DNA from: Syntrophales bacterium | GTDB taxonomy: Bacteria > Desulfobacterota > Syntrophia > Syntrophales > UBA2210 | Direction of reading: 5' to 3' | DNA length: 64,000 bases | NCBI GenBank assembly: GCA_963662405.2 | Contig: CAXXKT010000001.1 | Location: 2,528,001-2,592,000 of the forward strand | Part shown: positions 1-64,000 of the stretch, piece by piece | Position numbering within the stretch: the stretch's first letter is position 1 | Layout: each line of letters begins with the position of its first letter | Program-made: the position numbers and the translations under genes | Notes under the pieces: model-generated | Seen by the model: the letters and a program-made list of their open reading frames with translations, nothing else | What the model was told of the DNA's origin: nothing | Database searches by the model: none

Positions 1-2
1 AC

Positions 3-959
3 GGGTTTGAGTCGAACGAAGGGGTGATCATCATGTCGGCCACCAATCGTCCGGATGTCCTCGATCCCGCGCTCCTCAGGCCGGGTCGATTTGACCGTCA
101 GGTGGTGGTTCCTCTCCCGGACGTCAGGGGAAGGGAAAAGATATTTGAGGTGCATGTCAAGAAGGTGCCGCTGGAAGACGCCATAGACCTGTCCGTTATC
201 GCCCGGGGGACACCCGGGTTTTCCGGAGCCGATATAGAAAATCTGGTCAACGAGGCAGCCCTGTATGCCGCGCGGCAAAATAAGGACAAGGTTTCCCTGT
301 CCGACCTGGAATTTGCCAAGGACAAGGTCTTGATGGGGACGGAACGACGGAGCATGGTCATCAGCGATGAAGAGAAGAAAAACACCGCGTACCATGAGGG
401 GGGACATGCCCTTGTCGCCAAGCTGATCCCCGGAACCGACCCGATACACAAGGTCACCATCATACCGCGGGGACGGGCCCTTGGCCTGACGCAGCAGCTG
501 CCGGTGGATGAGAAGCATGCCTATCCCAGTTCATACCTGATCAATAATATCACGATTCTCCTGGGGGGGCGTGCCGCCGAGGAACTGATCCTGAAGGATT
601 TTACGACGGGTGCGGGAAATGATATAGAGCGCGCCACGGAGATTGCCCGGAAGATGGTCTGCAACTGGGGGATGAGCAAGGTCATGGGACCGCTGACCTT
701 CGGGAAGACGGAAGAACAGGTCTTTCTCGGGAGGGAGATCGCGACCCATAAGAATTACAGTGAAAATACGGCTGAACAAATAGACGAAGAGATCTCACGC
801 ATCGTGACGGAAAACTACGAACGGGCAAAGAAGCTTCTGTCCGACAATATCGATACGCTCCACCGACTTTCCCAGTTACTCCTCGAAAAGGAGGTGCTCA
901 ACACCGAGGAAATCGATGCGATCATGGGAGGCCAAGTCGCGGAAGAGGGGCCTGAGTGA
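3..959 (+). CDS. ftsH: ATP-dependent zinc metalloprotease FtsH, C-terminal part (5' end outside window)
   Basis: SRH motif [25 protein letters not shown] zinc motif, M41 protease domain; frame open from position 3. Confidence 0.97.
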
Positions 960-2149
960 GATTCCTGAACATCACCTCTCCCGCTCGGGCGGAGGAGGAA
1001 CTGAAGCGAGTCGGCGTGGACTGGCCGGGTATTGAGGCCATGCTCCCCAAGATGGGGACCGTCACGTTGCTTCTCGATGGGCTCGAATGTAAGGTTGCAA
1101 ACATCCTGAAACAGGAGATGCTGTCCATCGGCGGAGATGTCGCCGTGGCGCGTGAGTCGGTCGCCTGCGGCATCGAGCGTACCGATGCGATCCTGATCGG
1201 GACGCCGAAACAGATGGGGCGACTTGCCGATAAGCTGGCCCCGCAGCCTTTTGGTCTCAGGGGAATATCCGATGATATGAGAAGGATCCTCTCCAACGTT
1301 GCCCGGGACGCCTTTTCGCTCCGGACCCCGCGGCGTGAGATCGCTGTCGGGGCGAAGACCCTCGTTATGGGGATCGTGAATATGACCCCCGATTCCTTTT
1401 CCGACGGAGGGATGTTCGACAGCGTTGAAGAGGCAGTCGGCCACGCGCGGCGGATGGAAGAGGCCGGTGCCGACATCATCGATATCGGAGGGGAATCCTC
1501 GCGACCGGGTTCGGAGCCTGTCACTGCGGTCGAGGAGGCGGCCCGGGTTATCCCCGTGATAGAACGGCTTGTTGGTGTCTTGACTGTCCCGGTGTCGATC
1601 GACACGACAAAGGCGGTCGTTGCCCGCCATGCGCTGGAGGCCGGGGCGGAGATCGTCAATGACGTCAGCGCTCTGAGATTCGACGAAGGTATGGCCGAGG
1701 TCGTTGCGTCTTACGGGGTTCCCGTCGTCCTGATGCACATGAGGGGGCAGCCCCGAACGATGCAGGTGGGGGACCTGTCGTACCGGTCACTCATGGGCGA
1801 GATAACCGGGTTTCTTGGGGAGCGGATCGGATCGGCTGTCGCGGCGGGGGTGGACGAAGAACAAATCGTGATCGATCCCGGTATCGGTTTTGGGAAGACC
1901 ACGGCGGACAATATCGCCATCCTGAAAAATCTCAGGGAACTGAAGACCCTGGGACGGCCGATCTTGGTTGGCGCGTCGCGGAAGCGATTTATCGGTCAGA
2001 TCACCGGCCAGGATCGTGCGGAAGATCGCATCGAGGGAACGGCGGCGGGTGTTACTGCCGCCATCCTGAACGGGGCGCATATTGTGAGAGTGCACGATGT
2101 GGGTTTTATGGAACGCGTTTCCCGGATTGCTGATGAGATAGCGAGATGA
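956..2149 (+). CDS. folP: Dihydropteroate synthase with N-terminal extension
   Basis: [41 protein letters not shown] motifs; follows ftsH. Confidence 0.95.
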
Positions 2150-2523
2150 TACATGCCGTGGGGACGGACATCGTCGAGGTGGAGCGGATCGCGCAAATCC
2201 TGAAAAGATGGCCTGAGCGATTTGTCAGGAAGGTCTATACCCGGGAGGAAATACGGTACTGCACGGCAATGGCCTATCCCGCGCAGCATTTTGCGGCTCG
2301 CTTTGCTGCGAAAGAGGCGGCGTTCAAGGCAATGGGCCGGGGGATAGGCGGGGGCGTCGGATTGACCGATGTGGAGGTCATTACCGGTCCGGAGGGAAGA
2401 CCGGAACTGCGTTTTTATGGGAAGGCGAGAGAAATAGCGGACAGGACCGGCATAACGGAGAGACACATCAGCCTTTCCCATACCGACCGATATGCCGTAG
2501 CTGTTATTGTCCTCGAGAAGTAG
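2146..2523 (+). CDS. acpS: Holo-[acyl-carrier-protein] synthase
   Basis: GTDIVEVERI, FAAKEAAFKA, ISLSHT motifs. Confidence 0.95.
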   Translation: MIHAVGTDIVEVERIAQILKRWPERFVRKVYTREEIRYCTAMAYPAQHFAARFAAKEAAFKAMGRGIGGGVGLTDVEVITGPEGRPELRFYGKAREIADRTGITERHISLSHTDRYAVAVIVLEK

Positions 2524-2526
2524 TGG

Positions 2527-2997
2527 ATGACAACTGTTGATTTGATTTCGAACAGCCCCGGCGAGACGCTGGAGATCGGAAGGGTTATCGGAGAACACCT
2601 GACCGGCGGGCAGGTCGTGGCCTTGACGGGCGAACTGGGGGCGGGGAAGACCTGCCTGACCCAGGGGATCGCCCGTGGTTTGGGAATTCCCGAGAGGGAG
2701 TATATCACCAGTCCCACCTTCACGCTGATCAATGAGTATCACGGGCGAATTCCCCTGTATCACATGGATGTATATCGGCTGTCCGGTTCTTGTGATATGG
2801 AAGATATGGGGTATACGGAGTATTTTTACGGAAAGGGGGCCGTCGTGATCGAATGGGCCGAGAAGGTTGCCGATATCCTTCCCGCCGGTGTCGTGATGAT
2901 CAATCTGGAATATGGCGACGAGACCACAAGGAAACTCAAGATTTCATGTGAATCGAATGTGCCTTGTGTCGAAATGTTGAAAGAGAGAGGAGCTTGA
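2527..2997 (+). CDS. tsaE: tRNA threonylcarbamoyladenosine biosynthesis ATPase TsaE
   Basis: GELGAGKT, SPTFTLINEY, HMDVYRL, IEWAE motifs. Confidence 0.95.
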   Translation: MTTVDLISNSPGETLEIGRVIGEHLTGGQVVALTGELGAGKTCLTQGIARGLGIPEREYITSPTFTLINEYHGRIPLYHMDVYRLSGSCDMEDMGYTEYFYGKGAVVIEWAEKVADILPAGVVMINLEYGDETTRKLKISCESNVPCVEMLKERGA

Positions 2998-3000
2998 TAG

Positions 3001-4224
3001 GTGGCAGTAATTGTGCAGAAGTATGGCGGCACCTCCGTGGCCGACCTTGAAAAGATTCAGGCTATCGCACGGAGAGTGGCGAGGACCAGGGAAGACGGAA
3101 ACGACATGGTGGTTGTCCTCTCGGCCATGGCGGGCGAGACTGACCGGCTTGTGCAACTGGCAAGCAAGGCCGCCGGGGGAGATCCGGACTGGCGTGAATA
3201 CGATGTGATCGTCTCTTCGGGAGAACAGGTAACGATTTCGCTCCTGGCGATTATGCTCAACAAGATGGGATGCGAGGCCGTATCTCTCCTGGGTGACCAG
3301 GTGCGGATACTGACCGACACGGCCCACGGCAGTGCAAAGATACTCGATGTCGAAACCGAACGGATAGCAAACGAACTGAAACGGGGACGGATAGTCGTTG
3401 TAGCCGGCTTTCAGGGGGTCGACAGCCAAGGAAATATCACCACGCTGGGGAGAGGCGGCTCGGATACGACCGCCGTGGCCATCGCGGCCGCGCTCAAGGC
3501 CGATTTTTGTGAGATATTTACCGATGTGGATGGAGTTTATACGACGGACCCCTATGTATGTAATACGGCGAGAAAACTGAAGAAGATATCGTACGATGAG
3601 ATGCTGAGCCTGGCGGGTGCGGGGGCGAAGGTTCTGCATCACCGCTCGGTCGAACTGGCCAAGGCATTTGAAGTCCCGGTGTATGTACGGTCTTCTTTCA
3701 GCGAGGATAGTGGAACATTGGTTACCAAGGAGGATGAAGAGATGGAACGAGGGCTTATCACAGGTGTGGCGTATGACAGAGATCAGGCGAAGGTGACGGT
3801 GGTCCATGTGCCGGACAGACCGGGCATTGCCTCTCAGGTCTTTACCCCCCTGTCAGATCATAATATCGTGGTCGACATGATTATCCAGAATGCGAGCAGC
3901 GAGGGGTATACCGACCTGACCTTCACCGTCTCTCGGAAGAATATCGAAGAGGCCCGGGCCCTTCTTGACGCAGCCGCACAGGAGATGGGTGCCTTGCGGG
4001 TGGAATATGATCAGAATATCTCCAAGGTCTCCATCGTCGGCGTCGGCATGCAGAGTCAGTCGGGTGTTGCGGCGATGATGTTCGAGGCGCTTGCCAAGGA
4101 CGGGATCAATATCTTGATGATCAGCACCTCCGAGATCAAGATATCGTGTGTTATAGAGGCGAAATATACCGAACTGGCCGTCAGGGTCCTGCATGATGTC
4201 TTTGGTTTGGAGCAGGAGCCGTGA
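3001..4224 (+). CDS. lysC: Aspartate kinase
   Basis: VQKYGGTSV, TTLGRGGSDTTA, two ACT domains; GTG start. Confidence 0.96.
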   Translation: MAVIVQKYGGTSVADLEKIQAIARRVARTREDGNDMVVVLSAMAGETDRLVQLASKAAGGDPDWREYDVIVSSGEQVTISLLAIMLNKMGCEAVSLLGDQVRILTDTAHGSAKILDVETERIANELKRGRIVVVAGFQGVDSQGNITTLGRGGSDTTAVAIAAALKADFCEIFTDVDGVYTTDPYVCNTARKLKKISYDEMLSLAGAGAKVLHHRSVELAKAFEVPVYVRSSFSEDSGTLVTKEDEEMERGLITGVAYDRDQAKVTVVHVPDRPGIASQVFTPLSDHNIVVDMIIQNASSEGYTDLTFTVSRKNIEEARALLDAAAQEMGALRVEYDQNISKVSIVGVGMQSQSGVAAMMFEALAKDGINILMISTSEIKISCVIEAKYTELAVRVLHDVFGLEQEP

Positions 4225-4241
4225 ACGATATGTGAGGTCCC

Positions 4242-4814
4242 ATGAAGGGGAGACAACTCTGCGGGGCAATGGGAATCGTGATCATGGCGGTTTCCCTCTA
4301 TATCGCCCGGGATCTTCTCCGGTATGCGCAATCTCCGGGGGAAGTTGTCGTTTCGTCTCGGTGGGAGGAGATGGGAATCGTGGTTGAGCTTGCCGGCGAT
4401 CCTGATCATGCCGGGATCTATTTTCTTCCCGAGGCATCGACGCTCGGCCATCTTCTCCAGAAGGCGGGAGCCGACGATGTCGTCAGCTTCGCCGGGAGCA
4501 CCCTTGCTGAGGTGGTCCGTGCCGGCGACCGGGTCACCTGTGACACGACCCGCCATCGGGTCACCATCGGTGATATGTCGGTCGCTACCCGGCTGGCCCT
4601 CGATATGCCGATCGATCTCAACGGGGCGACGCGTGAAGAACTGATGCTTATCCCCGGAATCGGACCCCATACGGCGGGGATGATCGTCGAGCTCAGGGAA
4701 AGAAGAAAAACCTTCTTCCGGGTGGAGGAATTGGAAGAAATCCCCGGGATGGGAAAGAAACGATATAACGGAATACGGGAATATCTGTACGTTCAGGAGC
4801 CTACTTGTTCTTGA
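4242..4814 (+). CDS. comEA: ComEA-family helix-hairpin-helix DNA-binding protein
   Basis: N-terminal TM segment, SLBB-like region, [18 protein letters not shown] and IPGMGKK HhH motifs. Confidence 0.8.
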
Positions 4815-4850
4815 CAGAGATAAGCGATAGTGATATCTGAGCGGGAAAGT

Positions 4851-4927
<77 letters not shown>

Positions 4928-4943
4928 TTTTTTTGTAGTAAGG

Positions 4944-4968
4944 AAAACCGCCGTTACCGGCGGTTTTT
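4944..4968 (+). terminator. Intrinsic terminator after tRNA-Pro
   Basis: AAAACCGCCG-TTAC-CGGCGGTTTTT hairpin with U-tract. Confidence 0.8.
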
Positions 4969-5013
4969 GTTTGAGGCGGATGTTGATGCCGTATTCGGCG
5001 GCGCTAATCACAG

Positions 5014-5042
5014 TTGACAATCGGACTTGCGATTACTACTAT
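5014..5042 (+). promoter_or_regulatory. sigma70 promoter for tRNA-Leu/tig operon
   Basis: TTGACA-17 bp-TACTAT. Confidence 0.7.
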
Positions 5043-5061
5043 AGCAATACTCTTGTAGAAT

Positions 5062-5148
5062 GCGAGAGTGGCGGAACTGGAAGACGCACTGGACTTAGGA
5101 TCCAGCCCGCGAAAGCGGATAGGGGTTCAACTCCCCTCTCTCGCACCA
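5062..5148 (+). tRNA. tRNA-Leu(TAG)
   Basis: Anticodon arm CTGGA-CTTAGGA-TCCAG, long variable arm CCGC-GAAA-GCGG, CCA end; typical position before tig. Confidence 0.97.
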
Positions 5149-5215
5149 TGCCCAAGGGAAAGCCGGGTGCTGGTTCGTATCGCGAGTTCCTCAACATCTA
5201 TAAAGGAGAAGGTGA

Positions 5216-6538
5216 GTGGACACTAACGTAACCATAGAAGATGTCAATCCGGTTCAGAAGAAGTTATCTTTCGAGGTGTCGTGGGAAGACGTAAAGCAGG
5301 AGCTCGATTCTATATACAAGACGGTGGGAAAGAGCGCGAAGATCAGGGGATTCAGACCGGGGAAGGCCCCCCGGGCTGTTCTCGAAGCGCACCATGGAGA
5401 ACGGGTCGAAGAGGAAACGATATCGAATCTGATCACCCGGCGCTATAGCGAGGCCGTCGAGGAACATAACCTGGAGGTCGTCGCGCAGCCGGTTATCGAT
5501 CAAAAAGGGATTACGAAAGGCGAGAGTTTTCTCTTTACCGCGACCGTTGAGATCCAACCGAACGTTGAGCCCCGGGACTATACCGGTCTTGTCCTGGAAA
5601 AGGAAAAACTATCCGTTCTCAAGGCGGATGTCGATGAACGTCTCAGCCAGATACAGCAGATGTATGCAACCCTTGAAGATGCAAATGATGACCGAGCCCT
5701 TGCCAACGACGATTTCGCCATGATCGATTTTGCCGGAACGCTCGATGGTGAGGCCCGCAAAGAGCTTGAAGCCCAAGACTACACGCTCCAGATCGGTTCC
5801 GGCAGCTTCGTCCCCGGTTTCGAGGAACAATTGATCGGAATGAAGAAGGGGGAGACAAAGGATATCACGGTCACCTTCCCCGAGACGTACGATGCGAAGG
5901 ATATCGCCGGGAAAGAGGTATCCTTTTCCGTGACCCTGAAGAATGTTCGCGAAAAGGTTCTGCCGAAGCTGGACGAGGAGTTTATCAAGAATTTCGAAAA
6001 ATACGAATCCCTGAAGGACCTGAAGGACGATGTGAAGAAGTCGCTCCAGGAAGAGGGAGAGAGCCGGATCAAGACCCAACTGAGAGGCTCGATTGTCGAC
6101 AAGCTCCTGGAGAGAAACGAATTCGAGGTTCCCTCCGCCTGGGTGGAACGGCAGATCTATACCATGATGCTCGATACGCGCCAGAAAATGGTACAGAACG
6201 GGATGCCGGACGATAAGGCCGCCGAGTTTTCATACGGGATGCATGACCGGTTCAAGGAACAGGCCGCAAAGATGGTCAAGGCGTCCTTTATCCTGAACAA
6301 GATTGCACAGAAGGAGTCGATCGACGTCACCGATGAGGAAATCGAGGAAAAGCTGAAGGAAATTGCTCAGCGGTACGGACAGGACTACGAGAGCGTCAAG
6401 GGCGTCTATGATGAAAATGGAATGAAAGAGCGGCTCAAGGATGATATGGTCGAGCAGAAGACCCTCGATTTTATCGAAGAGAAGGCGACGGTAACCGCCG
6501 TCAAAAAATCGAAGAAGGAAGCAAAAGGAGAAGAATGA
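5216..6538 (+). CDS. tig: Trigger factor
   Basis: GFRPGKAP ribosome-binding motif, FKBP domain; upstream of clpP. Confidence 0.96.
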
Positions 6539-7125
6539 TGCCGCTCATCCCGATGGTCATTGAACAGGACGGCAGGGGGGAACGATCCTTCGACATCTAT
6601 TCCCGACTCCTGAAGGACCGGATCATCTTTCTCGGGTCGGCAATCGATGATGATGTGGCGAACCTCGTGATTGCCCAGATGCTGTTTCTGGAATCGGAGG
6701 ATCCGGATCGGGAGATATTCTTCTACCTGAATACGCCCGGCGGTGTGGTCAGCGCCGGTCTGGCGATCTATGATACGATGCAGTATATCCGTTCCGCCGT
6801 TCACACGATCTGCATGGGTCAGGCGGCGAGTATGGGCGCTCTTCTCCTGACGGCGGGGGAACCGGGAAAGAGGAGTGCTTTGCCCAACTCCCGGATCGTT
6901 ATTCACCAGCCTCTTGGCGGGTCGCAGGGACAGGCAACCGATATCGGGATCCAGGCCAAAGAAATATTGCGACTAAAAAAAGATCTTAACGGCATCCTGG
7001 CCCGGCATACCGGTCAGACCTTTGAAAAGGTTGAAAGAGATACCGAGAGAGATTATTATATGACAAGCAACCAGGCTAAAGAATATGGCATAATTGACGA
7101 AATAATTATAGAACGAAAAAAGTGA
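6535..7125 (+). CDS. clpP: ATP-dependent Clp protease proteolytic subunit
   Basis: [28 protein letters not shown] motifs. Confidence 0.98.
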
Positions 7126-7138
7126 GGGGAACGGTTCA

Positions 7139-8419
7139 ATGGGTAAAACTCCTGATAACGGCGAGCGGGATCTGCTTTTTTGCTCATTTTGCGGGAAGAC
7201 GCAGAATGAGGTCAAGAAGCTGGTCGCCGGTCCAACCGCTTACATCTGTGACGAATGCATAGAGTTGTGTCGGTGCATCGTCGAAGAAGACGGAAAGCGG
7301 GATATCAGAGATGTCAAGGAAGATATCCCCGAGCCCAAGGATATAAAGAAATTTCTTGATCAGTATGTAGTCGGGCAGGAACGGTCGAAAAAGATCCTTT
7401 CCGTCGCCGTGTATAATCACTACAAGAGGCTTTTTTCCGGGGTCGAGATGAACGACGTCGAGCTTCAGAAGAGCAATATCCTCCTGATCGGTCCGACCGG
7501 TTCGGGGAAGACGCTCCTGGCGCGTACTCTTGCTCGGATGCTTGATGTCCCTTTTGCCATTGCCGACGCCACGACCCTGACCGAGGCAGGATATGTTGGG
7601 GAGGACGTTGAAAACATCATCTTGAGTCTTCTCCAGAATGCAAATTATGATGTGCAGCGGGCTTCACACGGGATCGTCTATGTCGATGAGATCGACAAGA
7701 TATCGAAGAAATCAGGGAACCCCTCTATTACCCGGGATGTGTCCGGCGAGGGGGTTCAGCAGGCCCTCCTGAAGATCATTGAGGGGACCCTGGCGAACGT
7801 GCCTCCCAAGGGGGGGCGAAAGCACCCGCAACAGGAATTTATACAGGTTGATACTACCAATATCCTGTTCATCTGTGGTGGGGCGTTCAACGGCCTGGAA
7901 GATATTATTGAAAAGAGACTGAACGTCAGTTCCATGGGGTTCGGGGCCGATATCAAAAGCAGGAAGGAACAGAATGTCGGCGAGATCCTTTCCGATGTCA
8001 GGCCCGAAGATCTCCTGAAGTACGGTTTGATTCCGGAGTTTGTGGGGAGGCTTCCGGTTATCGGAACCCTCTATGATCTCATTGACGAGGACTTGGTGAG
8101 GATACTCGTCGAACCCAAGAATTCCATGGTGAAGCAGTACAAAAAGATGTTTGAGATAGAGGGGGTCAAGTTGACCTTTACCGATGAAGCCCTGAGGGCC
8201 ATAGCCAAATTGTCCGCGGAGCGTAAGTCGGGTGCGAGGGGACTTCAGGCCATTATGGAGGATACCATGCTGGACATCATGTATGAGATCCCTTCACGGA
8301 ATGATATACGTGAATGCCTGATCAATGAGGATGTGGTCTTAAGTAAAGAGAAACCGATCCTGCTCTACGAAACTATCTCCGAGGATGGGGAAGGGGACGA
8401 GCAGGAAAAAACGGGATAG
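7139..8419 (+). CDS. clpX: Clp protease ATP-binding subunit ClpX
   Basis: CSFCGK zinc finger, [22 protein letters not shown]. Confidence 0.98.
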
Positions 8420-8433
8420 TAGAGATATAACAT

Positions 8434-10860
8434 ATGTTTGATTTTAAATTAACAAATGAAGAGATACCGGGGAGCGTACTGCCGATGCCGCTCTTGCCTC
8501 TGCGGGACGTGGTCGTTTTCCCCTATATGATCGTACCTCTTTTTGTCGGTCGGGAAAAGTCGATCAATGCCTTGGAATATGCCATGCAGCATGACAAGGA
8601 GATATTTCTTGCCGCCCAGAAGAGTGCCGAGATTGATGATCCGACGCAGGAAGACGTCTATATGACCGGGACCATCGGGAACATCATACAGTTGCTTCGT
8701 CTCCCGGACGGGACGGTAAAGGCCCTGGTCGAGGGCATCCGAAGGGGCTTTATCAAACGCTATATCAACAATGACGACTTCTTTATGGTTGATATCGAGG
8801 AGCTTGATGAACAGAAGGCCCCTGGGGCGGATGCCGAGCTTGAGGCGTTGCTACGGAATATCACGGACGCCTTTGCGAAGTACGCGAAGATCAGCCGGAA
8901 GGTACCCTCCGAACTTTTGGGCTCTTTGTCCTCAACAGACAATCCGTCAAAACTGGCCGATACCGTCGCCGCACACCTGTACGTGAAGCTGGAAGAGCGG
9001 CAGAAGGTGCTCGAGACGGCGGACGTTATTGAAAGGCTTGAAAAAATATACGCCCTGATGGTGGCCGAGATCGAGATCCTGGAGGTTGAGGGGCGGATCA
9101 GAAAACGGGTCAAGTCCCAGATGGAAAAGACCCAGAAGGATTACTACCTGAATGAGCAGATGCGGGCCATCCAGAAGGAGATGGGGGAAGACGACAGTTT
9201 CAAGGCCGAGATACGGGAGCTGGAGAAGAAGCTGAAGGAGAAGCGGCTGACCGAGGAGGCCTACCAGAAGGTCAAGCAGGAAATAAAAAAACTGAAGATG
9301 ATGTCTCCCATGTCCGCGGAGGCGACCGTTGTGAGGAACTATGTGGACTGGATACTGGCTCTCCCCTGGTTTGAAAAGACGAAGGACGAAACGGAGCTGA
9401 AGGAATCCGAGGCGATCTTGGAAGAGGACCATTACGGTCTGAAGGAGGTCAAGGAACGGATCCTTGAATACCTGGCCGTCCAGACCCTCTCCACCAAGAA
9501 GAAGGGCTCTATCCTCTGCCTCGTCGGTCCTCCGGGGGTGGGAAAGACCTCCATTGCAAAGTCGATTGCCCGAGCTACCAACAGGAAATTTATCCGTTTG
9601 TCGCTCGGCGGCTTGCGGGATGAAGCCGAGATCCGCGGCCACCGGAGGACCTATATCGGGGCGATGCCCGGGAAGATCATTCAGCTTCTAAAAAAGGCCG
9701 GTTCGAGCAATCCTGTCTTCTGCCTCGATGAAATTGACAAACTCAGTTCCGACTTCAGAGGTGACCCCGCGTCGGCCCTTCTGGAGGTGCTTGATCCGGA
9801 GCAGAATATCGCCTTCAATGACAACTATCTCGAGGTTGATTATGACCTGTCCGATATCATGTTCATCACCACGGCCAATGTACTCCAGACAATTCCGGCC
9901 GCCCTTCAGGACCGGACCGAGGTGATCAGGATCGCGGGGTACACCGAACCCGAGAAGTTGAACATCGCGCAGAAATACCTTGTTGCGAAGGAAATCGAAG
10001 CAAACGGTTTGACCGACGAGGATATTACCTTTACCGATGGGTCGTTGCTGACGATCATACGGCAATACACGCGGGAGGCCGGGGTGCGGAACCTGGAAAG
10101 GGAGATTGCCTCGGTATGCAGAAAGGTGGCCCGGAAGATCGTTACCGAAGGGAAGACCAAGACCATCCGTGTGGGGGCAAAATCCGTTGAGAAGTATCTC
10201 GGCGTGCCGAAGTACCGGTTCGGTGAGATCGAGGATAAAGACCGCGTGGGGTTGACGGTCGGTCTCGCGTGGACGGAGGTCGGCGGGGAGCTGTTAACGA
10301 TCGAGTCGTCTATTATGCCGGGAACCGGGAAACTGACCCTGACGGGGAAACTGGGAGACGTGATGCAGGAATCGGCCCAGGCAGCACTGACCTATGTCAG
10401 ATCGCGGGCGGAGATCCTGGGACTGGAGGAAAACTTCTACAAGGAACTGGATATCCATGTCCACGTCCCTGAAGGGGCCATCCCGAAGGATGGACCGTCT
10501 GCCGGTATCGCCATGGCCACGTCCATCGCATCAGCACTTCTGAAGAGAACGGTCCGAAGCGATCTCGCGATGACGGGAGAGATTACCCTCCGAGGGAGGG
10601 TTCTTCCCATCGGCGGGCTGAAGGAGAAATTGTTGGCAGCCCATCGCGGGCACATCAAGACCGCGATCATACCGATCGAGAATAAAAAGGATCTTGCCAA
10701 TATCCCTGCCAATGTCCTGCGGGAGGTCGAGGTAATCCTGGTGGAAAACGTGGATGATGTTCTTGCGCGGGCGTTTACACCTGGCGATACTTCGGAGCTT
10801 GAGTATCGAGGCGGAGTGAAATCCGCGACCCGAGAGGAAACAATACGCATCAATGCGTAA
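8434..10860 (+). CDS. lon: Endopeptidase La (Lon)
   Basis: [11 protein letters not shown]-domain, [17 protein letters not shown] catalytic motif. Confidence 0.98.
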
Positions 10861-10928
10861 ATAGTACTTGACAGGGGACCTTTTTTTGATTAGGTTCCCA
10901 GCTTCGGTTACAGGGTGTTGAACGTTAT

Positions 10929-11004
10929 GGGCGGGTAGCTCAGCTGGGAGAGCGCCACGTTTACACCGTGGATGTCACAGGTTCAAGTCCTGTTCCGCCT
11001 ACCA
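10929..11004 (+). tRNA. tRNA-Val(TAC)
   Basis: Anticodon arm CCACG-TTTACAC-CGTGG; CCA end; TTGACA-17-TAGGTT promoter at 10868-10896. Confidence 0.97.
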
Positions 11005-11011
11005 TATATGC

Positions 11012-11088
<77 letters not shown>

Positions 11089-11096
11089 GAAAACAC

Positions 11097-11131
11097 GAGG
11101 GGTACGGTCTGTATGACCGACCCCTCTTTTT
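11097..11131 (+). terminator. Intrinsic terminator after tRNA-Val/Asp
   Basis: GAGGGGT(A)CGGTC-loop-GACCGACCCCTC followed by TTTTT. Confidence 0.8.
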
Positions 11132-11301
11132 GCTCTATGCCGAGAGCTGAAGTCTGAGAGAATCATTCCTTCACTCCATTCCAAGTCTCCCCACAAAATC
11201 TCTCGACAATATAGCATGATAGCGTTAACTGCCTGGCAGTTTTCATGTTGTGATATCTTTTGCTTGGTACGGCGGAAGTCAAAGGAAGGGATTATGGCCT
11301 G

Positions 11302-11354
11302 ATCATCAAAGCCCTGTTTCTTAAAACGAGAGACAGGGCTTTTGTTTTGGATGG
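11302..11354 (+). repeat. Leader hairpin element, copy 1 (AAAAC loop, U-tract)
   Basis: ATCATC-AAAGCCCTGTTTCTT-AAAAC-GAGAGACAGGGCTTTT-GTTTTGGATGG; diverged copy at 12882-12935. Confidence 0.65.
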
Positions 11355-11548
11355 CCGGTTGCATGAACGGGAAAGAGCTGACGATATTTTTCCAAGTCTA
11401 CCGGTTTTGCCGGTGATTAGAGCGATACATAAAGAATGAAATGAAAACATACGTTTTCATTTGACATTATATTACGTATCGATTACATGTAAGTGCGTAA
11501 GTATCTCTTATTAAACAGGTAGCACGTATAATTACAGAGAGGCTTCCG

Positions 11549-12700
11549 ATGAGTGATACATCGAAAAACAATGCCGGATCCATTCAAGAAATACAAACCT
11601 TACGGCGGAGAATCCGTGAACTCGAACAATCGGTAGAAGCGCTCAAGCACATAGAAGAAGACCTGCGGGAGAGTGAAACAAAGTACCGGTTTCTCACAGA
11701 GAACATGGCTGACGTATCATTTACGGTTGATCTGGATTTACGAACAACCTATGTGAGCCCTTCCATTGAAAAAGTCCTGGGGTTTACCCCCGAAGAAAGA
11801 AGATCTCAAAAAGTCGAAGAACAGTTGACCCCTCAGGCCTTACAGTTGGCCTTCGATATAATGGCGGAGGAAACAAAGCAAGAAGAGGCAGAGGAAGCGG
11901 ATCCCGATCGTTCCCGAACCCTGATTCTGGATTATTATCACAAAGACGGATCCATAAAGATCCTTGAGACGAACCTCCGTGGTATCCGTGAAAAAGATGG
12001 AACGTTGAAGGGCTTCTATGGATTGTCGAGAGACATTACCGATCGGAAAAGGGCAGATGAGGAACGGAAGAAAAATCTCGAACATCTCAGAAAGGCACTG
12101 GGAACCACGATTCAGATCGTTGTATCTCTCACGGAAGCACGAGATGCGTACACCGCGGGACACCAGCAACGAGTTGCAAACCTTGCGCGTGCCATTGCCA
12201 GTGAAATGGGCTTGCCCCGAAATACGATCGAAGGTATCAGAATCGCCGCTTCAATCCATGATATCGGCAAGATGTCCGTTCCCATTGACATACTGGCAAA
12301 GCCGGCAAAATTGACAGAGGCTGAGTTCGGGCTGATCAAAGAACACCCGGGGAAGGGCTACGAAATTATCAAGGATGTGGATTCCCCGTGGCCGCTCGCC
12401 GAGATTGTGTACCAGCATCATGAACGAGTGAACGGTTCCGGGTATCCCCTGGGCTTGGAGGGAGAAGACATCCTTCTGGAAGCACGAATCATAGGAGTAG
12501 CCGATGTGATAGAGGCAATGGCTTCACACCGGCCCTACAGGCCTGCGTTGGGAATTAATGTGGCCCTCCAGGAAATAGAAGAGAACAGCGGTATTCTGTA
12601 TGATCCAGATGTCGCGGCGGCCTGTCTTAAGATTTTCAGAGAGAAGGGGTTTGTCCTATCCGAGGACAATATGGCATGGAGTATCGTTGGAGAAGGATGA
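11549..12700 (+). CDS. PAS domain HD-GYP c-di-GMP phosphodiesterase
   Basis: PAS/PAC (RDITDRK), HDIGK, HHERVNGSGYP motifs. Confidence 0.92.
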   Translation: MSDTSKNNAGSIQEIQTLRRRIRELEQSVEALKHIEEDLRESETKYRFLTENMADVSFTVDLDLRTTYVSPSIEKVLGFTPEERRSQKVEEQLTPQALQLAFDIMAEETKQEEAEEADPDRSRTLILDYYHKDGSIKILETNLRGIREKDGTLKGFYGLSRDITDRKRADEERKKNLEHLRKALGTTIQIVVSLTEARDAYTAGHQQRVANLARAIASEMGLPRNTIEGIRIAASIHDIGKMSVPIDILAKPAKLTEAEFGLIKEHPGKGYEIIKDVDSPWPLAEIVYQHHERVNGSGYPLGLEGEDILLEARIIGVADVIEAMASHRPYRPALGINVALQEIEENSGILYDPDVAAACLKIFREKGFVLSEDNMAWSIVGEG

Positions 12701-12881
12701 CTGTTGCCCTGCATCCCGAACTGTCTCGATGGGGCCCCTCAGGATGATGGAATTACCCACCAGACCATCTCATATTTATTGACAGAACACTGCAACAGGG
12801 TTAATTTATCACAAGATTCCTGACCAGTTTGCACTCATCTGTTTTTTTCAGCAACTGCACCCGCAGATGGGGTATCGTATA

Positions 12882-12935
12882 ATCATCTTTGCTCCGTTTC
12901 CTCAAAACGAGAGGTGGAGTTTTTGTTTTTGATGG
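12882..12935 (+). repeat. Leader hairpin element, copy 2
   Basis: ATCATC-TTTGCTCCGTTTCCTC-AAAAC-GAGAGGTGGAGTTTTT-GTTTTTGATGG; TTGACA-17-TAATTT promoter upstream at about 12779. Confidence 0.65.
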
Positions 12936-13004
12936 ATTGTTTCAATGAGAGAGACACGGATGGTCCCGGTCTTGCACCCTCATCTCAATAGAGGAGACAA
13001 TCTT

Positions 13005-14363
13005 ATGAAGGATCAATCCAAGACAGATAAGAGGCTGGTTCCCCCCCACAAGAAAGTTCCGAAGCAAAAGCAGACGGAGCCAAAAGACCCACAGATAGAA
13101 AAGGCAGGCAGGGAGAACATCGCGCTCCGGGATATTCTTCTGGCAAACCTTCCTGCGGGAATCGTCATTATCGATCCGGTGACCAGGATAATCGAAAGTG
13201 TGAACAAAGCGGCTGCGGACATGTTTGGTGTTCAGGACGAGTATATCCTTGGACACAAGTGCCACGAGTTTCTCTGCCCTGAGACGGATGGTGCCTGCCC
13301 CGTATGTGATCGGGGGCTGATAATTGAAAACGCGGAACGGGAAATGGTCTGTGTCGATGGAAGCAGGCTTCCCATCCTCAAATCCGTCAAACGGGTACCC
13401 ATAAGCGGTCGGGAAAAATTGCTGGAGTGTTTTCTTGATATCCACACCCTGAAGCTGGCGGAAAAGAAACTCAAGGAAAGCGAGTCGCGGCTGCGCGCTA
13501 TCAGCGATTCCGCTCAGGACGCTATCCTGATGATGGACCCCAAAGGGCGTATATCCTATTGGAATCCGGCTGCTACCACTATTTTCGGTTATACGGAGAC
13601 CGAAGCCGTCGGTCAGGACCTGCACCGCCTGATTGCCCCGCCGCGGTATCATGAAGCGCACTATGCCGCTTTCCCGTTATTCCAACGGGAAGGGCGGGGA
13701 ACAGCAGTGGGGGAAACACTCGACCTGGAGGCAATGAGAAAAGACGGAAAGGAGATTGCGGTGCAGCTGTCGCTTTCGTCGGTCCATATGGAAGGGGCGT
13801 GGCATGCCGTCGGAATCATCCGCGATGTAACGGAACGTAAAGAGGCGGAAGAAAAGATCCGTCAGATGGCCTATTATGACGCCTTGACCGGTCTTCCCAA
13901 CAGGACACTGTTCTCTGATCGCTTGAACACTGCGCTGGCCCGGGCCCGGAGAGATAAAACAATGGTAGGGGTTGCCATGCTCGACCTCGACAAATTCAAA
14001 GACGTCAATGACACGCTCGGCCATGATCTCGGAGATCTTCTCCTCAAGGCGACGGCACAGCGACTCAGCGCAGCCCTCAGAAAGAGTGATACCGTCGCAC
14101 GGTTCGGCGGTGACGAGTTTGTCCTGATTCTCCCCGACCTGTCAGAGGTAGCAACCGCGACAGCGGTCGTCCAGAGGATCATTGACGGCTTTCGCGAGCC
14201 CTTTGTTGTGGACACCCACACCCTTGCCGTGACGACCAGCATCGGCGTTGCGATCTATCCCGTCGATGGAACGGATAAAAATCTCCTTCTCAAAAATGCC
14301 GATATCGCCATGTACAAGGCAAAACAGGCAGGCCGAAACCGATACCGGTTTTTTACCTCGTGA
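13005..14363 (+). CDS. PAS-PAS-GGDEF diguanylate cyclase
   Basis: Two PAS domains, DALTGLPNR, RFGGDEF; start moved to ATG 13005 after GAGGAG RBS. Confidence 0.92.
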   Translation: MKDQSKTDKRLVPPHKKVPKQKQTEPKDPQIEKAGRENIALRDILLANLPAGIVIIDPVTRIIESVNKAAADMFGVQDEYILGHKCHEFLCPETDGACPVCDRGLIIENAEREMVCVDGSRLPILKSVKRVPISGREKLLECFLDIHTLKLAEKKLKESESRLRAISDSAQDAILMMDPKGRISYWNPAATTIFGYTETEAVGQDLHRLIAPPRYHEAHYAAFPLFQREGRGTAVGETLDLEAMRKDGKEIAVQLSLSSVHMEGAWHAVGIIRDVTERKEAEEKIRQMAYYDALTGLPNRTLFSDRLNTALARARRDKTMVGVAMLDLDKFKDVNDTLGHDLGDLLLKATAQRLSAALRKSDTVARFGGDEFVLILPDLSEVATATAVVQRIIDGFREPFVVDTHTLAVTTSIGVAIYPVDGTDKNLLLKNADIAMYKAKQAGRNRYRFFTS

Positions 14364-14457
14364 AGGGACAAATTCATGGTGCTGGAAAAAAGAACGGCTT
14401 GACCATCCGGGATATCATGTATATTTTTTCTCCATAACAGCAATGGAAAGGGATGTG

Positions 14458-15321
14458 ATGAGCTGGATAACTATCGATGAAACAAGGTGTAACCTGTGTG
14501 GCCTCTGCGTGGTGCGGTGTCCCTCCGTTTTCACAAAGGTGGACGGCCGGATCGTGGCGCAGGCGGATGAGGAAAACTGCAACGGCGGTGGACATTGCAT
14601 ATCGCTGTGCGAAGGCGGGGCCATCGTCCACAGCGAGCTGGACATGACCAACTTTCCGCCCGCTTTCGAGGACGCCAATTTCGAGACGGAACAATTCGTC
14701 CGGTTCATACGGAACAGGCGAAGTCATCGCCATTTCAAAAGGAAGCCCATCCCCCGGCCTGATCTCGAAACCCTGATCGATGCGGTACGCTATGCGCCCA
14801 CGGGAGGTAACGCCCAGGCCGTCGAGATCATCGTCGTGGAAAACAAGGACACGATGAAGAGGCTCTCCGACGATACCGTCGACTTTTTCATCAACGCGGG
14901 CAATAAGGCCCGGGAGCTCATCGCGCAGCTCACCACGGAGGGGAAAGAAGCGCCGGAAAGCCTCGTTCGAACCCGCCGCTACGGGAGGCGATTTAAGGAG
15001 GCACGCGACGCGGGACTGGACCCTATCTTCCATGCTGCCCCGGCGGTCCTGATCTTTCATGGACCTCGGGAAAAGGTCTCGACCAAAGATGACTGTGTGA
15101 TCGCTTCTACCACCCTGAGCCTCCTGGCACGGACCATGGGTATCGAGTCCACCTACCTCGGCCTCCTGGTCATCGCGGCAGGAGAGACCCGGAGCATACG
15201 TTCGGAACTCCGGCTTCCCCCCGGAAACGATATCCTGTCGGTGCTGATCATGGGATATCCCCGACTCACCTATCGTTACAATGTGGATCGAAGGCCGATT
15301 CAGACGCGCTGGATACCGTAA
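14458..15321 (+). CDS. Nitroreductase family protein with N-terminal ferredoxin domain
   Basis: CNLCGLCVVRCP and CNGGGHCISLC, RRSHRHF, APTGGNAQ; start at MSWITIDE. Confidence 0.88.
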   Translation: MSWITIDETRCNLCGLCVVRCPSVFTKVDGRIVAQADEENCNGGGHCISLCEGGAIVHSELDMTNFPPAFEDANFETEQFVRFIRNRRSHRHFKRKPIPRPDLETLIDAVRYAPTGGNAQAVEIIVVENKDTMKRLSDDTVDFFINAGNKARELIAQLTTEGKEAPESLVRTRRYGRRFKEARDAGLDPIFHAAPAVLIFHGPREKVSTKDDCVIASTTLSLLARTMGIESTYLGLLVIAAGETRSIRSELRLPPGNDILSVLIMGYPRLTYRYNVDRRPIQTRWIP

Positions 15322-15367
15322 GGGGGAACTTGAGGCCGGCCGGAAGATCGATTTGAAAACTCGAAAG

Positions 15368-15449
15368 TTTTCGGGAATAATAGGGGAATAATAGGGACAG
15401 CGCCCATTTTCGGAATAATAGGGAATAATAGGGACAGCGCCCATTTTCG
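15368..15449 (+). repeat. Tandem duplication of about 40 bp containing (GGAATAATAG)2 and GGGACAGCGCCC
   Basis: TTTTCGG(G)AATAATAGGG(G)AATAATAGGGACAGCGCCCA present twice. Confidence 0.85.
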
Positions 15450-15509
15450 TCAAATCAGAGAAATGAGGGACGTTCCCTTGGTCTTTCAGTCATAAAGGTT
15501 GAATCTGAA

Positions 15510-15764
15510 TCAGTAGCGGTATCTAAGTTGAGCGATATGAATTGCATCTTCGGTAGCTTTACAGACGAACCTGTGTTCGTCTCTAATTCGCTTGGACCAG
15601 TAGCTGGAAAGGGCGTGCTTTAAGGACTCAGGTTTGCCGATACCTTCGAAAGGGGTGCGTTTTGTTTCCTCGATGAGGGTGTTGATGCGGCGAAGGATTG
15701 TTTTGTTGGTCTTTTGCCAGTAGAGGTAATCGTCCCAGGCGTGGTCGGAGAAGATGAGTTTCAC
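15510..15764 (-). CDS. yoeB: Txe/YoeB family toxin
   Basis: AWDDYLYWQ, PFEGIGKPESLKH, YWSKRI, LRYRY. Confidence 0.93.
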   Translation of the reverse strand: MKLIFSDHAWDDYLYWQKTNKTILRRINTLIEETKRTPFEGIGKPESLKHALSSYWSKRIRDEHRFVCKATEDAIHIAQLRYRY

Positions 15765-16012
15765 TCCATGAGATCCTTTTCGGTCCCCCGGCCGTTTTCG
15801 AGCTGGGCTATGGATTCGATCAGCCGTCTCATGTTTTCCGGTGACCGCAGCAGATAGGCCGTCTCTTCGAGGGCCTCATAGTCCTCGAGAGACATGATAA
15901 CGACCGATTCTGAGGATTTCCGCGTGACAATCACCGGGTCCAGGTCTCTGCAAACCTTCTCCATTGTTTTCGCAAGATTTTGCCTTGCTGCCGTATAGGT
16001 TATCGTTTGCAT
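15761..16012 (-). CDS. yefM: YefM/Phd antitoxin
   Basis: TYTAARQNLAKTM, LEETAYLLRSPEN; overlaps toxin start by 4 nt. Confidence 0.93.
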   Translation of the reverse strand: MQTITYTAARQNLAKTMEKVCRDLDPVIVTRKSSESVVIMSLEDYEALEETAYLLRSPENMRRLIESIAQLENGRGTEKDLME

Positions 16013-16201
16013 TTCGGCACCTCCCGTACAGCATGTCGCACATATTGTGGACGGGTTGTCAATGTGATTTTACACGTGATTTTACAGGAAAGCGGGGCAG
16101 GGCGGCCATGCTGAATAATTAGTAATGGACGTAGGAGATCATCACCTCCCACGTCCATGAACATGTCCAGGAACCTTTTAAATCCGTGTGTGTCAGATTG
16201 C

Positions 16202-17878
16202 TCAGGCCCTCTGCCGTCGGAGCCGCCGGAACGTGATCCCGGCCAGCAGGCCCATGAAGACGATCATGCCCCATTCCGACAGGGTAGGGATGGACGCAGG
16301 CGCGGCAGGCAATTCACCCTCAAACGCCCCGATATCACAACGAGATCCCACCGGCCGGGCCACGCCGCGCTGGTCGGTGGCCAGACACGAGCCGGGGTTG
16401 GCCGCATCGATGGCCGGGCTGCCGGTGATCAGGGCACACGTGCGGGTAGGGCCTCCGTTGTCCTGCAGCGGGCCGAGATTCGGATCGGCGCCGGTAATAT
16501 TATTGGTCGTTGTTCCGGCAAAAGTGCAGCCGGTTGTGTCCTGAATGAGATTGTAGTCCTGCGAAGTCAATACGGCGGTATTGTAGGTGTAACAATCCGC
16601 GCCCCCGCCGCTGAGGTCGCTGTTTTGGGCGATGATCGTGTTCCCAACCTGAATAATAGTGCCCCAGTCTGATACAAAGAGTCCACCGCCGTTACCCGTA
16701 CCGTTGTTATCGCTGTCGGCCGTATTACCGGTGATGGTCACGTAATTCAGGGCCATGGTCCAATCACGGAAATAAATACCACCACCATCGGTAGCCGTAC
16801 TGTTCCCGGAGAAGGTGCTATTGGCTATGGAGGCCCCCTCGTTGATATGATAAAGGCCACCGCCACCGTTTCCATTGATCCCTGTTGCGGCGTTCCCGGA
16901 GAAGGTGCTGCCGGTGATGTTCAAAATGCCATTGCTGCTAATACCGCCGCCGCATCCATACTGGCCGGTGGCCTGGTTGCCGGAAAAGGTGCTGTCCGTC
17001 ACGATGAGCGTAACTATCCCGCCATCCGCACCGGTAGCAATGCCGCCGCCTTCATAGCCGCTGTTGCCGGCAAAGGTACTGCCGCTTACCGTGATCGTAC
17101 CATCACCGGCAAACAACCCGCCCCCGCCGTAGCCGTTGGCGCACGTATTGTTAGAACACGTGCTGTTAGTAATGCCAACAGTGCCGTAGGTTGCGATGCC
17201 GCCGCCGGCTGGCGAAGTACCGGTCGCCGTGTTTTGACTGAGGGCGCAATCGGTGATGGTGAGCTGGCCGCCGGTCGCATTGTAGATCCCACCGCCTCTG
17301 CCAACACCGGAAGAGTATGTTACGGTGTTGAGGGTGACGGTGTCGTTGTTCAGGATCAGCGTATCGCCGTTGTTGTGGATGCCGCCGCCATTTTCACCGG
17401 TGACGGCGCCGTTGCGAATAGTGACGTCAGAGATATTGACCGTAATACCGCCGGTTCCGGCAGGGTCAAGGTGAAAGATCCGGTCTATGCCGCCGCCGTC
17501 AATAATGGTGCTTCCCGCGCCGGCGCCGGCGATGGTCAGATCGCCGCCGGCCGCCAGGACGTCCAGATCGCCCGTTGCGTTGGCGTTTTCACCGGACCCG
17601 GCAACGGTCAGGGTATAGGTGCCGGCTGGTATGTTGATGGTATCGGCACCGGCGTTGGCATTGGCACTGTCAACCGCCCCGCGCAGGCTGCAATCGTTCG
17701 GAGCGGCCGTGCAGGCGGTGCACAACGGGTCGTCAGCGTTCGTGTCAACATCAAAAAATAAAGCGTAGACTGCTGTGGATGGGGTGGCGACATTCACCAG
17801 TACTGCCAGGAGCGCGGCAGCAACAACTGAACGAAACCGGGGAGTGAGATTGTGCCGGAGGGAAGCGCTTTGGCCCAT
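16202..17878 (-). CDS. Secreted CSLREA-domain / beta-helix (choice-of-anchor Q-like) protein with IPTL-CTERM sorting signal
   Basis: Signal peptide, DCSLRGAV, repeated GGGI/FSGN units, DQRG..R....CDIGAFE, C-terminal IPTLSEWGMIVF-TM-RRLRR. Confidence 0.85.
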   Translation of the reverse strand: MGQSASLRHNLTPRFRSVVAAALLAVLVNVATPSTAVYALFFDVDTNADDPLCTACTAAPNDCSLRGAVDSANANAGADTINIPAGTYTLTVAGSGENANATGDLDVLAAGGDLTIAGAGAGSTIIDGGGIDRIFHLDPAGTGGITVNISDVTIRNGAVTGENGGGIHNNGDTLILNNDTVTLNTVTYSSGVGRGGGIYNATGGQLTITDCALSQNTATGTSPAGGGIATYGTVGITNSTCSNNTCANGYGGGGLFAGDGTITVSGSTFAGNSGYEGGGIATGADGGIVTLIVTDSTFSGNQATGQYGCGGGISSNGILNITGSTFSGNAATGINGNGGGGLYHINEGASIANSTFSGNSTATDGGGIYFRDWTMALNYVTITGNTADSDNNGTGNGGGLFVSDWGTIIQVGNTIIAQNSDLSGGGADCYTYNTAVLTSQDYNLIQDTTGCTFAGTTTNNITGADPNLGPLQDNGGPTRTCALITGSPAIDAANPGSCLATDQRGVARPVGSRCDIGAFEGELPAAPASIPTLSEWGMIVFMGLLAGITFRRLRRQRA

Positions 17879-18161
17879 GCGGTATGTACCTCCTGTCAAT
17901 TATATATAATACTGAATATGTGAGATTAAGAATGTCGGTTCACTACGGGTGGTTCGGAAATAATTGATCTTTTCCCGAAAAGCAAACCTTCCGGTACGTT
18001 ACTAGGCAGCGGCTGTTAAGTCAAGAAAAACATGCCCAGGGTTGAATATTTTCTGATCCGATAGTGGGATGGGAATACCTCGGGAAATCAGGAAAACGGG
18101 GGACGCTTTCCACATTGTAGGTGGGGGAAACCGCAGTCTCCCCCATCGATGAACATGCCTG

Positions 18162-18727
18162 TTATGCCTGCACCATGGCACCGTTCCTCTTTTTTGCCTG
18201 CGCCATCACCGCGATGCCCGCGAGAGCGGCGATTACACACAGAACGATATACAAGGCGAATGCCATGTGGTAGCTCTTCGTGTAGTCATAGATCAACCCG
18301 GAGAGGGGCACGCCCACGGCGGTCCCCAGCGTCGTGAAGATGTTCAGGAAGCCGTAGATGACGGCGAAGTGCTTCTGCCCCAGGACGCGGGCGGTCATGA
18401 GCGACGGGAGGACGGTCCGGACGGCGATGGAGAAGCCGAAGAGGACGTTGAAGACAATCGCCACCCACAGGAGCTGTGAGCCGTACAGGAGGGCGATGGA
18501 GATCATCAGGCCGATCATGCAGACGAGGTAGCTCTTCAGGAGTCCCAACCGGTCGGCGTGGCCCCCCACCAGGACCTTCCCCACAATGAAGCATGGTCAT
18601 GTGCAGTGACATGAGCGTTGCCGCCAGTGTGGAGGAGAACCCTATGTCGGTGAGGTAGGGGACGATGTGGTGAAGGACACCCATGTTGGCGGTGGCGATC
18701 AGGAGGATGATGGCGGCCAAGAGCCAG
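18162..18727 (-). pseudogene. MFS transporter C-terminal remnant (frameshifted, 5'-truncated)
   Basis: Hydrophobic MFS sequence (GHADRLG, GLIYDYTKSY) split over ORFs 18286-18720 and 18162-18584 by a +1 shift near 18589; N-terminal half absent. Confidence 0.85.
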
Positions 18728-18835
18728 GGGGAAATCTGGGGACATCTTACCTATTTCTATCGAAAGCTATTCGTGTCTGACGACTCCAATACTTCTGACT
18801 CTATAATCCGGACCGGATAAATCTTCTTCAACATA

Positions 18836-18871
18836 GTGCCACTCCCCCGACTCCTGCCGGGGGAGTGGCAC
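18836..18871 (-). terminator. Strong hairpin downstream of nifJ
   Basis: GTGCCACTCCCCCG-8 nt-CGGGGGAGTGGCAC perfect 14-bp stem; weak U-tract. Confidence 0.6.
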
Positions 18872-18882
18872 CGCTCTAAAGG

Positions 18883-21800
18883 CTATAGACTCGCAAGCCT
18901 TTTGTACCCCTCGAATCTCTCTTTCGCCTCCTCTTCGGCCATCTGATAGACCTGATCGGCCACGTCGGGGAAGAGTCGTTTCAGGCTGGAGTACCGGACC
19001 TCGCCCTTGATGAATTCCTGGAAATCTCCTTTGATATCAGTCGAATCCAGCTGGAAGGGATTTTTGCCTTCCGCCCTGAGGAGCGGATTATAGCGATAGA
19101 GCGGCCAGTATCCGGCCTCGACGGCCTTTTTCTCTTCCTCCTGGCTTTTCCCCATATCGATGCCGTGGTTGATGCAGGGCGAGTAGGCGATGATCAGGGA
19201 AGGGCCGGGATAGTTTTCGGCCTCGATTGCCGCCTTCAGGAACTGCGACTTGCTCGCCCCCATCGCCACGGACGCGACATAGACGTATCCGTACACCATG
19301 GCCATGCGGCCGAGATCTTTCTTGCGGACCGGCTTCCCCTTGGCGGCGAATTTCGCGACCGCCCCCATCTGGGTCGCCTTCGATGCCTGTCCTCCCGTGT
19401 TCGAGTAGACTTCGGTATCCAGCACCAGTATGTTGAGGTCATGATTCTCGGCAATCACATGGTCCAGTCCCCCGTATCCGATGTCATACGCCCAGCCGTC
19501 GCCGCCGATGGCCCAGATCGATTTTTTGACGATCAGATCTTTCAGCCTCAGTATGTTATTCAGCGTGTCCTTCTTCGCCCCCACCGATCGCAGGATCTCG
19601 GTTGAAAGGGCCCCTTCGATCCGGAATCTCAGATCACTGGTCACATCCGGATCGTTCATATGATCGAGCCACGATTGCAACAGGCCCTTGAGTTCCGTTG
19701 AGATATTCTGCCCGACGGCCTCTCTGATATGCATGGCCAGTTTCTCACGCCTCCCTGAAATACCCGCCTCAATACCCAGGACGAACTCCGCGTTGTCTTC
19801 GAAGAGCGAATTGGCCCACGCCGGTCCGTGTCCGTACTCGTTGACGGTATAGGGACAAATCGGTGCAGAAGCACCGTAGATGGAAGAGCAGCCCGTCGCG
19901 TTGCCGATGATCATCCGGTCGCCGAAGAGCTGCGTGATGACCTTGATGTACGGGGTCTCGCCGCAACCGGGGCAGGCACCGGAGAACTCGAAAAGGGGTT
20001 GGCGAAACTGACTCCCCTTGACCGTGTGTTTCGCCATCAGATCGTTCCTGACGGGGACGGTCAGCGAGAATTGATGATTCGGCACCTGCGCCCCGCTCTG
20101 GGTGCTCAGCCGTTTCATGACGAGCGATTTTTCTTTTGAAGGGCAGACCTCCGCGCAGCTCCCGCACCCGAGACAGTCCCGGGGACTTATCTGGATCCGG
20201 AACCGGAGGCCTTTCAGCTCCTTTCCCTTGGCTTCGAGGGTTGCGAAAGATCCCGGGGCCGTTGCCAGTTCTTCCTCCGACACCAGTACCGGCCGTATGG
20301 CGGCATGGGGACAGACAAAGGCGCACTGATTGCACTGGATGCAGTGTTCCGGGATCCACTCCGGCACGTTGATCGCGACCCCGCGTTTTTCATACTGGGA
20401 GGTCGCCGTGGGAAAGATCCCGTCGGGGGGGAGGGCGCTTACCGGGACCTGTTCCCCCCGTTGCAGGGTCATGGGGAGCATGACCGAGTTGACGAATTCG
20501 GAGACATTGTCCAGGGGGTATTCGCTGCGTTGCACCCTGGCCCATGATTCGGGCACCTCGATGACCTCGATGGACCCCAGCGCCTCATCGACGGCGCGTA
20601 TGTTCATATCGACGACCTGGTCGCCTTTCTTGCAGTATGCCTTCCGGATAGCCTCTTTCAGATATCGGATGGCATCATTGGGGGGGATCACATTTGCTAT
20701 CTTGAAGAAGGCGGCCTGCATGATCATGTTGATCCGTCTGCCCAGACCGACCTTGTCCGCGATCCTGAACGCGTCGATATTGTAGAAATGCAGATGTTTC
20801 TCCGCGATGATGTTCCGCAGACCGACGGGCAGCTCCTTCTCCATCTCCTCGACCGTCCACGGGGAGTTCAGCAGGAAGCTGCCCCCCTCGACGATCCCTT
20901 CGAGGAGATCGAACTGGGTGACATACGCCGGGACATGACAGGCGATAAAGTCGGCGTGTTTGATCAGGTAGTGCGACAGGATCCGGTTCGGGGAGAAACG
21001 GAGATGGGAGACGGTGACGCCCCCGGATTTTTTGGCGTCGTACGCGAAATAGGCCTGGGTGAACATGTCGGTCTTTTCCCCGATGATCTTGATGGCCTCC
21101 GTGTTGGCGCCGACGGTTCCGTCCGAGCCGAGCCCCCAGAATTTGCACTGGGTTGTCCCGGGGGGCGAGGCGGAGAATTCCTCCCCGACTTCGAGCGACG
21201 AGTTGCTCACGTCGTCGTTGATCCCCACCGTGAAGGATCGTTTCGGCTCCCACTGATCGAGGTTTTCGTAGACCGCCTTGACCATGGCGGGGGTAAAATC
21301 CTTGCTCCCGAGGCCGTATCGTCCGCCCACGACCAGCTGCCCGAAGCCGCCCTCGTTGATGGCGGTACTGACGTCCTGATACAGGGGCTCGCCGATGGTC
21401 AGGGGGGTCTTGATCCGGTCCAGGACCGCGATCTTCTTGACCGATCTGGGGAGGACCTTGAAGAAGTGCTCCCGGGAGAAGGGGAGGTACAGTCTGACCT
21501 TGATGAGGCCTAGACGGGCCCCTCGCTCGTTGAGATAGTTGATGGTTCCCTCGACGACGTCGCAGCTTGATCCCATGGACACGATGATCTTGTCCGCCTC
21601 GGGATGACCGACGTAATCGAAGAGATGGTAGGGCCTTCCGGTCAGCTGGCTCACCTTTCGCATCTCCTCCTCGATGATCGAGGGGAGCCGTGCGAAATAG
21701 GGGGAGCATGCCTCGCGGTTTTGAAAGTAGATGTCCGAGATCTGCGATGTGCCGCGGGCCTGCGGATGTTCGGGGTTCATCGCCTTTTCTCTGAAGCGTT

Positions 21801-22401
21801 CGATGGCGTACCAGTCGATCAGCTTGGCCATATCCGGGTAGTCGATCAGCTCGACCTTCTGAACCACCATGGAGGTTCGGAAACCGTCGAAACAGTGGAC
21901 GAAGGGGAGACTGGCCTTGATGCTCGCGAGATGAGCGACGAGACCGATATCCATGACCTCCTGGGGGGAAGCCGATGAGAGCAGGGAGAATCCGGTCTGA
22001 CGGACCGCGTTGATGTCGGAATGATCGCCGAATATGCAGAGGGCGTGGCCGGCAACGGACCGTGCCGCCACATGGAAGACCGTCGGGAGCAGTTCACCTG
22101 CTATCTTGTACATCTCGGGTATCATGAGCAGAAGGCCCTGGGATGCGGTATATGTCGTGGACAGCGCCCCTGCCGCGAGTGCCCCGTGTACGGTGGCGGC
22201 CGCACCGGCCTCGGATTGCATCTCGACGATGTCGAGTACCTGACCGAAGAGGTTCTTCCTGCCGCGGGCGGCCCATTCGCTGCAGTACTCCCCGATCGTA
22301 CTCGATGGGGTAATCGGGTATAATGCCGCGACTTCACTCATCGCATACGAGACGTACGCCGCGATCTCATTTCCTTCCAGGGTCCTGTTACATCCAGCCA
22401 T
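18883..22401 (-). CDS. nifJ: Pyruvate:ferredoxin (flavodoxin) oxidoreductase, homodimeric NifJ type; possibly altered specificity
   Basis: YPITPSS, EMQSEAGAA, two CxxCxxCxxxCP, GACPGCGE, GGDGWAYDIG, YSNTGGQ. Confidence 0.93.
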   Translation of the reverse strand: MAGCNRTLEGNEIAAYVSYAMSEVAALYPITPSSTIGEYCSEWAARGRKNLFGQVLDIVEMQSEAGAAATVHGALAAGALSTTYTASQGLLLMIPEMYKIAGELLPTVFHVAARSVAGHALCIFGDHSDINAVRQTGFSLLSSASPQEVMDIGLVAHLASIKASLPFVHCFDGFRTSMVVQKVELIDYPDMAKLIDWYAIERFREKAMNPEHPQARGTSQISDIYFQNREACSPYFARLPSIIEEEMRKVSQLTGRPYHLFDYVGHPEADKIIVSMGSSCDVVEGTINYLNERGARLGLIKVRLYLPFSREHFFKVLPRSVKKIAVLDRIKTPLTIGEPLYQDVSTAINEGGFGQLVVGGRYGLGSKDFTPAMVKAVYENLDQWEPKRSFTVGINDDVSNSSLEVGEEFSASPPGTTQCKFWGLGSDGTVGANTEAIKIIGEKTDMFTQAYFAYDAKKSGGVTVSHLRFSPNRILSHYLIKHADFIACHVPAYVTQFDLLEGIVEGGSFLLNSPWTVEEMEKELPVGLRNIIAEKHLHFYNIDAFRIADKVGLGRRINMIMQAAFFKIANVIPPNDAIRYLKEAIRKAYCKKGDQVVDMNIRAVDEALGSIEVIEVPESWARVQRSEYPLDNVSEFVNSVMLPMTLQRGEQVPVSALPPDGIFPTATSQYEKRGVAINVPEWIPEHCIQCNQCAFVCPHAAIRPVLVSEEELATAPGSFATLEAKGKELKGLRFRIQISPRDCLGCGSCAEVCPSKEKSLVMKRLSTQSGAQVPNHQFSLTVPVRNDLMAKHTVKGSQFRQPLFEFSGACPGCGETPYIKVITQLFGDRMIIGNATGCSSIYGASAPICPYTVNEYGHGPAWANSLFEDNAEFVLGIEAGISGRREKLAMHIREAVGQNISTELKGLLQSWLDHMNDPDVTSDLRFRIEGALSTEILRSVGAKKDTLNNILRLKDLIVKKSIWAIGGDGWAYDIGYGGLDHVIAENHDLNILVLDTEVYSNTGGQASKATQMGAVAKFAAKGKPVRKKDLGRMAMVYGYVYVASVAMGASKSQFLKAAIEAENYPGPSLIIAYSPCINHGIDMGKSQEEEKKAVEAGYWPLYRYNPLLRAEGKNPFQLDSTDIKGDFQEFIKGEVRYSSLKRLFPDVADQVYQMAEEEAKERFEGYKRLASL

Positions 22402-22580
22402 TTTCTTTCTCCTTTTCGCCTCAACCGCAATCCAGTCAAGAACATCGTAGTCGTTATGTCGGTTACTTCAAAGAGCGCTCGCGCTGTTCGATCCGGTATC
22501 ATCAAGGAATCCTGTCCTGATCCCTTGCCTTTCACTTCTCATTTTTTTCTTTATCCACCCCACGGGGAGGTGTCCCAAAT

Positions 22581-22653
22581 AAAAAAGCCGCATACCCTCG
22601 TTCCGAGGTGCGGCTTCTCACAAAAAAGCCGCGGGGTTCAGGGCCCGCGGCTT
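22581..22653 (-). terminator. Two tandem intrinsic terminators in the nifJ leader
   Basis: Minus strand AAGCCGCGGG..CCCGCGGCTTTTTT (22622-22653) then AAGCCGCACCTCGG..CGAGGGTATGCGGCTTTTTT (22581-22616). Confidence 0.85.
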
Positions 22654-22678
22654 GGTTTCTTCATTTAGTTTGGATGAA

Positions 22679-22765
22679 TCAAGCAGCTGACCCCATAAGT
22701 ACTACGGCGAGTACGTATACACGCTTAAGAGATACCGCTACTGCTTTTCCAAACGGACCGATCAT
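22679..22765 (-). CDS. Putative Val/Leu-rich attenuator leader peptide MIGPFGKAVAVSLKRVYVLAVVLMGSAA (28 aa)
   Basis: GGAAGGA RBS upstream; 6 Val codons, all GTA, plus 3 Leu; lies between a promoter and the tandem terminators. Confidence 0.75.
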   Translation of the reverse strand: MIGPFGKAVAVSLKRVYVLAVVLMGSAA

Positions 22766-22796
22766 GTATCACTATCCTTCCGTGAAGTGTGGCGCG

Positions 22797-22824
22797 ATTT
22801 TACACGAAGCGAACATATTGTCAA
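22797..22824 (-). promoter_or_regulatory. sigma70 promoter for leader peptide/nifJ
   Basis: Minus strand TTGACA-16 bp-TAAAAT. Confidence 0.7.
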
Positions 22825-22906
22825 GGTAAAATGGAAACTATTATTGGTGAGTCAATCTTTGGTGCCGTATTTCAATTAGATACAAAGACTCTTCTTTCTT
22901 TGGCGT

Positions 22907-22923
22907 GGCCTGTCACGCCGGAG
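22907..22923 (+). repeat. 17-bp copy of the tRNA-Asp anticodon arm (att-like)
   Basis: GGCCTGTCACGCCGGAG identical to 11041-11057. Confidence 0.75.
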
Positions 22924-23103
22924 ATACCTTGAGATATGGCAATTTCTTGACAAGATTGCCATCGAGAGGGTAATGACAGCGTATATTCCGTTTGATGGGC
23001 GGCAAGAGTCTCTGAACGAGACGCCCCGTGGATATCATACGCTGATCATTTCAGCCCCTCTTCCCCGGGATGAGAACCGGAGTTTCAAGGAGTCGCTTAT
23101 CGC

Positions 23104-24654
23104 ATGCAAAGACGTAAGATATTATGGGTAATCGTCATCGTATCGGCTTTGTTCTTTTTCCTTTCAGGGACGGCGTTTGCACAGGAAAAAATGATACACC
23201 GGCACGATCTCCTCGCTCAGGCCAAGGATAAGGGGAAGGTACGGGTTATTGTCACCTTCGGGGTCGCCGGTTTGGAGACGAAGCAGCGGGCATCGCGTCT
23301 GTCACGTGTTCACCCCCCGGGGGCCAAACGCTCCTCTCCCGATCTCGACGCTTTGCGCAAGGCCGATGCGGACCTGGCCGAGACGATTCGGCGGTCATCT
23401 GCCGATCTCTTTGCGGGACTGCGGCTGGACGATGCGATCACGCATGTCTTTCAAACCGTGCCGCAGGCAGTGCTCGTCGTTGATTATGACGGCCTCCTGG
23501 CACTGGAGGACAGCCCCCGGGTGACGAGGGTGGTGGAGGACAGACTGACACCGGCCCCCGACCCTCCCTCGGTAAGCACGACCAGGAAACTTCATGCCGT
23601 AGAGAGCTATGGGGTAAACATCATCAATGCCCCCCAGGCCTGGGCAAGGGGGTATGACGGAGCGGGCTGGTATGTGGCCGTGCTGGATACCGGTGTCCGC
23701 ACGAGCCACGAGATGTTCGCGGGCAAGTATATCGTGGAGGCCTGCTTCAGTACCACATGGGGGACTTTTTCATCATCTCTCTGTCCCGGCGAGGTCCCGG
23801 AAGCGGAAGGTCCCGGTTCCGCCGTTCCGCCGGATCGGTTCGGCCACGGCACCCATGTCAGCGGCATTGCGGTCGGCAACCAGCCGGGCGGCGATCAGAA
23901 GGGCGTGGCGCCCGCGGCCGGTCTCATCGCTATCCAGGTCTTCAGCTATATCCCCAGTTGGGGTGATATCGGATCTTATTCTTCCGATCAAATCAAGGGG
24001 CTGGAATATGTGTACGGCCTCCGCGCCACATACCGTATCGCCTCGGCCAACATGAGCCTGGGAGACAGTGGTTCGCATAGTAGTTACTGCGATAGTGATG
24101 CACGGCGACCGGCTATTGAGAATCTGCGGGCGGCCGGTATCGCGGTGACCATTGCCGGTGGTAATGATGGATATTGCGGAGGAGTGAACGCCCCGGCGTG
24201 CGTCTCATCCGCCGTGGCGGTGGGGGCCTCGGACTCTTTCGACGATCCCTATTCCTGGAATAACTGGCATCCGGTGATGCAGGATATTTTCGCCCCGGGT
24301 GTGTCCATCTATTCGGCAGGCGCGTGGTCCGATACGTATTATAGTACACGGTCCGGCACGAGTATGGCAGCGCCTCACGTGGCCGGGGCCTGGGCCATCT
24401 TCCGCCAGGCCGCCCCGATCGCCACGGTCGACGAGATCGAGGAGGCCATGAAGATAAGCGGCGTCATCATCGAATCAGGCTGCGACACGGAGCCGTCATC
24501 CGGCCCCCGCCTCAACGTGTCAGCCACACTGGCTTATCTCCTGACGACGTTTCCTGTTCCCACCCTGTCCGGGTGGGGGATGATCATCTTTGCGGCACTC
24601 GTGGCCGGCGCGGCGATCGTATTCATGAGGAAAAAAGACGGTATGTCTGTTTGA
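23104..24654 (+). CDS. Secreted S8 (subtilisin-like) serine peptidase with IPTL-CTERM-like anchor
   Basis: Signal peptide; catalytic VAVLDTG, HGTHVSG, GTSMAAPHVAG; C-terminal VPTLSGWGMIIF-TM-RKK. Confidence 0.92.
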   Translation: MQRRKILWVIVIVSALFFFLSGTAFAQEKMIHRHDLLAQAKDKGKVRVIVTFGVAGLETKQRASRLSRVHPPGAKRSSPDLDALRKADADLAETIRRSSADLFAGLRLDDAITHVFQTVPQAVLVVDYDGLLALEDSPRVTRVVEDRLTPAPDPPSVSTTRKLHAVESYGVNIINAPQAWARGYDGAGWYVAVLDTGVRTSHEMFAGKYIVEACFSTTWGTFSSSLCPGEVPEAEGPGSAVPPDRFGHGTHVSGIAVGNQPGGDQKGVAPAAGLIAIQVFSYIPSWGDIGSYSSDQIKGLEYVYGLRATYRIASANMSLGDSGSHSSYCDSDARRPAIENLRAAGIAVTIAGGNDGYCGGVNAPACVSSAVAVGASDSFDDPYSWNNWHPVMQDIFAPGVSIYSAGAWSDTYYSTRSGTSMAAPHVAGAWAIFRQAAPIATVDEIEEAMKISGVIIESGCDTEPSSGPRLNVSATLAYLLTTFPVPTLSGWGMIIFAALVAGAAIVFMRKKDGMSV

Positions 24655-24833
24655 TGAACTCGTCCGGATCGACGATGCCGTATATCCGAAGAAGGGGGAC
24701 TCAAAGGTGTCCGTCATAGTCGACAAGCCCGTTCATATGGGTCTCGAAACGCTTGAGGGAAACGATCGGTCGTCACGCCTCTTTACTGATATGCTTTGCA
24801 GAGTGCCCCGCGGCAAGCCACGGGGAGCTTCTC

Positions 24834-26714
24834 GTGTGCCCGGCATGGGCAGCAGCTTGGAGGTGAGAGTCCTCTACAGGTCCTGATGGTGGAAACTGTT
24901 AGCCGAGGGCAAGGGCGTCCATCGCGAGGTGGGGTCTGAAGGAAGCCGGAGGCAAAATCCCGATCCGAGGAACACGAATCGCATATCAGGCTGTATCATT
25001 GGGGCGAGCTTACGTGAGAAGGCGAAGCCCGTAGCCATCAAACGGTGATGCAGTAAATGCGGCGGATGCGGGGTGAAGGCGGCTGTTCTTACCCGGGGAG
25101 GTCTGGGAACCTGTCGGAGACGACAAGGGGTTTCGCAAGGGACTCTGAACGGTTTCCAGAAGTCAGCAGAGGCCGTATTAGGTGTGGCGCAAGCCGGGCT
25201 GAAGGGCCGAACGTGTGGTCGGTGGTGAGACTCAAGGATTCGTGGTCGTGGAGATGCGGCAACTTTCATTATTCGATGAAGGCCTTCTGTCATGTTTGAA
25301 GGGTGAAGCCCCGAGGAGAGATGGGAGGAGGTATCAAGCGGCGGCGGCATTGGAGAGATCCGAACCCATCATGGTTGACCTGATGCAGGAGGTAGTGAAC
25401 AGGGAGAACGTGATTCGCGCATGGAAACGAGTCAGGGCGAACAAGGGGAGCCCCGGCATTGACGGGATGACCGTCGATGAACTGACGGATTACCTGCGGG
25501 AACACTGGCCGCGGATTCGGGAGGAGTTGTTGACAGGGGAGTATCGCCCCCAACTGGTGAAAGAAGTAGTGATTCCGAAGCCGGGAGGCGGGACCAGACG
25601 GCTTGGTATCCCCACGGTGACGGATCGATTTATCCAGCAGGCAATTTTGCAGGTGCTCGATCCCCTGTATGATCCGACCTTTTCGGACTACAGTTATGGC
25701 TTTCGTCCTCGTCGCCGTGCTCATCAGGCGGTGAACCGAGCGAAGAGATGCATATCTGAAGGATACGAATGGGTGGTCGATATTGACCTGGAGAAGTTTT
25801 TTGACCGGGTGAACCATGACATCCTCATGGGGAGACTGGCCAAGAGGATCGGTGACAAGCGCATTCTCCGGGTTATTCGTCGGTATGTGCAGGCCGGGAT
25901 CATGGTCAATGGGGCCGTACAGGAAAGGTGGGAAGGGACGCCGCAGGGCGGACCCTTATCGCCGCTGCTGGGCAACATTCTTCTGGACGCACTGGACAAG
26001 GAGTTGGAACGGAGGGGTCACCGATTCTGCCGGTATGCGGACGATGTGAACATCTATGTCAAGTCTCAGCGCGCCGGGAAGAGGGTGTTTGAATCCATTG
26101 AGGCATTTTTGCTCAAGCGGTTGAAGCTTCGGGTGAACCGGGACAAGAGTGCGGTAGCCCGATACCATGAGCGGGGATTCTTAGGATTCGGCTTTACCTC
26201 CGGGAAACTCCTCAAGATCAAGCTGACGGGCAAGGCCCTGAGGAACTTCCGGGACCGAGTCCGGGCGATCACGAGGCGATCTCGGCGCGTCTCCATCAAC
26301 CGGATAATCGAGGAACTCCAGACGTATTTGAGAGGATGGATCGGGTATTTTCATCTGATCGAGACGTGGACGATTCTGCGGGATCTGGATAGTTGGATGC
26401 GCAGGAGGTTGCGGTGTTTCATGGTCAAACAATGGGTAAACAACTGCCATACCCGTTATAAGAACCTGATCCATCTGGGAGTAGGGAAAGATCAGGCGCG
26501 TATCGCGGCAGGGTCAAGCAAAGGACCTTGGGCGTTGTCCAACATGAAACCGCTGAAGATTGCTTTGTCCAATCGGTTTTTTGCCGAACGGGGTTTTCTT
26601 GGACTCTGGGGTCAGGCTCAAACATTGGGCAAGACTACATGAACCGCCGTGTACGGACCCGTATGCCCGGTGGTGTGGGAGGGCGAAGGCCGTGAGGCCT
26701 TCCCCTATCCCGAT
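24834..26714 (+). mobile_element. Group II intron, class IIC
   Basis: 5' GTGTGCCCGGCATGGG; short domain V GAACCGCCGTGTACGGACCCGTATGCCCGGTGGT; domain VI ending CCTATCCCGAT; inserted just after a hairpin (24805-24825). Confidence 0.92.
25371..26642 (+). CDS. ltrA: Group II intron reverse transcriptase/maturase (no endonuclease domain)
   Basis: PGIDG, RRLGIPTVTDR, GTPQGGPLSPLL, YADD, X domain; start uncertain (frame open from 25215). Confidence 0.93.
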   Translation: MVDLMQEVVNRENVIRAWKRVRANKGSPGIDGMTVDELTDYLREHWPRIREELLTGEYRPQLVKEVVIPKPGGGTRRLGIPTVTDRFIQQAILQVLDPLYDPTFSDYSYGFRPRRRAHQAVNRAKRCISEGYEWVVDIDLEKFFDRVNHDILMGRLAKRIGDKRILRVIRRYVQAGIMVNGAVQERWEGTPQGGPLSPLLGNILLDALDKELERRGHRFCRYADDVNIYVKSQRAGKRVFESIEAFLLKRLKLRVNRDKSAVARYHERGFLGFGFTSGKLLKIKLTGKALRNFRDRVRAITRRSRRVSINRIIEELQTYLRGWIGYFHLIETWTILRDLDSWMRRRLRCFMVKQWVNNCHTRYKNLIHLGVGKDQARIAAGSSKGPWALSNMKPLKIALSNRFFAERGFLGLWGQAQTLGKTT

Positions 26715-27008
26715 TTCACAATCACTCTGTCTGACATTTGTGACAGGCCCGGCATGCTCTGGTGCCCAGTTCGTTGAGATGGACCGCCATTGTCTCCGCA
26801 CCGGCCTTTGAGGTCCCCCGTAAAACCTCGTTGACGGTGGCGTTTGTATTTGCTGGTCTTTCCTGGATTCTCCAGGGAAGCAACTATCTTTATTATGATA
26901 TCTCCTCTTTTGCGTCGTTACTATGAAACTGCCGTTTATGTAAAACTGCCGGGAAACGATCCCGCCTGATGCTGGAGTGATAGTGTCATGAGGCACATTG
27001 TCACCGAC

Positions 27009-29231
27009 TCACCGGGCCTCAACACGACAGGGAACGAAGCGGTGCATGGGGGTTCCCACAAAGTCCCGATTGGTGTTTTTCGTTATTCGGTTGATGTTGA
27101 CGCCGTATTTTACGCCGTCATAGACCAGACCGAAACCGTGCGGAATGACGACGTGGCCCTTTCGTGCATCGGTGGTGACCTCTGCTTCAAAGGTCTCATG
27201 GCCGGCTTCCGTGGTGACCCTGACCATTTGTTCATCGACGATGCCGAGAGCCTCCGCATCAGCGGGATGTATCGCCAGGGTGCAAGTCCTTTTACCTTTG
27301 TTCCACGCCGGGTCTCGCATGGCGGTATTGGCGTTCATGTCCATATGCCTTCCCGCCATCAGGATCAGCGGGAAATTTCCATCCGGCCTGAGCTGCTCTT
27401 CTTCCTCGTCGGGATTTATCTTCTTGATCCAATCCTCCACTTCCGGATTATGAAGCTGAATTTTCTTGGTCGGGGTCGATATATTGGCCTCCAGGTTCTT
27501 TTCCGGATCGCGTATCCCGACCAGTACCCCTTCCGGATGGTCCATGATGGCCCGATACAGGGACAGGCCCTGATCGGGTCCGGCAGGAAAACCGGCCTTG
27601 GCCGCCTCTTCCTGTCGCGTCTTGGATGGCAGCATAAACAAGGGAAAGATACTGGCCAGATGGGCCGAACCCAAGGCCGGGCCCAGTGTTTTCGCGACGA
27701 CAAAGTGCACAGCCCCGGCATTTTCCGGCGAAGCCGTCATAAATTCCCCCAATTTCTGCCCGTATGTCTTGAGGTCGCCACTTTTGGCCGCTTCGTACAG
27801 CACATCGGGAATCGGGGGGATGAGGCCCATGGCGTCGGCCAGCATGGTGAAGATCTCGGCATTTTCCTTCTGCTCTCCCTGGGCCTCCACCACGGGACCC
27901 CGCATCCGTGCGTAAACATTTTCGAACCCCGTGCCGGGATCCCCCTCCCAGGACTCGAAAGCCGTTTTGCAGGGAAGGACGTAATGGGACAGGGCGGCCG
28001 TTTCGGTCATGGCGATCTCAGCCACTACCAGCAGGTCGAGCATTTGAAAGGCCTTTTCATAGGCCGTCGTATCGGCATAGGACCGCAGGGGATTTGCGGC
28101 CCAGCAGAGGACGGCCCGCAGGCGCTCCGGATGATCATGCATAATTTCTTCCGGCAACACATTCGGCGGGAACATGCCGTTGATGGCGGGGATATCCGTC
28201 GATAAGGTCCTCCATACCTTTGGATCCCTGGGGTCCGACCTGGATCCACCGCCCTGCAGATAATTTCCGCCCGGCACGCCGAGGCGTCCGCAAATGGCCT
28301 GTAAGACGATCAGCAGATAGGACACCAGCGCGCTGTGCCGGTTCATCAATATACCGAGATCGTCAATAATGCTTGAACGGCGCGTGGCAAATTCCCGGCA
28401 GACCCTGACGACCGTGTCATAATCAAGCTCGCAGACCTTCAGCGCCGCCCTGATGTCGAAGCCGGCAAACCAGGGCAGGATCTCGTTGAAGCCGTCCGCA
28501 TGCCTGGCAATATATTCCGCGTTCTGGAGACCTTCCTCCAGAATGATGGCAATCATGGACTTGAGCAGGAGGGCGTCCGTGCCGGGACGGATGGCCAGAT
28601 GGATATCGGCGAGTCGGGCGGTTTCCGTGAGGCGCGGGTCCACGACGACCAGAAGCCGGTCCGGGTCTTTGGACATCTTCTGCAACCGGCGCGGCGCCTG
28701 AGGAAAATGATGGGCCATCATGGGATTCTTACCGATCAGTATCAACATGTCGCAGTTCTCAAAATCCTCTTCCATCTGGATATTTTGGCTTCCCAGGGTC
28801 AGACCGTGGGCCCAATACCGGCCGGAAAACTCCTGGTTCGCCGCGGAATAGTTCCACCGTGACCCGAGCCGCCGGACGAAGCGAACGGGAAAACCTATGC
28901 TTAAAAAGGCAAACTCCCCGCCGCCGACCATCGAAGCCAAAGATCGGGAACCGTGCTGAGCAAGGATGCCTTTAAGCTTTTCGGCAATCTCGCTGATGGC
29001 CTGATCCCAGGAGATCCGCTCAAATCTATCTCCCACCTTTTTCAGGGGATACCGCAGCCGGTCCTTGTTGTGCTGATGGTAAGCGACGTTCAGCCCTTTC
29101 CGGCAGACATATCCCTCACTGATGGGGCTGTTCTTGTCACCGCGGACCTTGACAATCCGGTTGTCTTCCACCTGGACTTCCAGTCCGCACCGGTTAGCGC
29201 ACAATACACAAGCTGTTTTCTTCCACGGCAT
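27009..29231 (-). CDS. Molybdopterin-dependent oxidoreductase (DMSO reductase superfamily)
   Basis: CVLCANRCG...CRKG 4Fe-4S motif, VVDPRLTETARLAD, RPGTDA, C-terminal Mo-binding domain. Confidence 0.9.
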   Translation of the reverse strand: MPWKKTACVLCANRCGLEVQVEDNRIVKVRGDKNSPISEGYVCRKGLNVAYHQHNKDRLRYPLKKVGDRFERISWDQAISEIAEKLKGILAQHGSRSLASMVGGGEFAFLSIGFPVRFVRRLGSRWNYSAANQEFSGRYWAHGLTLGSQNIQMEEDFENCDMLILIGKNPMMAHHFPQAPRRLQKMSKDPDRLLVVVDPRLTETARLADIHLAIRPGTDALLLKSMIAIILEEGLQNAEYIARHADGFNEILPWFAGFDIRAALKVCELDYDTVVRVCREFATRRSSIIDDLGILMNRHSALVSYLLIVLQAICGRLGVPGGNYLQGGGSRSDPRDPKVWRTLSTDIPAINGMFPPNVLPEEIMHDHPERLRAVLCWAANPLRSYADTTAYEKAFQMLDLLVVAEIAMTETAALSHYVLPCKTAFESWEGDPGTGFENVYARMRGPVVEAQGEQKENAEIFTMLADAMGLIPPIPDVLYEAAKSGDLKTYGQKLGEFMTASPENAGAVHFVVAKTLGPALGSAHLASIFPLFMLPSKTRQEEAAKAGFPAGPDQGLSLYRAIMDHPEGVLVGIRDPEKNLEANISTPTKKIQLHNPEVEDWIKKINPDEEEEQLRPDGNFPLILMAGRHMDMNANTAMRDPAWNKGKRTCTLAIHPADAEALGIVDEQMVRVTTEAGHETFEAEVTTDARKGHVVIPHGFGLVYDGVKYGVNINRITKNTNRDFVGTPMHRFVPCRVEAR

Positions 29232-29252
29232 GATCTTTTCTCCTATAAATCA

Positions 29253-29960
29253 TTAAGCGTTTTTGGGGATTTCGAGGAACGGCGCCAGATTCGGGCGGTG
29301 CCGCACGTCCGTCAGGACGGGATAGCGGAAGCCGTCCGCGTGCGTGTCCCCGAGGGCCTTCATCATCAAATCCACCTTGCTCTTCGGGATCGTGAAGATC
29401 ACTTCGTGGTCCTGGGTGGATCCGAAGACCCGATCGCCGCCGGATGGAAGGATGAACTGGTTTAGATCCGTCTTGATTGTTCTTGCCACAATGTCGCCGC
29501 AACTGCCCATGCCTGTCGCGACGGTCGGTGCCATACCCCCGCCGCCGTTGACCGCCGCCTGGGCCAGACGCATGGCCTGAGCGGAATTGACGTAAAGGCA
29601 GATCATTGCCGGATCGAAATCGGCCCGGTCGATGGGTGCCGAGACCAGAGAGGCGTATTTGCCCGGCTCATGCCGCTTCTCCTCGTCGCCGGGCCGCGCC
29701 CCGGGCGGATTGTCCAGAAAGCCCATGGTGGCGTGACCGCCGACGCAGCACTGATCCTCTTTTCCGACGGCGATGGTCCAGCCGTAGCGTCGGGACAGGG
29801 CCACGGCCTGGCAGAGGGCGATCTGATAACCCAGATCCTTGACGGGGGTTCTGACCTTGGCCGGGAGGGCTTCGTGGGCCGTGTACAGTTTGATGGCAAC
29901 AGAAAAGGTTTGAGGCCTGATATACGTATTTAATATGTCGCTGACGTGTTTTAAATCCAT
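29253..29960 (-). CDS. DUF169 family protein
   Basis: LCQAVALSRRYG, QCCVGG, GSCGD, PSGGDRVFG pattern typical of DUF169. Confidence 0.8.
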   Translation of the reverse strand: MDLKHVSDILNTYIRPQTFSVAIKLYTAHEALPAKVRTPVKDLGYQIALCQAVALSRRYGWTIAVGKEDQCCVGGHATMGFLDNPPGARPGDEEKRHEPGKYASLVSAPIDRADFDPAMICLYVNSAQAMRLAQAAVNGGGGMAPTVATGMGSCGDIVARTIKTDLNQFILPSGGDRVFGSTQDHEVIFTIPKSKVDLMMKALGDTHADGFRYPVLTDVRHRPNLAPFLEIPKNA

Positions 29961-30058
29961 GGCATTCTCCCTTTTTTTGATAGACGAAACGCCTGCTCTC
30001 GCAGTGGCTTTTCGCTGGCCTTTTAACCGGCGATATGCCGGTGCCGCGGGGAATCTGT

Positions 30059-30769
30059 TTACTGAAAAGTCGGTAACCCCGAAGCCGTTCCAGCTTCCTT
30101 TTCTAAGATTCCAAAAGTCTTCATGAATTCTTCGGTTTTCTCCGGAGTGCCCTCAATCGTCAAGGTCTGAGCCAGGCGGCTCCGTTCAGAGCGGGGAGAT
30201 GTAAACACCGTTGCCCACGTTTCCGGCGTTGTCGTGACGGTGACATCGGCATGGGCATGGGCATGGGCATGGGCATGGGGATTCTCCTCCTTGCTGCTTG
30301 TCCAACCGTCATTACCGAAGGAAAGCGTGTACATCGCCTGAGGGAATCGCAGGGCCCATGTTGCCTGACGATTCAGTCGCTTCCCTCGTTTATTGAGATA
30401 AAAAATCAGTCCCCTCATCATTAAATCCGGATGCACAACCTCGCCGGGAAGGGGCGGCCGCATGGCCCACCGAATCCCCCAGGTAATAAGTGCCTCAACA
30501 ACAGGTGCCAGATCGCGACCGGCAGGAGTCAGGTCGTACCAGACTTCGCGTCGTCCGGGCTTGTTGTCGCGCACGACGATCCCCGCCGCTTCCAGATCCC
30601 GAAGGCGCTGGGTCAGCCATTTCGGCGTGATATTATTTAAATAGGCAAGGAGGTCCGTAAAACGTTGAGGTTCCCGCAAGAGATCGCGGATGATGAGCAA
30701 GGACCACTTATCGCCGATCTTCTCAAGCGCGCGGGCAACGGGACAAAAATGCCGATAAGATTGAGTCAT
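30059..30769 (-). CDS. HxlR-family winged-helix regulator with C-terminal SCP2-like extension
   Basis: FCPVARALEKIGDKWSLLIIRDLL, LTQRLRDLE, YDLTPAG. Confidence 0.88.
   Translation of the reverse strand: MTQSYRHFCPVARALEKIGDKWSLLIIRDLLREPQRFTDLLAYLNNITPKWLTQRLRDLEAAGIVVRDNKPGRREVWYDLTPAGRDLAPVVEALITWGIRWAMRPPLPGEVVHPDLMMRGLIFYLNKRGKRLNRQATWALRFPQAMYTLSFGNDGWTSSKEENPHAHAHAHAHADVTVTTTPETWATVFTSPRSERSRLAQTLTIEGTPEKTEEFMKTFGILEKEAGTASGLPTFQ
30248..30277 (-). repeat. (GGCATG)5 hexamer tandem repeat encoding (His-Ala)5
   Basis: Direct reading; protein NPHAHAHAHAHADV. Confidence 0.9.
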
Positions 30770-31007
30770 ACAGAAGTCCTTTACAAAGTATAGTATCTAA
30801 TAGATAGTAAAGCGTCGGTGATATGTCAATACAAATATTTGCTCATGGATTTTGTGTTCCATGTGCATTGGATCATCCCCTGACCGTCTGAAGAAATATC
30901 TCTTGACAAGATATCGTCTGAGGGTTAGTCGGGTCAGGGTGTCTATTGTTCCCGTCGGGGTTTCTTTGAAGACCCCGATACCTGATGAAACAGAGAACCG
31001 TTTCCAT

Positions 31008-32015
31008 ATGCACAGACTCGAATCCATTATCCGAATATTTACATTTTCTCTGATTCTGGGGTCTTGTATTCGGATAGGTGGCGTCCTCGGTTCGGTGTTG
31101 GCCTTCTCAACGAAGCGCTATCGCCTTGCTTCATTTGGATGTGCCTTGCTTGTGGCAGGGGTTCCCGGCTGCGCCTTGCCGCCCTCCATGGCAAGTATCG
31201 ATACCATCCTTGCCAAGGAAGGGAGAAGCGGTCTTATGCATTATGGGTACCGGTGCACGTCGGGCGCACACCGCGGCGCATCCGCTGAGTATAAAGAAAA
31301 CACCATGGCCGCATTGAAGGCCGCGGAGGAGGATAAAAAATATGCCTTCATAGAGTTCGATGTCCAGTACTCAAGGGACAAAAAGATCGTCGTCTATCAT
31401 GATAAAAGCATGATCAGGCTTTTTGGCAGCATGAAGCGGATAGGGGAGGCGACATCTGCCGAGCTGTCGAAGTTGTCAGGAGGGGAAATCGTCTCCTATG
31501 ATGAAGTCATCGGTCTCCTGCAGAAGAAACTGAACATTGAGATCAAGTCACAGGGAGACAGGGAGGAAGATGAACGATTGGTCGATGAGATCGTCGCGGA
31601 TATTCGGGCCCGCGAACGGGGCGACGATGTATTGATAAGCTCTATCTCAAGTGATGTCATCAGATACGTCAAGCGCACGTATCCCGGTATACTGACCGGG
31701 CAGGTGTTCTGGTTGACGGCTTCAACGTATCTGCGCTTCGATGGTCTGACGAAAAGACTGTACGACGATATCAACGCCAGCCACGCGGATTACCTCATGC
31801 TGCATGTGGCCAACCTGCGCAACATCGATGCCCTGCTGAAATTCAAACCCCGGGGGAAGACCATTGTCTTCTGGGATTTCGACGACTCGATATACATTGT
31901 CCATAGGGATCTCTCAGACCGGCTCTGGGGAGAATCCGGCCTCAGGACATTCCTACAAGCTGTACGCTATGGGCTTGCATCGCCCCCAGACCCACCACCC
32001 GGCACGGAGGAGTGA
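31008..32015 (+). CDS. Glycerophosphodiester phosphodiesterase family protein (start uncertain)
   Basis: AHRGAS, ENTMAA, IEFDVQ, VYHD, NIEIK motifs. Confidence 0.82.
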   Translation: MHRLESIIRIFTFSLILGSCIRIGGVLGSVLAFSTKRYRLASFGCALLVAGVPGCALPPSMASIDTILAKEGRSGLMHYGYRCTSGAHRGASAEYKENTMAALKAAEEDKKYAFIEFDVQYSRDKKIVVYHDKSMIRLFGSMKRIGEATSAELSKLSGGEIVSYDEVIGLLQKKLNIEIKSQGDREEDERLVDEIVADIRARERGDDVLISSISSDVIRYVKRTYPGILTGQVFWLTASTYLRFDGLTKRLYDDINASHADYLMLHVANLRNIDALLKFKPRGKTIVFWDFDDSIYIVHRDLSDRLWGESGLRTFLQAVRYGLASPPDPPPGTEE

Positions 32016-32080
32016 ACCGCGAAGGTAGGGACTACGGATACTATGTCCACGTGTCTGTGCCCGCTGATTCCTCTTCATCC

Positions 32081-33718
32081 TCACATGGCGGCCCGCATGA
32101 CGGGGTAGCCGTCGTTGCCGGACAGTTCCGCCTCTTTCATTGCCAGGTATGCGTCAAAGTCCGTCATCACATCGATGATGCCGTCCGGAGTAAATTCGAT
32201 AATCCTGTTTGCCACGGTGGAGACGAACTGATGGTCATGAGAGGTGAAGAGTACCACCTCGGGAAAGGCCGTCAGGGCGTTGTTCAGGGAGGTGATCGAC
32301 TCAAGATCGAGGTGGTTGGTCGGCTCGTCAAGGATGAGGACGTTGGCGTCTGCGAGCATCATCCGGGAGAGCATGCAGCGCACCCGCTCGCCGCCGGAGA
32401 GGACGGAGGTCTTCTTCATTGCTTCCTCCCCGGAAAACAGCATCTTTCCCAGGAACCCCCGGACGAAACTTTCATGCTCCTGCGGGGGAGCATACTGGCG
32501 CAGCCAGCCGACAAGATCGAGCTCCTCATTACTGAAATAGGCGGCGTTTTCTTTCGGAAAATAGGCGCTACGGATGGTCACGCCCCAGCGGAAGCTCCCT
32601 TTGTCCGGTTCGGTTTCCCCGGCCAGGATCTGGAACAGGGTAGTTTTTGCCAGGCTGCCCTCACCGACGAAGGCGATCTTGTCACCCTTGTTGACGGTGA
32701 GGGTGAGGTTCTCAAACAGGGGAACACCGTCGACTGTCTTGGAAAGACCCTCAATTACTAGGATGACGTCACCACAGGGCCGTTCGGGTGTGAAGGTGAT
32801 ATAGGGATATTTCCGGGAGGAAATCGGCATGTTCTCGATGGTGAGCTTGTCGAGCAGCTTCTTGCGTGAAGTGGCCTGCCTGGCCTTGGAGGCGTTTGAA
32901 CTGAAGCGCCGGATGAACTCCTTGAGTTCTTCCGCCTTGGCCTGTGCCTTCTTCCCCTCGCTTTCTTTTTGGCGGAAATGGAGCTGGCTGGCCTGATACC
33001 AGAAGTCATAATTGCCTGCGTAGACCAGGATCTTACCGTAATCGATATCCGCCACGTGGGTGCAGACCTGGTTCAGGAAATGCCGGTCATGGGAGACAAT
33101 GATTACCGTGTTCTGGAAGCGGGAAAGAAAGTCTTCCAACCAGGTGATGGTCCTCAGATCCAACTGGTTGGTGGGCTCATCCAGTAGAAGGATATCGGGG
33201 TTGCCGAAGAGGGCCTGGGCCAGCAGGACCCTTACCTTATCGCTGCCGTCAAGCTCCTTCATCATTTTCTGACGCATCTCTTCCGGGATGCCGAGGCCGT
33301 TCAACAGGACGGCGGCCTCCGCCTCCGCCTCATAGCCGTTCATCTCACCGAACTTCGCCTCCAGTTCTCCGGAGCGGATGCCGTCTTCTTCGGTAAAATC
33401 GGCCTTTGAATAGATGGCCTCGCGCTCGGCCATGATCTTGAAGAGTTTTCTGTGTCCCATGATCACGGTATTGAAAACGGTCTGTTCGTCGAAGGCGAAC
33501 TGGTCTTGGCTGAGCACGGCAATGCGTTCCCCCCGTCCCTTGGTAATCTCGCCGCTGTCCGGATCAAGCTGGTCTGACAGGATCTTCAAAAAGGTGGATT
33601 TTCCGGCACCGTTTGCACCGATCAGGCCGTAGCAGTTGCCGGGAGCGAACTTAATGTTGACGTTCTTAAAGATAACCCTCTTGCCGTACGAGAGGGAGAT
33701 ATTCGATGCGGTTATCAT
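32081..33718 (-). CDS. ABC-F family ATPase (YbiT/YkpA-like)
   Basis: Two ABC domains, GANGAGKS, LDEPTN twice, no TM domain. Confidence 0.92.
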   Translation of the reverse strand: MITASNISLSYGKRVIFKNVNIKFAPGNCYGLIGANGAGKSTFLKILSDQLDPDSGEITKGRGERIAVLSQDQFAFDEQTVFNTVIMGHRKLFKIMAEREAIYSKADFTEEDGIRSGELEAKFGEMNGYEAEAEAAVLLNGLGIPEEMRQKMMKELDGSDKVRVLLAQALFGNPDILLLDEPTNQLDLRTITWLEDFLSRFQNTVIIVSHDRHFLNQVCTHVADIDYGKILVYAGNYDFWYQASQLHFRQKESEGKKAQAKAEELKEFIRRFSSNASKARQATSRKKLLDKLTIENMPISSRKYPYITFTPERPCGDVILVIEGLSKTVDGVPLFENLTLTVNKGDKIAFVGEGSLAKTTLFQILAGETEPDKGSFRWGVTIRSAYFPKENAAYFSNEELDLVGWLRQYAPPQEHESFVRGFLGKMLFSGEEAMKKTSVLSGGERVRCMLSRMMLADANVLILDEPTNHLDLESITSLNNALTAFPEVVLFTSHDHQFVSTVANRIIEFTPDGIIDVMTDFDAYLAMKEAELSGNDGYPVMRAAM

Positions 33719-34051
33719 GGTCGAGTCCTTATAACAAAAGCCGCGAGTGAAATTCCCGTGGCACAGAGTCGTTTTATTTCGGGTAAGAAAATAGGTTGCA
33801 AGGTCCCCTCGTACGGGGAAGCGCGTTCACGAAATTGGTTCCCTACAAATAATCAAGGGGTTAATCTTCTTGTGGAAGGGAGGTATCCTCTTCAACGGCT
33901 GGAGCTTCACGTTTCTCCAATTTGCGCTGCCTTTTTTCCTCTTTCTTCTTTTTTTTCGCCAGCTCTTTCTGTCGCTTCTGGAATGAATAATTTGGTCTGC
34001 CCAATATTCCCTCCTTCTGGGTGTTACCGGTTGGCGTGCAAAACTTTTTCC

Positions 34052-34090
34052 AAAAAAAACACCCTGCGATTCAACAAAACCGCAGGGTGT
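34052..34090 (-). terminator. Terminator of the cold-shock gene
   Basis: ACACCCTGCG/CGCAGGGTGT stem followed by poly-T on the minus strand. Confidence 0.8.
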
Positions 34091-34113
34091 ATTCTTTGCG
34101 ATGTCGCGACTGC

Positions 34114-34314
34114 CTACAGCGCTCTTACATTCGTTGCCGCCGGGCCTTTCTTGCCCTGCTCGATGTCAAAGCTCACGCGCTGACCCTCTTGCAGCGACCT
34201 GAAACCCTCAGACTGAATTGCGCTGTGGTGAACAAAAAGGTCCTTGCCACCATCCATTTCGATGAAACCAAAGCCTTTCCCGTCGTTAAACCATTTAACG
34301 GTGCCTTCTGCCAT
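34114..34314 (-). CDS. Cold-shock protein (CspA family)
   Basis: [24 protein letters not shown]. Confidence 0.97.
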
Positions 34315-34505
34315 AATATGCTTCCTCCTTTCTCCAGTTTTTCAAAGTCGGATTTCCATTATGACTGAAGAAAAAAAGGCCGCCAAGAATACAAATCAGC
34401 GATGGCGACCAATCTTTACACTTCAAAATGTCTTTCTCCAACTTGCGATGCGTCTATCTATAGCGTTTGAGAAGGTATGTCAAGAAATATTATTCATTCA
34501 CCCTA

Positions 34506-35393
34506 TTATTCACCCGGTTCCAGGTGTGTGACGACATCCAATACCCGCGGTCCCTTTTCAAGGAGGGCCTTCTTGACCGTTTCGGAGATGTCATGTCCTG
34601 AACTGACGGAGATAGCCGGGTCAACGAGTATGTGGAGGTCGACATAAAGGCTCTCTCCATATTTACGGGTCCGTATCGCATGCACGTCTTTGACCCCTTT
34701 GATATCCGTCGCTATTTTCCTGATCTGGGCGCGCTCATTCTCTGATGCCCCGTGGTCGGCGAGTTCCGCCAGTGAGGGCCGCAAAATATCCCAGGACACC
34801 TTCAGAATAAAGACGGAGATGATGAGTGCGCCGAGGTGATCTACGAAGAACCACGCCGGGTTTATTGTGGCCATCACCACGGCTATGATGGCCGGTATCG
34901 AACTTAATGCATCCGAGCGGTGGTGCCAAGCATTCGCGACAACAGCGGTGGATCGTACCCGCGTTCCCACGATGATGGTCCAGTGGTAAAGGATCTCCTT
35001 GAGCACAATTGAGAGGAGGGGGCCGATAAGGGCTATCCAGGTCGTTTGCCTGGCGTGCGGCTGACTGAGGGCGCATACGGCCTTATACCCCAGTCCGAAC
35101 GCGACGGAAACGAGGGCAAGGCCGATCAGAGCGGTGATAATCGCCTCGATCCGCCCGTGCCCGTATGGATGATCATCATCAGGTGGTGCTGACCAGTATT
35201 GAACCCCCAGGATGACCGAAAAATCGGTAGCCAGATCCGATAGGCTGTGAACGGCGTCTGCAATAACCGCTTGGCTGGAGCCTATCGTCCCGACGGCGAA
35301 TTTAACCGCAGCCAAAGCGACATTGACGATGCATCCTATCCAGGTGACTTTCTTGATTTGCCTGGTTTGAATTTCTGAAATCTCCGGTCGCAT
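34506..35393 (-). CDS. Cation diffusion facilitator family transporter
   Basis: ADAVHSLSD, HPYGHGRIE, HHRSDA, C-terminal dimerisation domain. Confidence 0.93.
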   Translation of the reverse strand: MRPEISEIQTRQIKKVTWIGCIVNVALAAVKFAVGTIGSSQAVIADAVHSLSDLATDFSVILGVQYWSAPPDDDHPYGHGRIEAIITALIGLALVSVAFGLGYKAVCALSQPHARQTTWIALIGPLLSIVLKEILYHWTIIVGTRVRSTAVVANAWHHRSDALSSIPAIIAVVMATINPAWFFVDHLGALIISVFILKVSWDILRPSLAELADHGASENERAQIRKIATDIKGVKDVHAIRTRKYGESLYVDLHILVDPAISVSSGHDISETVKKALLEKGPRVLDVVTHLEPGE

Positions 35394-35695
35394 CTGATAT
35401 TCATGCCCCTCTGCCCTGGGATTTGATCCGCTGACACCATGGTTACCTTGTGTCGATACTACGCATCATATGGCACCGATTGTCAAGATTTTTGAGGACC
35501 GAAGAACCTTTGTGTCTCTGACTTGGTTATTCCTGCTCAAAGACAGGCGAAACAAAGGGATTGCCGGGTAAATTCCCTTTCAAAATACGCCAAAAGGTGT
35601 ATTGACCGGGGACCGAAATGTTGTCATCTTAGATTCAAATGAAGGCGTGGTTTCCAGGTTTCCAGTTTCGTGTTTTGAGAGAGAGGAGACAGGTA

Positions 35696-36022
35696 ATGGT
35701 CATCGTGACAACCGTATCATTCGGGAAGAGAAGCATGTATGAGACACAGAGCAGTCTCGGAGCATTTCCTCCTGTCCCCCATTATATCAACATGATGGGT
35801 CCCTATATCAAGAACGTCAAATCCGGTGGAGGAATTGAGACCATTTACCTCTTTGAATTTGATGAATCACACTTGAATAAGGTACGAGATTTTATCAATG
35901 AGCGGATGGAGATTTACAATAAAATAGCCGATCTATCCTACTCTGTAGACCTCTGGCTCGACCTTGACGATATCCGTGGCATGACCGGGTTGGAGACATC
36001 TCAACCCTATGCGTCTGCGTAG
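35696..36022 (+). CDS. Hypothetical protein
   Basis: GAGGAG RBS, upstream TTGACC promoter-like box; no recognised motif. Confidence 0.6.
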   Translation: MVIVTTVSFGKRSMYETQSSLGAFPPVPHYINMMGPYIKNVKSGGGIETIYLFEFDESHLNKVRDFINERMEIYNKIADLSYSVDLWLDLDDIRGMTGLETSQPYASA

Positions 36023-36228
36023 CGTTCCCGCCCCCCTGTTCGATCCGCTTGCAGGGGCATCATTGTTCTGTCGATAATCTTAATAATCGTTGACAAGAAT
36101 CATATCCTGCAATAAGTAGGGCGCTTGATTTATCCTACGGATTGTGATTGTCGTGTGTGGTTGGAACGACGATCTGGGGTTGATCGAACAGGGCAGAGTG
36201 TGTCAGGTGACGGAAGGGAGATATATTT

Positions 36229-36903
36229 TTGACGGGAACACTAGTCAATACGGGGGCGATCATTGCCGGAAGTCTGATCGGTATCTCCGTGGGGAAACAC
36301 CTCCCCGAGAGAATCAAGACGATCATGGTCCAGGCGCTTGGCCTTTCGGTTCTCCTGGTGGGCATCAAGATGGCCCTCGATGTCACCGACCTGATCGTTA
36401 CCATCGGCTGCATGCTCCTCGGTGCGGTCACCGGGGAGCTGATCAGGATCGAGTACTGGATCGAGCGCCTTGGCGAGTGGCTCAAGGATCGGACCAGCTC
36501 GAATTCATCGACCTTTGCCGAGGGTTTTATGTCCGCCTCCGTTCTCTATCTGACCGGGGCGATGATGATCGTTGGCTCCATCCAGGACGGGACGGTCGGT
36601 GATCCGACCACCCTCTATGTGAAGTCTCTCCTTGACGGCGTCATCTCGATTCCCCTCGCGTCGGGCCTGGGGATCGGGGTCGGCTTCTCGGCACTCTCCG
36701 TCTTTGTCGTCCAGGGGAGTCTTACCCTCCTCGCCGGGCACCTGCTCTTCATGCAGGACCCCGTTGTCCTGAACGCCGTCACCGCCACCGGCGGTCTGCT
36801 TATCATCGGGATCGGTACCAACCTCTTGCAGGTCACCAAGATATCGATAGGGAACTTCCTGCCCGCCATCATCTATGCCATTATCTGGACCGTTATCATG
36901 TAA
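36229..36903 (+). CDS. DUF554 family membrane protein
   Basis: GTLVNTGAIIAGSLIG, GSIQDG, KSLLDG motifs. Confidence 0.88.
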   Translation: MTGTLVNTGAIIAGSLIGISVGKHLPERIKTIMVQALGLSVLLVGIKMALDVTDLIVTIGCMLLGAVTGELIRIEYWIERLGEWLKDRTSSNSSTFAEGFMSASVLYLTGAMMIVGSIQDGTVGDPTTLYVKSLLDGVISIPLASGLGIGVGFSALSVFVVQGSLTLLAGHLLFMQDPVVLNAVTATGGLLIIGIGTNLLQVTKISIGNFLPAIIYAIIWTVIM

Positions 36904-36915
36904 AGGGGGATACAA

Positions 36916-37983
36916 ATGGAGATAGGACTGATCGGTCTGCCCAATGCCGGTAAGACGACGATATTCAACGCGCTGACCGGACGAGCGGAAGAGGTGACGA
37001 CCTATACGGACACCACCGCAAAGCCGAATCTTGCGGTGGTCGATGTGATCGACGAGCGGATCACCCGCCTCTCGGAGATGTATCGGCCGAAGAAGACGAC
37101 GTATGCGACGGTCCAACTCGTCGATTTCGTGGGGCTGGCGCGTGATGCGGAGGGGAAGGTCTCCTTTCCGGATGCCTCGATCGGTTTGATGCGCACGGTG
37201 GACACCCTTGCCCTGGTGGTGAGAAACTTTGATGATATTCGGGGGGAGGCCCCCTCGCCGCTGGAGGATATCGAACAGGTGGAGACGGAGCTTGTCATCT
37301 CCGATCTGATCGTCTGCGAGCGGCGTCTGGAGAAGATCGCTCTGGGCAATAAACGGGGGCAGAAGACCCCCGCATCCCAACTTGAAGAAACGATTCTCAC
37401 CCGGATTCAGGAGTGCCTGAACGATGGGGGGAGGGTATCAAACCTCGAACTCGGAAAGGACGAGAAGAAACTGATCAGCGGGTTCCAGTTCCTGACGGAG
37501 AAGCCCCTCCTGGTCGTCCTCAATTCGGGTGAGGGCACCTTCGGGAACAATCGCGAACTCCTGGAGGAGATCCGGAAGACCCATGCCGTGGTTGAATTCG
37601 CCGGGACCTTCGAGATGGAGCTGTCTCGGCTGGATGATGAGGAAAAACAGTTTTTTATGGAAGACTTGGGGGTCGAGGAGTCTGCCTGTGGACGACTGAC
37701 GCGCTCGGCCTACGAGATCTCCAGTTCCATCAGTTATTTTACCGTCGGGACGGATGAGGTCCGGGCATGGAATATCCGCGAAGGGCAGACCGCCGTGGAG
37801 GCCGCGGGGGTGATCCATTCCGATCTCGCCCGGGGATTTATCCGGGCGGAATGTTTCTCCTATGATGACCTGATCGCCTGCGGTTCCGAAAAAGAGGTTC
37901 ACGACAAGGGGCGTTTCCGCCTCGAGGGAAAAGACTATATCGTGAAAGACGGGGATATCCTTGCCATCCGGTTTAGTGTATAA
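36916..37983 (+). CDS. ychF: YchF/OLA1-family ATPase (DUF933 C-terminus)
   Basis: GLPNAGKTT, EVRAW, AGVIHSDLARGFIRAE, EGKDYIVKDGD. Confidence 0.9.
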   Translation: MEIGLIGLPNAGKTTIFNALTGRAEEVTTYTDTTAKPNLAVVDVIDERITRLSEMYRPKKTTYATVQLVDFVGLARDAEGKVSFPDASIGLMRTVDTLALVVRNFDDIRGEAPSPLEDIEQVETELVISDLIVCERRLEKIALGNKRGQKTPASQLEETILTRIQECLNDGGRVSNLELGKDEKKLISGFQFLTEKPLLVVLNSGEGTFGNNRELLEEIRKTHAVVEFAGTFEMELSRLDDEEKQFFMEDLGVEESACGRLTRSAYEISSSISYFTVGTDEVRAWNIREGQTAVEAAGVIHSDLARGFIRAECFSYDDLIACGSEKEVHDKGRFRLEGKDYIVKDGDILAIRFSV

Positions 37984-38049
37984 TCCACCCGTTTCGAATT
38001 CCGGTACTGTCTCACTTTCTTTTTTGCTCCAGAAGGGCCGGGTACAACG

Positions 38050-39969
38050 ATGAACGGGCGCTTTCGCATAGGATGGCTGATGTTCTGTGCCACCGTTGTC
38101 TTCATGAATCCGGGCATTACCCTGATGCCCCATGGCGGTGTTTCTCACGCTGCGGGGAACCCCCCGCCGATTATTACACCGATACAACAGCCCGAGGTCA
38201 AACAATCGGCACCGGGCAGTTCCCAGCCGGTGGTCGTTCCCTCCCGTGAGGGACCGTTCTATGCCGTGCAGGCGGCCGCCTGCCGCCGGGAAGAAAACGC
38301 CCGGATCATCATGCAAAAACTGGAGGGGAGGGGATACGAACCGATCCTCTATTCGTGGGCGGACTCGGCGGGAGACGCGTGGCACTCGGTGTTTCTCGGC
38401 CTCTGTGACACTGCCGCCGAGGCTGAGACCGTTGCGCGGCGATACCGCGAAGCGGAGGGAACGGCCGGCTTTATCAAGGTGCTCGACCGGTATGTCCCGG
38501 TGGTGGCTGCGGCACCCGTGACCCACCTCCCCGAACCGCCGTCCCGTCAACCTCAAGTGACGGCTGATCCGAGGCAGGGAAAGACGGCACCGGCCGCCCG
38601 CGATCCGAAAGCCGTTGAGACGGCGGAAGAAGAAAACACCGGCCCGGAGTTTTCCTGTAGCGGTTTTGTCGAGCTCGAGAGTTTCGTCAACACGGGAAAG
38701 GCGGGGAGTGCCAAGGTCAAGAACAAAAAGAACGAGATCCGAAACCGTCTCCGGATACGGTATGGAACCGAGAGCCTCTATCTCTATTCCGTCTCGAACC
38801 TCTATCTTTTCCAGACCTATATGAATGGTGATGCGAACGATCGCTACCGCTATGCAAAGAGACAGGAGGTGTCACGGAACCTGAGGCTTTCCGAGGAAGA
38901 GAGCGAGCTGTCCTTTGATGAACTCTACCTCAACTACGGCGGAAAACATTTCAGACTGCGCGCGGGGAATCAGATATACGCCTGGGGGACGGCAGATGCC
39001 TTCAACCCGACGGCATACTTCAACCCGTCCGACATGCGGGAGATGCTCTTTCGGGACGACGATGAAGAGAAGGCGGGGGTCCCCTCCCTTTCCGGGATGT
39101 TTTTCTTGGGCGACTGGACCCTGGAGACCGTTCTCGTCCCCGTGCATGTCCCCCCGATTATGCCGGTGGAAGGGGACTTCTGGTCCCTCGCGATTGACAA
39201 TACGCTCCTGCCGGTCGTCTTCGATGAACCGGACACCCTCAGTTTCGGTGCCGACCATGTCGGGTACGGCGCCCGGCTCTCGACCAGTTTTGGGAGTGTC
39301 GATATGTCAGTGAGCGGATACTACGGACCGGACAGGAACCTCCTCTTTATCCCTTATGAGGTCACCTTTGACGGCTTTACCCCCGTCTGTCTCCGGATCA
39401 GGCCGCAGTCCTTTATGGTGACGATGTTCGGATTCGACCTCTCGGCGGTCCTGGGCGATGTCGTTGTCCAGGTTGAGGCGGTCTATTCGCCCGACAAGGT
39501 GGGGGTCGTCGAGCAGCGGACCACCAATCTCATGAGCGTGACCCTCCCCTTCGAGACGGACCGGGCGCATTATGTCTCCTACTCCGTCGGATTCAACTAT
39601 TTTATCCCCCTCGATACTCTGATAGAGGGACACACGGGGGATACAGTCTTCACCGCCGAGTGGTACACGGCGCAGTATCTGGAAGGGGGGATCTACACCC
39701 CGTATATCACCAATATCCTGAGCTGCAAGTTCCAGGACAGTTACTTCGACGGCCGTTTTAAGACGACCGTCAAGGGGATCTTCGATACGAGACACGGGGG
39801 AAAGATCTTCTGGCCCGAGATCAGGTATGACTTCCAGAACGGATTCCTCATCGAGCTCGGCTATGCCGCCATCTGGGGGGATAGGGGCGATTCATGGGAA
39901 GACGATTCGCTCTTCTCCTATTTCGAGGATAATGATGTGGTCATGATGAAGGTTCGCTACCAGTACTGA
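38050..39969 (+). CDS. SPOR-domain protein fused to a DUF1302-like outer-membrane beta-barrel
   Basis: Signal peptide; FYAVQAAAC..ENA SPOR-like; LRAGNQIYAWGTADAFNPT; C-terminal VRYQY aromatic end. Confidence 0.7.
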   Translation: MNGRFRIGWLMFCATVVFMNPGITLMPHGGVSHAAGNPPPIITPIQQPEVKQSAPGSSQPVVVPSREGPFYAVQAAACRREENARIIMQKLEGRGYEPILYSWADSAGDAWHSVFLGLCDTAAEAETVARRYREAEGTAGFIKVLDRYVPVVAAAPVTHLPEPPSRQPQVTADPRQGKTAPAARDPKAVETAEEENTGPEFSCSGFVELESFVNTGKAGSAKVKNKKNEIRNRLRIRYGTESLYLYSVSNLYLFQTYMNGDANDRYRYAKRQEVSRNLRLSEEESELSFDELYLNYGGKHFRLRAGNQIYAWGTADAFNPTAYFNPSDMREMLFRDDDEEKAGVPSLSGMFFLGDWTLETVLVPVHVPPIMPVEGDFWSLAIDNTLLPVVFDEPDTLSFGADHVGYGARLSTSFGSVDMSVSGYYGPDRNLLFIPYEVTFDGFTPVCLRIRPQSFMVTMFGFDLSAVLGDVVVQVEAVYSPDKVGVVEQRTTNLMSVTLPFETDRAHYVSYSVGFNYFIPLDTLIEGHTGDTVFTAEWYTAQYLEGGIYTPYITNILSCKFQDSYFDGRFKTTVKGIFDTRHGGKIFWPEIRYDFQNGFLIELGYAAIWGDRGDSWEDDSLFSYFEDNDVVMMKVRYQY

Positions 39970-40004
39970 CCGTTTCATTCAAAAAGGAGGAATGATAAAA
40001 AGTC

Positions 40005-40200
40005 TTCATGAGCTGTGAATTGGGATACACTGTTTGAAACTTTATAGTTTTGGGCAGCAAGGCTACTGTTCGACATGTTTACTGGTCTTCGAGACCGCAA
40101 AGGAGAATGAAGAGCTGTAGCCGCAACATTCAATGATCTTCGAGATCGAATAGGAGATTGGGACCAATTCACCTGACAGGCGCTGTCCAAGATGTGAGGA
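40005..40200 (+). ncRNA. Candidate bridge/seek RNA of the IS110 element
   Basis: Two parallel modules, GGTCTTCGAGACC+AAAGGAG and GATCTTCGAGATC+ATAGGAG, matching the target and donor sites; enclosing stems GGCTAC/GTAGCC and GGGCAGC/GCTGTCC. Confidence 0.7.
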
Positions 40201-40208
40201 GGCGTTCT

Positions 40209-41321
40209 ATGAAGATGAGTATCGGGGTTGACCTTCACAAGACGCAGTTTACCGTTTGTTGTTTGAGTGAAGATCGGAGTGTTCAGGAGTCGGGCATCTA
40301 CCCGACGACTGATCGAGGTTACCGGGCATTTATCATGAAGGTGTCCAACTGGAATGAGGGCGGTTACGAGGTCACGGCAGCGGTGGAATCAACAGGGAAC
40401 ACCCGACACTTTCGCAACCGGTTTTTGAAGGCGGGGATTGAGGTCAAGATAGTGAACACCTTGAAATTCAAGGTTGTAAATGAGTCAGTAAAAAAGACTG
40501 ACAAGCATGATTCCCGCACATTGGCTGAGTTTCTTGAGAAAGATATGCTTCCCGAGTCCATTCTTTGTTCGCAGGAAAGCGAGGACATTCGAAGGCTTCT
40601 CAAGTCACGTTCTGTTCTGGTGAAAGCTTTGGTATCCTTGAAAAACCAGATACACGGTTTATTGCTTGGATATGGGATAGAGAGTCGGCGGGGACAGCTG
40701 CAGAGCAAAAAAGAAAGGCAGCGAATCCTTGACGGTCTCGCGGACCATAGGAGTTACGGAAACGCTGCCCGAGCGGTAAAACCGCTTCTTGGTACAATAG
40801 ACCAAATTGCATCCGAGGTCAAAGGACTTGAGCGCGTATTATCTGATCTTGTTTCTGAAGACGAGGATGTTGCTCTGTTGCAAACGATTCCTGGCGTTGG
40901 AATAATAACAGCAGCGACGATTCGGGCTTATACCGATGACATCAACCGATATGAGAGCGCCAAGCAGTATGCTGCTCATGCCGGTTTGGTACCATGGGTT
41001 CAAAACTCCAACAAGACCATTCGCCATGGTCATATTACCAAGCGAGGCCCCGTGGAACTGAGGACGGCTTTTGTGCAAATGGTAATGGGGATGCTACGGC
41101 TTCGGAATAAAACCGATGGATATTGGCTTATGTACAAATACAAAGCCATGAAAGAGAACAAGGGAACCGGGAAGAGCGTAATAGCGACGGCGCGAAAGAT
41201 GAGCACTATTGTATATGCCATCTTGAAGAAGGGGGAGCCGTTTGATCCATCGAAAATGCTGCCAGACCCGAAATATGTAGAGATGAGTAAGGTTGCGAGG
41301 TGTTATGCTTTGGCCGTTTAA
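40209..41321 (+). CDS. IS110-family DEDD recombinase/transposase
   Basis: GVDLHK, ESTG, KTDKHDS (DEDD), IPGVG, AGLVP..QNS, ARKM motifs. Confidence 0.95.
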   Translation: MKMSIGVDLHKTQFTVCCLSEDRSVQESGIYPTTDRGYRAFIMKVSNWNEGGYEVTAAVESTGNTRHFRNRFLKAGIEVKIVNTLKFKVVNESVKKTDKHDSRTLAEFLEKDMLPESILCSQESEDIRRLLKSRSVLVKALVSLKNQIHGLLLGYGIESRRGQLQSKKERQRILDGLADHRSYGNAARAVKPLLGTIDQIASEVKGLERVLSDLVSEDEDVALLQTIPGVGIITAATIRAYTDDINRYESAKQYAAHAGLVPWVQNSNKTIRHGHITKRGPVELRTAFVQMVMGMLRLRNKTDGYWLMYKYKAMKENKGTGKSVIATARKMSTIVYAILKKGEPFDPSKMLPDPKYVEMSKVARCYALAV

Positions 41322-41382
41322 ATTTTAACCATGGGCCTGTTTGACAGGCTCTCCATGAATTGACTTTTTATAGGAGGAAGAC

Positions 41383-42102
41383 ATGAAGGAGCAAAATCGG
41401 AGCGCCCTGATACTGGGTGTCTGTATCTTTCTGGGACTGGCCTTTCTCGGGTTTTTCCTGGGGCAGAGCGCCCTGAAGGTTAAGGCGTATGAACGGACCG
41501 TGACCGTGAAGGGGCTCTCGGAGCGGGAGTTCCCGGCCGATATCGTCCTCTGGCCGATCCACTTTTCCACGTCGGACAACGATCTCACGGACCTGTACGC
41601 GGCCATCGAACGGGATTCGCAGGAGATTATCGGATTCCTGAGGAAGAGTGGATTCGAAGGGGGGGAGATCACGGTGTCTTCCCCCGGGATTACCGACAAA
41701 TTGTCCCAGGGATACGAAAAATCGAAGATCGAGTTCCGCTATACCGCCGCCCGGACCATCACGGTCTATTCCACCAAGATCGAAGCGGTGCGCTCCGCAA
41801 TCAACGGGCTGGTCGAACTGGGGAAGAAAGGGATCGCCTTTACCGACAACACCTATCAGGGCCTGCCCGCGACGGAGTACCTCTTCACCCGCCTGAACGC
41901 GGTCAAACCGGGCATGATCGAGGAGGCCACGATGAAGGCGCGGGAGGTGGCGATCAAATTTGCGCAGGACTCCGGCAGCAGGGTGGGGAAGATCAAACGG
42001 GCGAGGCAGGGACAGTTCTCGATCTCAGACCGGGATCGGAATAATCCGCACATCAAAAAAATACGGGTCGTCTCGACGGTCGAATATTATCTGTCGGATT
42101 GA
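41383..42102 (+). CDS. SIMPL (DUF541) domain protein
   Basis: ERTVTVKGLSERE, KFAQDSG..VGKIKRARQGQFSI, RVVSTVEYYL. Confidence 0.9.
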   Translation: MKEQNRSALILGVCIFLGLAFLGFFLGQSALKVKAYERTVTVKGLSEREFPADIVLWPIHFSTSDNDLTDLYAAIERDSQEIIGFLRKSGFEGGEITVSSPGITDKLSQGYEKSKIEFRYTAARTITVYSTKIEAVRSAINGLVELGKKGIAFTDNTYQGLPATEYLFTRLNAVKPGMIEEATMKAREVAIKFAQDSGSRVGKIKRARQGQFSISDRDRNNPHIKKIRVVSTVEYYLSD

Positions 42103-42263
42103 GGATGCAGGGGAACTTGGAAAAAGCGGCCTATCCGTTTTCCCCCCTCGGAGGAAACGGATCGGATTTTGGATAAGCAGAACACAGTCATTAACAAAGA
42201 CAGGGCCGACGCCTTGTTTTTTTATCCCTGGACCTTGGGCACACAAGAACAAAATTATTAAGC

Positions 42264-43844
42264 ATGTCTCAGCCTCCTATCACTCTCTCCATCATCCTTG
42301 GGTTATCCGCCCTGCTGGCGGTATATCTGGCCGCCTGGGCCCATTTCTATTCCCGCGTACCGGCAGCGCGAGAATTCTTCTTCCTCATGTTGGGAGTCGC
42401 AATCTATTCGTTAGGGTATTCAATCGAGATTTCCCGCACCACCCTGGAAGCCGCCCTCCGGGCGTTATCCTTTGAATATATTGGTCTTTCCCTCATTCCA
42501 ACCCTATTGCTGCTTTTTGCGCTGCATTTCATCCGGCGGAAACCGCTGCCAAAGGCCCTCACGGCGATTTTGCTGATTATCCCGATGATTACCATTATCA
42601 TGGTATTCACCGCGCCCTTCCACCAGCTTCATAATATGAATCCCCGGTTGGTCAATACGGAATTTTTTCTCGCCTTCGTGTTTGAACGTGGTCCCTGGTA
42701 CAAGATCAACTATGCATGGGCGGAACTGAACATCATCAGCGCATTTATCTTGCTGCTTGTAAACGCGTTACGTGTCCCGCACAAGCAAAAGCGGCAGGCA
42801 ATCACCATTGCCGCAGGCGCAGTTCTCCCCTTACTCGGTTCCATCCTTTACCTGCTCAATTTGATTCCCGGTAAGATTGACCCCATCCCTTTCAGCCTGG
42901 TGGTGACGGGCCTGTTTTTGGCCTTTGCCCTCTTCAAACTGGGACTTTTTGAACTTGTCCCCGAAGCGAGAGAGTTGGCACTCGATTCAATTCGAGATGG
43001 TTTTCTGGTGCTGGACAGCAATGAAAACTTGCAGGATCTGAACCAGGCTGCTTTGCGCCTGCCCGGAGCGATGGGTTTCCGTATCGGCAGCCCATTGCCG
43101 GAAGGAAATTCGCTGGCAGAACAATTAAACCCCCTGCTGATAAAAGACGTAAAAGAGATCGAGTATTCGGTGGAATTTCCAGACCACTCAATCCATTTCT
43201 ATCACGCCACAGCATATCCGATCCATACCACAACGCGCCAAAACAGCGGCACGGCAATTCTGATCTCTGATGTCACCGAAACCGTTGGACTGGTGAAGAA
43301 GCTGAACCGGCAGGCCAACACCGATGAACTGACAGGCATCTTTAACCGCCGTTACCTGATACAATCGGGCATCCAGGAGTTACAGCGTGCCCGCCGCGAC
43401 GGGACACCCCTCGGCATCATTATGATGGATCTGGATTTTTTCAAGCATATCAACGATTCCTATGGACACCAAGCCGGAGACGAGGTACTGCACAGCACGG
43501 CGAAGTGTTTCCATAGTGGTTTGCGGGACGGTGATATCTTGGGCCGCTACGGTGGCGAGGAATTCGTCGCGCTTCTCCCCAGCGCCGACCTGCCCGCTGT
43601 CATTCAGATTGCTGAGCGCCTTCGGCAGCAGATTGAAAATTTGGGAATTCCTTTTGGAGAACGGAAAATCACCGTCACCGCCAGTTTTGGTGTGCATGCG
43701 TATTGCGGCAATCGGGATACTTCACTGGACGAGTTGTTACACCGAGCTGACCAAGCGCTTTACAAGGCAAAGAAAAGCGGGCGTAACCGGGTGGTCAGCC
43801 TGACACAGACCGAATGTGGCGGTGAACCGGAGACTGTTCAATAA
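42264..43844 (+). CDS. 7TM (HisKA_7TM) sensor-PAS-GGDEF diguanylate cyclase
   Basis: Seven hydrophobic segments, DELTGIFNRR, RDGD I-site, RYGGEEF. Confidence 0.9.
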   Translation: MSQPPITLSIILGLSALLAVYLAAWAHFYSRVPAAREFFFLMLGVAIYSLGYSIEISRTTLEAALRALSFEYIGLSLIPTLLLLFALHFIRRKPLPKALTAILLIIPMITIIMVFTAPFHQLHNMNPRLVNTEFFLAFVFERGPWYKINYAWAELNIISAFILLLVNALRVPHKQKRQAITIAAGAVLPLLGSILYLLNLIPGKIDPIPFSLVVTGLFLAFALFKLGLFELVPEARELALDSIRDGFLVLDSNENLQDLNQAALRLPGAMGFRIGSPLPEGNSLAEQLNPLLIKDVKEIEYSVEFPDHSIHFYHATAYPIHTTTRQNSGTAILISDVTETVGLVKKLNRQANTDELTGIFNRRYLIQSGIQELQRARRDGTPLGIIMMDLDFFKHINDSYGHQAGDEVLHSTAKCFHSGLRDGDILGRYGGEEFVALLPSADLPAVIQIAERLRQQIENLGIPFGERKITVTASFGVHAYCGNRDTSLDELLHRADQALYKAKKSGRNRVVSLTQTECGGEPETVQ

Positions 43845-43861
43845 GGCAGACTTCTCATTCC

Positions 43862-44094
43862 TCAGAGGTGGAGAATCGGGCCGAGCTCCTTGCGCCGCCG
43901 GATCGATTCGAGAAGGCCGACGGTCCCCGTCATCATGTTGTTTCCTCCTGGGGCACAGAAGGTGATCGGCAGTCGCGAACCTTCCATGAGGCCCCTTCTC
44001 GGTCCCGTGGCGATCAGTATCTCGGCCCTGTCGAAGCCGAAAGAGGTACGGAGATAGGCGCCGTGCCCTCCTTCCCGCAGTATTTTTTCATGAC
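43862..44094 (-). pseudogene. Diverged duplicate of the 3' 233 bp of the DUF1786 gene
   Basis: Translates HEKILREGGHGAYLRTSFGFD...ELGPILHL*, colinear with 52609-52841. Confidence 0.9.
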
Positions 44095-44179
44095 AGCCTT
44101 CCTTTGGTCGAGTTCGTAATCAAAATATCAAACTTGACATGATATCGGATCATCTTTCTTTTCAAGGGCACATAGAAAC

Positions 44180-44218
44180 AGTCTCAATATGGAACACCAT
44201 ATGTTTCATGCTGAGACT
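44180..44218. promoter_or_regulatory. Tandem enhancer-binding-protein sites (UAS)
   Basis: AGTCTCA-ATA-TGGAACA and TGTTTCA-TGC-TGAGACT, variants of a TGTCTCA-N3-TGAGACA palindrome, about 100-140 bp upstream of the sigma54 box. Confidence 0.6.
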
Positions 44219-44316
44219 GCCCCCTTTTGTGCCTGCATTATCACTTCTTACTAATGTGCTCTCCTATATCAATAATATCATGTAGTTAAAATTATATAGA
44301 CTGCTCTGTTTAAAAA

Positions 44317-44332
44317 AGGCACGTGATGTGCT
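44317..44332 (+). promoter_or_regulatory. sigma54 -24/-12 promoter
   Basis: AGGCACGTGATGTGCT (GG-N10-GC). Confidence 0.65.
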
Positions 44333-44858
44333 TGCTTACCTATAAGTGAGTCTTCTGAGGGGGAAACTGATAAACACTTTTCTAAATCTTTTATCTTTAA
44401 CCATGGCTCGGAGTCAGAGACAATTTACAAAAGAGGATGATGAAAGCCCCCTCGTCTGGTGGTGTGATGTTTAAGCAAATATAACAAGTTATAAAAAAGT
44501 GCTGCTGTATAAAGTCGGGTCCAGTTGAAATATCTTTGACGGTGTAGACATGTAGCTGCCTGAGTTGCCATGCCGGCATGTGAAGTGTGATCTTCCAAGG
44601 TAGAAAATGGATGATCGATAGGCATAGTGGCTCAGGAATATGTTTCAAACACCGCCGTAGAAAAAGATATTGATTTTTGTATCTTGTGCTGAGGCAACCT
44701 GTTTCTGGTTTCTGGGTGTTCTTTTAAGAATTTCTACCTGTGGTGTTACAGATCGCCAAGATCGATCGATTTTGTGGATGTATTGTCATGCACCGGAGTC
44801 AATGAGATAGTAAAGCCTGTTCAAGGGGGACAACACACTAATAAGGAGGAAAACACTG

Positions 44859-46400
44859 ATGGGTAAGGAAAAATATTATTCGTGGAATGCGGGAAGGCCG
44901 CCGGGACACCTTAATCCTGGGCTTATATTGAAAAATGCTGCCATTGCTTATCCCAACAAAATGGTCATAGATGGAAACAATGCCGTCAGTCGCAGTTACC
45001 GGGAAATAGATGAAAGAGCGAATCGAATAGCCAATGGGCTCTTGGACCGTTACAATCCCGGAGATTTTGTGGCGGTTATATCGAGAATTGGCGGCATAGC
45101 ATCTCTTGAAGCCTATTTCGCTATTGTAAGAGCTGGGATGACTGCGGTTCCTTTATCTAATCGGTTAAACTCCGGTGAAATAGAGAATGTATTACAATAC
45201 ATAAATGCGAAGGCCATATTATTTGATGAAACATTCGAATCAACTGTAGACCAAGTCCAATTACCAATAGACACATATAAGTATGGTTTAAAGGAAGAAG
45301 GCGACTACAGCTACAATAATTTGCTTCAGTACGAACCAACCGAGGCAAACGTGGAAATCTTTGACGATACCCAGATATGCCTCGGATTTACCTCTGGTAC
45401 AACCGGTGCTCCAAAGGCATATTGCAGGTCATCGTATGCAAACACCCTCAACCACATGCTATATAATATAAGTTTTGACATGACATATCAGGATATAGCG
45501 TTAAATATTATTCCTCCCCTGACAGGAATAAGTTGGGGAGTTGGTGTAATGCTGGCAGGGGGGACCGTGATTAATATGGATTTTGATCCGACAGCGGTAT
45601 TAAAGGCTATCGAGAAATATAAGGTCACCATTATGTATGGTGCTCCAGCAGCGTACTTCTTCATGATGAGCGTGCCCGATCTCGATACCTACGATCTCAG
45701 TTCTTTAAGGGCTGTTGCAAGCGTTGGGGCTCCTCTGTCGCAGAATGTACTCAGACAAATATGGGAGAAAATAACACCAAATGTTTATGATCACATAGGA
45801 ATGCAGGAGACAGGCTTTCTCGCAGTAAGCAAACCGGACATAAAGAGGAATAAACCGGGAGCGGTGGGGCCACCAACACCGTTGCATGATTTAAAAATTA
45901 TAGATGATAAAGGTCAGGAAATCCCGAGGGGAGAGGTCGGTGAAGTAATTTACAGGTATCCGGATGGTGCTGCAGGGTATTGGCAAAATGATGAGAAAAC
46001 GCGTGAAGTTATTAAAAACGGGTGGTTTCACTCAGGGGATCTTGGAAAGGTCGATGAAGACGGGTGTTTATATGTTGTTGGAAGATTAAAAGATATGATC
46101 GTTTCCGGAGGATATAATGTCTTTGCTGTAGATGTGGAAGATGAACTGATGCAACATTCGAAAATAGTTGATTGTGCTGTCATAGGGCTACCGGATGACA
46201 CATGGGGAGAAAGGGTGAGCGCTATTGTAACCTTGAGGCCGGATGAGACGTGCACGGAAGATGAGATAATGGCCTTTTGCAGAGATAGAATGGCGCACTA
46301 TAAAGCACCAAAGAGTGTATTTTTTGATACTGTTCCGAGAAATCTTGCCGGAAAGGTGCTCAAGTTTAAGTTGGTAGAAAAATATCGGGAAAATAACTGA
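44859..46400 (+). CDS. AMP-dependent acyl-CoA synthetase/ligase
   Basis: FTSGTTGAPK, GMQET, FHSGDLG, RLKDMIVSGG, PRNLAGK; AT-rich. Confidence 0.92.
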   Translation: MGKEKYYSWNAGRPPGHLNPGLILKNAAIAYPNKMVIDGNNAVSRSYREIDERANRIANGLLDRYNPGDFVAVISRIGGIASLEAYFAIVRAGMTAVPLSNRLNSGEIENVLQYINAKAILFDETFESTVDQVQLPIDTYKYGLKEEGDYSYNNLLQYEPTEANVEIFDDTQICLGFTSGTTGAPKAYCRSSYANTLNHMLYNISFDMTYQDIALNIIPPLTGISWGVGVMLAGGTVINMDFDPTAVLKAIEKYKVTIMYGAPAAYFFMMSVPDLDTYDLSSLRAVASVGAPLSQNVLRQIWEKITPNVYDHIGMQETGFLAVSKPDIKRNKPGAVGPPTPLHDLKIIDDKGQEIPRGEVGEVIYRYPDGAAGYWQNDEKTREVIKNGWFHSGDLGKVDEDGCLYVVGRLKDMIVSGGYNVFAVDVEDELMQHSKIVDCAVIGLPDDTWGERVSAIVTLRPDETCTEDEIMAFCRDRMAHYKAPKSVFFDTVPRNLAGKVLKFKLVEKYRENN

Positions 46401-46716
46401 TACATATCGGTAATTCTTTGTTATATCGAAAGGTTGCAAGGTTGACTGTAAAATATTCAATTCGATCCATATAGGAATGAACCCAGCGATGGTGTAACGC
46501 AGCGGTGGTGTATGCTTCCCCCCTTGCCAGGACTTGCCGCTTTTGCTTGCGTACGTTTTTCCTATTCAACACCGTCGCTGGGTCTTGGATAGCGTAAAAT
46601 ATTGTACGTTATTTATCGGAATATCTGTTTAGAATCGGTGTTCTAACGCACCAACAATCATTTGGAGAGACTCATGAGAGAAATCGCGATTGAAGAACTT
46701 ATAAAAGGAGGGCTTG

Positions 46717-47745
46717 ATGTATTCTTTAAAATCTAACGAGAAGGTGTGTGCCACCTGTCCCTCGCCTGATTGTCTTCTGGAGTGCCAGTACATGGTCTTT
46801 GACAAGGAAGAGGCGCACGAGGAGATGATGAAGGTCGTGAGGGGGGAGGAGTCCCGCGTACTACACGATTGCGTGACCTGTTACGCTTGTGAGGAATACT
46901 GCAAGAGGGGAAATCACCCCTTCTATCTGATCTCCGAGCGGAGAGAAGAAAAGGGGATCTACACCGCCCCACGGCCTATCACGAATCAATGGATCAATAT
47001 GACACGTATGCAGGGGAAGCAGATGGTCGGGAAGGTCGAAGATACAGCCCTCTCCTGCTGTTTCATCCCCGATCTTGCCGGATTAAGTTCCGGAGCGCTC
47101 TTCAAAAACGTTGTCTCGTCAGTCGTCTTCGGTGCGGAATTCATGTGTCCAGCCGTCCACACTCACTTCGCCAAGATGTCGGTCATCAAGGAGCGTCTTC
47201 CCATTGTTATTGAGAATTTCAAGAAACTGGGCGTAAAGGAGGTGATCTGCCTCCACGATGAGTGCTACGGGACCTATACCTCCATTGCACCCGCCTATGG
47301 GATGGAGGTTCCTTTCAGACCCATCTACTACATGGATTTCCTTTTGGATAGATTAGAGGAGTTGAAGGACAAGATCACCCCCCTCAATATCACTGTGGCA
47401 TACCAACGTCCCTGCTCCAACCGGCTGATCCCGGACAAGCACCGTTTGGTAAGGGAGATATTTGCCCGTATCGGTGTCATCATGCCCGACCGCGAATATC
47501 AAGATGATAACGCACTCTGCTGTGCTGAGCTCTTCCGGCCGATCTCCGGGTACCGGCTCGCCGATGATGTCCAGAAGCGAAACATCGATGACATGCTTGC
47601 CGTCAATGCCGAATATTGTATCTTCAACTGTCCCGCTTGCCAGTCGGTCCTGTCGGAAAAGGTTTCCAAAAGCGGTATCAAGCCGGTTCACATCATTGAC
47701 CTGTGCAAAATGGCCATCGGTGAAAAGGAAAGGGAGGTGAAGTAG
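46717..47745 (+). CDS. Fe-S-binding protein with CCG-like domain
   Basis: CATCPSPDCLLEC, CVTCYACEEYC, QRPC, LCCA, CPAC. Confidence 0.82.
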   Translation: MYSLKSNEKVCATCPSPDCLLECQYMVFDKEEAHEEMMKVVRGEESRVLHDCVTCYACEEYCKRGNHPFYLISERREEKGIYTAPRPITNQWINMTRMQGKQMVGKVEDTALSCCFIPDLAGLSSGALFKNVVSSVVFGAEFMCPAVHTHFAKMSVIKERLPIVIENFKKLGVKEVICLHDECYGTYTSIAPAYGMEVPFRPIYYMDFLLDRLEELKDKITPLNITVAYQRPCSNRLIPDKHRLVREIFARIGVIMPDREYQDDNALCCAELFRPISGYRLADDVQKRNIDDMLAVNAEYCIFNCPACQSVLSEKVSKSGIKPVHIIDLCKMAIGEKEREVK

Positions 47746-47746
47746 G

Positions 47747-49126
47747 ATGAGCGATATACTGCAATCCCTGAGAGAAATCGTCGGGGAACGAGGGGTTTCG
47801 AACAGACCCGAAGAGCTCTGGTTCTATGCGCGGGATCCGGGGGTACTGGATCCTCACCTGCCGGACTATGTCGTAGCTCCAAAGACGACCGAGGAGATAC
47901 AGAAGATCGTCCAGCTGGCAAACAGAGAGAAAATTCCCATTGTTCCGATGGGGAACGGCATGGCCCTGACCGGTCTCGTTATCCCCCTGAAAGGGGGGAT
48001 CGTGCTGGACATGAAGCGTATGAACAGGATCATCAAGGTGAATGAGATGGCCCGGTACGCCGTTGTGGAGGGAGGAACCTCCCAGGGGGTGCTTGCGGCG
48101 TATCTGCAGGACCATTATCCCCGCCTGCGTCACAGTCTTCCCGATGCCCCTCCGTCCACAACCGTCGCCGCCAATGTGTCCCTCCACGGCCAGGGGCGAC
48201 TGACGCAACAGTATGGTTTTAACTCCGACATGGTCACGGGAATGGAGATCGTTCTCCCCACCGGTGAGATCTGCAGGATCGGTTCCCCCTCGTTGGGACC
48301 CTACTGGTTCTCCAAGGGCCCCACGCTTCCCGACCTGTCGGGACTTTTTTTGGGGTGGCTTGGTGCCACCGGGATCATCACCAAAGTGGGAATGAAGCTC
48401 TTCCCCAACAAGAAGTTCCGGGATGTGGAGCTCTTCGTGACCGACCGGCCCGAATTAGTGCCGGATATCCTCTACCGGTTGACTCACCTCGAGATGCTTG
48501 AAGATATCAACGTCTGGTTCCAGCCCAAACCTCTGATGTTCAAAGATAATCATCATGTCACCATCTTTTTTACCGGTGATACCGAGGAAGAAGTCGAGTT
48601 CAAGAGACGGGCAATTTGGGATTCCTTACAGGAATACATGGATTCGAAAGACGGTGGATTCATGAACATCGATCCCATGAAGGAAGGAATCTTGGAGATG
48701 CCGCAGCGGGGGATCGCAGCTTTTGCCGATGTTCCTCGGGGGGGCGGATTCGAATATTCGGGACCCATCGCGATTATTGAACATTATCCCCAGTATGCCG
48801 CGAATGTCATCAGGCTGGCCGAGAAATACGACCTTCTCTACGCTGGTACCGCTCGGCTCATATCGGGGGGACATTCCATGATGTTCAGTATCTCTTTCGC
48901 CTTCAACCGGGCCGATTCCGCGATGATGAAGCGGGTCAAGGAAGCCCTGGATGAGGCGACCACCTTCGCTCTGGAGATGGGGGGGATACCCTGGAAGCCC
49001 AACTATCTGGAACAAAATATGATAATGGAGAAGATGGATCCTGTCGCACTCAAGCTCCTCCAGATGGTGAAGAAGAACCTTGATCCCCAGGGAATCATGA
49101 ATCCCGGAAACTGGGAGGTGAACTAA
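47747..49126 (+). CDS. FAD-binding oxidoreductase (GlcD/D-2-hydroxyacid dehydrogenase-like)
   Basis: PKTTEEIQKIV, EIVLPTGE, GATGIITK, DPQGIMNPG. Confidence 0.88.
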   Translation: MSDILQSLREIVGERGVSNRPEELWFYARDPGVLDPHLPDYVVAPKTTEEIQKIVQLANREKIPIVPMGNGMALTGLVIPLKGGIVLDMKRMNRIIKVNEMARYAVVEGGTSQGVLAAYLQDHYPRLRHSLPDAPPSTTVAANVSLHGQGRLTQQYGFNSDMVTGMEIVLPTGEICRIGSPSLGPYWFSKGPTLPDLSGLFLGWLGATGIITKVGMKLFPNKKFRDVELFVTDRPELVPDILYRLTHLEMLEDINVWFQPKPLMFKDNHHVTIFFTGDTEEEVEFKRRAIWDSLQEYMDSKDGGFMNIDPMKEGILEMPQRGIAAFADVPRGGGFEYSGPIAIIEHYPQYAANVIRLAEKYDLLYAGTARLISGGHSMMFSISFAFNRADSAMMKRVKEALDEATTFALEMGGIPWKPNYLEQNMIMEKMDPVALKLLQMVKKNLDPQGIMNPGNWEVN

Positions 49127-50310
49127 TGCAATACGTCCGTTCGATCGAACATGGAGATATCGTCCATCGCTGTTTTAGATGTGGATACTGTAAATTCCCC
49201 TTGGATTACGTTGATTTTAACTGTCCCTCTTACAAGGCATTCGGGTGGGACACCTATGCCCCTGGCGGCCGTATGTGGCTCGCTCGGGCCTGGTTGAGCG
49301 GCGAGATCGAGTCGACCCAGACCTTCGCGAAAATCTTTTTTTCCTGTGTTTCATGTGACAACTGTAAGGATCAATGTGTCTTCGAACGGTTCAGGGGTTA
49401 TCTCCCCGATGTCTTTCAGGAGGTCAAGGCTGAACTGGTGAATGAGGGGGTAGTTCCTCCCGAAGTGAGGGATTATTTCAAGGCCATCATTACGAGTGGA
49501 AATCCTTACAAACTACCTCAGGAAGAGCGAGGGGCATGGGCCGCAGGGACGGGGCTGAAAGAATTCACCGATCAGGAATACCTGTTTTATGTCGGATGTG
49601 TCGGGTCCTACGATGAGATCGGCCGGAAAATGGCCAAGGCTGTGGGAAAACTCCTCTCCGAGGCGGGAGTTTCCGTAGGAATTCTAGGAAGCGAAGAGAC
49701 CTGTGAGGGAAACGAGGTCAGTATCCTGGGAGAGGTCGGGCTCTTCGAGGAGTTGGCGAGAATCAATATCGAAAAGTTCAAGGAACGAGGAATTACCAGG
49801 ATTATTACCCTTGATCCCCACGCCCTGAATGCCTTCAAAAAAGAGTACCCGAAGCTGGGGGGAACCTTTGAAGCCTTTCACTATACCGAGATCCTGGCGA
49901 AGCTGATCAGAGAAGGGAAGATTACCCTTGGCGATTACCCGGTAACGGTGACCTACCACGATCCCTGTTATCTGGGGAGACACAACGGGATCTATGACGC
50001 TCCGCGTGAGGTCCTCCGGGCTGTTCCCGGCCTTGATCTAGTGGAACTGCGGCGGAACCGCCAATTCGCCTTCTGCTGCGGCGGGGGGGGAGGGAACTTC
50101 TTTACCGATATTTTGGGAACCGGCGAGGACAGCGCGGGCCGTGTCCGTGTCCGGGAGGCGCTCCAGACGGGTGCCTCGGTCATCGCCGTGGCTTGCCCTA
50201 CCTGCGCCAAGATGCTCAGCGACTCGATCAAGATCGAAGGAGTCGACAACATGCTGGAGATCATGAGTGTTGCCGATATCGTTTCCCGGGCTCGAATACG
50301 TAAAGGATAA
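49126..50310 (+). CDS. (Fe-S)-binding CCG-domain protein (GlcF/GlpC/HdrD-like)
   Basis: CFRCGYC, CVSCDNC, YHDPCYLGRHN, CCGGGGG, ACPTC. Confidence 0.9.
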   Translation: MQYVRSIEHGDIVHRCFRCGYCKFPLDYVDFNCPSYKAFGWDTYAPGGRMWLARAWLSGEIESTQTFAKIFFSCVSCDNCKDQCVFERFRGYLPDVFQEVKAELVNEGVVPPEVRDYFKAIITSGNPYKLPQEERGAWAAGTGLKEFTDQEYLFYVGCVGSYDEIGRKMAKAVGKLLSEAGVSVGILGSEETCEGNEVSILGEVGLFEELARINIEKFKERGITRIITLDPHALNAFKKEYPKLGGTFEAFHYTEILAKLIREGKITLGDYPVTVTYHDPCYLGRHNGIYDAPREVLRAVPGLDLVELRRNRQFAFCCGGGGGNFFTDILGTGEDSAGRVRVREALQTGASVIAVACPTCAKMLSDSIKIEGVDNMLEIMSVADIVSRARIRKG

Positions 50311-50340
50311 CCTAAAGTACTTCTTGCACATTTAGAGGTG

Positions 50341-50599
50341 TAGCGATGCAAGGTTCATTTTGCGCGGAACATCCTGGCTCACATCCCCCATAGAGAGGAA
50401 GGGTCCTTTGCCGTGAGACTGAAGACCCCCTGGCTGCCGTCCACGAAGGAGGCGGTCTTGCAGGCAGCCCGGTTGTTGATTGATGAATATCGAAACCGTT
50501 TTCCTCAGGCTTTCATGAGGAAAAGGGTCTGGAGGATGCCCTGCCATTTTTCAAAGAATTGGCCTATAAGAAATTTACACATAAAAATTGACAGTACCC
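50341..50599 (+). mobile_element. IS256-family remnant (internal transposase fragment plus right-end-like sequence)
   Basis: RCKVHFARNILAHIPH...YRNRFPQA, then GLEDAL in a shifted frame; AATTTACACATAAAAATTGACAGTACC end motif. Confidence 0.75.
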
Positions 50600-50630
50600 A
50601 TTCCGACGTGCCGTTCTTGCCAAGACCTTT

Positions 50631-52436
50631 TTACAATTTATATTTTTCCAGCCGACGGTAAAGAGTAGCTCGTGAGATATTCAATTTTTCCGCGATACTG
50701 TTTTTGGGAAAGTCGTACTTCAGCAACTTTAATATCATTTGACGTTCCATCTCATCAATAGGGACTACTTCAGAATCTATTTTGTTGCCTTGTGAATTAT
50801 AAGCAATTTCAAAAGGCATAAGGTCGAGGGTCAGTTTATTCGTCGGAGCTATATTAATTGCACGTTCTATAATGTTTTGTAGTTCCCTTATATTCCCAGG
50901 CCATGTATAGCGTAAGAAAATATCCAGCACTTTTTCATCAATTTCATCCATCTCCTTGTTCATTTTTTTGCTTATATTTTTTACAAAATGACCGGCAAGA
51001 ACAGGAATATCGCTTTTTCTTCCCCGAAGAGGGATCATTTCCATCGTAAAAACATTAATACGATAATATAAGTCTTCCCGAAAAGCCTTGTTTCGAACCT
51101 GTTCGTGCAAATTTCTATTTGAAGCAGCGATAATACGGACATTGAGTGGAATTGTTTCTCTCCCCCCAATTCTTGTAATGGTCTTTTCTTCCAGAACTCT
51201 CAGAAAATTCGCCTGTAACTCTAATGGCATCTCGGATATTTCGTCGAGAAATATTGTTCCGCCATCAGCCAACTCGAATTTTCCTTGATTTCCTCCTTTT
51301 CTGGAACCCGTAAAAGCTCCTTCTGAATAACCGAAAAGTTCACTCGACATAAGATCTCTTGGTATTGCAGCACAATTTAACGCCACATATGGGCCACGTT
51401 TACGTTCACTTGCATTATGAATTGCTTGAGCGAACACATCTTTCCCGGTACCGCTTTCTCCCAGGAGAAGCACTGTTGAATCACTTCGAGAGGCTAATTT
51501 TGCCAACTTGACAGTGTTAAGAAACCGGGGATTATTGCCAATAATATTTTCGAATTTGAAACTTGCTTTTGCTCCTGTCATCCTGGTTGCCAAAGCTTTT
51601 GCTCTATTGATTTCGTTCAACATTATGATTTTGCCGACCACTTCTTTGTTGTGCGAAAGTATCGAATTGCAGGTAATTGTGTAATCACTGTATTTGTCTT
51701 GTTTGAATATCTTGACCTCAACATCGGTAACTGAATTCCCATTATCGAGAATATTTAGCAAAATATTGCGATTTTCTTTTCCTCTCAGTATATCTTTTAT
51801 ATTCTTTCCTATAATCATGTGACTAGGTAAGCCGAAAATTCCTTTTGTTTTCTCATTTGCGAGGGTAATGATCCCATCAGTGTCAATTGTGATAAGTGCC
51901 TCTGAAATAGATTCAATGACCGTATCCTTAAAATTATTGGCAGTTTGATATTTTTCATAAGTCTTTTTTTGACTAAGGGAATTTTCAATGGCATAGGCGG
52001 CGGCAGCAACCATTCCCAGTGTATGGTAATTTGCTTTTGCGGAAGGAGCTGTCATGTCGAGGCACCCAATGACCTCACCCTTGGTGTCCTTAATTGGTGC
52101 TCCAGAGCACGTCCATTCGCCGGCCTTTCTATTAAAATGTCTTCCGGTAAAAATCTGAGTCGGCTTGCCTAACTCTAAAGCATTTCCTTCGGCGTTTAAC
52201 CATTTGTTTTTGCTGCCCCAACAGGCACCTACAATTACTTTGTATCGCTCCATAATTTTTTTTACAGTTTCATCTCCAATAATCTTCAGGATATACCCTT
52301 CAGAATCAGCTAGTACAATTATGCACTCAGAATCTTTTACAAAATTATATAAATTTTTAATAAATGGTAAACTAATCTGAATCAGCTCATCATTATCTTC
52401 CAATTTTCTTCTTAAATTTTCACTGTTAAGTATCAC
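50631..52436 (-). CDS. sigma54-dependent AcoR-like activator (GAF-PAS-AAA+-Fis HTH); N-terminus possibly eroded
   Basis: GESGTGKD, GAFTGS, FLDEI, WPGNIREL, ISRATLYRRL; strongly AT-rich. Confidence 0.9.
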   Translation of the reverse strand: MILNSENLRRKLEDNDELIQISLPFIKNLYNFVKDSECIIVLADSEGYILKIIGDETVKKIMERYKVIVGACWGSKNKWLNAEGNALELGKPTQIFTGRHFNRKAGEWTCSGAPIKDTKGEVIGCLDMTAPSAKANYHTLGMVAAAAYAIENSLSQKKTYEKYQTANNFKDTVIESISEALITIDTDGIITLANEKTKGIFGLPSHMIIGKNIKDILRGKENRNILLNILDNGNSVTDVEVKIFKQDKYSDYTITCNSILSHNKEVVGKIIMLNEINRAKALATRMTGAKASFKFENIIGNNPRFLNTVKLAKLASRSDSTVLLLGESGTGKDVFAQAIHNASERKRGPYVALNCAAIPRDLMSSELFGYSEGAFTGSRKGGNQGKFELADGGTIFLDEISEMPLELQANFLRVLEEKTITRIGGRETIPLNVRIIAASNRNLHEQVRNKAFREDLYYRINVFTMEMIPLRGRKSDIPVLAGHFVKNISKKMNKEMDEIDEKVLDIFLRYTWPGNIRELQNIIERAINIAPTNKLTLDLMPFEIAYNSQGNKIDSEVVPIDEMERQMILKLLKYDFPKNSIAEKLNISRATLYRRLEKYKL

Positions 52437-52608
52437 GGAAACCTCACAGACCGAAAAGTTAAAGATTTTTACTGCTCAAAAACACTCTTGTATAATTTTT
52501 CATCTTTTTCAGTGTGCTGAACTACCCTCGGCTTGTAGTCGAGAACTCTTCAGTACACCTTGGTTTCCTTGGGACGCATAGAACGTACCCTGTCCCCTTT
52601 TTTACACC

Positions 52609-53685
52609 TCACAGGTAACGGATAGGGTCGAGTTCCTTGCGCCGTCGGATTGATTCGAGGAGACCGATGGTCCCCGTCATCATGTTGTCCCCCCCGGGGG
52701 CGCCGAAGGTGATCGGCAGTCGCGAACCTTCCAGGAGCGCTCGTTTCGGTCCCGTGGCGATCAATACCTCGGCTGAGTCAAAGCCAAAAGAGGTGCGGAG
52801 ATAGGCGCCGTGCCCCCCCTCACGCAGTATCTGTTCATGACTGATTTGTCCGTTCGCGAGGCCAGGGACGAGTTGCTCCATCCGTTCTCTGGTGACGTCT
52901 CGCGTGTGGTATTCAAAGAAACCGGTGATTTCATCGCCTGTGAGGGCGGCGCAGAGCGTGTGCGATGTCGCCACGTCCATGACCATGATGTTCTTCTTTG
53001 CCTGTGCCGAGGTATCCATCGAGGCGCCCACGATAGCCGCCATCCCGCTGTCCATCACGTAGACCTCGTCGGTCGGCAACATACCGACACACGCCGCGAT
53101 AGAGGAGAGGCGGTTCATGGCTGGAGGAACTGCGCCCCCCTCATACAGCAGGGAATGGGGAGAGGGATTTGCGTCCAAAACTGCCGTGAAGATGCTGTGC
53201 CTGAAATCCAGATGGGATACCCCCGGTGGGGGAACCCCGTGGTCCTGGGAACAGACACCCACGACATCGAACGCGAAGGGGACACCGAACCCCGTCACGA
53301 TCTGTTCCAGACGTTCCTGTTGGAGGTCTCCCAGGGTGACGTGAGTATACTGGGAATCCTTTTGCATCTCTTCGGCTGTCTCATCGTCGACGACCCGGAT
53401 ACCCGAGGAGCGGACCCGCTCGATATCGTGGTGGATGGTGGCGGCCGCAGAGGCAGACATGACTACTTCATGATCCCGGGCCCGTTCTATCAGTACGTTC
53501 GATATCGCCCCGCCCCCCATTTCTGCTCCCGTTACCAGGAGTGAGCCCTGGGTTGCCGCCACGGTTTCTGCCAGATCCCTCACCGGTGATTTCACGACTG
53601 CCTTGTAGGGGGTCTGCGATGCCGTATCGTAATAGAGGATATCCATGGTTCCGGCGCCGATATCGATCATCAGGAAACGGCTCAC
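52609..53685 (-). CDS. DUF1786 family protein
   Basis: IDIGAGTMDIL, QDHG, FFEYHT, EGGHGA, GDNMMTGT motifs. Confidence 0.85.
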   Translation of the reverse strand: MSRFLMIDIGAGTMDILYYDTASQTPYKAVVKSPVRDLAETVAATQGSLLVTGAEMGGGAISNVLIERARDHEVVMSASAAATIHHDIERVRSSGIRVVDDETAEEMQKDSQYTHVTLGDLQQERLEQIVTGFGVPFAFDVVGVCSQDHGVPPPGVSHLDFRHSIFTAVLDANPSPHSLLYEGGAVPPAMNRLSSIAACVGMLPTDEVYVMDSGMAAIVGASMDTSAQAKKNIMVMDVATSHTLCAALTGDEITGFFEYHTRDVTRERMEQLVPGLANGQISHEQILREGGHGAYLRTSFGFDSAEVLIATGPKRALLEGSRLPITFGAPGGDNMMTGTIGLLESIRRRKELDPIRYL

Positions 53686-53735
53686 ATCGCTTCTCCTTTG
53701 GATTCAATCAGGTATGAAGAAAAATCATTCGCGTT

Positions 53736-54482
53736 TTACCGGAGCGCCTCTTTGTTGAAGGTCGAATCGCTGATGCCTTTATTGTACTCCAGCTCACGAA
53801 TCTTCAGCTCGGTCCGCCCCTTTCCATCCGCCCGGGTCATCGTGGTGGAAAAGGGGGTCAGGATCCCATCGACCGTTCTGATATCGTGATTCTCAAGGTA
53901 TTTGTGGAACTCCTTTTTCTCGTAGAAATCGATCCTGACGATACAGTGATCCGCTTTGCGAACATACAATATCAGTTTGCTGTAGACCTTTTCGCCGACC
54001 TCCTTGATCGCCTCTACGGCGTAGCAGCCATCCCCGACGGCCGTGGCCTCACCCAGCAGTGTATACGTATAGTCGTCGATGTCCCGTGAGCCGATATCTT
54101 CGTAATAGAAGTGGGAGTTGACAAAGGGCTTTCCCTTGTCGGACGAGGCGATACGTTTGACCCGCCCCGAGGAGAGACGGAGCCACTGATCGTCATCAGC
54201 GCCCTTGTGCGCGTGGGTCAGGAGCTTGATCTGTGTGGGCCGAGTGAAGGATATCAGGATTTTGTCCTCGTTGTGTGGATACTGTTTTGATCGGCTTTCG
54301 AACTCCTTTTCCGTGATCCGATCACCCTTGTGTATCAGCATCTGGACAGTACTCACCGTGGTGTCGGCCTCAGGGAGTGCTTCGTTTCTTTCCATGATCT
54401 CCCTCCCCGTGAGGGCGAAGACGGGAGTGGAGAGGAAAAGGACACACATAATGAGACAAAAGGCCTTGCATCGCATAGTCAT
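53736..54482 (-). CDS. Outer-membrane lipoprotein-sorting (LolA-like) protein
   Basis: Signal peptide, DDDQWL, VKRIASSDKGKPFVNSHFYYED; downstream of MMPL. Confidence 0.85.
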   Translation of the reverse strand: MTMRCKAFCLIMCVLFLSTPVFALTGREIMERNEALPEADTTVSTVQMLIHKGDRITEKEFESRSKQYPHNEDKILISFTRPTQIKLLTHAHKGADDDQWLRLSSGRVKRIASSDKGKPFVNSHFYYEDIGSRDIDDYTYTLLGEATAVGDGCYAVEAIKEVGEKVYSKLILYVRKADHCIVRIDFYEKKEFHKYLENHDIRTVDGILTPFSTTMTRADGKGRTELKIRELEYNKGISDSTFNKEALR

Positions 54483-54491
54483 TTCCCTTTC

Positions 54492-57170
54492 TCAGTCGCG
54501 GTTTGCGGTGTCATTCTGTTCCATTCCGAACAGTTTGTCAATGTTCAGGTGTTTCCATATCCTCGAGGTGTCTGCCGGCCTGTCGAGATTGATCCCGGTG
54601 GCCTTGATGACGGACGGAAGCACGAGGAGCGCCCCGATCGTCGTGTTGATCATCGTGGTGGCCGTCAGGACGGCGAAGAGGGCGATGGGGTAGAATTTGG
54701 AGGTCGTCAGGACCGAGAATCCGAAGACCAGCGCCAGTGACGTGAAGAGGATCGCCTTTCCGGATACGGCGAGGGTGCGCCGTATCGTCTCGTCCACGTC
54801 CCATCCCTTAGCCCTGTTGTGCCGAAAGGTATTGAGAAAATGGATGGTGTCGTCCACACCGATCCCGATGGTGATGGCGGCGATGACGGATGTCGCCACA
54901 TCGAGGTTGATCCTCAGCCACCCCATGATGCCGAAGTTGATGATGACGGCCACGCTCATCGGTATCAGGGCCAGGGGGCCCGCCTTGATCTGCCGGAAGA
55001 GGATGATGACGATCAGGCCCACGACCACGAGTGAGAGGAAGAGACTCTGGAGCTGCCCCTTGACGATATAGTGGGCCAGTTTGACATTGATCATGGGGAA
55101 GCCGCTGATGGTGTAGGAGACCCCCGGCGGGAGGTGCTCATCCAGGTAGTGTCCTATGTCGCCGGCGATCCGGTGGATCTCCGTCGTTCCCACGTGGTAA
55201 TCTTCCTTTTCGCACAGCCTGGCCATCAGGTTGCAGTGTCTGTAATCGATATCGACGAAGGGTTCGAACTCGTCGAACCGGCCGTCGGAGTCATCATCCG
55301 TCCCCGAGTATATCTCCAGGTAGTCGATGATATCCCACCGGTTCTCGGGTATGCGGTAGAAGGAGGGGTCATTGTTGTTCATCGCCATGTGCATGGTCTT
55401 GATGAAGTCGGAGAACGATTCGGTCCTGCCGATATTGAGATGAGGATTTTCGTCGGATACCAGCCACTCCCTGAATTCTTCGATCATGGTGAGGAAGACG
55501 GGATCCTTGACACCGTCGACCGCGCCCGAATCGATCACGATGTTATATCCCCATCCTCCGCCGAACTTGGTGCCGATGGCCTGCGTCTCCACCTTGACCC
55601 GATCGTGTTCCCGGAAGTAGTTCAGGAAGGCGGTCTCGATCCTGATCCGGAAGATCCCCGCCACGGAAACCACGATGAGTATGACGACAACGACCAGGAC
55701 CGCACGATAGTGACGGGTGGCGCCCCGCGCCATGAGCGAGATGATACGGTCGACCACTGTCCGGGTGGTTTTGTTCTCCTTGAACAGGGCGGACGGCCGT
55801 GTCCCCGGCAGGAGGACGAGACAGGCGGGGATCAGTGAGCAGGAGATAAAGACGGCGAAGAGGACACCGATGGCGGAGGCGATTCCCCATTCCCGGATGG
55901 CCGAGACCTGGCTGGTCGCCAGCGTCATAAAGGCGATAAAGGTGGTCAGGCCGGCGAGCAGAACGGTCAGGGATATGTGAGTCATCGATTCGTAGAGCCC
56001 GGCGCGTCTCTCCATCCCCATGATGGTGTCGAAGTCGGCGTAATACTGGTTCAGGAGGTGAATGGCGTAGGAACTCCCCACGGCGATCATGAGGGGGGGG
56101 ATCGAGACGCCCACGGGGGTGATCCGGTAACCGATGTACCCCATCAGACCCAGGATCCACAACTCAGCCAGTCCGAGCGTGACAAAGGGGAGTAGCACCC
56201 CCCGGATTGACCGGAAGTTGATGTAAAAGACGATGATAACAACCAGCAGGACGAGGGGGATATTCCGAAAGAGGTCTGCGTGCATGTAGATGTTGATCCA
56301 CATGTTCACGACGGGGACGCCCGACGATATGATATCGAGACCGCTGCGGTAACTGTCGACTATCTCCGTCATCTCCCGTACGGGCGGGTCCTGATCGTCG
56401 AGGTTGATGAACGTGATAATGAGGCACAGGTCGGTTATCTCGCCGGTTTTCTTGTTCACGCTGTAGAGCCCTGTTTCAAAGGAGGGGTTTCGCTTCAGCT
56501 TCTGCCTGAAGGTGTCGAGTTCTTCCGGGGACGAGGGGAGTATCCGCCGTCCCTGCTCGTCCTCCTCCACGAGGTCGTATGTTGCAAGTGTGTCGTCCTC
56601 GCCGGTGATGTCTTCGGTAGTCAGGGGCGAGACGATCGTATCGACGATCTCCTGCCGCTTGAATTCCGTGGTGTTAAGAATCCCGGTTCGCAGCCGTTCG
56701 AATCGGCGGCCGCTTATCCGGTCAACCGCACCGAAGAGCTTTTCCATCTTCCGGGCGAGGAGCCTCCTGAATGGTGGATCGTCGGCGAATGCCGCCAGGA
56801 GGTCAGCGGAGGAGATCTCTCCCCGTGAGGCGATGGCGTCGAACTTCTTCAGACGGGCTTCTTCACGCTCTTTGTTGAAATCCGTGTATTCCTCCAGGTC
56901 GACAACAAGGAGATCGAATCGGCGGAGAAGCTCCGGGTCCTGCAGATCATCGATAGAGACGCCCATGATGGCGAACCGGCCGTTATCGCCGTAGATCTCC
57001 TTCATCCCTTCGTAATAGAGATATTCACGGTCATGTTTGGGGATGAAGGATTCGACGGAATTGTCAAACGCCAGCCGGCCGATCCCGGGGACCAGGGAAG
57101 CCGTCAGTATGACCAGGATAATCAGGATGGGCAGTGGTCTTTTCAGAACGAAGCGGATATATCGGTTCAT
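54492..57170 (-). CDS. MMPL/RND-family transporter
   Basis: Two TM bundles, IAVGSSYAIH and IGIGVDDTIHF motifs. Confidence 0.9.
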   Translation of the reverse strand: MNRYIRFVLKRPLPILIILVILTASLVPGIGRLAFDNSVESFIPKHDREYLYYEGMKEIYGDNGRFAIMGVSIDDLQDPELLRRFDLLVVDLEEYTDFNKEREEARLKKFDAIASRGEISSADLLAAFADDPPFRRLLARKMEKLFGAVDRISGRRFERLRTGILNTTEFKRQEIVDTIVSPLTTEDITGEDDTLATYDLVEEDEQGRRILPSSPEELDTFRQKLKRNPSFETGLYSVNKKTGEITDLCLIITFINLDDQDPPVREMTEIVDSYRSGLDIISSGVPVVNMWINIYMHADLFRNIPLVLLVVIIVFYINFRSIRGVLLPFVTLGLAELWILGLMGYIGYRITPVGVSIPPLMIAVGSSYAIHLLNQYYADFDTIMGMERRAGLYESMTHISLTVLLAGLTTFIAFMTLATSQVSAIREWGIASAIGVLFAVFISCSLIPACLVLLPGTRPSALFKENKTTRTVVDRIISLMARGATRHYRAVLVVVVILIVVSVAGIFRIRIETAFLNYFREHDRVKVETQAIGTKFGGGWGYNIVIDSGAVDGVKDPVFLTMIEEFREWLVSDENPHLNIGRTESFSDFIKTMHMAMNNNDPSFYRIPENRWDIIDYLEIYSGTDDDSDGRFDEFEPFVDIDYRHCNLMARLCEKEDYHVGTTEIHRIAGDIGHYLDEHLPPGVSYTISGFPMINVKLAHYIVKGQLQSLFLSLVVVGLIVIILFRQIKAGPLALIPMSVAVIINFGIMGWLRINLDVATSVIAAITIGIGVDDTIHFLNTFRHNRAKGWDVDETIRRTLAVSGKAILFTSLALVFGFSVLTTSKFYPIALFAVLTATTMINTTIGALLVLPSVIKATGINLDRPADTSRIWKHLNIDKLFGMEQNDTANRD

Positions 57171-57375
57171 AATAACCTGCCGGAAAACGGAAAATATGCA
57201 CCTGTCGTTCCGAAGGAGTACTCGTATACCACGCCGATGTCAAATGATTTTTTATTGCCGGGAGACAAGGGCTCTGTCCACTCTTGCCCCCTTTTCACCC
57301 TTGCTTTTCGGGATGCTGATCATCTACTATGGTTCATATATGTGATCGGTACCGTTTCGATAAGGGGGATGTATC

Positions 57376-58950
57376 ATGAAGATCAGCACTGTGGCAAAGA
57401 TGAGAGATCTGGACTGGACGGCCATCGATAAGTTCGGCATAAAAGAAGAACTCTTGATGGAAAACGCGGGTCTGGCCGCATACGGTGTCATACGGGACGA
57501 AATCGGTGTCAGGAGACGGAGGTTTGTCGTTTTTTGCGGCGTGGGGAATAACGGAGGCGACGGTTTTGTCGTTGCCCGAAAGATTCATTCAAACGGTGGG
57601 GATGTCAGGGTCTGTATCGTCGGCAATCGCAAGAAGTTTATCGGTTCGGCTGCGATAAATCTTTCCATCGCCGAGCGGCTTTCCATCCCTGTTTTGGAGC
57701 TCGGCGATGCCGCCTCCGCCGCGGAGGCCATATCCGGCGCGGATGCCATCATTGACGCGATATTCGGAACAGGTCTTACACGGGAGGTCACGGGCCTGTA
57801 CCGGGAGGTCATTGATCTGATCAACGCCGCCGGGAAACCGGTGATAAGTATCGATATCCCCTCGGGTGTCAACGGCGACACGGGGATGATCATGGGGGCG
57901 GCGGTGAAGGCGGATGTCACGGTGACGTTCGGTCTCCCCAAGGTAGGAAATATGCTCTATCCGGGGTACGACCGGTGCGGCAAACTCTACGTGAGCCACA
58001 TATCGTTTCCTCCCGCGCACTACGATAATGACTCGCTCCGGGTCGAGGTCAATACGCCTCCACCGATCCCCCCGAGAAATGCCGAGGGGCATAAGGGTTC
58101 CTTTGGTGACCTTCTTGTTATTGCCGGGGCCGGCGGCTACCTGGGGGCCCCCTATCTTGCCGCCATGTCCTTTTTAAAGGCGGGTGGGGGGTACTCCCGT
58201 CTCGCCGCGCCGCGCTCGATCGTCCCTCACCTGGCGGTTCGCGGAGGGGAGATCGTTTTTGTCCCTCAGGGAGAGACTGCCTCAGGGAGTATCTCTCTCG
58301 AAAACAGTGAATCCTTGCTTGACCTCTCACGGAAGGTGGACATGGTTGTCCTGGGACCCGGTTTGTCACTCGACGAGGAGACCCAATCCCTTTCCCGCAA
58401 GCTTGCCCGGGGCATAGAGGCCCCTCTCCTGATCGACGGGGATGGAATCACGGCCCTGAGCACGGATCTGAACAGTATCAGAGAGAGGACGGTACCGACG
58501 ATCCTGACTCCCCATTTGGGCGAGTTGTCGCGAATCACCGGGATAGCGGCCGAAGAGATACGGGAAAACAGTATAGAAATCCTGCATAAAACGACCGCCG
58601 ATCTCGGGGCGATCATTGTCATGAAGGGGGCACACTCCCTGATCGGATACCCCGACGGCCGGGTCTTCGTCAATCTCAGCGGCAACGCCGGAATGGCGAC
58701 GGCCGGGTCGGGTGACGTTCTCACCGGGGCGATCGCCGCCATGCTCGGCCTGGGGCTCCCCCTCGATGATGCCGTCAGGAAGGGGGTCTTCATCCACGGG
58801 TTCGCCGGGGACCTCGCCGCCGAATACGAAGGGGAAGACGGGATAACCGCCGGGGATATCATGTCGTATCTCCCGCTTGCCGTGAAAATGGATCGGGAGG
58901 GGTTGGATGATTCTGCCCGCGCGCGATACGAGGGGCCCGTGCCGGTATAG
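57376..58950 (+). CDS. nnr: Bifunctional NAD(P)H-hydrate epimerase/dehydratase
   Basis: LMENAG, GNNGGDG, DIPSG, HKGSFG, TPHLGEL, MATAGSGDVL. Confidence 0.95.
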   Translation: MKISTVAKMRDLDWTAIDKFGIKEELLMENAGLAAYGVIRDEIGVRRRRFVVFCGVGNNGGDGFVVARKIHSNGGDVRVCIVGNRKKFIGSAAINLSIAERLSIPVLELGDAASAAEAISGADAIIDAIFGTGLTREVTGLYREVIDLINAAGKPVISIDIPSGVNGDTGMIMGAAVKADVTVTFGLPKVGNMLYPGYDRCGKLYVSHISFPPAHYDNDSLRVEVNTPPPIPPRNAEGHKGSFGDLLVIAGAGGYLGAPYLAAMSFLKAGGGYSRLAAPRSIVPHLAVRGGEIVFVPQGETASGSISLENSESLLDLSRKVDMVVLGPGLSLDEETQSLSRKLARGIEAPLLIDGDGITALSTDLNSIRERTVPTILTPHLGELSRITGIAAEEIRENSIEILHKTTADLGAIIVMKGAHSLIGYPDGRVFVNLSGNAGMATAGSGDVLTGAIAAMLGLGLPLDDAVRKGVFIHGFAGDLAAEYEGEDGITAGDIMSYLPLAVKMDREGLDDSARARYEGPVPV

Positions 58951-58954
58951 GGGA

Positions 58955-60004
58955 CTATCCGGGAAGCTCGATGTTGAGGGCATATTGGAGAACGATATAG
59001 ACGAGGTATACCCCGAGGAGCCAGACCCCCTGCCACCGCCTGAACCATCCGTCCCGGTTCATGAAGATGAAGGAGCGGAATGAGTAGAGGATGATCAGCA
59101 TGGCCGGGAAGTGGAAGGTGAAGAAGTTTGGTGGTATGGAGAGCGGTCTCACCGCCGCCGATGCCCCGATGACAAAGAGGCAGTTGAGGACGTCGGCCCC
59201 CACGACATTCCCCACGGTGATTTCCGGGTGACCCTTCCGGATGGATGCCAGGGCGGTCATCAGCTCGGGGAGCGAGGTCCCCAGGGCCACCATCGTGGCG
59301 GCGATGACATCCTGGGGGACGCCGATCCGAAGGGCGATCTCCGCCGCAGCGGGGACGAGGATGCGCGCCCCGGCGACGACCATGGCGAGCCCCCCCACGA
59401 TCATCAGCCAGGAGATCCCCACGGCGATCGTTTCGGTGTCATTGATTTCCGCTTCTTCCAAGCCGGGACTCTGTCGGGACCACCGGTAGGCCATATACAT
59501 ATAAACCGCGAGGAGGACGAGGAAGAATAGGCCGACCCATCGCTGAAGGACCGGTTCTCCCGTCGTGGTGAAGAGCGTATAAAAGCCAATGACAACCAGA
59601 AGGGTGGCGACACCGACCTGGACCCACCCCGTTCGATTGAGGATGAACCGGTTGACCGGCATGGGGGCCAGGATGCAGGAAAGGCCGAAGATCAGGCCGG
59701 TATCGGCGACAATCGACCCGACGCCGTTTCCCAGCGCAAGCCCCGGGTTTCCCATCCACGCCGCCATCACGGATACGAATGCCTCAGGTGTGGTGGTTCC
59801 CAGTGAAATAATCGTTGCCCCGATCACGATCTTGGAGAGGCCGGTTCTCTCTGCCAAAGCGACGACACCATCTACCATCCAGTCCGCCCCTTTCGAGAGA
59901 AGTGCGATACAGACGATGATGATGATCACGAGGAGCAACGCCGGGGCCCCTGCCATCAGATCATGAAGGGTATCGGTATTCCACATCCAGCCCACATATT
60001 TCAT
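58955..60004 (-). CDS. Calcium/sodium antiporter (CaCA, YrbG-like); start uncertain
   Basis: Two alpha repeats: GTTTPE..GNGVGS and GTSLPE..GNVVGAD. Confidence 0.9.
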   Translation of the reverse strand: MKYVGWMWNTDTLHDLMAGAPALLLVIIIIVCIALLSKGADWMVDGVVALAERTGLSKIVIGATIISLGTTTPEAFVSVMAAWMGNPGLALGNGVGSIVADTGLIFGLSCILAPMPVNRFILNRTGWVQVGVATLLVVIGFYTLFTTTGEPVLQRWVGLFFLVLLAVYMYMAYRWSRQSPGLEEAEINDTETIAVGISWLMIVGGLAMVVAGARILVPAAAEIALRIGVPQDVIAATMVALGTSLPELMTALASIRKGHPEITVGNVVGADVLNCLFVIGASAAVRPLSIPPNFFTFHFPAMLIILYSFRSFIFMNRDGWFRRWQGVWLLGVYLVYIVLQYALNIELPG

Positions 60005-60287
60005 ATGACAACCATTTCCCGCCGGCGGCTTGCCTCACACAGGTCAGCCCCGGTATGCCGACCCCGCCCTTTTCCCCCACAAGTGGAAGAGGATGCCGGC
60101 GACCGAGCCCATCCGGTTGGTGATGTTCCATTTATAAATTCACGCCGGTTCCACGGCGTTACAGGATGCCGTGGCGCACCCCACCGCGGGGTGATACCCG
60201 GGGCGATGTCGATGACCGGCCGGCAGGGTGTCCACGATGTGGCATATGGGTGCTTCACTGTTCTTCCATCCGTTGCTTCCGAGGATG

Positions 60288-60560
60288 TCACGCCCTGAAA
60301 ATCGTAACGATCCCGATAACGACAAATCCGACCCCCGCAATAATGGAAAGGTATTTCTCGCTGATGTAATTCGAAACGAAAGTCCCCGCAACGACACCGA
60401 TCCCCGACGCGACGATAAGGGCCAACGATGCCCCCAGGAACACGATCAGTTTACTTACTTCCTTGTCCGTTGCGAAGAGCATGGTAGCCAATTGTGTCTT
60501 GTCACCCAGCTCCGCCACAAAGACGGCCGAAAACACCATGGCAAGTGTCTTGAAATCCAC
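60288..60560 (-). CDS. TMEM165/GDT1 (UPF0016) family half-size protein
   Basis: AELGDKTQLAT motif; GTG start after AGGAGGAG. Confidence 0.9.
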   Translation of the reverse strand: MDFKTLAMVFSAVFVAELGDKTQLATMLFATDKEVSKLIVFLGASLALIVASGIGVVAGTFVSNYISEKYLSIIAGVGFVVIGIVTIFRA

Positions 60561-60620
60561 GAAACTCCTCCTTACATGAGATGTCTTGCCCGCGGTCATG
60601 ACAAATCGTGCGGTTGTTAA

Positions 60621-60965
60621 TCAAGCGTCACGATCCAACGACTCCAGGACTTCCAGGGCGAAGCGGGCATGCGCCGTCGCAGGGCCACCCCCCATCTCGA
60701 TTCCCACTTCGATCGCCTCGATAATTTCGCCTTTCGTCGCCCCTTCTGCGGCCGCCTGTTCGATATGCCACTGCATGCATGACTCACAGTTGATCACGAC
60801 CGATATCCCGACAGCGATCAGTTCCTTCTCTTTCCGCTTGAGCGCGCCGTCGGAGTACGCGGCCTGCTCCATATCGAGGAAGGACCGGTATACCTTTGAA
60901 TTCTTCATCAGGGTTGTGTGGGCCTTGTGCCGCGACTTTTTTATCTCTTTGAGTTTGTCCATCAT
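60621..60965 (-). CDS. Carboxymuconolactone decarboxylase/AhpD-like protein
   Basis: KEKELIAVGIS..NCESCMQWH, GGGP. Confidence 0.88.
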   Translation of the reverse strand: MMDKLKEIKKSRHKAHTTLMKNSKVYRSFLDMEQAAYSDGALKRKEKELIAVGISVVINCESCMQWHIEQAAAEGATKGEIIEAIEVGIEMGGGPATAHARFALEVLESLDRDA

Positions 60966-61044
60966 ATTCCTTTATCCTTCATGGCTCGTCGTGGTTTGAT
61001 GCAGGAAAACGCATGCAGCCACGTTCTCACCGGACCGGGACAGA

Positions 61045-61821
61045 TCATGATAAGGTGTATGAGTCGAGCAGTCGGCGCTCGGTTTCCCCTTCAATCGTGG
61101 CGGTTACCTCAATGTAGGGTGCGAGGGGTGAATGTTCCAGCTTATTCCGCAAGAGCTGATCGATCTGGAATATCCCTGCCGAGTTGGAGAGCTTGATCTT
61201 GATACAGACCGGTTTTTTCGTCCCTTTTGTAATGCGCACCTCATCAACGGCCTGGGCGGAGAGGGAATGAATATTGACCTGACCCGATTCAAAAGGGATA
61301 CGGGAACGTCCCCGGGTCATATCCGTCGCGTCGGCTATCTTCAGGACACCTGCCTCGATTGTCAGACACGTCTCGCCGGAGCCGTGAGACACGATTGTGT
61401 GCAGCGTTTCCGATACCATCGTCGTCAAATCCGGTTCCGCATAAATCCTCTCCAGGAGCTCACGTGTCTTGCGAAAGGCGATAAAGAGGCTGTAGCGCTC
61501 GTGATGATCGCGGTGCACGGAGATCCCCGTGTCATGGAGACAGGCCCCCAGCACCACGATCAGTTCCGCGTCTTCAGGTGTCAACCCATGATCCCTGACG
61601 ACGCCGGGTTCGACACCCCCCTTGACAAGGAGGCGGATAATGCGCAGAGCGGCATTCGCCACGATGCGGATATGTACCTCTCCGTGGTCGCTCATCCCCA
61701 GGCGGTCTACGGCATTGACGTTTGCGCACTTCCAGATCTGAAACAACTCCTGATCGGCGTTGATCCGTTTGACGAGGTCATGCAACTTCCTGTTATCCCG
61801 TATGGGAATTTTAAATTCCAT
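61045..61821 (-). CDS. HD-domain phosphohydrolase
   Basis: SDHGEVH, LHDTG, ADATD; start at MEFKIP after AGGAGAGG. Confidence 0.85.
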   Translation of the reverse strand: MEFKIPIRDNRKLHDLVKRINADQELFQIWKCANVNAVDRLGMSDHGEVHIRIVANAALRIIRLLVKGGVEPGVVRDHGLTPEDAELIVVLGACLHDTGISVHRDHHERYSLFIAFRKTRELLERIYAEPDLTTMVSETLHTIVSHGSGETCLTIEAGVLKIADATDMTRGRSRIPFESGQVNIHSLSAQAVDEVRITKGTKKPVCIKIKLSNSAGIFQIDQLLRNKLEHSPLAPYIEVTATIEGETERRLLDSYTLS

Positions 61822-62169
61822 GGGAGAACCACCTCTCCTGTTTCGTATAATTTTTCGCGACCGACAACGGGTCGTTTTCGGGCCCTCCCGCGTTTCGGTC
61901 TTTACAAGCCAAACGGTGAATGAAGGCCGCTCCCCACGGTAAATCACCCCTTCTTCATACCAGACCGGCGGTTTTCTGACAATCAGTATCTCAATTTTAC
62001 GGAGCATTCTCAACCTGATAGGAAGGTGTACGGATGGTGGAGCGGTGACCTGAGGACGAATTCGCGGGTGCCCGGAACGAGGAGATATCTTGCGATATTA
62101 TGAAAAATGTACTACAAATGCGGTATACAGGTCGGTAATGTGAATCGGAATGATTGGAGTGAGATCTCT

Positions 62170-63357
62170 ATGGCAATATCGCGGAAAATCGAGGAATTTA
62201 TAGAGACATCTTCCTGGATACGGCGAATGTTCGAGGACGGTGTGAAACTGAAACAGCAATATGGTGCTGAAAACGTGTTCGATTTCAGTCTCGGGAACCC
62301 GAATGTCGATCCCCCGGACAGGTTCCGTGAACTGCTGGCCGAGATCGTGGAGGAGTGCGGGAACACCCGAGGCGCTCACATGTATATGCAGAATGTGGGG
62401 TATGCGGGTACGCGAACGGAGGTTGCCGCCTATCTCTCCCATGAGCACGAAATCCCTCTCTCTCCCGATCATATCGTTATGACATGCGGTGCCGGAGGGG
62501 CGCTCAATGTGGTCTTCAAGACCATCTTCGATCCGGGCGACGAGATCGTCATCCCGAAGCCTTTCTTCGCCGAGTATACCTTCTACGTTGATAATCATGG
62601 GGGGGTCCCCGTTTTCGTGGAGACGAACGATGATTTTTCTCTCGACCTGGAGGCCATGGAAAAGGCGGTGACCGAGAGGACGAAGGCGATCCTGATCAAC
62701 TCACCGAACAATCCCACCGGCACGGTATATGACCAGGCATCGATTGACGGACTGGCGTCCCTGATCGACGCGAAAGGACGACAGTACGGTACCGATATTT
62801 ACCTCATCTCGGATGAACCGTACAACACGATCGTCTATGACGGTCTCACGGTTCCCAGTATCATGAAGGCCTGCCGGAACGGCATCCTGATAACCTCCTA
62901 CTCAAAGAGCCTCTCCCTGCCGGGTGAGCGGATCGGCTATATTGCCCTCACACCCGGGATTGTCGATTATGAAAGGCTTATCGGAGGGCTGACTCTCTCC
63001 AATCGGATACTGGGCTTTACGAACGCCCCCGCCCTCATGCAGCGGGTTGTCGGGCGGATGCAGGGGGTGTACGTCGATGCCGAACACTATAGAAGGAAAC
63101 GCGATCTCTTGTGCGATGGCCTGTGGCAGGCGGGTCTTGAATTTGAAAAACCGGGTGGGGCCTTTTACCTCTTTCCCCGGACGCCGATAGAAGATGATGT
63201 GGCCTTCGTGCGCGCCCTTCAGAAAGAAAATATCCTTGTCGTTCCGGGACGTGGATTCGGCGGGCCGGGTCATGTCCGCATCAGTTACTGTGTCGATGAT
63301 GCCACGATTGTCAATGCGATGAAGGGCTTTGCGAAAGTAATGAAACAGTACAGCTGA
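62170..63357 (+). CDS. PLP-dependent aminotransferase class I/II (aspartate aminotransferase-like)
   Basis: FSLGNP, NSPNNPTG, DEPY, SYSKSLSLPGERIGY. Confidence 0.93.
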   Translation: MAISRKIEEFIETSSWIRRMFEDGVKLKQQYGAENVFDFSLGNPNVDPPDRFRELLAEIVEECGNTRGAHMYMQNVGYAGTRTEVAAYLSHEHEIPLSPDHIVMTCGAGGALNVVFKTIFDPGDEIVIPKPFFAEYTFYVDNHGGVPVFVETNDDFSLDLEAMEKAVTERTKAILINSPNNPTGTVYDQASIDGLASLIDAKGRQYGTDIYLISDEPYNTIVYDGLTVPSIMKACRNGILITSYSKSLSLPGERIGYIALTPGIVDYERLIGGLTLSNRILGFTNAPALMQRVVGRMQGVYVDAEHYRRKRDLLCDGLWQAGLEFEKPGGAFYLFPRTPIEDDVAFVRALQKENILVVPGRGFGGPGHVRISYCVDDATIVNAMKGFAKVMKQYS

Positions 63358-63376
63358 AAGGCCGAGGGAGGAGTAT

Positions 63377-63715
63377 ATGAAAGAACGTCGACCATGGGGA
63401 CATTATGAGGTTCTCTCCGATGAAGAGGACCACAAGGTCAAAAGGATTGTCGTCAATCCCGGAAAACGACTGAGTCTCCAAAGACATACCAATCGGGCTG
63501 AGCACTGGTATCTGCTCAGCGGGGAGGCTGTTGTTACCATTGACAGGGAAGATCATCAGTTGAAGAACGGCCAATCGGTCGATATCCCCCGGGGGACACT
63601 GCATCGCTTAAAGAACTCGGGAAAAGAGGACGTTATGTTCGTAGAGGTTCAAACGGGCGAGTACCTTGGTGAGGACGATATCGAGCGGGTCGAGGATGAT
63701 TTCGGGCGAGCCTAG
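63377..63715 (+). CDS. Phosphomannose isomerase type II C-terminal cupin domain protein
   Basis: RPWGHY, LSLQRH..RAEHW, EVQTGEYLGEDDIER. Confidence 0.9.
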   Translation: MKERRPWGHYEVLSDEEDHKVKRIVVNPGKRLSLQRHTNRAEHWYLLSGEAVVTIDREDHQLKNGQSVDIPRGTLHRLKNSGKEDVMFVEVQTGEYLGEDDIERVEDDFGRA

Positions 63716-63747
63716 AACCGATCTCGGGATCGTTTGGGGTAATTGCC

Positions 63748-64000
63748 ATGGAGGGGCTTACGGTTACCATACTCGGATCGGGGACGTGTGTTCCCTCCAT
63801 CAAGCGCAGTTCCTGCTCCGTGCTTATCGAGACGGGTACGGCGAAGCTCCTTTTCGATATAGGCCCCGGGACGATGCGGCGTCTCCTTGATGTTGGTGTC
63901 ACGATCGGAGAGATATCCCATCTTTTCGTTAGTCATCTCCATCCGGACCACACCGGAGAGTTGGTACCTTTTCTCTTCGCGAGCAAGTACCCGGAGAAAC
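63748..64000 (+). CDS. MBL-fold metallo-hydrolase (RNase Z-like), partial
   Basis: Translated by hand (not in ORF track): MEGLTVTILGSGTCVP...FDIGPG...SHLHPDH; runs off the window end. Confidence 0.85.
   Translation, partial: MEGLTVTILGSGTCVPSIKRSSCSVLIETGTAKLLFDIGPGTMRRLLDVGVTIGEISHLFVSHLHPDHTGELVPFLFASKYPEK

Follow-up and report, generated by a model that had tools for sequence, protein, structure and literature searches.

Ribosome-mediated transcription attenuation of the ilv/leu/thr type is classically represented by the leaders ilvL, ivbL, and leuL of Escherichia coli. A functional precedent for the control of 2-oxoacid:ferredoxin oxidoreductases by an amino acid signal comes from T-box surveys, in which por/vor operons of Clostridia are T-box-controlled. 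A classical-type attenuator is also described for ilvBNC of Corynebacterium (PMC11857589, PMC10272879), and the literature on classical ilv/leu attenuators further includes PMC5794164 and PMC6123439. Actinobacterial ilvB leaders have the anatomy of attenuators, and changes of the control codons in the ilvB leader of Streptomyces coelicolor were without effect, according to PMC1262725; attenuator anatomy therefore does not prove function. A literature search that left most subscription journals outside its range found no report of an attenuator on a nifJ or PFOR gene and nothing on T-box-controlled oxidoreductases.

The window analysed here is a stretch of 64,000 nucleotides from a Syntrophales genome, in which a candidate valine attenuator precedes a gene for a single-chain pyruvate:ferredoxin oxidoreductase, nifJ. 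Taken as a whole, it is likely that a duplicated ilvBN leader, gained once and kept by selection, serves as a valine attenuator that induces NifJ, probably for pyruvate supply. This reading is built on sequence, homology, distribution, conservation, and covariation, and reaches from there to translation, switching, and the direction of the enzyme.

The promoter, ribosome-binding site, 28-codon uORF, two terminators, and nifJ all lie on the minus strand where the first-pass annotation had placed them. The σ70-type promoter TTGACA-16-TAAAAT (22797..22824) has a homologous counterpart in the ilvBN leader, and its −35 box is identical and equally spaced in 18 of 18 leaders compared. It is the sole promoter-like site between 22300 and 23200, where 0.9 are expected by chance, so that by itself it is not significant. 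The Shine-Dalgarno motif GGAAGGA (22775..22781, assigned from sequence) lies 9 nt 5' of the ATG of the uORF (22679..22765), which closes with a conserved G-[TS]-A-A end. As in classical attenuators, a uORF with Shine-Dalgarno motif and start codon, presumably translated, is thus situated between promoter and terminator. The 5' strand of the antiterminator (22680..22694) is made up of the uORF's last five codons and runs into the stop codon; the 3' strand (22640..22654) is at the same time the 5' arm of terminator 1. This first intrinsic terminator (22622..22653) consists of a 10-bp stem (22653-22626) and a run of six U (22627-22622); the sequence of its 3' arm (22632-22626) complements that of the 5' arm (22616-22610) of terminator 2 (22581..22616), which has a stem at 22616-22585 and six U reaching to 22581. 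A non-conserved spacer of 179 nt (22402..22580) separates terminator 2 from the nifJ start, and a promoter scan of this spacer found no second promoter 3' of the terminators. The leader has no Rfam match at the gathering threshold, and identity as a T-box or riboswitch was dropped, as no Rfam family reached that threshold in the leader. An assembly artefact was likewise rejected: two contigs span 21800-23300 unbroken and with zero differences (from one sample, which may be the source sample), and the arrangement of leader and nifJ has independent backing from genomes G001 and G003.

The nifJ gene (18883..22401, minus strand) encodes 1172 amino acids and matches the equivalog TIGR02176 with 1784 bits at a cut-off of 911. 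Its first description as a NifJ paralog holds for its identity as nifJ and fails for strict paralogy, as the host genome has 10 POR_N-domain loci in total but no other single-chain PFOR. The closest named relatives of the protein are 81-86% identical and come from records labelled Syntrophaceae, Syntrophales, or Deltaproteobacteria. Since nifJ is followed by a hairpin and then by an unrelated broken MFS gene, it is likely monocistronic. That MFS-transporter gene (18162-18720, minus strand) is truncated and frameshifted. Further genes of the surroundings are a choice-of-anchor Q repeat protein (16202-17899, minus strand) and an S8 peptidase (23104-24654, plus strand), both IPTL-CTERM proteins that flank the nifJ region, a toxin-antitoxin pair (15510-16012, minus strand) that we take to be YefM/YoeB-like, and a group II intron (24918-26642, plus strand; Rfam D1-D4 matches) with a reverse transcriptase ORF at 25215-26642.

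The leader of nifJ belongs to a family. A BLASTN search with it gave matches in 35 of 61 genomes, including a second site in the host genome (C1:1338453-1338588) that lies 5' of the genes for the large and small subunits of acetolactate synthase (ilvBN). The two host copies are 79% identical (E 1.8e-25), and homology between the nifJ leader and the Syntrophales ilvB leader extends from the −35 box through terminator 2. A search was made with model R1, built from an alignment of 37 of 38 candidate leaders (L045 was left out as a misfit to the extraction pattern). It scores 140 bits for the window copy, which is in the training set, 165 bits for the host ilvB copy, and 39 bits for the next match. 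Among 38 genomes of the host's family, R1 finds 32 matches above 130 bits, followed by a gap down to 53 bits; at E up to 1e-9 the leader has a match in 120 of 151 Syntrophales genomes. In a class-level sample, 125 of 151 genomes have a match, and the sample, where listed, is itself composed of genomes from that order. Matches beyond the order are weak, with at most 63 bits, and precede ilvB, leuA, trp, aro, and aminotransferase-like genes. The downstream gene is ilvB in 36 of 37 loci inspected, the remaining one being a PLP aminotransferase-like gene in genome G089. Pattern matches in metagenomes (n = 70) comprise 62 before ilvB, one before nifJ, three at contig ends, and four by chance; the single nifJ match equals the leader of G001 over the stretch compared and was not counted as independent. 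Because of the second copy in the host, the spread of the family, and the predominance of ilvB downstream, the window leader is regarded as a paralog of the order-wide ilvB leader. Judged by sequence, the nifJ leader is a duplicate of the ilvBN promoter together with its leader.

The locus in G089 (C2:10289-10465, minus strand; L186) is a separate second copy of a Val-type leader, scoring 87.6 bits, in another family of the order; the PLP class I aminotransferase-like gene behind it possibly encodes a Val transaminase. The Syntrophales ilvB leader family may have been described before, for instance in the 2004 survey of proteobacterial attenuators by Vitreschak or in later comparative work on attenuators from the Lyubetsky group. 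A literature search for ilvB attenuators of Syntrophus or other deltaproteobacteria, outside which most subscription journals fall, found no description, and a term search of the main text of PMC2965389 gave nothing on Syntrophus, pyruvate, or ilvB.

The codon content of the uORF is as first claimed, with six Val codons, all of them GTA (codons 9, 11, 16, 18, 21, and 22), and three Leu codons. Among the Val codons of the host genome, counted over 1593 long ORFs, GTA is the rarest with a share of 11.7%, and the probability of at least six GTA in 27 codons is ~8e-8, uncorrected for the fact that the uORF was picked by eye. In all 37 aligned homologues the reading frame is intact and the last 12 codons before Gly contain four to eight Val. 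The three known nifJ leaders all retain an open uORF with start and stop and have six to nine Val codons, mostly GTA. Their Leu codons in the last 12 before Gly number 3, 2, and 0, against 5, 4, and 4 Leu codons in the ilvB leaders of the same genomes, and Ile control codons are absent from this stretch in all three. Where the first-pass annotation proposed sensing of branched-chain amino acids, the codons point to the nifJ leader as mainly a Val sensor. The tRNA-Val(TAC) gene at 10929, to which the GTA codons had been related, is real and is the only TAC tRNA gene of the genome. Its proximity to the leader carries no weight because the GTA bias is family-wide, and the idea of a functional link between leader and tRNA gene was abandoned for want of evidence. 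The Ile-rich leaders of the host genome precede ilvBHCD and cimA-leuA, and the Val type is found on nifJ and on the small ilvBN operon. These Ile-rich leaders (C1:2177240-2177400 and C3:185298-185450, both plus strand; the second before cimA-leuA-leuCD) have a single terminator, and of the host's two operons for acetolactate synthase, which are 46% identical, one appears to sense Ile and the other Val.

The antiterminator is the part of the original proposal that had to be replaced. A pairing of 22694-22687 with the loop and 3' arm of terminator 1 (22641-22633) had been suggested; the complementarity exists in the window, but the pairing is not conserved (60.7% paired in 37 homologues) and is no better than in shuffles (65/500). 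It was rejected on this ground and also for its weakness in the window, where the isolated helix has −9.2 compared with −17.8 kcal/mol for a different pairing, in which the uORF end (22694-22680) binds terminator 1 at its 5' arm (22654-22640). The latter is 89.6% paired across the 37 leaders, and four of its pairs have changed on both sides, one of them being CG in 18 leaders and UA in 18; one such pair is specific to the window and G001, and kinship of the sequences inflates counts of this kind. The terminators themselves are paired in 98.6% of cells, with 19 compensatory cells in the 37 leaders. In the window, the conserved antiterminator has −17.8 and terminator 1 −19.5 kcal/mol.

Alternative structures were folded with transcripts ending before the 3' arm of terminator 1 and with the ribosome represented by a mask to 12 nt past the start of the A-site. 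With a stall four codons before Gly, the probability of the antiterminator in these shortened transcripts exceeds 0.9 in every one of the 37 leaders. In the window it holds for stalls up to the codon before Gly and is gone for later ones, a loss that follows from the construction of the mask. When the whole 5' leader is left free to fold, the probability is 1.00 for stalls at Val9, Val16, Val18, and Val21 and 0.13 at Val22, and it is also 1.00 without any ribosome; a protector hairpin is thus not decisive in the model. This hairpin is present in a short transcript and in the full minimum-free-energy structure, and is outcompeted by the antiterminator once the 5' arm of the terminator emerges. 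The full-length equilibrium favours the terminators in two of the nifJ leaders: both terminators versus antitermination amount to −44.1 versus −40.3 kcal/mol in the host (G000) and −47.9 versus −37.1 kcal/mol in G001. The third nifJ leader, in G003, is near balance, and the mean of the 37 leaders favours antitermination, so that two of three nifJ leaders are shifted towards 'off'. Since equilibrium favours both terminators in G000 and G001, the switch is predicted to be kinetic.

In the mechanism envisaged, a ribosome supplied with enough Val-tRNA would reach the last codons or the stop codon and cover 22694-22680; terminator 1 would then fold, with terminator 2 as backup, and transcription would stop. 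When Val-tRNA is scarce, the ribosome would stall on the GTA codons and leave 22694-22680 free to form a helix with terminator 1's 5' arm while the 3' arm is yet to be transcribed. A cluster of control codons, a conserved terminator with U-run, and an exclusive antiterminator predicted to be ribosome-gated, which are features of a classical attenuator, are found here computationally. The proposal of a ribosome-sensing attenuator of the branched-chain amino acid type on nifJ is supported by conservation, by selection, and by the presence of the leader on 3 of 20 nifJ loci of the order, and the nifJ leader is very probably a functional Val-responsive transcription attenuator.

The two terminators may be coupled. 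Across the 37 leaders, pairing between the 3' arm of terminator 1 and the 5' arm of terminator 2 is possible throughout (100% paired). The layout recurs in weaker-scoring tandem-terminator leaders of trp, aro, Phe, leuA, and ilvB types, of which 26 of 29 were parsed: all five core cross-pairs are present in 23 of these 26 (shuffled mean 19.1, p 0.0006), a p-value that ignores relatedness, with one row probably mis-parsed. Antitermination at terminator 1 would orphan its 3' arm, which would pair with the 5' arm of terminator 2, and a single stall would clear both terminators. We infer such a relay, in which antitermination at the first terminator frees the arm that blocks the second. The cross-helix could also be a relic of the descent of both hairpins from one duplicated hairpin; five of its seven pairs are invariant and none has changed on both sides in alignment A1, whose sequences are related. 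In a literature search for 'tandem terminators' the phrase was not met among the matches listed.

nifJ is an accessory gene in the order, found in 20 of 339 Syntrophales genomes (E up to 1e-150). A search of the regions upstream of these orthologs, the check proposed in the first-pass annotation, recovered the Val-rich uORF plus terminators at three of the 20 loci with R1, namely in G000, G001, and G003, which are three species of one genus. Only these three species have it before nifJ, and the other 17 loci are without it, L151 having only 240 nt upstream. No full R1 match was obtained on 80 other, distant nifJ loci, several of them with short upstream DNA, and the query used matched no nifJ in the other five genomes of this genus. 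In a quick tree of 30 rows, the three leader-bearing NifJ proteins group together as a clade (SH-aLRT 99) with leaderless orthologs as sister, and the three nifJ leaders form a clade (95) inside a cluster of ilvB leaders from the genera g1 and g10 (18 rows, ~250 nt). As proteins and leaders each form a clade, a single gain is concluded, and on the two trees one duplication of promoter plus leader, once, in one Syntrophales genus, accounts for both clades. In four genomes of the family (loci L050, L051, L055, and L056), from two NifJ clades, nifJ lies directly behind a tRNA-Asn-like gene, possibly an ancestral site or an insertion hotspot.

The gain has been followed by long retention. The three NifJ proteins are 86-89% identical, and fourfold-degenerate sites differ by 54-59% (JC about 1.0-1.15), which is near saturation. 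Over this synonymous distance the terminator block has remained 80-86% and the uORF end 71-75% identical among the three loci, compared with flanks (5' of the −35 box and 3' of terminator 2) at 0.45-0.51 against a shuffle level of 0.46-0.47; the genes neighbouring nifJ differ among the three genomes. The uORF, whose conservation had been named as a point to check, is thus kept with the leader on nifJ in three species, and by this comparison the nifJ leader is maintained by selection. These data also bear on the possibility that a moved nifJ merely captured the ilvB 5' region for its promoter and that the leader is a fixed damper with little response to valine. The promoter did come along with the leader, close nifJ orthologs lie in other contexts, some of them behind tRNA-Asn, the leaders of G000 and G001 favour termination by 4 and 11 kcal/mol, and the branches of the nifJ leaders measure 0.12-0.39 against mostly 0.04-0.14, with one of 0.23, for ilvB leaders of the same cluster. 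A damper, however, needs no uORF, yet start, frame, six to nine Val codons, stop, and antiterminator pairing have all been kept, which makes promoter capture improbable.

With a selected Val attenuator as the preferred reading, the sign of control has consequences for the enzyme. The carbon of Val, Leu, and Ile derives largely from pyruvate, and Val and Leu consume two pyruvates each; the three amino acids make up 23.5% of the residues in the long ORFs of the host. NifJ would run as a pyruvate synthase from acetyl-CoA, CO2, and reduced ferredoxin, as a top-up to the multi-subunit enzymes. A reductive direction is inferred from the regulatory logic alone, because pyruvate oxidation under valine shortage would be counter-productive. 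Two Val-triggered boosters would then act at the entry of the pathway, nifJ supplying pyruvate and ilvBN its condensation. Val-tRNA charging might instead be a proxy for carbon or energy shortage, with NifJ induced for pyruvate oxidation or for ferredoxin balancing. PFORs are reversible, and the genome encodes a pyruvate kinase (motif match), but oxidation would presumably drain the precursor of valine just when valine is short, and the sister copy of the leader controls the first enzyme of valine synthesis; such a proxy role is very unlikely.

A different product has also been considered. The attenuator could work as described while NifJ carboxylates other acyl-CoAs for branched-chain amino acids, isobutyryl-CoA to 2-oxoisovalerate for Val and propionyl-CoA to 2-oxobutyrate for Ile. 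Anaerobes are known to carboxylate branched acyl-CoAs reductively, which counts for this idea; a Val-specific signal would suit a Val-specific product, Leu codons have been lost from the nifJ leaders in comparison with the ilvB leaders in the same genomes, and a Phe-rich leader on an ABC transporter/acyl-CoA ligase operon may mark a parallel salvage route. The alignment speaks for pyruvate as the substrate, as T31, R114, L121, I123, I841, and N1001, which we take to be the substrate-pocket residues, are the same as in solved PFORs, presumably of the Moorella and Desulfovibrio types, and in leaderless orthologs. The pocket of NifJ would accordingly be an ordinary one for pyruvate, and in none of the three genomes is nifJ linked to a transporter or CoA ligase. 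The propionyl-CoA/Ile role was discarded, given that Ile control codons are missing and that the host has citramalate synthase (cimA) and an IlvA-like gene (motif match), which cover 2-oxobutyrate. Carboxylation of other acyl-CoAs is on these grounds unlikely, and its combination with the relay, a two-terminator attenuator above a NifJ that makes the valine precursor straight from isobutyryl-CoA and bypasses the ilv pathway, is slightly less likely again.

Further leaders with tandem terminators occur in the host. A conserved Phe-rich leader peptide (C1:2712775-2712945, plus strand; L140, with L227-L233, L235, L238, and L239 of the same type) precedes an ABC transporter operon that also contains two acyl-CoA-ligase-like genes; under Phe control, this operon may take up and activate an aromatic acid, for example phenylacetate. 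The same layout is present in the Trp-rich leaders of trpE and trpB2 and in the aromatic-rich leader of a DAHP synthase operon (C1:2089100, C1:784560, and C1:2126981), and similar leaders are found in other families of the phylum.

Valine-dependent induction of NifJ for pyruvate synthesis, the reading favoured here, would carry leader-peptide attenuation beyond operons committed to biosynthesis, to an enzyme that is central, reversible, and CO2-exchanging, and the sign of control would predict the direction of NifJ in vivo, pyruvate synthesis. It would also be a clean and datable case of regulatory rewiring, in which an accessory gene received a copy of a promoter-attenuator module of ~250 bp; leaderless sister genes serve as controls, and the G089 aminotransferase is a second, separate recruitment. 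Beyond nifJ, the analysis reveals an ilvB attenuator that is order-wide, and a layout of tandem terminators that leaders of the trp, aro, and Phe types have in common across the phylum and by which one stalled ribosome may clear two terminators.

The mechanism class itself is textbook, and what appears new is a Val attenuator transplanted onto a PFOR in three species. The nifJ leader resembles the classical ilv/leu/thr attenuators in its short uORF rich in branched-chain amino acid codons and in an antiterminator that the 3' end of this uORF overlaps and that forms in competition with a GC-rich terminator followed by a U-run. It differs from them in its target, which is a central carbon, CO2-exchanging enzyme and not a gene committed to biosynthesis, and in having two cross-pairing tandem terminators, no Rfam family, and no Ile control codons. 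Compared with the Syntrophales ilvB leader, it has nifJ downstream, fewer Leu codons, and, in two of three copies, more favoured termination. The protein matches the PFOR/NifJ structures PDB 6CIN, 1B0P, and 7PLM over its full length (E 0), with the pocket residues kept. The clostridial T-box por/vor operons would share with the nifJ locus an amino-acid-sensing RNA over an oxoacid:ferredoxin oxidoreductase and a role in the supply of branched-chain amino acids. In the clostridial case, uncharged tRNA is sensed directly and the enzymes are multi-subunit and thought to carboxylate branched acyl-CoAs, whereas on nifJ a leader peptide would control a single-chain pyruvate enzyme.

What the first reader, a model, noticed from the sequence alone, without database searches (positions are those of the whole stretch)
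39985..41383. IS110 element with a bridge RNA apparently programmed to target Shine-Dalgarno sequences
Seen: AGGAGGAA occurs at both junctions, with sub-terminal IRs just inside. Removing the element gives CAAAAAGGAGGAAGACATG, which is the SD plus start codon of the SIMPL gene. The joined ends give a donor TTTATAGGAGGAATGATAAA. The about 200-nt non-coding region before the recombinase has two parallel modules. Module 1 is TGTTT-ACT-[GGTCTTCGAGACC]-GC-AAAGGAG (40076-40105): AAAGGAG equals the target left arm, and UGUUU pairs with the target right arm GAAGA at 4 of 5 positions including one G-U. Module 2 is CATTC-AAT-[GATCTTCGAGATC]-GA-ATAGGAG (40127-40156): ATAGGAG equals the donor left arm and CATTC is the exact complement of donor GAATG. 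Established: IS110/IS1111 recombinases use ncRNA target- and donor-binding loops. Inference: the target guide is a Shine-Dalgarno motif, so the element would land in front of genes rather than inside them, and its right end rebuilds the SD (ATAGGAGGAAG-ACATG). The mix of IS1111-like sub-terminal IRs, an upstream non-coding region and guides read right-arm-first is also unusual. Caveat: CATTC could instead pair intramolecularly with GAAT at 40148.
Basis: partly seen in the sequence, partly recalled or inferred. Interest (0 to 1): 0.88.

Follow-up and report, generated by a model that had tools for sequence, protein, structure and literature searches.

The report
Jumping gene aimed at ribosome-binding sites
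This is an active RNA-guided insertion sequence whose own guide RNA spells a ribosome-binding site, so its copies sit between that site and the start codon of host genes and leave a replacement site behind. The habit was already known from mycobacterial relatives, but here the guide RNA itself can be read.

Summary
The element is real. It is 1387 bp (39990-41376), not 39985-41383, and the genome holds 9 near-identical copies.

The upstream non-coding region folds into two bridge-RNA loops, and compensatory changes in 27 homologs support the fold.
- **Left target arm:** the 3' strand of loop 1 (AAAGGAG) covaries with the left flank at positions -7 and -6 (0-1 of 2000 shuffles).
- **Right donor arm:** the 5' strand of loop 2 (CAUUC) covaries with the element's first 5 nt.
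- **Right target arm:** A conserved CAU, a sharp 6-nt spacing to ATG and weak covariation suggest that the start codon is the second anchor.

In the own genome, 7 of 9 copies lie 5-9 nt upstream of an ATG-ORF. So do most of about 60 insertions in homologs from Desulfobacterota, Spirochaetota and Lentisphaerota.

The architecture is mixed: the non-coding region lies upstream as in IS110, but the guide order and the 10-bp sub-terminal repeats are IS1111-like.

Insertion between the Shine-Dalgarno (SD) sequence and the start codon is known for IS900/IS901. This scan has also noted such elements in at least 8 other genomes. I rate it a new variant of a known kind.

The parts
39983..39989 (+). Host Shine-Dalgarno = left target arm (AAAGGAG), ending at the crossover
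   Evidence: The left flank is AAAGGAG in 8 of 9 copies and TAAGGAG in 1. It is identical to the loop-1 3' strand.
39990..41376 (+). The insertion sequence, 1387 bp
   Evidence: The ends are set by 9 copies. Contigs of 4 public runs break at 39982/3 and 41376/8.
39990..39994 (+). Right donor arm (GAATG), the first 5 nt of the element
   Evidence: It covaries with the loop-2 5' strand: GTATG/CAUAC, GCATG/CAUGC, GCACG/CGUGC, GAGCG/CGUUC.
39993..40001 (+). TG-extended -10-like box (TGATAAAAA) of the presumed circle-junction promoter
   Evidence: Read from the sequence. GATAAAA is invariant in 27 homologs. Promoter function is inferred.
39995..40004 (+). Left sub-terminal inverted repeat (ATAAAAAGTC)
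   Evidence: I8: 10 nt, 100% complementary to 41362-41371.
40015..40172 (+). Structured core of the bridge RNA, closed by the 9-bp stem 40015-40023 / 40164-40172
   Evidence: I10. In the alignment, 94.2% of cells pair against 87.2% shuffled (0/500), and 13 pairs carry changes on both sides.
40061..40122 (+). Target-binding loop: basal stem 40061-40071 / 40109-40122, distal hairpin 40084-40096
   Evidence: Helices 2 and 3 pair in 96-97% of cells, with compensatory pairs.
40074..40083 (+). 5' strand of the target loop: conserved CAU (40074-40076) followed by a variable U-rich stretch; candidate start-codon / right-arm guide
   Evidence: CAU is present in 26 of 27 homologs. Evidence comes from the spacing bias and from weak covariation anchored on ATG. 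In this copy CAUGUUUAC pairs with GAAGACATG at 8 of 9 positions.
40099..40105 (+). Left target guide (AAAGGAG), on the 3' strand of the target loop
   Evidence: Covaries with the left flank at positions -7 and -6.
40123..40163 (+). Donor-binding loop, with distal hairpin 40135-40147
   Evidence: Helix 4 pairs in 100% of cells, with 13 and 10 changes on both sides.
40127..40131 (+). Right donor guide (CAUUC)
40150..40156 (+). Left donor guide (AUAGGAG)
   Evidence: Identical to the last 7 nt of the element. It is invariant in the homologs, so no covariation test is possible.
40209..41321 (+). DEDD/serine recombinase gene, 370 aa
   Evidence: Pfam PF01548 + PF02371; NF033542. D, E, D, D and S align with the catalytic residues of IS621 and ISCro4.
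41360..41365 (+). -35-like box (TTGACT) of the presumed junction promoter
   Evidence: Read from the sequence. TTGAC is conserved at the right end of main-group homologs. It lies 17 nt from TAAAAA once the ends are joined (inferred).
41362..41371 (+). Right sub-terminal inverted repeat (GACTTTTTAT)
   Evidence: I8.
41370..41376 (+). Left donor arm (ATAGGAG), which becomes the replacement Shine-Dalgarno for the host gene
   Evidence: The same in all 9 copies and in nearly all homologs.
41377..41385 (+). Right target arm: 6-nt spacer GAAGAC plus the ATG of the host gene
   Evidence: The spacer length is the modal 6 nt.
41383..42102 (+). Host gene downstream (SIMPL / DUF541 family)
   Evidence: PF04402, E = 1.9e-16.

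Best explanation
An active IS110-family element (39990-41376) moves through a circular form and is steered by a bridge (seek) RNA encoded in its 219-nt left end.

**Guide layout.** The RNA has two internal loops.
- In each loop the 3' strand carries the sense sequence of the left half-site up to the crossover. Loop 1 reads AAAGGAG, the host SD. Loop 2 reads AUAGGAG, the element's last 7 nt. Each would pair with the bottom DNA strand.
[quoted passage not shown] Loop 2's CAUUC pairs with the element's first 5 nt, GAATG. Loop 1's conserved CAU, plus a few following bases, probably pairs with the start codon and the bases just upstream of it.

**Reaction.** Recombination occurs within the shared GAG, most likely AG, which is CT on the other strand as in IS621. 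It places the element right after GGAG, about 6 nt ahead of ATG and co-oriented with the gene.

**Consequences.** The host SD then heads the element. The element's ATAGGAG takes over as the SD of the host gene at unchanged spacing. Joining the ends would build a promoter: TTGACT, 17 nt, then TG-extended TAAAAA.

**What is shown and what is inferred.**
- Shown: the ends, the copies, the fold, left-arm and donor-arm covariation, and the SD/ATG context.
- Inferred: the RNA itself, the circle, the promoter, read-through expression, and the exact cut sites.
- Probable only (about 55%): the start-codon anchor.
For: - **Copies:** 9 copies with fixed ends and variable right flanks.
- **Gene context:** 7 of 9 lie 5-9 nt upstream of ATG-ORFs of at least 71 codons.
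- **Homologs:** recombinases at 31-91% identity in 77 loci share the ends, both loops and the SD/ATG context.
- **Fold:** supported by 13 pairs with changes on both sides; 94.2% of cells pair against 25-44% when the partners are slid.
- **Left guide:** covaries with the flank at -7 and -6.
- **Right donor guide:** covaries with the element's start.
- **Catalytic residues:** D, E, D, D and S are aligned.
- **Core:** position -4 lies outside the exchanged core (L059, L083). Position -2 lies inside it: L012 and L078 have GGGG at the right junction and GGAG at the left, and L078's own target guide reads GGGG.
- **Start-codon anchor, spacing:** it is 6 nt in 28 and 5-7 nt in 46 of 59 insertions of CAU-bearing elements. 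The background is 19% and 43% for free AAAGGAG sites in this genome, and 24-30% at 6 nt in a 400-kb sample of genome G031. In G031, 12 of 15 insertions have 6 nt (P about 9e-5 at p = 0.30).
- **Start-codon anchor, natural control:** the Lentisphaerota group, whose loop lacks CAU, shows a broad spread of 2-10 nt.
- **Start-codon anchor, covariation:** bases after CAU covary weakly with bases just before ATG: 0.488 against 0.373, 4/3000.
- **Read-through:** no terminator-like site lies between the recombinase stop and the right end.
Against: - **No direct sight of the RNA or the intermediates.** No RNA run holds the stretch, and Rfam gives no match. The laid contigs showed no circle-junction or empty-site joint. 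No usable empty site was found in relatives.
- **The left guide tolerates mismatches.** In G031, 9 of 15 left flanks read TTATAGGAG against the guide UUUAGGAG.
- **Two of the 9 own copies are not in front of a plausible gene** (L003: an 11-codon ORF; L009: no start nearby).
- **The guide 7-mer plus loss of intragenic insertions would already give about 70% SD sites** (240 of 343), against 7 of 9 observed. This genome alone therefore does not require a second arm.
- **The start-codon evidence is weak.** CAU never varies, so it cannot covary. Its CA may simply close the loop by pairing with the UG after GGAGAA (pairs 103-139 and 104-138). The covariation beside it is weak (49% paired) and was picked from several registers tested.
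Confidence: 0.85

Rival explanations
1. One-arm targeting only. The RNA reads nothing but the 7-nt SD arm. The nearness of ATG and the 6-nt spacing come from where AAAGGAG-type sites naturally lie, and from the loss of insertions that break genes.
For: - The right flanks of the 9 own copies share no motif.
- No covariation appears in the register homologous to the donor loop.
- Among free AAAGGAG sites that are not intragenic, 240 of 343 are SD sites, close to the observed 7 of 9 (P = 0.46).
- The variable part of the 5' strand drifts freely between homologs.
- An IS621 preprint reports that substrates matching only half of the bridge RNA can recombine (abstract only).
Against: - The spacing is much sharper than background: 12 of 15 at 6 nt in G031 against 24-30%.
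- The CAU-less Lentisphaerota group has a broad spread.
- Weak covariation exists when flanks are anchored on ATG (4/3000) and in the matching junction register (8/2000).
- The one homolog without CAU (L059) also has a non-SD left arm and no ATG nearby.
Confidence: 0.3
2. Many insertions are directed by the donor loop rather than the target loop. Sites reading ATAGGAG are bound by the left donor guide, as a half-match.
For: - In G031, 9 of 15 left flanks read TTATAGGAG. That matches the donor guide over 7 nt, while the target guide is interrupted at -7.
- That 8-mer is not among the common SD 8-mers in a 400-kb sample of the genome.
- The abstract of the half-match preprint reports such donor-loop-driven events for IS621.
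Against: - It is seen in one genome only.
- In the window's genome, 8 of 9 flanks match the target guide, not the donor guide.
- Several G031 sites share a host repeat (a hairpin plus a T-run before the SD), which could by itself explain the recurrent flank.
Confidence: 0.1
3. The two modules are not DNA guides. They would be a structural or regulatory leader of the recombinase mRNA, for example SD-like decoys or a small ORF, with the protein alone reading the SD.
For: - No RNA data are available.
- AAAGGAG followed by AATG could be read as an SD plus ATG of a 9-codon ORF in the window copy.
Against: - The 3' strand of loop 1 changes together with the flank in homologs, and the 5' strand of loop 2 changes together with the element's start. 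A leader or decoy does not predict this.
- The ATG after the guide is not kept; homologs read GGAGATTGA or GGAGACTGA.
- The protein family is known to be RNA-guided.
Confidence: 0.03

Closest known systems
IS621 / ISCro4 and other IS110-group bridge recombinases (Durrant 2024, PMC11208160, passages; Hiraizumi 2024, PMC11208158, passages)
   Same: - A DEDD + Ser recombinase.
- The non-coding RNA lies upstream of the gene, with a target loop followed by a donor loop.
- Left guides pair with the bottom strand and right guides with the top strand.
- The -35 box lies in the right end and the -10 box in the left end.
- The likely 2-nt core reads CT on one strand.
   Different: - The order inside each loop is reversed. 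Here the top-strand (right) guide is 5' and the long bottom-strand (left) guide is 3'.
- CT lies on the strand opposite to transcription.
- The right donor guide does not cover the core: AAU faces GAG.
- The sub-terminal repeats are 10 bp, not 2-3 bp.
- The target is a generic signal with one strongly specified arm, not a 14-nt unique or REP site.
- Sequence likeness is low: 69-71 bits, mostly in the C-terminal domain.
IS1111-family elements with seekRNA (ISEc11, IS4321 and others; Siddiquee 2024, PMC11187229, passages)
   Same: - The top-strand match lies 5' of the bottom-strand match.
- The sub-terminal inverted repeats are long (7-17 bp in that family; 10 bp here).
- By BLASTP the recombinases of this clade score 69-87 bits against IS4321 and 17-32 bits against ISEc21.
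   Different: - The non-coding region is upstream here (left end 219 nt, right end 55 nt), not downstream.
- The protein has 370 aa, against 330-350 aa stated for IS1111 transposases.
IS900 / IS901 of Mycobacterium avium (IS110 family)
   Same: They insert between the Shine-Dalgarno sequence and the start codon. I saw this only as a citing sentence in Plague 2010 (PMC2942039), which cites Doran 1997 and Inglis 2003. I did not see those two papers.
   Different: - From recall only: IS900's transposase gene lies opposite to the target gene, whereas here it is co-oriented.
- None of my literature searches found a paper that reads the guide RNA behind that target choice.
ISEc21 (IS110-type seekRNA element; Siddiquee 2024)
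   Same: An upstream non-coding region, and a protein in the same size class (345-385 aa).
   Different: - The guide order is opposite.
- Protein likeness is very low: 32 bits for the window protein.
- Its target lies inside IS3 transposase genes.

Membership tests
IS110 family (sensu lato) RNA-guided recombinases | An N-terminal DEDD RuvC-like domain plus a C-terminal Tnp domain with a serine nucleophile | tested here: met
   PF01548 (E = 8e-19) and PF02371 (E = 3e-20). NF033542 scores 228.9 bits against a cut-off of 140. D, E, D, D and S align with IS621 and ISCro4, whose catalytic residues are named.
IS110 family (sensu lato) RNA-guided recombinases | A non-coding RNA with loops that match both the target and the element's joined ends | tested here: met
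   Target-loop / left-flank covariation. Donor-loop / element-start covariation. The fold has compensatory pairs. The RNA itself has not been observed.
IS110 family (sensu lato) RNA-guided recombinases | A circular intermediate whose junction forms a promoter | not testable with these tools
   -35 TTGACT and TG-extended TAAAAA would lie 17 nt apart once the ends are joined; this is read. The contigs showed no joint, and raw reads were not available.
IS110 group (IS621-like) | The bridge RNA lies in a long left end, upstream of the recombinase | tested here: met
   The left end is 219 nt and the right end 55 nt.
IS110 group (IS621-like) | [quoted passage not shown] | tested here: not met
   The order is reversed here: the 3' side is the long sense-of-top guide, and the 5' side is complementary to the top strand.
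IS110 group (IS621-like) | Only a short (2-3 bp) sub-terminal inverted repeat | tested here: not met
   A 10-bp perfect repeat (I8).
IS1111 group | Sub-terminal inverted repeats of 7-17 bp | tested here: met
   10 bp at 39995-40004 / 41362-41371.
IS1111 group | The non-coding RNA lies downstream of the recombinase, in a long right end | tested here: not met
   The non-coding region is upstream and the right end is only 55 nt.
IS1111 group | The top-strand match lies 5' of the bottom-strand match in the RNA | tested here: met
.
IS1111 group | Phylogenetic placement of the recombinase | tested here: inconclusive
   Only pairwise scores were obtained: 69-87 bits against IS4321, 17-32 bits against ISEc21, and 69 bits by phmmer against IS621. 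No tree with ISfinder references could be built.
SD/start-codon-targeting IS (IS900/IS901 type) | Insertion between the Shine-Dalgarno sequence and the start codon, in one orientation | tested here: met
   7 of 9 own copies. 56 of 60 insertions have an ATG within 12 nt, and 46 have it at 5-7 nt. All are co-oriented with the gene.

The most novel reading that the evidence does not exclude
This would be an old clade spanning several phyla, in which the target loop of the bridge RNA is frozen on the universal translation-start signal: an SD arm plus an AUG anchor at about 6 nt.
- Any bacterium would then offer hundreds of safe, transcribed landing sites.
- The element would carry its own SD to keep the host gene translated.
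- Its architecture would be intermediate between IS110 and IS1111: an upstream RNA gene, but IS1111-type guide order, long sub-terminal repeats, and a protein nearer to IS4321 than to ISEc21. It would thus mark the step at which the RNA gene changed ends.
- The clade would also have spawned about 190-bp non-autonomous derivatives that use the same sites.
Probability: 0.35. Interest if true: 0.7.

Novelty: new variant of a known kind. Interest (0 to 1): 0.55.

Why it matters
- **An old observation gets a mechanism.** It gives a readable RNA-level explanation for the finding that some IS110-family elements land between the ribosome-binding site and the start codon.
- **A short, mostly one-armed guide can work in nature.** A natural bridge RNA here seems to work with one well-specified arm of only 7 nt, perhaps plus a 3-nt anchor. 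This bears on the off-target ('half-match') behaviour of engineered bridge recombinases.
- **Low-cost insertion.** The design is co-oriented, rebuilds the SD and has no terminator. It suggests a way for a transposon to be transcribed from host promoters while limiting harm to the host gene.
- **Annotation.** Such copies can be mistaken for operon genes. They also separate genes from their promoters by 1.4 kb.

Tried and rejected
- **Rfam:** a scan of 39800-41600 at E <= 1 gave no match.
- **RNA evidence:** no RNA holder was listed among the public runs.
- **Laying contigs:** four runs (X1, X3, X4, X5) gave no circle-junction or empty-site joint. They are contigs only, so this says nothing on absence.
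- **Empty site in relatives:** the downstream gene was sought in 30 relatives. Only partial matches at 75-79% identity came back, and the start region of the best one (G001) could not be aligned.
- **The element in relatives:** 0 of 7 same-genus genomes hold a close copy of the recombinase, with this query.
- **Unbiased scan:** all 264 guide-position by flank-position pairs were tested. There was no diagonal; the highest z was 3.7, off-diagonal.
- **Intramolecular CATTC-GAAT pairing:** rejected.
- **Internal promoter-like site** at 40020-40048 (9 of 12 matches): its -10 part is not kept in homologs, so I did not adopt it.
- **Handshake-guide logic of IS621:** the two bases after GGAG do not fit the donor positions they should pair with. 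Judged by eye only.
- **ISEc11 and ISEc21 by the accessions given in the seekRNA paper:** three look-ups failed and ISEc21 was then found. ISEc11 and IS621 sequences could not be obtained, so no tree was built.
- **Metagenome scan with the 17-nt right end:** about 20 of the 80 loci are true elements. Many of the rest are chance or unrelated matches.
- **Literature:** four searches found no paper linking bridge RNA or seekRNA guides to Shine-Dalgarno targeting. Supplements of the bridge-RNA papers were not read and may hold target motifs of this kind.
Full report
**What is there.**
- The window holds a 1387-bp element at 39990-41376.
- A search of the window's own genome (3.8 Mb, 3 contigs) found 9 copies. 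Eight are identical and one has a single SNP.
- Every left junction reads ...GGAG|GAATGATAAA. Every right junction reads ...TATAGGAG| followed by different bases.
- Contigs of four public runs break at 39982/3 and 41376/8.
- The ORF at 40209-41321 encodes a 370-aa protein with PF01548 + PF02371 and NF033542 'IS110 family RNA-guided transposase' (228.9 bits).
- Its D, E, D, D and S align with IS621 and ISCro4. The catalytic residues of IS621 are named in Hiraizumi 2024 (passages).
- A perfect 10-bp sub-terminal inverted repeat lies at 39995-40004 / 41362-41371. The two reader modules form a 32-nt repeat, 78% alike.

**Relatives.**
- A scan of species-representative genomes gave 77 loci with recombinases 31-91% identical. 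They come from Desulfobacterota, Spirochaetota, Lentisphaerota and other MAGs. Three genomes carry many copies.
- The main group (52-91% identity) keeps the same ends. The distant Lentisphaerota group (31-37%) has a different left end (ATGGTATGATAAAT) but the same logic.
- None of 7 same-genus genomes holds a close copy, with this query. Together with the identity of the copies, this points to recent arrival and activity.

**The RNA.**
- MAFFT/RNAalifold on 27 non-redundant left ends gives a target loop with basal stem 40061-71 / 40109-22 and distal hairpin 40084-96. It also gives a donor loop with hairpin 40135-47.
- A 9-bp outer stem (40015-23 / 40164-72) is seen in the single-sequence fold.
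- On the alignment, 94.2% of cells pair, against 87.2% in shuffles (0/500) and 25-44% with slid partners. Thirteen pairs carry changes on both sides.
- Rfam has no match, and no RNA run holds the region. The RNA itself is therefore inferred.

**Guides that are shown.**
- *Left target arm.* The 3' strand of loop 1 has the sense of the left flank.
  - Guide types were paired with the flanks of their own insertions, each type weighted equally. Guide types were then shuffled among the site sets.
  - Position -7 agrees at 0.76 against 0.33 (0/2000). Position -6 agrees at 0.92 against 0.54 (1/2000). Positions -8 and -9 show nothing. Data: 51 junctions, 15 types.
  - With metagenome copies added (67 junctions, 16 types) the result is the same.
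  - Examples: UUUAGGAG, CAAAGGAG, CAAGGAG, GAGGAG and GAAGGAG, each with a matching flank.
  - Loci without a parsed loop or with fewer than 10 nt of flank were left out. The Lentisphaerota loops were read by eye only.
- *Right donor arm.* The 5' strand of loop 2 pairs with the element's first 5 nt.
  - The pairs are GAATG/CAUUC, GTATG/CAUAC, GCATG/CAUGC, GCACG/CGUGC, GAGCG/CGUUC and, in the Lentisphaerota group, ATGGT/ACCGU.
  - Ten distinct combinations give 94% paired against 82% shuffled (3/5000).
GAAT/GGAT does not change with the CATTC variants.
- *Left donor arm.* The left donor guide AUAGGAG equals the element's last 7 nt. It never varies, so only identity can be stated.

**The crossover.**
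- L059 and L083 have A at -4 on the left junction and G at -4 on the right end. So -4 lies outside the exchanged core.
- L012 and L078 have GGAG at the left junction but GGGG at the right junction. L078's own target guide reads GGGG. A heteroduplex core that includes -2 predicts exactly this.
- The core is thus at most GAG, and most simply AG. On the other strand that is CT, the core of IS621, where the top strands are cut just 3' of CT.
- This rests on two to four loci and is an inference.

**The right target arm.**
- The nine right flanks in this genome share nothing.
- Earlier notes of this scan on other genomes claimed that the guide also spells ATG. Prompted by them, I tested that idea.
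- *Conservation.* The 5' strand carries CAU in 26 of 27 homologs.
- *Spacing.* Among insertions of CAU-bearing elements, the gap from GGAG to ATG is 6 nt in 28, 5 nt in 10 and 7 nt in 8 of 59.
- *Background.* Free AAAGGAG sites before ATG-ORFs in this genome show 6 nt in 40 of 216 (19%) and 5-7 nt in 43%. In a 400-kb sample of genome G031 the 6-nt share is 24-30%, while 12 of its 15 insertions have 6 nt (P about 9e-5 at p = 0.30).
- *Natural control.* The Lentisphaerota group, whose loop lacks CAU, spreads over 2-10 nt (14 insertions).
- *Weak covariation.* With CAU set on ATG, the next three guide bases pair with the three bases before ATG at 0.488 against 0.373 (4/3000). The equivalent junction register gives 0.386 against 0.318 (8/2000).
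- *In this copy.* CAUGUUUAC faces GAAGACATG with 8 of 9 pairs, one of them G-U.
- *Against.* CAU cannot covary. Its CA may simply close the loop by pairing with the UG after GGAGAA. The covariation is weak and was chosen among several registers. The window genome's own copies have spacings of 5, 5, 6, 6, 7, 7, 8 and 9 nt.
- I put the start-codon anchor at about 55%.

**Is the gene-front position made by the guide?**
- Only partly. Outside the copies, this genome has 908 AAAGGAG sites.
  - 240 (26%) precede an ATG-ORF.
  - 565 are intragenic by a crude ORF map.
  - 103 are other intergenic sites.
- Seven of 9 copies precede ATG-ORFs of at least 71 codons. One precedes an 11-codon ORF and one precedes nothing obvious.
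- Against 26% this is unlikely (P = 0.0017). Against the 70% expected if intragenic insertions are lost, it is ordinary (P = 0.46).

**Consequences read from the sequence (inferred).**
- The element is always co-oriented with the gene.
- Its last 7 nt replace the SD, with the AGGAG core and the spacing unchanged.
- No terminator-like site lies between the recombinase stop and the right end. Read-through could therefore serve the host gene, and host transcription could serve the element.
- Joining the ends would set TTGACT (41360-65) 17 nt from TAAAAA (39996-40001), which is preceded by TG. Both boxes are conserved, but they overlap the inverted repeats. I did not scan a joined sequence.

**Comparison with known systems.**
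[quoted passage not shown] The core is covered by all four guides. IS1111 elements carry the RNA in the right end and have 7-17-bp sub-terminal repeats (Durrant 2024, passages).
- In IS1111 seekRNAs the top-strand match is 5' of the bottom-strand match. This is the reverse of ISEc21 (Siddiquee 2024, passages).
- The present family has the RNA gene upstream (IS110-like). Its guide order and its 10-bp repeat are IS1111-like.
- Its right donor guide does not cover the core.
- Seen with the DNA turned by 180 degrees, the geometry is that of IS621, with the genes inverted relative to the site.
- By BLASTP the clade scores 69-87 bits against IS4321 and 17-32 bits against ISEc21. By phmmer it scores 69-71 bits against IS621 and ISCro4. 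No tree was possible.
- Insertion between SD and start codon is credited to IS900 and IS901 in a sentence of Plague 2010 (passage). I did not see the cited papers.
- Four literature searches found no paper that ties a bridge or seek RNA guide to SD targeting. I did not read supplements.
- A 2026 preprint reports recombination by IS621 on half-matched substrates (abstract). This makes a mostly one-armed natural target plausible.

**Verdict.**
- The end coordinates and the right-arm pairing are corrected.
- It is a new variant of a known kind.
- This scan has reported the same kind of element in at least 8 other genomes.

Noticed in passing
L120, L129, L133, L148, L154 (metagenome contigs; roughly the 190 bases ending at the 17-nt match in each locus): A miniature element of about 190 bp without a gene. 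It has the same right end (TTGACTTTTTATAGGAG) and a related left end (TGTAAAATAAAAGCC). It also sits between xAAGGAG and an ATG 6-8 nt downstream. It looks like a non-autonomous derivative moved in trans.
   Followed up: partly
L013-L028 (genome G031), left flanks: Nine of 15 left flanks read TTATAGGAG. This is identical to the element's own right end and one mismatch from the target guide. That 8-mer is rare among the genome's SDs. Several of these sites share a host repeat, a hairpin plus a T-run, just upstream. Either half-match targeting by the donor loop or the host repeat could explain this.
   Followed up: partly
window 40083-40104 and 40726-40747: The hairpin plus left target guide is 82% complementary over 22 nt to a stretch inside the recombinase ORF (I1). 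This may be chance or a long-range RNA contact.
   Followed up: no
window 40099; run X4: One metagenome contig follows the element up to 40099, the start of the guide-coding AAAGGAG. It then continues into an SD-plus-ATG-like sequence (table 7). The guide-coding DNA is itself a near-perfect left target arm, so self-targeting or rearrangement at this point is conceivable. This rests on a single low-depth contig.
   Followed up: no
window 41336-41376; runs X1 and X3: A contig carries a 41-nt copy of the right end with 2 nt missing at 41353, in another context. It is not in the assembled genome, where only 9 right ends are found.
   Followed up: partly
L048, about 2600-2690; L061, about 1370-1400: Short tandem duplications end exactly at the crossover GGAG. 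In L048 the last 28 nt or so of the right end are duplicated. In L061 the duplicated piece is 12 nt of the left target guide. They may be recombination footprints.
   Followed up: no
runs X4 and X5 (marine sediment metagenomes): These runs hold the element at about 99% identity (4 differences in 1238 nt). X4 also holds the flanking genes, but only at about 90-95% identity. The element therefore seems to be shared between related hosts.
   Followed up: no
own genome G000: C1:129720, C1:880575, C1:158583, C2:343311 and others: At least 8 further, distant IS110-family genes (28-34% identity; open frames of 163-425 aa) lie in the same genome. Their targets were not examined.
   Followed up: no
window 38050-39969 and 42264-43844: The upstream neighbour carries SPOR and DUF1302 domains. 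The ORF at 42264-43844 shows a GGEEF-type motif in its translation, so it is probably a diguanylate cyclase. I did not check it against Pfam.
   Followed up: no
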